Source: Amoebidium appalachense (taxonomy: Eukaryota; Protista; Ichthyosporea). Taken from it: DNA of 64,000 nt. Positions 1 to 64,000 of this stretch are shown here, piece by piece. Each line of letters opens with the position of its first letter. The stretch's first letter is position 1. The stretch is taken from the NCBI GenBank assembly GCA_963693365.1, contig CAVNZM010000002.1, forward strand, positions 1,488,001 through 1,552,000, written 5' to 3'. The translations under genes and the position numbers were made by a program. The notes below the pieces were generated by a model. The model made no database searches. It worked only from the letters and a program-made list of their open reading frames with translations, and was not told where the DNA came from.

Positions 1-2918
1 TTAACGTTGTAGGTCGATAGCATAACTTAGTGTTACTCCTCGATAGCATAACGTAGTGGTACACATGGATAGCTCGTATGTATCAAGGCAGGATTTGTAG
101 ATGAGTAGCAGATGAATGCTGGGATTGTACACCGAAAAGAACGGTGAGGCAGAAGAGGGAAGAAGGAGAAACTTGGAGGAAGACAGGAGGGAAGAGAGCA
201 GGGTTGGTGTGTGTGTGTGTGTGTGTGTGTGGTGGTGGTGGTGGTGGGTTGGGGGGGGGGGGGGGGGGGGGGGGGGGAGAAGCGCAACACCTTCTTATCC
301 AACCGTTCCTTACACGGTCGACCCTAAGAGCCTCCCACCCGTAATCGTGGATAGCATCCTGCCATGCAAGCGGTTAGTTCATCTGTGAGCACTAGCTTTG
401 ATGTGTACATGAAGGAATACGACGGGAAGAGCTAGGATGGGTACGGTCAGGAATTTAGGACATTTGTAAAAGTCTATTTCAGGGAGGTGGTTTTGGGGCG
501 CCTACAGGGAGTTGGGGTGGAGGGGTGGGGGGGAAGGGGGAGGGGGGGAAGAGGAGGGGAGGGGGGAGGGAAGGGGGAGGGGGAGGGGGGGGGGGGGGGG
601 TTTGAGTGGAGGCGTGTCAGCACCAATTCAGAATTCTAAACTATAGAGGAACATATCTCAGATCCCTCCACCCCCTTCCCGTGCTCAATCAGGCACTACC
701 ACAGCCAGTCCTTTTCACACCTTTTCGTAACTGCCATCGTCACTCCCTTTGACCTCCCCCCCCCCTCCCCCCCCCCCCCCCCCCCCCCCTCCCCCCCTCC
801 CCCCCCCCCCCCTCCCCCTCCCCCCCCCCCCCGGTCCTCCCCCCTTTCACCCGCCTCCCCCCTCCCCCGGTCCACCGACCTTTGACCCCGTGCCCCCCCC
901 CCCCCCATCTACCGCCCCACACCAGCTTACCTTGTGGTGTACGAAAGCCTCCGGGTGGGCATCCCACCGGCCCACAAATCTGATGTCTTCAATGCCCACC
1001 TCAGAGATTAGACCTGATTCCTTGAGTGTGATTGGTGCATCGCCACACAGTGGAATGTCGATCTGGATGGGCTCGCCTGGGGCAAGACACCAAACACAGT
1101 CAGCAACCAAGACAAGGTCACAACAGAAGGGATGAACGGCCTAAAATTTGTCTTGGGTTTTAAAAAAGAACACGAATACAAGAATGGGGAAGAATCAATG
1201 AATGGTGTTATTGCTTATATGGCACTAACCTCCCGGTTCCTGCTTTATAAGAAGAGACACCAGAAAACAGAGTGAAGATTAGGGGGGTGGGGGTTGGAGG
1301 GGGACGGGGGGGGAGAAGATGGGGGATGGGTGCGGTTGCGGGAGGGGGGGGGGGGGGGGGGGGGGGGTTGAATGCGGAACACAGTACGAAGGACGCATAC
1401 ACGACGAGAAGCATGGTGCAGGACACATGCAAAGGCAAACATTCAAGTATGCAACATCAGCCATGTGCACAGTATGCGTGGGGGGGATAACTAGGATTAG
1501 AATGTGTTACAGAGTATGACCGACAACTCAATGGAAATTGCAAGGTACACACATAGTCTGCGCCATAAGCAGAGGAAAGACGGGGGGGGGGGGGGGGGGG
1601 GGGGGGGGGACAAGGGACATACCGAAGACAACACGATTCCCCTCTATAGCCACGACCCTATGATGCTCGGTGACTAGGAACCCGTTTTCATGCAACCGCT
1701 TGTAGCGATTGGACAGCGGCATGGGGTCGTAGTGACTCTTAGCCAATGAGGTGCTCTGGTGGTGGATGTACACCTCTTGGCCTATGCTCATTTTTTTGCT
1801 GCTGTCTACCTCCACACTGTAGTCACCTTTAAAGGTACAAAAAGTTACTTTCGTGGTTAAAACAGGGACGTTAAAGGTGGTATAATGCAGAAAGGTTACT
1901 GATCATATTTGGACACCCATCTTGTCCATACCTTGTCCAATTCCCCAGTTGTCTTTCCTCTCTCTCAGCTCCCTGCCCCCTCCTCTAACCCCCCCCCTCC
2001 CCCCCCCCCCCTCCTCTCTCTCTCACTTCTCCTCCCCGCCTTGCCACTCCCTTATTCCGACACAAGAAGGGTGCAAACAAAATAAAGAAATAAACACAGC
2101 GTGAGTCCAAAGGAAAAACATTATTTGCCAAAGCCAATTGGCCAACGAGACGGATTAGTTTTCTATGTCTGTGCCAGTGAATCTCAGATCCATATGTAGA
2201 CATGGTACCTTCGAACATTGCAAGTAAAACAATGTTCAAGTCGGTGGGGTGAGGGTGGTGTGACAATTGGTCAATGTGGGAGCAAGGAAAAGCCTCACTC
2301 TGGAGTGTTGGGTTGGCGGATATCGCCGATATGTATTATCATGACCACCTTTCTTGTTAAAGAAGAGATATCCAATATAACGTCATTTATTTATTCCAGT
2401 TGATCGCTAGATCATGTTGCAATTTGTTAGAGGTCCAGTGGTGATGGTAAAGTGCCCCCTGAAGAGAGGGGGGGGGGGGGGGGGGGAAGAGGGAGGGAGA
2501 GGGGGGTGGGGAGGGGGGAGGGGGGGGGGGGGGGGGGGGGGGGGGAATATATACCATGAGCCACTGCCTTTGTGACTTTGGCAAGACTCTTGCCTCGAGG
2601 AATGCTTGGAGTCACTGTAACCTGGTGCACACTGGGGCATGTGTGTGTGTGTGTGTAGGGGGAGAAGGGGATGTGAGTGTGGGTGTTTGCTATGTACTGT
2701 GTGCACGTGCATGTAGACAGGTTTGAACCCAATTAATCAGTGCCATAATACCTCCACACAAAGCTTAACGGTATTTGAGTTTTCAGGTCCCCATTTAGAC
2801 CTTTATCTATTCCACAACTACCCACCATCCGCACCCCTACACGACAGATCACCAACTTATTTGCAATATTCTCACATCAACACACGTGTATGCCATCTCA
2901 ACCACCAGTCAACACATG

Positions 2919-2974
<56 letters not shown>

Positions 2975-3485
2975 AAAAAAAAAAAAAAAAAACGGGGGCA
3001 AAAAAACAAAACAAAAAAAAACCTCCCTGCTGCCCTTCTTTCAACCTCTCCCATCCTCCCAACCTTGAAGCCCAGCCACTGCCACACACCAACAAACAAC
3101 CACCAACGCTACCCTTCCAGCTTTCACTTTTTTTTTTGCTCACTCACTTCCACACACTGGCGTACATCGGCCCAAACAAAGCGAAATCAGTCGGTACCCA
3201 CCCGTTTACAGGCTTCATGCTCTCAATCAATATCACAGACTCCCCGGGGGGTTCTGCCCCTGCCCCTCTGAGTACAATGTTTGACGTGCGGATAAAAAGG
3301 AGGTGGTCTGGGTTGCTGTCTGGACTCATATGGTACACACCGGGTGGGAAGTAAACAACACCACCACCTGGAGAAATGATGGGGGGAAGCAAGAAAGAGT
3401 AGAAGAGGGATGCCGAGCCGGGGCCAGGGGGGGGGGGGGAGGGGGGGGAGGGGCAAGTGAGTGAGTGAGTGAGTTTTGTGTGTGA

Positions 3486-3528
<43 letters not shown>

Positions 3529-4135
3529 CGTGTGTGTGTGCTTGCCGTTTGGGCTTGAAGCCGAGGGGGGGGGGAGGGGAGGGGAGAGGATTGGGGGCCG
3601 GGGGATGAGGAGGGGGGAGGGGGGAGGGGGGGAGGGGGGCGGGATGGGCCAGTGAGATGAGAAATATTGGGTATTTCCAATAGAAGGCATATGTGGCACT
3701 GTTTGTTGTGTAATGAGTAATGAGATTTGAACCGTAATCAAGGAAAGGAGTCTGACAGTTGTGACCATAATTTCGAAATGGTTGATAGGTTGCCCACGCG
3801 AGGTTGAGGCGGGGAATTTATTGTTGAATACTACTGTGTTCGGGTGCCCCTGGGGTCCCACGGGGGAAGGGGGGGGGGGGGGGGGGGGGGGAAGGAGGGA
3901 GGGCGTGTGGGGGGTGAGGGGGAGGGGGGAGGGGGAGGGAGGGGGGCTCGGTGGGGTATGGATAGAAACAGATACGTAGGTTGCCTATGCTTGGAACTAC
4001 TTTTGGGTGAGTAGCTTGCCTATGAGCCCGTTTTTCGTAACAGCAACAAAAAAAAGGTCTCACAGAAATCACAGTCGGGAGTTCCCCTCCCCCCCCACCC
4101 CGCCCCTTTCCGAGAAGGTGTGTGTGTGTTTGGGG

Positions 4136-4172
<37 letters not shown>

Positions 4173-5300
4173 GTTGCCAGAAGCGGGAGGGGGAGGGGGG
4201 AGAAAGAGAAATGATCATTTTTATTTTTAGGCTATTTATTTTTTATTTGGGGGGGAAGGGGGTTGTGTGTGTGTGTGGGGGGGGGGGGGGGGGGGGAGGG
4301 GGGGGGGAGGGGAGGGGGGGGGGGGGGATTGGTAAGGTGGCTACCTGCGGCCTCTGCCGCCGCGATTGCTTTCTGGATGGTCTCATCGCAATACTGTGCC
4401 CCACATATCAGCAGAGAAACATTTGGAACAGCAGGGCTATTTATCAAACCCCCACTCACACATCTCCCATTTCCGGCCCAAAACAGCCACCCTCCAACCC
4501 ACAAATACCTTACCCCCCCCCCCCCCCCCCCCCCCTTCCCCCCCCCCCCCCCCCCCTTTCCTCCGCCCCTCCCTACCCCCTCCCCCAGCAAAACCACCAG
4601 CACCACCACCACCGATCACCAGCAGGTGCAACACACACAACACACACGCGCCGGTGTGCCAACTCAACAGTCAACCACCCCCAGTCCACATTTCCCTCCC
4701 CTCATCCCGCCCATATTAATCTTCAACCCGCATCCCTCCCCCAAATCCCCTATTGAAAGTTCCTTTTCATCCCCCACCTCTTTCCGTATCGTTGCCACCC
4801 TTCTCCTACTCATTAAATAGTTAAAGCAATATCTCCCTTGAGCCCGATCCACCCATCCCCCCAATCATATTGCCACACCATCCCTTCTCTTCGGTCATAA
4901 TCCCCCTCTCAAACCTTCTTGCCACCACCTGCGCTACCGTCTCTGATCTCGTCAACGGCACATCTATCCCCCTCCCCCCCTTCCCCCCCTCCCCAACTCA
5001 AGTATCCTTGCCTGTTCCTCTCCTCCTAGTTTTCGTGCGGTCCACACACACCTGTCCTGTCTGAGCACCATAATCCAGCACATTGGAAATGGGCCCTACT
5101 ATGTGCGGTATGGGTGCCTCGCTGTATCTGTAGCCGGCATGGGAGAAGTCGGGTAGCACCGCCCTCCTGCCCGTCTGCTGGGCTTCAACATAATCTAGCC
5201 ATAGCTGTGATGAGCTGGCACTGGTGTGTGTGTTTGCGTGTGCGTGTGTGCGTGTGTGTGTGTGTGTGTGTGCATGTGTGTCTGTGTGTGTGTTTGTGTG

Positions 5301-5363
<63 letters not shown>

Positions 5364-5637
5364 GCATATGTGTGTGCGTGGGTGTGTGCGTGTGTGTGCT
5401 TGTGTGTTGTGTGTGTGTGTGTGTGTGTGTGTGTCTGTATGTGTGTGTGTGTGTGTGTCCACGCACGTGTGTGTGCAGAAGTACTCGCACGTGTGTGTCT
5501 GGGCATGAGCGTTTTAAACGATGGTGCGATGGCATAGGCAAGAGCCAATTGCTAAAGAAGGAGAAGTCGATGGCGGCAGAGTGGGGATGTCGGTAAAACG
5601 GTAAGAATGAGAGGATGTTGAACGATGGCAATGTCAT
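1..5637 (-). CDS. DUF4955-family / pectate-lyase-like beta-helix protein of bacterial type, spliced; 3' end lies beyond the window start, 5' start uncertain
   Basis: GT-AG exons join in frame: ~5053-5221 (LWLDYVEAQQTGRRAVLPDFSHAGYRYSEAPIP...NVLDYGA), ~4345-4393 (YCDETIQKAIAAAEAAG), ~3148-3367 (GGVVYFPPGVYHM...IRTSNIVLRGAG), ~2555-2621, ~1623-1827 (DYSVEVDSS...TEHHRVVAIEGNRVVF), ~931-1077 (ISEVGIEDIRFVGRWDAHPEAFVHHK), ~291-358 (DAIHDYGWEALRVDRVRNGWIR). The LPDFS(H/Y)AGY, GGVVYFPPG-Y and FVHHK..HDYGW motifs match my recollection of Bacteroidetes/Vibrio DUF4955 proteins. Confidence 0.8.
1368..1479 (-). mobile_element. Dispersed SINE-like repeat, core copy
   Basis: Reverse complement of the core ACGCATACTGTGCACATGGCTGATGTTGCATACTTGAATGTTTGCC...GCATTCAA also seen at 25449, 27633 and 28087; followed by a C-run. 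Confidence 0.8.
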
Positions 5638-6062
5638 TGCTGCTGCGTGTGTGAATGCGTGCTAGTGTAGAAAGCTTTTTCGGTGCTGGCAAATAAAGTC
5701 GTTGTAACATCAGGTAGGGGAATGGAGGGTGGGTGGGCTCGATATGACGGGCCGGGGGGGTGGGGGCCCGGGGGGGAGGGGGGGAGGGGAGGGGTGGTGG
5801 GTACGGCAGATCTTAACTGCTTTGTTTCGAGTGCAAAGAATACAGCAAAAGACGAAGTGCCTTTTAGCGAGGGTAAGAAAGGTTCAAGGCTCTGAAGTAA
5901 CAAAAACAAGGAAAACAGAACCATCGACAGAATCAAAGATCAACATAGTTAGGTGAACATCTGAATATGGGGCTGGGATCAGAAAACAGATGCGTTTTTT
6001 GGCCTGGATCCAGATGTACACCATTCAAAAGATGGAAGTTTGTGAACTAGATCTGGCGCTTA

Positions 6063-6254
6063 CCTCATGGTCAGTTTCTTTGGAGGGTAGGGTTCTGTAA
6101 CAACTTTAGAAGAAGCTCTCGCCTTATTCAGTTCCCAGAGAAAGGGTTGCTGGTGGTAGACAGGGCAGTACTGACTCGCTGCACCAGATCCTACACAAAC
6201 TGACAGGTAGGGCAGAGCGAAAAATAACGTCACTATGCACACACACAACAGCAT
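6063..6254 (-). CDS. Possible signal-peptide-encoding first exon (perhaps of the DUF4955 gene)
   Basis: The ORF starts with hydrophobic MLLCVCIVTLFFALPYLSVC and ends at a strong AG|GTAAG donor near 6063. I could not establish its in-frame downstream acceptor. Confidence 0.3.
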
Positions 6255-7223
6255 GAACGGGAAAAGCTTAACAGCCTAGCTGCTTGTGGACATATTCTGC
6301 ATAGTAGTGTGCAGAATTCATAACAGATCTCGGTTCAAGACAAACAGAAAGTACAACTCACTGAAATGAAACTAACTTTGCAAATTGTGCGGAGGCCTGC
6401 AGGGAGCGCACGGGTGACGGCAGAGCTCGAACTCTCGAGTGCAGATGAACGTCTGGCAAAAAAAAAATTTAAGCGATAAGCGAGCAGCGAATCAAAACCG
6501 GATTTAACACATTCCGATGTGTTTGCGCAATCGTTTTCCTCAAAGCTTCCTTAAAAGGTATGCATGCCAGCAGCTGACAGGCTTCAAGTCTGTCTATGAG
6601 CCTCTTACAGCACACTATACATATCAAGTTTCTATATGGTAGGCCTTGTAGCCTATAAATTATATCAAATATTAGTGACTCTTTCACTACCCTGTGAAAC
6701 GCTTCTAAAATTGCCTTCGCACGGTCGGACCACAGGTAGCACAGCCTCACAGTTAGTGATTGATTTATGAGTGATAGCAGCTGATAAGCCACCATAGCCT
6801 AAAATGGTTATACACTCGATTGGCTATTGCATCTAAATCATCTTATTGTTTTGCCTCTATGAGACTTCATATGTGACAAACTGTATGTAGCTTACATACA
6901 GAAGGGCAGAGCCAGTAGCGGTTAAATTTCAGACAGGGGGGAGGGAGTACAGTAACTGAGGAAGAGAGTTGCTTTTGTTTGTATTGTTGTTGTATGGGTT
7001 GTTGGTTTTGCTGGTTGAAGTTTGCGGACGTGCTGCAGCTTTGACGGGCTGGGCCAATTGAGCCGTCGGCTGAAGAAGGTGGCCATGGAAGGAGGGGGAG
7101 AGGGGCCGAACAGAGATTATTCTTTGCTACGTTTTATGGCGCACATTTACCTACCGTATCCGTTATCCCGTCAGCGTAATGTGTGAGTGCTTCTGGGGAG
7201 GCTTTCCCCCGTCCCCTCCCATC

Positions 7224-7276
<53 letters not shown>

Positions 7277-8062
7277 TCTCTCCCCGACCCCCACCCAAAA
7301 CTCACGGTCACACGGAAACGAACGCAACACCGTGCGTGCATGCTCACACTTCACCCCCTCACGTGGCCCAACCACGTAGCCGAGTTTGCCAACTCGCCCA
7401 ATATGCGTCAGACTGCCAAGCCCTTATACCAGCCCACACGAACACAGACACACACTGTCAGAAGCACATGATACTGGACGCTAGCGGGAAAAGACAAGTT
7501 GTGCAGTCCTCTGGACAAGTATGCTGTGCATACTGTACGCATGCTCAACATGCGCAAGCACATAACCTGCTACACTCAAAAAGAAAAATTCCACCCGTTC
7601 ACATAATAAAGAATAACGAGCATAGATTTTCAGGGTGCTGACAGTGACTCGCACACTCACTTGTCAACACCAGTCCCGTCTTCACCTCCCACCACCACCA
7701 CATACCGGAACACACACAACGGCCGTGCACACAACACCATAATTGCACGTGCTTGCATTCACAGAAAGAACCGAATCACAAAATGTCAAATGGCAGCCGC
7801 CACAATCACTCTTGTTAATTACGTTAACAAGTACTATGCGCCGAGGTAAGTTTAGAGTACGTGACCAAGGTGAAAGATATTCGAATTCATTTGTATGCCA
7901 AATCTCTGTTCGTACGACCCTCGCTATATAAGACTATTTGTAGGCCAGTCTATTGGTTCAACTGTCCGTTTAGGTTGGTACAAAAGAGTCATTCATCCCA
8001 CTAGAGTTGATTTTCAATCTTCGCTGATACTTCATAGTTATATATCAGGCAAAAGCAATAAC

Positions 8063-9010
8063 CTAGTCATATGACAAAGCTCTAATCTGTCCGTTTCCTG
8101 TGTCAAAGTAGTACACAGAATCTTCTTTCGGGTGTATCACCACCATGTTCACAGTCCCAGCAATCCCTGTGTGCTTTGCCGGAACCTTGCCCCTGGAGTC
8201 ATAGTCTGACCGAGCCACAATCTCCAAAAACACGGCACATACAGCTGAGAACACTACGGCCAGAATCATCATGATAAAGGAATAATCCAAGTCAAAGGTC
8301 TCAAAACCAGTGCTTTCCAAATCATCGTTACCTTTACGAAGAACTTCGGCATAAAACAATACCAAGCCAACCATACCAGTTATGGAGCCGAGAAGACTGA
8401 TCCCACCCAGACCCCGTGAAATATTGCTCGTGCGAAAACGGAGCCACGTAACGGTGGCAAAGGTCATGGGGGGAAGAGATACACAGCACAGGCTCAGCAG
8501 AAACAGAGTTCTGGAAGTATCCAGCCCGCTGCACTTACCGACATTTGGGAGAGAGAAAGAATTACAACTGCTGTCATCGCCCTCATCACAAATAATCCCA
8601 CTGCAGCTGCCGCTGATCGTTCCGCATCCTGCCTTTGTGAAGTTTCCGATTGCGGCTGCACAGAAGCGCCACAGACCCATGTTCGTTATGCCCGTGTATC
8701 GGTCTGTTGAATTCACAATCCCCGAGAGGATGACCATCTCCGGGAGGCCCTTTTGTGTCGACCAATAACTGGTTCCAATGGCTAGGCACGAGAAGATCGT
8801 TGCGCTAATACCAAAAAACAGAATGCACGAAAAGTATGCAAGTTTTTTCGGGTCGGAAAGGAGGAGTCTCCACCTCTGTAGGCAGTTGTCCTCATCTGCG
8901 TCTGTGCTCTCTGTGGTGATAACGTGGTCTTCTATGGGCCTGTCGAAACCCAACGCCCCTTGTTCCTTTCTGTACATTGCAATGGCCAACTGCGCCTGCT
9001 GTTGCTCCAT
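8063..9010 (-). CDS. Claudin/PMP22/EMP-superfamily four-transmembrane protein, single exon
   Basis: Non-repetitive ORF 8063-9178, with the likely ATG at 9010 (MEQQQ). Four hydrophobic segments. First extracellular loop has the W-x(n)-GLW-x2-C...C signature (SYW...NMGLWRFCAAAIGNFTKAGC), and DYSF precedes TM4. Confidence 0.8.
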   Translation of the reverse strand: MEQQQAQLAIAMYRKEQGALGFDRPIEDHVITTESTDADEDNCLQRWRLLLSDPKKLAYFSCILFFGISATIFSCLAIGTSYWSTQKGLPEMVILSGIVNSTDRYTGITNMGLWRFCAAAIGNFTKAGCGTISGSCSGIICDEGDDSSCNSFSLPNVGKCSGLDTSRTLFLLSLCCVSLPPMTFATVTWLRFRTSNISRGLGGISLLGSITGMVGLVLFYAEVLRKGNDDLESTGFETFDLDYSFIMMILAVVFSAVCAVFLEIVARSDYDSRGKVPAKHTGIAGTVNMVVIHPKEDSVYYFDTGNGQIRALSYD

Positions 9011-10135
9011 GGTGCATCGAAGAAAAGCCTGTTCAGGGCGAACTCGAGTTGGGAGTTTTGGGTTTAAGTTTCTGGCTTTTGCGCTCGCCCAACACCCAAC
9101 TCCAAAAAAATAAGTGTGAAGTGGTGCTGCTTCAACAACAGAGGTGTACTCTCGATTTTGTATATGCTCAGAAACCATATTACGTGGCTGCTTTTATGCT
9201 ACTTTATAATGGCTTAGTTCTGACTGTTTAAAAAGCAACACAGCTGCAGGAGGCACAACTACGGCCCCAAAGTCGTGCCTTTTAAAAAAGGAAAAAAAAG
9301 AAAAACACCATCACGTGTGATTTTAACCCGTTGTTCTGCTTGAACTAGCCCCGTGAATTTTTGCCTCATAATATATGGACAATATAGTGTTCATAACAAG
9401 ACTATAAAGTAAAAATGGTGGTGGTTGGTTTTTTTTCTTCATCTCCCGACTCTCTCTGTTACCTCGGCGCCGAAGGCAAGCAGTGGAATGCGACTTGTGG
9501 GTTTGCGACATCCGCTACCGTCTGCATTTATTCATGATTTTAATTAATAGAGAGATGCCTAATGCAGTTCCTCTAAACATTATAACTGGTTACTTATTCT
9601 GTTAAACTTAGTTCATTAAATTTTGTATCAAGGAACAGGCTCACAGAAGTTTTGACCTGCTCGGTCCGACCACAGCCATCCACCAATCATATCGCTGAAC
9701 CATTACTCGCTCCAACTTGAGCCTCCCACGGCCCTCCAACTTGATGGCATCAAGTCACCAACTCCTGTTTGAACACCTCAGCTTCGGAAAGAACACTTGA
9801 ACGTGGTTTGTTTATCCCGATTGTTGAGTATATACGTGCAATAAAGAGAAGCAAACTTCTCCCCAATTTTTTAAAAAAGATATATATATATTGAAGCTTA
9901 ACCCCCAAAGCTGGTACTAAGGGACTCGAAAATCCGGTTGTCCTCAAGCACTTCACAGATGGCATGTGCTTGTTTGTCAGAAATCTATCGAGGGCCGAAA
10001 TCCATACGAACAGCTACAGTACCTAGCTACAATGCAAATGGCCAGACTCCAAACGAGCCACATTCATGCATGCCATATATTTGCCGCTCGCTTCAATAAA
10101 GATGACAGTTACCAGCCGCAAGACATGTCTCCAAC

Positions 10136-10795
10136 CTATGCAGCAGGTACTATCGAGTCTCGACTGTATACCTCCTGCAGGTCTGGAGGCACCAGTAGTG
10201 TCTGCCTGAGAACAAGGGGTTTGCTGTCTGTGGTAGAGTCCAACCTTGCACGTGTATGTGTGGCTGTCACCTTGGTGTTGCCTTGACGTGCATAGTGGAA
10301 CACATCGCGGAACTTGCGGGTCGAGCTGATGGAGTCGAGTAGAGTGTGTTAGGAAAGATAAGAAATTTGCTTGCGTTGTTCAAAAGAGACAGGGGAACCG
10401 GGGTGTGTGGTAGGATTTGGGGTAGCTGGGGGAGATAGAGAGGAGTGCACAGGGGCGGAAAGTGTGTGTGAGGAGGGGAGGGGGGAAGGGGGGGGGAATC
10501 AGTGGTACGGCACAGTTGTTGAGTGTTCTGGATTAAATGAAAGGGTGCTGGATCCGAAAAGGGTTTCCATAAAGACGACACAGAATGGTATAAAACAGAG
10601 AGGGGCTGGTGGTGGTTGCTAGGGAGGGTGGTAGAGATGAGTCTAACCAGCCACACGCCCCCCCCGCTCCACCAACGCACCCAATACACACAATTTTGGA
10701 AACACACATTATCTTGCTACACTTGGTCCCTCTGCCTTCCCCCCCCTCCTCCCCTCCTCCTCCCCCCGGGGGTCACAGCCGGTTTTTTTTTTTTT

Positions 10796-10826
<31 letters not shown>

Positions 10827-11467
10827 GAGATGGGGTTCCGGGGAGAGAGGAGAAAAATAAAAAGCTCAAAGCTGAGAAAAAAAAAGTTTCCCTCACCTCG
10901 TGATCTTGAGGCCCACACAATAGAGCAGCTCTGCGTGGATGTTGACGTGTCGCAGGCGCATTTCCAGGTTCTGCGGTATGCTGTCAAGCAGCCGGCCAAG
11001 CTCCGTGTTGCTCAGATGAAGCACCCACTCACCGTTCACTTTCCCCGTGTAATGTTAGACTCTGCGACATGATATATGTATACATCACACACACACAAAA
11101 CACACACACACACACACACATATTTATGCACGTACATACATACATACATAAACACATATGCGTGTGTGTTTGTGTATATGTGTATAATATTTCAGAAGTG
11201 ACGTGATTTTGTTTCCATTTAGTGGTGTCATGTTTCCACAGGCGGACGGGCTAGTGGGGTAGGGGAGCGGACGGGGGTGTGTGGTGGTGGTAGTGGGGAG
11301 GGAGGAGGGGAATAGATAGGTATTCTCACTGCTAGCTCTTTTCCTCTTCTGTGTTCACCTTTCAGATACTCTGGCCAACACTGCATGGTTTGTGTGTCTT
11401 CTTTCATGTTGGTGGGGCTGTTCTTTGTCTATGCGTGTGTCTGGAGGGTGGTGGCGGCGGCAGGTGT

Positions 11468-11498
<31 letters not shown>

Positions 11499-12095
11499 GG
11501 GGGGGGGGGTAAATAGTATAATCACGCGGAACGAGTGACCAATATACACATGAAAAGGCAGCATTAACAAACGGTATGTGTGTCTTCTTCTTCTTCTTTT
11601 TTTTTTTTTTGTGTGTGTGTGTGTGTGTGTGTGTTTGTGTGTGCGCGCGTGTGTGTTGGGATCGGGGGGGGGGGGGGGGGGGGGGGGGATGAGATTTATC
11701 CCATACCCTACCTGTCAGAATGCTGTGCAAGGGTGGTAGCTTGGCAATGTCAGCCGGTGAATTCTTCTCCATATCCTTTCTGCGCAGGAAAAGGTACATG
11801 GCAATTAGTTCAGCTAGCGAACACCATAAAGCACATGGATTCAATACTAATTCAATAGTTTTCGAGTACTTGGATGGAGTTACTGGCCCGAACATGTGAC
11901 ACTGACGTTTCCACCTGCACCCAGCCACCCCTATCTCCCCCCCCCCCCCCTCCCCCCCCCTCCCCCCGCCTGCCCGCCCGCCCGCCCGCCCGCCCAGGAC
12001 GTGTACATCATCCCTCACCCCTTTCCCCCCCAACTGCTTCGGCTACCTGCCCCCTGTCTTCCCCCCCTTGCCCCCCCCCCCCCCCCCCCCCCCAA

Positions 12096-12162
<67 letters not shown>

Positions 12163-13778
12163 ACACATGTACACTCACTACACAGAATGCAGTACAGCAC
12201 ATCTTCTCATTCCACTTTCAGTATCATGATCTTGCTTCTAGACCACAAGCACACAACCACCACACACGCGCTGGGGGAGGGGGGAGGGGTGGGGAGGGTC
12301 GTACCAAATTCTTCTTTTGTTGAGAAAGAGGGGAGGGGGGGGGGGGGGGGGGGGAGGGGGGGGGATTGTACCTGATTGTTTTGTGGTTAATGGAAAACCC
12401 CCATGAGCTGTTGTTGTCCTGCCTGTGCAAGGTGCACACCAGAGGTTTACGAATCACAAGGTCCACGGCATCATTCTTGCTGATCATCCGTGCTACCTGT
12501 GTGCATGCATGTGTGGTGTAAGCGCGTGGCATGCAGTCGTTTTTTGGTTTTTTATGAGGGTCATGGTCTTCTGCCATCACGGGATAGGTACAGGCAGCAT
12601 GTGGTTATGGTAAACAGAGTGAATGTTGTTCGGGGGAGAAGTTGGATAGGAAGGCAATGTAGCGTGTGGGAGCACTAGTGATGGCATATCGTGGGAAGTG
12701 GTTGGTATGCAACTGCATATCATCAGGCTTCAAACTTCTGGTTGTATTGGGATAGCATGAATTGCAGCTCTGGAAGACATAGAGACTTGGAAGAAAAAAA
12801 CGAGCGGAAGGGGTATCTAGGGGGATCTGGTGAATGGTGGCAGGTGAGGCTCTGAAGGGGGGGGGGGGGGGGGGGGATATTAGGCTCTAACATAATAGCC
12901 GAAGCTTAGCTTTATAAGGTCGGACCCAATCCGCAGATAGGTGGGTAATGAATGAGGGCGGGGGGGGGGGGGGGGGGGGGGGGGGGCTTGGGGAGCCCGC
13001 GGGGAGGGGGACCCGTTGGGGCCGAGGGGGGGGGGGGGGAGGGGGGGAGGGGGGCGAGGAGGAGGGACTGGAATGTGTTGCAGAGTACGCAGCGCAAGCT
13101 CACGACAGATAACGCATGCAGAGTTGGCAAAGTTTACGTGCACGGTATTTATACACAAAGAGCATGTCACATAGGTAGTGCCCACCCTCACCAAGGGGGT
13201 GGGTGGGTGGGGGGGGGGGGGGGGGGGGGGTTGAAGGGGGGAAGGACGGGGCAAGTCATCCAGAGGATTCCAGTTTCGGCCCATTTGGGAGACCAGAGGG
13301 AGGGGGGGCAAGGGGAAGGGGGAGGGGGGAAGGGGGCAAGGGGGGGAAGGAGGTAAAATGTGCTACACTGTGACACACACAGCGTTACACACAGGACGGA
13401 TAATGTAACGTGGATTGCACGGCACACAAATAACATGCGCTGTATGCAGAGTGATTCTCAAGGAAGGAGGGGGAGGGGCCCCGGCGAGGGGGGGGGGGGG
13501 GGGGGGGAGGGGGGGGGGGGGCTGGGGAGGGCAGGGGACAGAGGACGGGGAAGACCAAATAGAAGCCGAATTCTTCATTCAAATGAAATGGCCCCGGGTA
13601 GGTGTGGGGGAAAGGGGGTTGGGCGATGTGTGTGTATGCCTATGAGGGGGGGGAGAAGACAAGGGAAGGATGGGAAGGAAAAAATATTGTAGGTGGATAT
13701 CAAGAAAAGATTGGAAATTCAGAGTATAAGGTGGAGAGGGACCAAAAATGGAGGCAGGGAGGGATGGGGGAGCGCGGC

Positions 13779-13849
<71 letters not shown>

Positions 13850-14698
13850 GGGGAGGGGGGGGGGAGGAGACGAGGAGGGGGAGGGGGGAGCGGGCGGGGG
13901 GGGGGGGGGGGGAGGAGGGGGAGCATCTTCCGGAGGCAAACCTTCTTTGAGCGCAGGGTGTCGCATGGTCTTCCATCCACGGCCACTATCTGGTCCCCAT
14001 ACTCGATGCCTGCATGCTGCGCTATGGACCCCTCTACCACCAACGCCACAAACACACCGTAGCCCTTGATCTGAATGAGGAAAGGAGAGTGGTAGTAGGT
14101 TAGTGTTGTTACTGAGGGAGAGAAAAAAGAAAAGAAACAGGGTAGCTTTGGCTTATTACTGGTTGGAGGGGGAGGGGGGGGGGGGGAGGAGAGGGAAGGA
14201 GAGGGGGGGGGGGGGACGGGGGGAAGGGGGTGCGAGAGGGGGGGGGGGGGGGGGGGTGGATGGAGGGTAGGTTATAGGGTTCAACTGTACTGGGGCTTTA
14301 AATTGTAAAAACAAAAACAAACACGAGGCTAGGTTAGGCTGTCACCGATAGCTATGTGGTTGTGTCTACTTGTATGAGGGGTAATCAACGTCAGGTGTAG
14401 TCGGTAATAAGAGGTGTGTGGGTGGGTGGGTGGGGGGCCGGGGGGCAGGGGGGAGGGGGAGGGGGGGGGTTTGGACAGAATATAGAGGGCCAAGATCTAG
14501 AGTGTGTGAAAAACATCCGGTGAGCTAGGGGAGAGGAGAGGGGAAGGGGTAAGGGACCCGGGGGAGGGAGGGAGGGGGGGGGGGGAGAGAGAGAGGGGGG
14601 CAGAGTGTGCTGGTGTGTGTGTGAGTGTGCTGTGCACGTGTGCTTGTGTGTGTGTGTGTTTGAGTTGGTGGGGTGGGGTTGGTTGGGGTGGGTGCCGG

Positions 14699-14741
<43 letters not shown>

Positions 14742-16155
14742 TCAAGTAGCAACGACTGCGCGAGTTTGCAAATGCATGTGCTCGGCAACGTGCACCTGTG
14801 CATGGAGATAGGCTAGAAAGCATGAGGACATTTCCAAAGAAACAAAAAACAAGATAGAGCCACTAGTTGGGGGGGGGGGGGGGGGGGGGGGGGGGGAGGG
14901 AGGGAAGGAGGGAAAACAACAAAAGAACGTAATGCTGTGCATACCCGCTTCACCACCAGGCCATAGTATGTGCGCTTGGGCAGCATCAGCAGATTGTCAT
15001 TGCTGCTGTGCTTGACCAGTCGTACACTGATCTCCTGCTCGTAGCGCGGTGCCTCCCTCTTGCGCCGCTTGGTGATGGCTGCTACCCCTTGAGAGAACCG
15101 GCGCAGGCCTGGGTTGGTGCTTTTGGAGAACGATAGCTGTGCAGAAACAAAAATAGCGTGTGAGAATGTGTCTGCATGCCTCCTCCTTTATCCCCCTCCC
15201 CCCCCCCCCCCCTCCCCGCCCCTCCCCCCCCCCCCCCCCCCCCCCCCCCTTCCTCCTGCCCACCTCTTCTCGGCCTCCCACCACAAACACACACGCACGC
15301 GCGCACACATGCACACACATGCACACACACACACACACGCCCGTGTGCGTGTGCACCCCCCCCCCCCCCCCCCCCCCCTCTCCCCTCCCCCAACAACAAA
15401 AAAAAAAAAAAAAATAGAAAAGAAAAAGGGAAGGAAGGAAAGAAGAAGAAAGGCAGGGAGTGAACGAAAATAAAACTTAAATAACGTGCACTATTGGGAT
15501 GTGTGTGAGCGTGTGTTTGTGCGCGCGTGTGTGTGTTTGTGTGTGTGTGGGTGTATGTGCGTGTGTGCGCTCGCGTATGTGCACACACACAGTGCAAGTG
15601 CTTGCATGCATGGGTGTGCCTGCATGATTGCATGTGCTCATGCAGCGCAGCTACTTTGACTGATAAGACACAACCATGAACTCCCACCTTGCTGCTCAGT
15701 TTGCGAGGCAGGGGCAGGTCACTATCCGTGCTGGGGGGCTTATCCAGCACACTGGATCTCCGTCTTATTGGCTGCCCAACACGCAGGTGTGTGCTGTCTG
15801 CATGGGTGGGTGGTATAACTTAATTACAGTCTCTCGGTTGCACAGAGTTAAAACGGAGTTTCCTGAAAGATGATTTTGTCTGGACGATTGTTGGGCTGCA
15901 GGATATTTATGTGGGTATACATAAGATGTGATATCATGTATCACGTCTTTGGCAGTGCACGGTGCGTTTAATGCAATTATGTGCACCAGATACGTTGGCA
16001 CAGGCAACCTAAATGTTAATGTTGCATAACTCCTTACATACCGCCAGTTATTGTATTTTTCTTGACAATGTGCTACATGTGCGTATTTAGTCCTCTACAT
16101 GTGCCTTTTTTCGCGGCTCTGAAGAGTACTTACTTCTTTTCTTTTCTTTTTTCTT

Positions 16156-16201
<46 letters not shown>

Positions 16202-18300
16202 CGGGGGTGAGGGAGGGGGGAGAACCATAATATTCATGCATGTGGTAATGACAACATTCAGGTACCTGGAATGGGCTCCAGAGAGTCTTGGCTCTGGTTT
16301 GATGCCTGTTGCTGGACTTTCTGCATAGGGATACGAGTCATGTAGTTAAAACAAAAAAGGAAATGCACCAAATGGCGGACATGAGAAACTTTACATCCAC
16401 AACGTAATGAAAAGTAATTAGCATGCTCTATATTACTAGTAAGCAGTGGGTATTCCTGCAATCTACGTAGACATAGTTGGAACGAAAGGCTTTGAACTGC
16501 AGGCAGAAACAGGACCCTCGGGCACGTGGCCGATAATCATCATGGAATGGAGCCGTGTGCTTATGTGCTCATGTTTTAGTGCTCCATTGGCATATGAGCA
16601 TGGGCACATGCATGCGCATGCATGATCGGCATTGGGAACGCATGTGCAGGGCACAGGCGCTCACCAATCTGCTTTCTTTGCTTGCAAGGTGTATCTGACT
16701 CGCGCTTCTCCGTATTTCGGGCTGCTGGTTGCTTGCTGTATTACTCGTTAGGTGCGTCCCTCCCTTGTGTGCCCTGTCTTCCCCCACATTCACTGCACTG
16801 CAGTGAGACAGCCGCCTAGTGATGCGGCCAAAGAGACTGGTGCTTCTCCGAACCGAACCTGCCGTAATTTGTGGTGCATCTGCACGGTGCATAACTGTGT
16901 GAGTAAGGGATGATAAGAGTTGCAAGTCACAACACCGAGTATTTCAATATTTCTAGGAGAGACATCAATAGTAGTCATTTAGTTTCCCGGTAATGCCATG
17001 TGCCGCCTTTGTTCCAAGAGATGCACACACACAGGGAAGATGCCCAACATGGCCTACGCATAAAGGCCAGATTTGCGTTAGAGAGTGGCCACTGAGAGCG
17101 TAATATGAAACGTTGAATGGTAGTCACTGGTATCGTTATTGTTGTATTTGCTCAGGGCACATCCGTGCGTCCAAGTGCGTGTGCGTGTGTGCGTGCCCGT
17201 CAGCAATCAGTCGTAACGCCATCATGTTAAACGCGCCTGGCCGCACGCATGACTATCAGTGGATGGGTTGGACAAAGGGCTGATGCATCAGAACAGCAAT
17301 CGTTGGGGGGGGAATAAAGGGGGGTTAGAGGGTAAAGATTGCGAGAATGCGCTGCATGTTTCCGTGCTCTCGGCCATGTGTCCATGGACTAACTTAGGCG
17401 ATGGCTGTTTGGGCAGAACATAATACCTGCCACAGTTTCCACTGTTTCCTCAGCGATGCTCTTTCCTGAAGCCATATTGATGTGTGCGGCGTTCCTCTCT
17501 TGGTATAAGAAAAAATATGGGATAGTGATGAGAATCCAAGGTTGATTATCGATTCACGTGTTGGGTATAAGACGGAAAGGCTGACAGGTCGTTAGGCCAA
17601 CTGATCAGCTTCTCTCCACAGCAGGTTGCATCGACTCAAGCCACAGGTTTTTCGCTGAGCCAACCGTTCTAAAACATCACTAAACTCTATATGACTCTCT
17701 TCACGTGAAAAGATGTTTGTAAAATCGCGATTCGGAGTGGTTATTCAAGAAAGATGAGCTACATCACTGTGGGGAAGCTAAAGGGGGCCCTACATATACG
17801 GTGGATATGCACGCTGCAGCCTCACGGACAGGAGGATCGTATTGAGGGTAGCGGGAAGAGGCCTAGATTGACCTTGCTATAAATACATCCTATTGGTGGA
17901 TCTATAATAAATGATGCCTCGTAAGCCAAACAGTTCGCACAATGTCTTTTTAAAATGTTTTGATTCGTTATTTATCACACTACGTTGTATCTGGTCTGAC
18001 AGGATGACACTACCATCGAAGTTTCCGAGCCGTATGGCTGCCAAGGTCTCTTGCTCAGAGTAGGAGGCCTTGCTGGCTGCCTGGCAGCACGCGCCGCGGG
18101 TGGCTGCACCATGTCCTCACCGTGACTGAATCAGCGAAATATGTGAACACCGTCAACACACATAAATAAAACCTATAAATTGAAAAAGAGTGCCTCTATA
18201 ATTTATTTTGCATCGGAAGGCACATTTGCTGCCCGATGCGCCGGAGCTGGAATGCTGCTCGAGGCCATGATCCTCAGGACCCCAAGCTTGCAATTGTACC
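10136..18300 (-). CDS. Syntenin-like tandem-PDZ protein with a long low-complexity N-terminal extension (5' exons uncertain beyond ~15136)
   Basis: Exons ~14945-15136 (EISVRLVKHSSND...YYGLVVKR), ~13942-14070 (IKGYGVFVALVVEGSIAQHAGIEYGDQIVAVDGRPCDTLRSKK), ~12372-12496 (VARMISKNDAVDLVIRKPLVCTLHRQDNNSSWGFSINHKTIR), ~11712-11779 (EKNSPADIAKLPPLHSILT), ~10896-11038 (VNGEWVLHLSNTELGRLLDSIPQNLEMRLR), ~10271-10350, 10136-10180 (EVYSRDSIVPAA*). Two closely linked PDZ domains plus a short tail, as in syntenin. Confidence 0.75.
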
Positions 18301-18645
18301 GGTGCTGATCAGATTGGGAGGGGTACATGCATATGTGTATGCGCGTGTGTGTACAAGCCCTTGCGGCGTGTGTGCACAGTCCGCACTTGCGTGTGCACGT
18401 GTGCACAGGTCCGCAAGCGTGTGTGCACAGCCTCCTTGTGCATCCATGTGTGGTGCACCTAATTAGCAGGATATGTGCTATTTAGCCATGCGCTTTCACG
18501 CTAATTATTAGTTACTATATGCTACGTGCTTTTGACAGCCAACGTGAATCTTGAATCTGCTCAAAATGGGACGGTGCCAACCTCGAACAACATGAGCTTG
18601 AGGATCTGAATTGAAGCGCTTCGAAGCCAGATGCCTTACCAAGGT

Positions 18646-18686
<41 letters not shown>

Positions 18687-18712
18687 GGTGGGGAGGGGCT
18701 GCGGGAGGGGAG

Positions 18713-18746
<34 letters not shown>

Positions 18747-20025
18747 CAGAATCCACGGTTAGCTTGGTGAGAGGGGGCCGAGGGGCGAGCAGGTGCCGCC
18801 CGAGTGAGAGGAACGCACCTGCAGATTAGTCCTCAGAGTCCCTCCCCATGAACCCTCAGCCAAAATTTAACTTCCGGTTGTCCTCGTGCAAATAAAAGCG
18901 TGTAAACCCCCTCGTGTTTGCGTAAATCCGTCGACATTCGAAAATTCCTGGGCTGCATACCAACAGGGTTTCAAAATGTGTGACATGTGGCTCATCGGGC
19001 AAAAAAAAAAAAAAAAAAAGAAGAAAAGAAAAGAAAGAAAGAAAAAGAACACCAATGCAGGCACCAAGAAAGTTTGAAAGTCGCTGCAGGCACCAAGAAA
19101 GTTTGAAAGTCGCCGCAGGCCATGGATGCTATTGGAAGGTTGCCAAACTAGTAGTCTCCGTACTATGCCTGTGGTAGTGCCTGAAAAAGCTCTTTTTGTG
19201 TTTACAGCGTAGCTGAGAGCTTTTTATGTGGTCAGTGAGACGCTAGAGCACAAAAAACTCAATGCTTTGTGGAATTGGGCGTCCTTTCGAGGGTTTTCAG
19301 CAAAATTACACCCCACCCGAACACGATTTGCTCTGAGAACAGTACTGTAAGAGAGTTTATGTAACGCATAAGTTCATGTTCTGGGCACATTTCAGCCGAT
19401 AGTTAGCTAGTATTAGCGTCCTGCTTTGTGGGGCACTGTTCCTGACAACAACAAGCACGCCTGCTCTAGCATTCCACGGTGCCTGTTTGGTTGATCTTAC
19501 AGGTCCATCCCTACTGCAAAAGGGTGCAGGCGCCAGCTATCTACAGCAGTTAACTTCCAGTCACCGAGGTATGGGTGTGCCCCTCCCTCTGCACCCCTCT
19601 CCCTTCTAGCCCCACCACTCGTTCTGTGTTGTCCCTGTGTGATTTCTTCCTCCTCCTTTGGCCCACGGTTTGTCTGTCGTCTGGCGTGGGAAGTGTGTGC
19701 GTGTAAATGTTGTTCAAGTGTGTTGCTCGCGAAATGCGGAAAACAATAAGCTCCCTCTAATCCGGTACACAGGCAAAGGCAAAACCAATACCACAACCTT
19801 TACCGTTCCCCTTGTCATGTAAGCTGTTATGTTCCTGTTTTCTTGCTTGTGCCCTGTTTGCCTGCTCCTTAGGTAACCCAGTCGTGAACACCTCGTTTCC
19901 TGTAGCTTTACCCACGGGGGAGCTTCCCAGAAGCCCCGTCTCCTGAGGTCCTATCTATATTTTTCTTGCTTCTGCTTACTGCTGCAATTTTAACCCCCGG
20001 CCTTTCCTACTGCCCTTGCCTGCAT

Positions 20026-20262
20026 AAGTAACCCTGCTCGTCTCTGATCAAGACGGGTGACCTACCCATGTTCAAATGAAACAGCATCTGAGTTGGGTTT
20101 CGTTAACGAGATGAATAGGTCGAAACTCGGGTACTGTGGATGACGTGGCCCCCCCCTGAGGATGGGCTCTGCTTATTATGCATACTCTGTATGTATGGCT
20201 TGCATTCTGCATCGTGTTATCCGTTTGTTCATGTGTACTTCGTACTTTATGACGCATTCAAC
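20026..20262 (+). mobile_element. Dispersed SINE-like repeat, diverged full-length copy
   Basis: Shares the AACCCTGCTCGTCT.TGATCAAGACGGG head, GTCGAAACTC, CCTGAGGATGGGCTCTGCTTAT and the GCATTCAA-C-run end with 27949-28222. Confidence 0.75.
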
Positions 20263-20580
20263 CCCCCCCCCCCCCCCCCCCCCTTCCCCCGTCCATTCCT
20301 GCGCCACCCACCCGTTCAGGGTTGAGGGTCTCAGTTCGAGTACTGTGGTTCATGCCCCCCCCCCCCCCCCCCCCCCTCCCCCCTCGAGAATTGGCTCTAC
20401 GGTTTATTAAATTTTCTGGGTTCTTTCGTTTTTAAGTGCAAGTGGAAGTAGGTCACTGTGCATAGCTATAGTCAAGCATGCTTCATCTGCGCGGTTCTGT
20501 TTCTAGGCTGGGTGGTTGTCTATCTGCACAGTGCTAAATGATTTTTTTTTCTCGAGCAGGCCGGGTGTGCCATAGTCATC

Positions 20581-34443
<13,863 letters not shown>

Positions 34444-34672
34444 AATTTCCAGGTACAAAATTGCACATTTGTGATTGAAAGTAATAAATGCGTCATGGGT
34501 CATTCGAGTTGTCTTGTTGCTTGATTTTGGAAACAGGCCACTCTGATCAGCCGAGTAGACGTACATGTCAGATAATGTTGATTGATTTGAGTGTGTATCA
34601 CGTCAGATGTAGATAGAACGGGTGAGTGGGAGAGTGGATGGAGAAGAAAGGGAAAGAGATGCTCGAAGGGAA

Positions 34673-34711
<39 letters not shown>

Positions 34712-35467
34712 TATCTAACCTGAGGCTGTAACATGGGAAAATCCGAACTCTCTTCGTGTAGGTAAACAGTTGCAGATGATTGTTATTTGTTTCCGGCTGT
34801 TTCAATTCAAAATTCTTCTCCTTTTTGCTTGTTTTTGTAGGTTGTACTGCATGATATAGCGTGTGTACACGAGGATTAAGTGGCTTGACAGGTGTACATA
34901 TTTTGTGTTAATTATTTGGAGTCGCCACACAATGATAGAGTAATTAAGAAATATTGGAGTAGTATACGCTTAATAGCTGATTGACTAATGAATTTAGCAT
35001 TACACTACATAGAAATGTGCAATTGTTAGCTTTCTCCCCCGGCCTCTAATATAAACTGTAGATATCCCATCTCCCGCATGGCAATATGAACATGTATCGG
35101 TGGTACCGGTAGGTGTTTGGGGGTGCTAGAAATAACCCTTAGCTTTGCTTCAAAGATGGGCTATTTAGGCCTGCCAGTGGTCCCACAGTCCTTGGAAAAA
35201 CAATAAATCTAACGTACATTGAAAATCAAGAGCCAAGAAATTGCACGCGTGCCGTCTTTGAATTTGTGTAGTTGCATTTCTAGTTGCTGGTGGTGGAGGC
35301 CCCCAAGAGAGGGTTGCGCAGCCAAGAAAGGCGCAAAAGGGGAGGGGGGGGAGGGGGGTGCATTCGGGGGACCGAAACAGGAATGAGAACGTGGTAGTGG
35401 TGGTGGTGGCGCGTGTGTGTGTCAGTGTACGTGTTTTTGTGTGTGTTTGTGTGTGTGTGGTGGTGGT

Positions 35468-35510
<43 letters not shown>

Positions 35511-35995
35511 TGTGCGCGTGTGTACACATGTGTAGGATAGTCTGCATGCGTGGGGGGGGGGGGGGGGGGGCGCCTGTGCTGTCCATGGCCCGGGCCCAGC
35601 GGTTGCATATGCCGTGCACCCGGCCGGGACACGGGATCTGCGATTGGTGCGCCGCCCCTTGGTGATGATTAGCTAATCGCCGAATTTAGTTACTCCCACA
35701 TACGGATATCGGCATGTGCCATGCATGACCTTTAACCAGTTAGGCGCTCGCGACGGCTGCTAGGAATCTATTTAGCAATCACCTGATCCCGTACATACAG
35801 CCGTAGTCACATTTTTCACTTCGCTTCCGTTTTCTACAAACCGTCTGCTCCACAATTGCAACTCAGCTGGAGTGAGATAACTAGCAAAGAGATTCTGTGC
35901 CGCAACAAAGCGTGGTCTTGCAGCCGTTATTTAAGTCCTAAGTATACCCAAAAAGTTCAGCTCACATCTCCGCCGAAAGCCTTCCTCGTTAATCG

Positions 35996-48421
<12,426 letters not shown>

Positions 48422-48496
48422 AGAAGAAATATATACTTATACAAACATATACTTACACACACGTCCGCACACACGTGCGCGCACACACACACTTAG

Positions 48497-48527
<31 letters not shown>

Positions 48528-48537
<10 letters not shown>

Positions 48538-48668
48538 ATGTATATGCACACGTACACACACACACACACAGACACATGTATATGCACACGTACACACACA
48601 CACACACAGACACATGTATATGCACACGAAAACACACACACACACAGACACATGTATATGCACACGTG
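48528..48668. repeat. ~38-bp CA-rich minisatellite, 4 copies
   Basis: CACAGACACATGTATATGCACACG(TA)CACAC repeated, in the presumed 3' UTR of paralog 2. Confidence 0.85.
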
Positions 48669-49728
48669 CACAGGCACGTGTACGCGCACGCATACGCATA
48701 CGTACACACACAGAGAGAGAGACACACACTCACACTTGTCAGGATGTATGAACTAAGATGTATGTTATGCTCGTAGGCTTGGACTAGACAGACGTAGTTA
48801 TTAGCGCTCCCGTGGACCGGGTGTCTCTAGAAAAGCACCGTATCTGAATGGGAATGATATTGTGGTATTGATTGGCCATACAACATCGAGTGTTTTGTGT
48901 TTCTGACCACGCAGGCAGGCACGATTTTGGACGTATGTACACAGGCGCATCCAATAGGGGCCTTCATTCATAACCTACATGTAGATAGGAACCTGATGAT
49001 CTTATACCTGTATTTCGTTGCGTACATATGTATGTATGAAGTCTGCCTTGCCTGTTGTATATCATTGAGTTGTAGATCCAATTGGATATCATTCCCGTTT
49101 AAAGAGTATGCGACATTGGTAGCATATAGCTATGATGTTGCGCATGCATAAAATCCCTTCTTTCAACGTTGCTAACGGCTTAGTTAATTGCCAGTTTGGA
49201 GCCTTTAGCCGTGTTTGTATGTACTATGTAGTGCTTTTACTATGTTTAGATGTAAAAAGCATATTCCTCGTTAATAAATAACAGCTCAGACCTGGATTGG
49301 TTTGAATTGTTGTTTCTCGTGTATGTGCATGCAGTGTAATATTAGACGGTGTACACATGTGTGTGTGTGTGTGTGCGCGTTTTGTTTGTACAAATGGATG
49401 GGTGAGTGTACTGCCCTTGTTGGACGTCAGTGCCCTCGTGCCGGGCCACCAGAGACGTGGATCCCTTGTACGTACATGATTGATTTGAATGTTGCAATTG
49501 TTCACTTCTTTCCGTGATGTTAGCCTCTATTAATTAAGGTCTCTTCACCTTTTTTTTTTTTTTTTTTTTCAGGCCCAGCTGTGTGTGTGCGTGCGTGTGC
49601 GTGTGTGTGTGTGCGCTCGCGTGTGTGTGCCTGTGTGTGTGTGCCTGTGTGCCTACGGTGTGTGCGTTTAAGCGGGCGACGGGGAAGGGGTGGGTGCACA
49701 TGGGCCGGGTGGGTAGTTGTACATGTGT

Positions 49729-49788
<60 letters not shown>

Positions 49789-50976
49789 AGGGGGGGGGGG
49801 GGGGGGGGGGGGGGGATTTTAAGGTGGGGATCTGGATCGGAAGGCATGGGAGCCCCCCCCCCCCCCCCCGGCAGAAAACAAACACCATCTAGTTGAACGA
49901 AGGTTTTTGACGGCTGCAGAACGGGTGGCGAGGTGGCCAACGCTGTATCATAGTGTGATAATCCAAAGCCTAGGTGGCGTATATCAGGGGCTGCCGAGTT
50001 GCTTTTAAATAGCCACTATAGCATGCACATGGGCACGATTCAGCAAATTCAAGGTGTGCCGAAGTTTTTTTCTTTTTTTTTTTTTTTTTCTTTTTTTGTT
50101 GTTGTTGGTATGTTTGTGTGTGTACATGTGTGTGTGTGTGTGTGTGTGCGTGTGTGTGTAGGGGGGGGGGGGGGGGGGGGGGGGGGGAGGGGGGGGGGGG
50201 GGCGTAGGCAACTGAGGCATATTGTAAAAAATGATTAAAAATAATGACTTTCAAACTGATACGTGCATATCGGGGTTCACTGTGGCTCCAGTGAGTAGAA
50301 ATCAGGTGTTATAGGCACTGGGCAGCCTTTACAACAGTGTTCTACAAGCGGGTAGTTGGCTGCAAAATCTAATTGGTATTAGTGAACCGTATGGATGTGG
50401 GATTGGACATGCTGTTACCCTACAAATCTGAAAGCGAGTTTTTTGACCCGGGGCCGTAGCAAACACCAAATGCAGCTCGATCTACTAAGTCTTGAAGGCC
50501 ATAGTGGTACGTGTGGCATTACCTTTATAGTGTGGAACATACTGTTTCAAGTATCATCAGTACCTTTTTGAAAAGCGGAAGACAACACGATTCATTATTA
50601 ATCTGTGCATGAGTAAACTTCGTTAAAATTCAAACCCTTGTATAATGGGATGCATGCCATGACTAGCTAGTTATTCATATACATACAATATCATACAAAC
50701 AACCCACTGTGTCAATTTCATAACTATGCTGAAATACATTCCCCTCTTGGTGAAGAACATTACAGGTGGCCACCCAAAAATAGCCTTATTGGGAAAAAAT
50801 ATTAGAAAAACCTCGGTGAAAGAAATAACCACGAAGTCTCATTGTGAAATACATGCCATAGTGTTGTATGGGCTGGCTACTGTAATAAATTATACTAGTC
50901 TAAGGCATTTGCATCACAGTGCCGCAACCTGATTGGGTGCCAACCCCACAAGCTTGTAACCGTTACTATTAAAAGT

Positions 50977-52696
50977 TCAACCAACTAACGCTTTTGTTAA
51001 AAGAGGAGCCGCGGGGTCTTCATCGCCCCAACCAAGTCCAAACGCACCGTCGGGGTAGGTAGGAGGAGGCAACATATTTGTAGCCAAAGCCCCGCTGGTA
51101 GAGGGACACTTTGCCCACAGGGCAGCAATCGACACAGACGGAAATTGATTTCTGATGTTGCCATAGTACCTGGGGCCTGGGTCTTGGAATGCACAGTTTT
51201 CGATTACAAATGGCCGCCCTAGGTGCTTGTAACTGAAACCCATGAAACTTGACGGTGGCTGGCTCACAGTGGCATCGTTTTTGAATACCCCTCGCGCCGT
51301 GCTTGCCTCAATTCCTAGCTCGATGTATTTTCGGTGGAAGTTTGAATCACCAACCTTTGCACTTCCAAACGAAAATACACCTGCAACATTATATTTTACG
51401 CCTAGTTTAGCGCCGTTTTAGAAGAAGCTACCCAATAGGCGGCTATGAGGGATGCAAAACAGCCTCCCCTGCTGTGACCGGTGATAATAACGGCACACTT
51501 GTCAAGAGTCTGGCCCAAAGTAGAGCACATATCCACCATTGCCTGTTCAAAGCCATTTTGCATCAAACCCACAGCTCCTTGTTGGAAACCTGTGTGCACG
51601 TGCGCCTCTGCAGGAAATCCGAGGGGAGGGGACAGATTCTTGTGCGGCGTTGAAATTTGAGCGCCAGTCTGAGTTAAAAGGGTTTTTACCCTTACTCCCC
51701 TGAAGAATCACTATCACCGCACTATCCGTACGAAGAACTACTACCTCGTTCTGGTTCGCTGTGGCCACCGTTTTGACTTCACGCGCACCCAAACACGACC
51801 ACCACTTGGCCATTTGCGAGCTGGGAAGATCGACATATGTGCTCCCTGATAGAAGCATGGCCATGTACATGTTGACTACAGATAGTCTCTCAGGATAGAT
51901 CGGGATTATGTACTAGCCAATAGGAAGACAGTTATGGTTCACACCTGGCGTATGCGGCCCCAGGCGGTCCCCAAGTACGCGTGGGCGGGATAGTCGGCTA
52001 CCTGCGCGGATGCCAGTCCGCGAACACATCGTCCAATAGGAATACAGATAGTCTCTCAGGAATGATAGATCGGGATTATGTACTAGCCAATAGGAAGACA
52101 GTTATGGTTCCTGGCGTATGCGGCCCCAGGCGGTCCCTGGCCAAGTACACATAGGCGGGAACAGGCTAAGTACGTGACTGGGAAGAGCAGGACTAAACAG
52201 ATAGACTATTCTATCATAACAGTTGCTGCTGACACCCAATGTGTTGGGTTGAATGCAGCTTGGTTGTTGAGGACATTACGGTAGGCGTAGTTCTTGCAGG
52301 CGGGCATGGGGACATAGTTGTATGGTGGGGTGAAAGGGAAATTTGGTACCGGGGACAGAGAGGTGCGGGGAACCAGAGGATAGTACGAGTCTACCCAGTT
52401 TTGGGCCACTTGAGTCCTGCACGGACAACGCCCGTCACACACTTTAGTGACACCCGGCTTACAGGTGAGGCTTGGGGTTTTCGTAGGTAACCCCGTCCGT
52501 TCCGCACACTGGGTGCCCACCCCCACTTCCTACCGCGCACAACGCACACCCTGAACCCCATTTAGTCCCCTGGTTGAAAAGGCTGGAGAATAGCCCGCGC
52601 CGCTCTAATGGATGGGCATTGGCCCATGGCCATGAACTACTGGCAGAGAGGAAGAGCAAAAGGGCCAAGAAGGTAGGTGGAGGTTATCTTGGACAT
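50977..52696 (-). pseudogene. Frameshifted secreted Kazal-domain + class 3 lipase gene, no obvious introns
   Basis: Signal peptide (MSKITSTYL/LALLLFLSASS), then Kazal C..C...PVCGTDGVTYEN/..TC.PGV..VCDGRC, then lipase motifs VIVILQGS..DW..N, VHTGF, IITGHSRGG (GxSxG), SFGS.KVGD, KND.V...P...YKH.G. Frame breaks near 52670, 52472, 51600 and 51415, a stop at ~52206, and an internal duplication. Confidence 0.85.
51877..52160. repeat. ~115-bp direct duplication inside the lipase pseudogene
   Basis: 51877-51990 versus 52043-52160 (TACAGATAGTCTCTCAGGA...GGCGGGA), with small indels differing between the copies. Confidence 0.9.
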
Positions 52697-53373
52697 GGTG
52701 CAGGTGGGCTTGTCGACATGTGCGAACAAGCAACAAGTGCTGACTCACTGAGGAAGTTTGGTGACTGCAGCTGATAAGCTGTCAATACAATGTATTTTAT
52801 TGCGGTTAATAAAATGCATGACCATAATCGAATCAAAAGTCATAATATGACGTCACTGTGCGTAATGCCATTATGCCAATGTCATCATCGAGTGTATTGC
52901 TTTATGCCCAGGCTGAATTTGCCATAGGCTGGGTCTTGGAACACAGAGAAACGTAAAATTACTAAAGAAATAGTTGTTCTATTGGCTCAAGTAACATTAA
53001 GTGTTCCTCATGTTGTAGCGTGTACTCGTGTTGTAGTAGAGTTTCTTGTCAGCCAACCAGAACTCGGCACGCACTTGCTCATGTGAACGCCAAACGGTTA
53101 AAATGAAGCTAGGTGATTGGTTTTACCAAATACTTTGCCTCCTATTGGTCTAGTCTCGCTTTGTTTACATTCCGTCGGCCAGCCACGAGTGTCCTCCCAA
53201 GTCCCCACCATCCCCTTCAACAGGAGACCGGCCCAGCACTGAAAAAAGGAGAACAAAAGGAAATGGAAACTTGACTAAGAGAGAAAGAGAATCAATAGAT
53301 AAACGAGACAGAGCATAATAAACCTGCTGCGTTCTACACCACAGAGGACGTGAAAGAAGGCACCAGGCCGTGG

Positions 53374-53412
<39 letters not shown>

Positions 53413-53663
53413 ACCCCCCCCCCCCCCCCCCCACCCCCCCCCCTCCACCCCTACCCCGCGGCCACGCCCACACCGGCCCCCCCATTCCAACTTGTGACCC
53501 CAACCCCGCCACTGCCCTTGAACACTTGAACTCCCCCAACCCCCACTCCCCTCCCCCACTCCCCGCCCCTCCCCCTTTTCGAGGGACCAACCACCACCAT
53601 CACAGCCTACCACGGTGGCATCACGGCCTACCCATTGTCCAACCACCTACGAGGCTTATAATG

Positions 53664-53960
<297 letters not shown>

Positions 53961-55317
53961 TGTCTATCTCTCCTTTTCTGTGTCCATCTTGCTCTCACTC
54001 GGGCTAAAGCACTAAAACGCACATAAACACACACACACACTCTTTCTCTCACGCTCTCTCTTTTCTTCACCCCCCTCCCCCCCCTCCCCCCTCTCTCTCA
54101 GTCAGTCTTTCGCGGTCTCTCTCTCCCTCTCCATCCCTCCCTTTCTCTCCCTCCTCTTCCCCCACCCCCACCCTCCCCCGGTCTCTCCTCTGTCTCTCAC
54201 TCCCGCCTGTCCCCCTTTCTCTCTCTCTCTCTTCTCCCCCCCCCCTCACACCCCTCCCCCTCCCCCTCTCTCCCCAAAAAACATTTTAGGCTGTGCATTG
54301 GGTATTCGTCTTCCATATCGTTAAAGTTTCCCAGTGGACTTCAGCATGCTGTTTTTCAGTGCATCTACTTTTGGTGTGTGTACCCCTTTACCCACCCCTC
54401 CCCATGTGCATCCCCCCCCCAACTCCCCCCTCCCTCCCCCCTCCCTTCCCAACGCACACCGTGCCCTCTACCCCTGCCTCTTGGCTCCCGGAACCCCTTT
54501 ACCCCTCCCTCCCCCCCCCCCCCCCCCCTTCCCCTCCTTCCGCAACCTTCCACTACCCCCAGAAAGGAACCAAATTCCAATCAACATCACGGTGACCCCA
54601 TAATCGTTGGACTCCTGCACATGCAGACAAACGAAGGCACTCGCGTGTGCCATACTCTGCCCTGCCTTCAACCATCCTTCGTCTAACCCAGCACCACAAA
54701 TTTCAGCCTATAGTCCGGTAGACGAGAAAATGAACAGTTAAATCCGCTGGTGATGAATGGCCCGGCCATTATCCAGGAATAATGCCAAGGGTCAGAGCGG
54801 AAATCGAAGTCTGAATGTAATTAATGCACAGAGGGAGGGGGTTAGGGGGGAGGTGCTCGCCTTTTTTTTTTCCTTTCTTTGTTTTTCTTAGGGGGTAGGG
54901 TGGTGGTGGTGGAGGACTGGAGGGGATGGGTGGGTGGGGGAGGGAGGGAAGGTGTGGGGGGAGGGGGAAGAGGGGGAGGGGGGGGGGGGGGGGGGGGCAT
55001 TGCAACGTATTTTTGGTACGGTACAGTAACTCCGAGAGAGTGAGAGAGAACGAAAGGGAAGCGGGAAGCAAGAATAAATTCCGTTAAAGTTTCAAACACA
55101 GTAAGCCTCATAATGGCGTGCTTCTATAATAGGCCGCTATGGCTGATCTTGCGACCAGTGGACAATTAATCTAATGGGCCCCGCATTGACGGCTTAGTGT
55201 TTCATTTGTGGGTCGTTGGCCGGGGTGGGAGGGAGGGGGGGGGGGGGGGGGGGGGGGAGAGAGCGAGGATCTGCTTGTACATGTGTGTGTGTTTGTGTGT
55301 GTGTTTGTGTGTGTGTT

Positions 55318-55357
<40 letters not shown>

Positions 55358-55923
55358 TGCGTGTGCGCGCGTGCGCACGCGCATGTGTTGCGCACGCCCG
55401 CATGTAAGTATACATACTACATAAAGCATTACCCGTAATCAATACATTTTTCCACTTGCAATAATCCCTGACATCATAGTTTCAATCTCCCCGCGGTTGT
55501 AAATACACCCCCGGCCCCCTGAAGTTGAATCCCCCCCCCCCCCCCCCCCCCCCCCCCCCGCAACTCCCAACCTCCCCCCTCCCCTCGGAGGGGATCCTTC
55601 AAACCTCATGTGGCCCCCTCCTTTCGCGCATGCCCCGCTCTGTAGCAAGTTTTGGACTGATAGAGATCTCCAACCTTGCAACCTTACGTAGCCACCCCAC
55701 AGCTTCAACCCCCCCCTCCCCCCCCCCAATAATAATAAACATGTGCCCCGCTCTCCACCTCTTCGGACCCCCGTGACCGCCTCCGGATCCCACCCATGTG
55801 CCGCTATGTGCCATTTCGGTTAACTCGACGCATACTATGGCATAACGACAAGCTCACAGTATGAATAAGCGAGCTCACGATCATATGAGACGGGCTGGAT
55901 CCTTTTTCCCAGAGTCTTTCTTT

Positions 55924-55958
<35 letters not shown>

Positions 55959-56223
55959 AAAAAAAAAAAAAAAAAACTCAAATTCATCATTTTTCTCTCT
56001 CTCTCTCTTTTTTTGGTTTGGGTGGGTGGGTGGGTGGGTGGGTGGGGGGGGGGGGGGGGGGGGGGGGGGGAGGGGGGGGGGGAGGAGAGAAGAGGGAGGG
56101 GCGGGGTGGGGAGGGGGTGGAGAGGGGGTGGGGGGTGGGGGGTGGGGTGGATATGAAGATTTCAAGTGACAACTGGGCGAATATGATTACTAGAAAAAGG
56201 AATTGGGGGGGCAGCCAGCCGGG

Positions 56224-56299
<76 letters not shown>

Positions 56300-56407
56300 C
56301 GGGGGGGGGGGGGGGGGGGGGAGGGGGGGAGGGAGGGCAAAATTCTTACGAATTTTAGATATAATAAGGTTAAATCTAAATCTGAAAACCTCAATCATAT
56401 TTAAAAT

Positions 56408-56438
<31 letters not shown>

Positions 56439-56889
56439 TGGGATTGGCTTTGCCACATACAGCAGCCACGTGCACACAGAATCTGTGTTGTATGCACACA
56501 TATATATAAACACTTCTTCATGCCCAGCCGGATATCACCGGTACCTTTTTGCGTTGATAAAACGGGTTCGTCAACACGTGTAACTGATTATGTCGCCATT
56601 CGACTTGGCTCCTTCGAATTCGATTCACGAAAACCTCAAATTTTCCCCGGCGGGGCCGGGGAAGAAGAATTCAAAAATTGCCCGCTCCTGATTTGGTACC
56701 GGGGCCCCAGAACTGCCGCGAACAGCCGCTGGCAGGTGCCTGTCGAAGTCGACATTACAAGTGATGACGTCATTGAATAGTCTAAAAGGATGTCGCAATT
56801 GCAGAGCTCCGCCTCTTTCCAAAATTGGATCAGAAATAGCATAAGCCCAAAACTAATGAGTGAATAGGTATATAAATATTCATAAACCT

Positions 56890-56937
<48 letters not shown>

Positions 56938-57089
56938 TAAATTATTTTATTTTGTTTACCGAAACTATAAAAAGTCCTCTGGTTCTATCTCGTCAGCGCA
57001 AAGACGGTGATCCGTTCAGATGGCAGTTCAACGGCCATCATCCTGTCGACACAACCGTGGTCAACACACCGTAGACTATTCTTGCGCAC

Positions 57090-57240
57090 GGTTGATTGGC
57101 CCATCGAGCATCACGCACAGCCCAATTTGATTGGCTGCTTAAGCGCGCCGTCAATTCAAAATTTCAAAACGGTTGACCCAACGACTTTGCATGCATGGCG
57201 TTGGAATGCAACGGCCGAAATCCGGCGCATATAAAAAGCG
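57090..57240 (+). promoter_or_regulatory. Candidate cell-cycle promoter: CCAAT boxes, CHR-like, MYB-like and TATA elements
   Basis: ATTGG 57095 and 57130, CCAAT 57122, GCGCGCC ~57143, TTCAAA (reverse-orientation CHR TTTGAA) 57155 and 57163, AACGG 57168 and 57210, TATAAAAAG 57230, about 210 bp upstream of the ATG at 57448. Confidence 0.6.
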
Positions 57241-57447
57241 CCCCACCGCTCAGTTCGCCCTCGAGCTCAGAAAGTGCTTCGGTCGGTGTCGCCTCTTATA
57301 GCTGCGTCGCTTTTATTCTTCCTTTCAAACTGTAAAACTGAACAGCAGCTGCATTTGTTTTTCGTTATGAGTATTAGAGACCGCTGAAGCACATACAGCT
57401 CGTTTGTAAACTCAACAAAGCACCATAGTTCCTCGCTCCAGGCAAAC

Positions 57448-58873
57448 ATGGATCACCGTAGCAAAACATCTGCTCCCACAAGCCCAAACAGGGGTGGCCT
57501 GTCTGTGCGTATGCAGTTGGACTCACCGGAGAGACGGTACAAGGCACAGCCCTACAGCCCACCCAAGCTGAGGAGCGTCAACTTGTTTGGACAGGTGGGC
57601 ACCTTTTACTCATCTTCATCTTCAACCATGTTCTCACTCATCTGCTTGTTTGTGATTCTTGCTCTGAGCTCTTTCTTTCGTTTATGCCCTATTTAAAAAT
57701 ATAGAACGAAGCCAATGTTTATCATTCTGCTGCCTCTTTCTTCAGAAGTACTGAAAATAACTGCACCTTTTGTGCCGCTATGAACACCTCCTTACAAGCG
57801 GCCACCACACAGGACACACCCGTTACGTGTGACCGGCCAAGCTCAGAAAACTGCCCCACCTCTCCCACTACACCTATCAGCACCATAAGGCTACAGCTGG
57901 CCTCACGTCTTTACCTCGACACCCCAGAATCACTGCCTCCCTTTCACTCATCGTTCACACTTGATACCCACTCAAACAAGAGCCATACCACAACACCACT
58001 CGGGGAGTCAAACAGACGCCAGCCTCGTTCCCCCTCTCCTACCCTCCACACCCATATAAGCACACCAAAGAAACTCTCGCCCAAGAAGATTTACAGTTCC
58101 CCCGAGAAAACGAGGAATATTCTCGAGAGTGTCCCGGAAGAGATTGCCATGCTCATCTTGCAGAAGCTCAGCCAACGGGACCTGTGCATGTGAGTTTCCC
58201 TCCTTGTGTATGAAAACGGAAAATACGAAGTCTAGAAGGTTAATAGTGAGCCGTGCACTTGTGCTTGATAAGTGGGTCGTAAAGGGGTGATAAAAGGAAG
58301 TTATGGCCCGGTGGATGGTTAGTTGATGCATGCTTGAAGTGAAGGAAAATGGGTGGAGGGAGGAAAAGGGGAGGGAGACTATTAAAACGAAATGGCGAAA
58401 AAACTAGCTAAAAGGAGAAAGCCTTCTCGGTTAACCATGCGATGGTGTCCTTGTTATTAACACACCCACCCAAACACGTTACATTTGCCACATCTCTTCT
58501 AGCCTGTTATGCACCAAATCCATCAGCCACCCACCACTACTTACCCACAATCTAACCGCCCACTCCCCTTTCTCTCCCTCCCCCTTCCTTCTCACTCAGG
58601 GTTTCAGCCGTGTGCCGAAGCTGGCGCCACCTTGCTGACCGTAATGTTCTCTGGGAGCCACTCTGCCGTCTTGAGCTGTCCCTCCAGATCACCCCCGGGT
58701 CGTGGCGTCGTGTCTACTGCGATCTGCGCAACTATCAGCGCCAACCCCACGACACGGCAACGAGAAAGCGCCGCCGTTCCATGGATGTGCTGGTCAAGTT
58801 TGGCCTCTATGACTCGGTAGGCAGCCCTTCCCTCTCTCTCCCCCCCCCCCCCCCCCCTCCCCCCAAACGTGCG

Positions 58874-58904
<31 letters not shown>

Positions 58905-59981
58905 AAAAGAGAATGAAAGCAAGAACAATGCAAATGATTGAAGCAATTTTTGAGAGACTAGCCGTGTGGGGGGGGGGGGGGGGGGGGGTGGGGGGGGACA
59001 GGGGGGAAGGGGGAGGGGCATGCCAGGAGGTGGATGCGAGGGAGGGAAGGGAGGCCATGCCAGATACGAACATGACCAATTCCATCGTTACATATCTAAC
59101 ATTCTTCTTTCCCAACAGCCCATCTCACAAGGCCGTCTGGGATCTGTGAGCGAAACGACCCAGACCCCCCCTACCACCCCCCCTTGCCTGCCCGCACTTG
59201 TGGAGGCCGAGAAGGAAAACTGGGGCCCAATGAAAAATGGACAGGACAGACCACGCCGACCACGACTGGCTGTCGGCATGCGGCCTAGGTCACCTCCCGC
59301 AGCTGGTATGTTCCGAAGTACTGCTTGCATGGCGTGTGCTTGTTTCGTCTGTATTGGTGCATTGAGTAAGGGTAGACTGTACCTAAATGTCTGGGTTTGC
59401 CTCATGTAAAATAGTGATTAGGGAACGTGTGCAGGATGGTGAGTTGTTTGATGCAAACCCTAAAAAGTTGGAGTTGGTGCGGAAATTGCCTTATTTGGTA
59501 CAGAAATTAGTTGGGCATTAGATCAAAACCCTAGTGGAACCAAAAACAAACACAAAACAAAAAACTAACAAACTATCTCCTTTCCGCAGGCTTCCTCCGT
59601 TCCTGCCCCCAATGCCACACCCTCAATGCCACCCAATCAGAAACCACCAACGAGGCCAGCTGTAACCACTGTGGCCATACGTTTTGCACCGACTGCCTTC
59701 GCCCAATGGCCGTGCATCCCACCGGCACTGCATGCAGTGTTTTGGCTGACGGTAGATCACTGGGCGAAGTCACAAATACCATTGCGTTGGTTATTCCCGC
59801 ACCCTCTGATGATGAACCAATGAGAATGAACGGTTCAGTTATATGTAACACAACGAAAGTAGCCAATAGGTTTGCACCTGTGGTCGGTCATGCGAAAAAG
59901 AGCGAAAATGTGCGGAAGGGTTCGAAGGATGTAGAGATTGCTGGAGGCAAGACTAGCAAGCAGAGACTTGGCAGGCTGTAA
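57448..59981 (+). CDS. Emi1/Emi2/Rca1 (FBXO5/FBXO43)-like F-box protein with ZBR zinc finger and C-terminal RL tail; putative APC/C inhibitor
   Basis: Exons 57448-57594, ~57813-58189, 58600-58816, 59119-59305 and 59590-59981 join in frame. F-box: LESVPEEIAMLILQKLSQRDLCMVSAVCRSWRHLA...LW. ZBR: CPQC-x15-CNHCGHTFCTDCL-x5-H-x5-C. Terminus: IAGGKTSKQRLGRL*. Confidence 0.85.
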
Positions 59982-60381
59982 GAACTGATTGCATGAATGA
60001 AGATAACCATATATGGAAATGAATGAAAGTTACGGCAAAGTATCTTTATGTGATGAATGTTCTCTTTCCATGTCAGTTTGTGTGAAGATTCGTGTGTCCG
60101 TGTTAAAGCGCAAGACTGATGACTGGAACGGTCGGTGTAAATAAGTAATAAATTCACATTTACACGTGTGATATAATGATAGTGGAGTAGACTAGATTTA
60201 AATACGGGGATTAAGCCCTAGTTGAATGTTGAAGTTCAAGTACTAATATTGATAACGGGAGTAACACATGTAGTAGGCTAGATAGTGTATATACAAGTAA
60301 ATAAATGTCAGATGTTATACAACACTCTGATGGTTGGAAAACAAAAGAAAGTGATTCGAAACAGACAGTGAAAATGGTTCT

Positions 60382-60423
<42 letters not shown>

Positions 60424-61440
60424 CCTCCCCCCCCCTCCTTCCTTCCTTTAGTGTTTGGTTGCCTGCATGCCTGCCCCATCCCGACGATACACACGCAAGC
60501 ACATATATCACACGCATACGGACCCCACACACTGACACAAAAACAAAAACACACATCCTTGTACACCCAACCTCCTTCACACTCTACCTCGCTCACATCC
60601 AGCTCCCACATGTGCACAAGTTCAGGTACACGTACACAAACATGTCCATGGGTCACACACACGGACACACATGCACCGTTGCACCCTCATACACACATGT
60701 AATCACGAAGTCGACTATCAGGGCCTGGGTGTTGGCATTACAATGATCCATCCACCTCCCGGCAATATTGATCATGAGTGTGCACATGTACATGCACCAC
60801 GCTCCTATTTTGCACACAACACATTCGGATACGTATGGGGTTTACACACTTTTTATTGCGATACGTATGCATTTGCAATCAAAATAACTATCAATTGGGG
60901 TGTTGAGGATCCCAATTTAATACAGAGCCACGTCTATATGTACAGATATCCCTTTATCAAGCATACCACAGAGAAATAGACATCTACAACCAAAGAATGC
61001 ACTTCGTGATGGGGCTTGCGGACTGGCGTAAAGACGATGCAACTAAATACACGGGAGCAGGAAAAGAAAGGAGGCAAACGGGGCCCGTGCATATGCGTGG
61101 CTATCCAGAAATGATGGATTTAGATGGTGTTGGAGGAGAAAGAGAAATGTGGGGGGGGGGGGGGGGGGGGAGGGAGGGAAAGAGGGGAGATCTCGATTGG
61201 GGGGGGGGGGGGGGGGGGGGGGAGAGGAAAGAGGGGAGATCTCGAGGGGTTGGAGGGGGGGGGGGGAGGGAGTTTCATACTGCCTAATAGGGTAAATGCT
61301 GTCTCTATGGGTATACACTGTACATGCCTATCAGGGTGAACACTACCTACAAGGATACATGCACACAAATATGAGGCCAAATTAATGGGTACCTAAATAC
61401 ATTATGAGGCCAGGCCCCCCCTATGCCTTATAAGGCTAAT

Positions 61441-62864
61441 CTAATGCTCTAGGGGGTTCATGCCCAGCAGTGCAGCCACGTGGTCGGCTATGGCCAGGCA
61501 TGACGTCAGACCCGGTGACTCGATGCCCAGCAGGTTGACCAGTCGCGCCCGGGTCACCGACGGGCCTTGGATCTGGCCCGGCTCGATTCGGTAAGTATTC
61601 CACTGCACTCTCCAATCCCTCCCCCCCCCCTCTCCTCGCCCCTCCCCTCCCCCGCCTCCCGCCACCACCACCACCAAATATACAAACGCACACAGACACG
61701 TCACCACCACGGTTCTTCCACCCTCTTTCAGGCATCATAGTCACTCTATCCACACACATGACAGGCACAGTTATTTTGCAAGGAGTGGGCATTGACAGGC
61801 TTCTCCGGTGCAGCACATCCCTCTCTCTCTCCTTTCCCCTCTATCTCTCCCTCTCTCTTCTTCTATTCTTTTTTCCGCTTTTGCCTCTCTCTCTCTCTTC
61901 TTTTTTGGGTGGGGAGAAGGAAGGGGGGGGGCGGGGGTTATACTGATATCATCAGCTGTTCAAATGCAATTATTTGTCCGGAGGAACCAGCGATTTCCTT
62001 GTTTGACTAGCTCGGGCCAGATAGTGACAGAGGTTGTGTAGGGGTGAGTGTTTGGTGGTGGTGGTGGGGGGGGGGGGGGGGGGGGGGGGAGGGGGGGGGG
62101 GGGGAATAACCAGAAAGTCTGCTGCAGGCTCTTTCGGGCCAACAATCTTTGGCCTAATGCCCGAATATGATGGCTGCAGTGCACCATCAGGTAGGCCAGG
62201 CCAATACCTGTGTGTGTGTGTGTGTGTGTGTGTGCATGTGCATGTTCTTCCAGACATTCCATTGGTACGTTGCATCAGTCACCAAAACTTGAGGACACAC
62301 CCAGGAGCTAAAGAAGCCATTACCTGTGCAGGAGTTTTCGGCGCCTATCCCCCCCCCCCCTCCCCCCCCCCCCCCCCTCTCCCCCCTTCCTTCTCCCCCC
62401 CCCCCCTCCCCCCACTCGCACACACACAGGCACAAGGGTTGTTATGGGTGGCTCTCGGTCTATCTATTGCCAAGACTTCTTGGTAAACGGGTACGGGAAG
62501 AATGGAGGGTAATCAAGGAGCTACACCAGATGGGAAAGAGATATCCGGCCGTGAGAGACCGGGCGGGGAGAAGGGGGGGTGGGGGGGGGGGGGGGGGGGT
62601 AAGAATGTGTTTTAGAGTAGGAATTACACATTCACAGCGGACAACACAATGCAGAGTGCAAACCACACATAAAGACCATGCATCACAAGCAGAGCCCATT
62701 CTCAAGGGGGGACAACGCCATCCACTGTACTCGAGTTTCGAGCCATTCACCTCGTTGACGAAACCCAACTCAATAGGGGGGAGGGGGGAGGATATACAAG
62801 CGTGAGTGTAGGTGGTGGTGGTGGTGGTGGTGGTATGGGGGCGCAGGGGGAGGAGATGGCAGGC

Positions 62865-62895
<31 letters not shown>

Positions 62896-63026
62896 TAGAC
62901 ACCACAGCATGGCAACTATGGGAGCAAAGGCCATGAAAAAAATTGCAAGGATAACAAAAGAAAAAAGAAAAAAAAAAGAAAAAAAAAGCGAAACGAGGGT
63001 TGATGGTTGTTTTTTTTTTTTTTTTT

Positions 63027-63067
<41 letters not shown>

Positions 63068-63262
63068 TATACCTCCTTATGGCCGTCTCAAATTCTCCCA
63101 ACCGCCTGTCACTGACGTTATAACTGATGGAGTCTATCCATTCGGTGTCGGGGCCAAATTTCGCTGCAGAAATGAGCGCCCACCAGATTAGATTTCGGAC
63201 GTATCGCATTCTTCTGGATCTTCTAGATTTTTCGTACAAGAATCCAACCAGCAAGAGCAATT

Positions 63263-63314
<52 letters not shown>

Positions 63315-64000
63315 CGTGTGCGTGTGTGTGTGCCCTTTTTGTGGCCTCTATGGGCACTCATAACCATGTGCGTGTGTGTGTGTAGCCCCACCTTTAACGA
63401 TCTTTTCACCCTCCCTTGCCCCCTCATCTCCTCCGCTCCCGCCCCCCTCCCCTTTCCCCACGCCCGGCCCCTCCTCTCATGTGTCTGTTTGTCGGTACGT
63501 GTTTCTGTGAATTTGTAGGTATGTTCTTGTGTGTGCATGTAGGCATTTACTCACCCATGTGCCGGTCTGTGTTTGTGTCTATAGGTATGGTTTTGTTGGT
63601 GTATGTAGGTATGTGCTTGTGTGTATATGTAGGTAAGTGTTTGCAAATGTAGGTACCTGTGTGCATGTATACAGGCATGTCTGTCTGTGTGTGTGCATGC
63701 ATCTGTTTTTGCGTGTACATGCAGGTATGCCTGCGTTTATGCAGGCACACATTTGTGTGTGTGCAGGTACATGTACGTGTGGCACGCCTGTGTGCACGTA
63801 TGCAGGTATGTGTTCTGTGTGCATGCAGATGTGCACCGTGTGCATGTACACATGTGTGACAAACCTTGGCCAGCCAGATCCAAGGTCACGTGCACCCCCA
63901 GGCCGGCATTATTAGGTACCGGGTAGACCAGGTGATTGAAGGGGTGGTGGCCACTGATGCTGAAGTAGCTCCCCTGAAAAAGATGAAAACATAAATTTCT
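61441..64000 (-). CDS. L2HGDH: L-2-hydroxyglutarate dehydrogenase (FAD-dependent, LhgO family), 3' part
   Basis: Exons ~63865-63973 ([36 protein letters not shown]), ~63073-63164 ([11 protein letters not shown]...AIRR), ~62111-62207 ([20 protein letters not shown]...ADF), 61441-61572 (IQGP...[19 protein letters not shown]...*). Confidence 0.93.
62635..62772 (-). mobile_element. Dispersed SINE-like repeat, diverged partial copy in an L2HGDH intron
   Basis: Reverse complement reads GAGTTGGGTTTCGTCAACGAG...CGAAACTCGAGTACAGTGGATG...TGAGAATGGGCTCTGCTT, matching 20088-20175. Confidence 0.7.

Follow-up and report, generated by a model that had tools for sequence, protein, structure and literature searches.

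Human EMI1 binds APC/C-Cdh1 at four sites, using a KEN box, a D-box, a ZBR and an LRRL tail; the ZBR sits on the APC11 RING, and the tail, at APC2/APC4, competes with UBE2S (PMC11579458, PMC5717348), an enzyme that ends in the same LRRL motif (PMC5717348). The human protein is both a substrate and an inhibitor of the APC/C (PMC11579458), and Emi1 is described as negatively regulated by Cdk1 and destroyed via an N-terminal β-TrCP degron (PMC6534075). Published descriptions of the Emi/Erp layout give the order F-box, RxxL motif, C6HC finger and an RL tail of 14 residues (PMC4141206, PMC5717348, PMC6534075); PMC4141206 is the source for the definition of the C-terminal tail and describes the ZBR of the family as having IBR topology. 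In two reviews Emi1 is treated as an APC/C inhibitor of metazoans and set against those of yeast (PMC6534075, PMC5717348), in keeping with the preliminary description of the present locus, which had treated the family as one described from animals. No report of a non-animal member was found among the papers searched, though unsearched supplements, bioRxiv supplements and subscription papers could hold one; the names FBXO5, FBXO43 and EMI1 are absent from the supplements of PMC11153136 (10 files), PMC7098662 (12 of 17 files) and PMC6040629 (12 of 16 files). Capsaspora has UBE2S (PMC7098662) as well as Apc2, Apc4, Apc10, Apc11, Cdc20 and Cdh1 (PMC3195147), and on this evidence the binding partners of Emi1 exist in unicellular holozoans.

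The locus considered here lies in a 64,000-nucleotide stretch of DNA, called the window below, and consists of a spliced gene with five exons between 57448 and 59981 on the forward strand, encoding a protein of 439 residues (Table 1). The window is eukaryotic in character, with short exons amid poly-G/C and CA repeats. A single transcript-derived contig of 1,824 nt from run X1 spans all five exons in blocks 57274-57590, 57809-58189, 58600-58815, 59118-59304 and 59589-60311 and skips the gaps between them. GT..AG skips are listed for three of the four joints, one of these also in run X2; the third joint is unlisted in the joint table, where repeats are skipped, yet it is contiguous in contig coordinates (699-914, then 915-1101). 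Among 64 combinations of exon boundaries tried, just one gave GT-AG at all four introns together with an open frame (439 aa), and it defines the coding exons of Table 1. An alternative acceptor at 57704 also keeps the frame open, but the contigs do not use it. The transcript evidence comes from three runs, all from a single sample in a single study; they are not recorded as RNA, and they can be taken to hold transcripts because spliced joints are present in them. The ATG at 57448 and the stop codon at 59979-59981 are exactly where they had first been placed, and the contig runs through the finger and the tail, which disposes of the earlier proviso that the cDNA might lack the final exon. The existence of an expressed five-exon gene is confirmed.

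Table 1. Features of the locus and its surroundings (window coordinates).
Feature	Position	Strand	Basis or remark
Two tandem PLAT-PIP5K genes, context	20755..45461	+	
Proximal promoter	56974..57273	+	300 nt before the 5' end of the contig
5' UTR	57274..57447	+	5' end is the contig end, not a mapped start site
Six-codon upstream ORF in 5' UTR	starts 57367	+	
Exon 1, coding part, aa 1-49; three full CDK sites	57448..57594	+	Contig and open frame
Exon 2, aa 50-175; S/T-P-rich region, three full CDK sites, first half of F-box (from 58122)	57813..58189	+	
Exon 3, aa 175-247; second half of F-box (to 58666) and its extension	58600..58816	+	
Exon 4, aa 248-310; KEN box 59212-59220, minimal RxxL (RPRL) 59257-59268	59119..59305	+	
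C6HC zinc finger, IBR/ZBR type, aa 315-358, in exon 5 (59590-59981)	59604..59735	+	
Non-canonical D-box-like motif GRSLGEVTN, aa 364-372	59751..59777	+	
RL tail, 14 residues, IAGGKTSKQRLGRL, and stop codon	59937..59981	+	
3' UTR; AATAAA at 60147 and 60300	59982..60311	+	Contig coverage
FAD-dependent oxidoreductase, last four exons, convergent, context	61258..63975	-	Spliced in the same run

Like vertebrate Emi1/FBXO5 and Drosophila Rca1, the predicted protein carries an F-box, a candidate D-box-type motif, a C6HC finger of putative ZBR type and an RL tail in that order, together with a KEN box and CDK sites (PMC5717348, PMC6534075, PMC11579458). The six full CDK consensus sites that had been picked out before are all present in the spliced protein, at residues 12, 26, 37, 133, 138 and 145. 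As many within residues 1-152 were reached by a fraction of 0.0001 of 20,000 shuffles, and the 13 minimal CDK sites of the same region by a fraction of 0.0007. The F-box is interrupted by intron 2, and its two halves match adjoining parts of the 47-position F-box-like profile PF12937, the first at positions 2-22 (E 0.017) and the second at 24-46 (E 0.00016), neither reaching the curated cut-off; this upholds the claim of an F-box upstream of the inhibitory region. Should human FBXO5 likewise carry a phase-2 intron at the equivalent F-box codon, this would speak for common descent. When compared with the PDB, an F-box half showed a weak resemblance to Fbw7 and not to Emi1 (3 matches, E about 0.5).

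The two degron-like motifs proposed for the linker are both present in the spliced protein, the KEN box at residue 279 and RPRL at residue 294. A bare KEN occurs in 759 of 20,000 shuffles, and a wider form fitting EKENWGP in 6 of 20,000, the latter form being chosen after the sequence had been seen. RPRL lies between the F-box and the finger without the extended D-box consensus, and it is weak by itself because it is one of eight RxxL matches in the protein. The GRSLGEVTN motif, earlier proposed as D-box-like, is present, and its LGEVTN part fits positions 4-9 of the extended D-box; it is not an RxxL, however, the Arg standing one place too near the Leu, and a fit of this type to the extended consensus of PMC5717348 is found likewise in 564 of 20,000 shuffles. 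The spliced protein contains no strict extended D-box and, by a loose pattern, no DSG-type β-TrCP degron. The KEN box had been thought unusual for the family, wrongly, since human EMI1 carries one at 118-120 (PMC11579458). What differs is its position: the human KEN precedes the F-box and lies far upstream of the D-box at 322-330, whereas here it follows the F-box, 15 residues before the RxxL. Two further differences from Emi1 are that the candidate D-box is no more than a minimal one and that another D-box-like motif lies after the finger.

The finger has all eight ligands of the proposed ZBR type in C6HC order (C315, C318, C334, C337, C342, C345, H352 and C358, that is C-C-C-C-C-C-H-C), and is predicted to bind zinc. 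The last exon matches IBR_1 (PF22191) at 28 bits against a cut-off of 27, and the Pfam family IBR as well. In these matches, its C6HC finger and its tied structural neighbors, the protein resembles the IBR/RING2 domains of RBR ligases (HOIP, RNF216, Parkin, ARIH); unlike them it has an F-box and an RL tail instead of a RING1. The 439 residues hold three CxxC motifs only, all within the one finger, and no RING1-IBR-RING2 triad was found in the spliced protein, which lacks both RING1 and RING2; with a single finger, it is no RBR ligase. The IBR matches themselves cannot separate Emi proteins from RBR ligases, because the published ZBR has IBR topology.

Structural comparison relied on a single-sequence prediction of the finger with a weak pLDDT of 60.7, a model of the whole last exon being too poor for use (pLDDT 45.1). 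The structure search was run without any family name being supplied. Comparison of this low-confidence model with 48,161 chains by VIA-align returned 15 rows with Z of at least 2, led by the EMI1 ZBR (2m6n; Z 3.1, rmsd 3.0, 39 aligned), with the Emi2 ZBR (2rt9; Z 2.5, rmsd 3.8, 42 aligned) in third place; the IBR domains of RNF216 at rank 2 (Z 2.7) and of Parkin at rank 4 (Z 2.5) lie within 1 Z of EMI1 and are tied with both ZBRs within the error of the method. The 39 rows that Foldseek returned up to E 10 are weak and none reaches significance; RBR ligases head the list, and EMI1 (9gaw_S) and Emi2 (2rt9) stand at ranks 14 and 17. Two Atlas searches returned IBR/RBR or unnamed clusters at a low recognition score and no cluster named FBXO5/43. 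With phmmer against the PDB, up to E 10, the last exon gave 25 matches, the finger 39 and the tail 0, none of them a chain of Emi1 or Emi2.

The C-terminus ends in LGRL directly at the stop codon, and the RL tail assigned to it, IAGGKTSKQRLGRL, is present in full and covered by the transcript contig. Eight of 12 positions (I426, A427, G428, S432, K433, L436, R438 and L439) match a consensus for vertebrate Emi1 and Emi2, the other four being mismatches; by composition, the chance of such agreement is 2e-6 to 6e-6. An LxRL at the stop alone, the published LRRL-type ending, has a chance of 3e-4 to 7e-4, and LGRL shares three of its four letters with LRRL. In comparison with Emi2/FBXO43/XErp1, the eight zinc ligands are identical in order (mouse Emi2 C573-C614; PMC4141206) and are spaced 2-15-2-4-2-6-5 here and 2-14-4-4-2-4-4 in the mouse protein. 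As in mouse Emi2, the 14-residue tail opens with a hydrophobic residue at -14 (I426 here, L628 there) and closes with RL, whereas the region after the finger is 81 residues long compared with 27. Unlike Emi1 and Rca1, the protein ends in LGRL, has no DSG-type degron that we could find, and comes from a non-animal host. KEN and D-box-type degrons that occupy the coactivator, and control by CDK, are traits that it would share with the yeast pseudosubstrate inhibitors Acm1 and Mes1 (PMC5717348, PMC6534075). Neither of these two is known to have an F-box, a zinc finger or an RL tail.

A mix of CCAAT, CHR and Myb-type sites marks cell-cycle genes in animals and plants, Myb-like and CHR-like sites being typical of G2/M genes. 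The proximal promoter contains three CCAAT boxes, two CHR-like TTTGAA elements on the minus strand, four Myb-like AACGG sites and one TATAAA at 57230. Singly, their enrichment is modest (matched in 0.056, 0.04, 0.006 and 0.024 of 5000 shuffles for CCAAT, TTTGAA, AACGG and TATAAA, respectively), and E2F-like sites show none in this promoter (0.67 of shuffles). No dinucleotide shuffle out of 5000 matched CCAAT, CHR and AACGG jointly, and among 1274 overlapping tiles of 300 nt across the window the two that did both lie on this promoter. Because the motifs were selected after inspection of the sequence and the tiles are for the most part not promoters, the promoter provides supporting evidence only.

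For the identity of the host, the preliminary description had pointed to the convergent oxidoreductase, labeled there as L2HGDH and putatively L2HGDH-like. It proved uninformative, since its best exon matches only PDB 3dme (E 1.4e-12), and the tandem PIP5K genes served instead. A claudin-like ORF had no relative among 1,156 candidates. Queried with a 65-aa exon from the first of the PIP5K genes, 36 candidates yielded 12 protein matches; the best five are from Creolimax (77% identity), Amoebidium (78, 76 and 75%) and Sphaeroforma (76%), and four of these five best-matching proteins have the PLAT plus PIP5K layout seen in the window. When all matched pieces are taken together, the first copy shares 56-67% identity with the five best ichthyosporean proteins. 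A tree of 13 rows, built with 11 of the 12 matches (the 121-aa P0014 was omitted) and containing no animal rows, places both window copies in an eight-row group with all six named ichthyosporean rows (97/96). Within it they adjoin one Amoebidium protein (94/98), a finer placement that is biased because the window rows were projected on that same protein. The expectation of a non-animal host is borne out by the closeness of the PIP5K copies to Creolimax, Amoebidium and Sphaeroforma proteins, and judging from these sequences the gene likely belongs to an ichthyosporean, a single-celled relative of animals, other than those of these three proteomes.

Searches for relatives used single exons as queries. 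A word search of longer proteins yielded no relative of the last exon among 133 candidates, and none was found in viral contigs. A full HMMER scan of the last exon against 1.84 billion representatives, a collection that includes Amoebidium, Creolimax and Sphaeroforma proteins, gave one match at the reporting limit of E up to 0.001, a repetitive unrelated protein (P0001). A diverged ortholog could be missed under these settings, because conservation covers about 60 residues, interrupted by a long spacer, and E had to reach 0.001 against 1.84 billion representatives. A degenerate tail pattern matched six times in metagenomes and six times in prokaryote genomes, none of the 12 with an in-frame CxxC; the pattern is insensitive, as leucine had to be encoded by CTN and just two of the stop codons were admitted. 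Its most tail-like match (L002) was rejected as an off-frame reading within a phage lysis region. The absence of found relatives counts against easy acceptance of family membership.

The gene product is probably a divergent Emi1/Emi2/Rca1 ortholog that acts as an inhibitor of APC/C-Cdh1, an orthology and a function that we infer from the combined features. The earlier reading of the gene as an Emi1-type inhibitor is supported in that the architecture, the expression and the non-animal host all held up and the EMI1 ZBR was the top structural match, if a weak one. An Emi1-like mode of action is suggested because all four binding elements of human EMI1 have candidate counterparts here; the protein is not classed as vertebrate Emi1 proper because no N-terminal β-TrCP phosphodegron was found. 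We regard it as unlikely that the gene instead encodes a lineage-specific F-box protein, a substrate adaptor of SCF whose finger derives from the IBR of an RBR ligase and whose RL ending has no role at the APC/C. Such an adaptor would suit the placement of the finger with IBR/RBR domains by Pfam, Atlas and Foldseek, the faint Fbw7 likeness of the F-box half, and the lack of relatives of the last exon in the word search and the HMMER scan. The IBR matches, however, are expected either way given the published topology of the ZBR, and an adaptor would not account for the tail match, the KEN box, the CDK cluster, the promoter motifs and the Emi-like order of parts. Descent could also be the point at issue, the protein inhibiting in the manner of Emi1 but having arisen by independent assembly, in which the tail was a copy of that of UBE2S, or by uptake long ago from an animal host. 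This too seems improbable, as independent assembly requires F-box, finger and tail to have joined in the same order twice, and a recent transfer should leave a clear similarity to animal proteins, of which the HMMER scan found none; the introns of the gene, moreover, share poly-G/C and CA repeats with the rest of the window. In its favor are the lack of any similarity to Emi1 or Emi2 detectable by phmmer, the LRRL ending common to UBE2S, the many ichthyosporeans that inhabit animals (PMC11286789), and the fact that no ortholog surfaced in other unicellular holozoans in the HMMER scan.

A true ortholog might, on the other hand, be mainly a substrate or weak pseudosubstrate of the APC/C, or resemble Emi2 and act on APC/C-Cdc20 at a special stage such as cellularisation or cyst arrest, instead of serving as the S/G2 brake. 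The imperfect D-boxes, the long spacer and a Gly replacing the basic residue at position -3 of the tail would fit this, as would the Myb-like and CHR-like promoter sites, which are typical of G2/M, next to an E2F-like site that is not enriched, and the double nature of human EMI1 as substrate and inhibitor. With candidate counterparts of all four inhibitory elements of EMI1 in place and the transcript present in the one sample examined, we consider this quite improbable. It is hardly credible that the contig is chimeric or comes from an animal and the gene is an ordinary animal ortholog: the host assignment does depend on one gene family, queried with one exon among 36 candidates, but ichthyosporean proteins are the nearest to both PIP5K copies of the window, this gene and the neighboring oxidoreductase are found spliced in one and the same run, and no animal Emi1 was detected by sequence.

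If the protein is an Emi1-type inhibitor, a model of its action can be proposed by analogy. The protein would hold APC/C-Cdh1 off during S and G2, with the substrate sites of the coactivator taken by KEN279 and by one or other of the two D-box-like motifs, the finger placed on the APC11 RING so as to block the chain-starting E2, and the terminal LGRL lodged in the APC2/APC4 groove used by the UBE2S tail, where it would stop chain elongation. The F-box would bind Skp1. Periodic expression may be provided by the CCAAT/CHR/Myb-type promoter, and phosphorylation of the N-terminal cluster by CDK may release the brake or mark the protein for mitotic destruction. As the CDK cluster is present and no DSG-type degron was found, the mitotic off-switch may differ from that of Emi1 and use a route other than the standard β-TrCP degron. 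The ichthyosporean protein may be a rearranged version in which KEN and D-box-like motifs lie on either side of the finger and CDK alone exerts control, and it may set the timing of synchronous nuclear cycles in the coenocyte.

A premetazoan origin of ‘animal’ genes is by itself a familiar result, the mechanism is one known in animals, and proteins like this one may already be flagged by automatic annotation in databases. Should orthology hold, the origin of Emi1 would move back to the base of Holozoa, making this brake older than animals, and an ichthyosporean ortholog would serve as an outgroup for distinguishing ancestral elements (finger, tail and KEN) from animal additions such as the β-TrCP degron. 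The gene would also offer a concrete candidate for nuclear-cycle control in coenocytic cells, and transfection works in two ichthyosporean species (PMC11286789).

The two PLAT-PIP5K genes, which serve as a marker of the host, stand in tandem on the forward strand and pair with each other in the PIP5K tree (support 99/96), a mutual grouping that indicates a lineage-specific duplication. Their PLAT+PIP5K layout also occurs in proteins of Creolimax and Amoebidium.

Features located in the window and in L002
Feature	Position	Strand	Domain match
Pectate-lyase-like gene, exons	window ~1600-5250	-	PF12708, E 0.0024
376-codon frame without introns	window 8063-9193	-	Claudin_2, weak, E 2.7e-05
Exon encoding PDZ domain	window 13924-14112	-	
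PLAT-PIP5K gene	window 20755-31983	+	
PLAT-PIP5K gene	window 37384-45461	+	
Two long frames	window 50977-51912	-	
Upstream ORF, six codons, in 5' UTR of Emi1-like gene	window 57367-57387	+	
FAD oxidoreductase, spliced	window 61258-63975	-	
Phage lysis region	L002 563-1826	+	

Pectate-lyase-like genes of the type seen here are mostly bacterial, so this one may have been acquired horizontally. The best exon of the FAD oxidoreductase closely matched PDB 3dme (E 1.4e-12) and no other PDB entry; we take the enzyme to be L2HGDH-like, and its motifs presumably resemble those of proteobacterial, plant and fungal enzymes rather than those of animal ones. The two long reverse-strand frames appear to resemble a class 3 lipase, and Pfam gave no match in support of that assignment. 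The claudin-like frame had no relatives among 1,156 candidates.

L002, the most tail-like of 12 metagenome and prokaryote-genome matches to a degenerate pattern of the RL tail (the C-terminal 14 residues of the Emi1-like protein), was ruled out as an RL-tail protein. The mimic is an off-frame reading within a phage lysis region, whose frames we take to be endolysin-like and holin-like, and the resemblance is a chance match.

The short upstream ORF could limit translation of the Emi1-like gene. The CpG observed/expected ratio was 0.50 in the whole window, 0.67 in coding exons and 1.26 in the proximal promoter of this gene (56974-57273), the pattern expected if the genome is methylated and the promoter is not. 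Farther upstream, a second small cluster of candidate CHR-like and E2F-like motifs was found by eye at ~56640-56720, and could act as promoter for a divergently transcribed gene.
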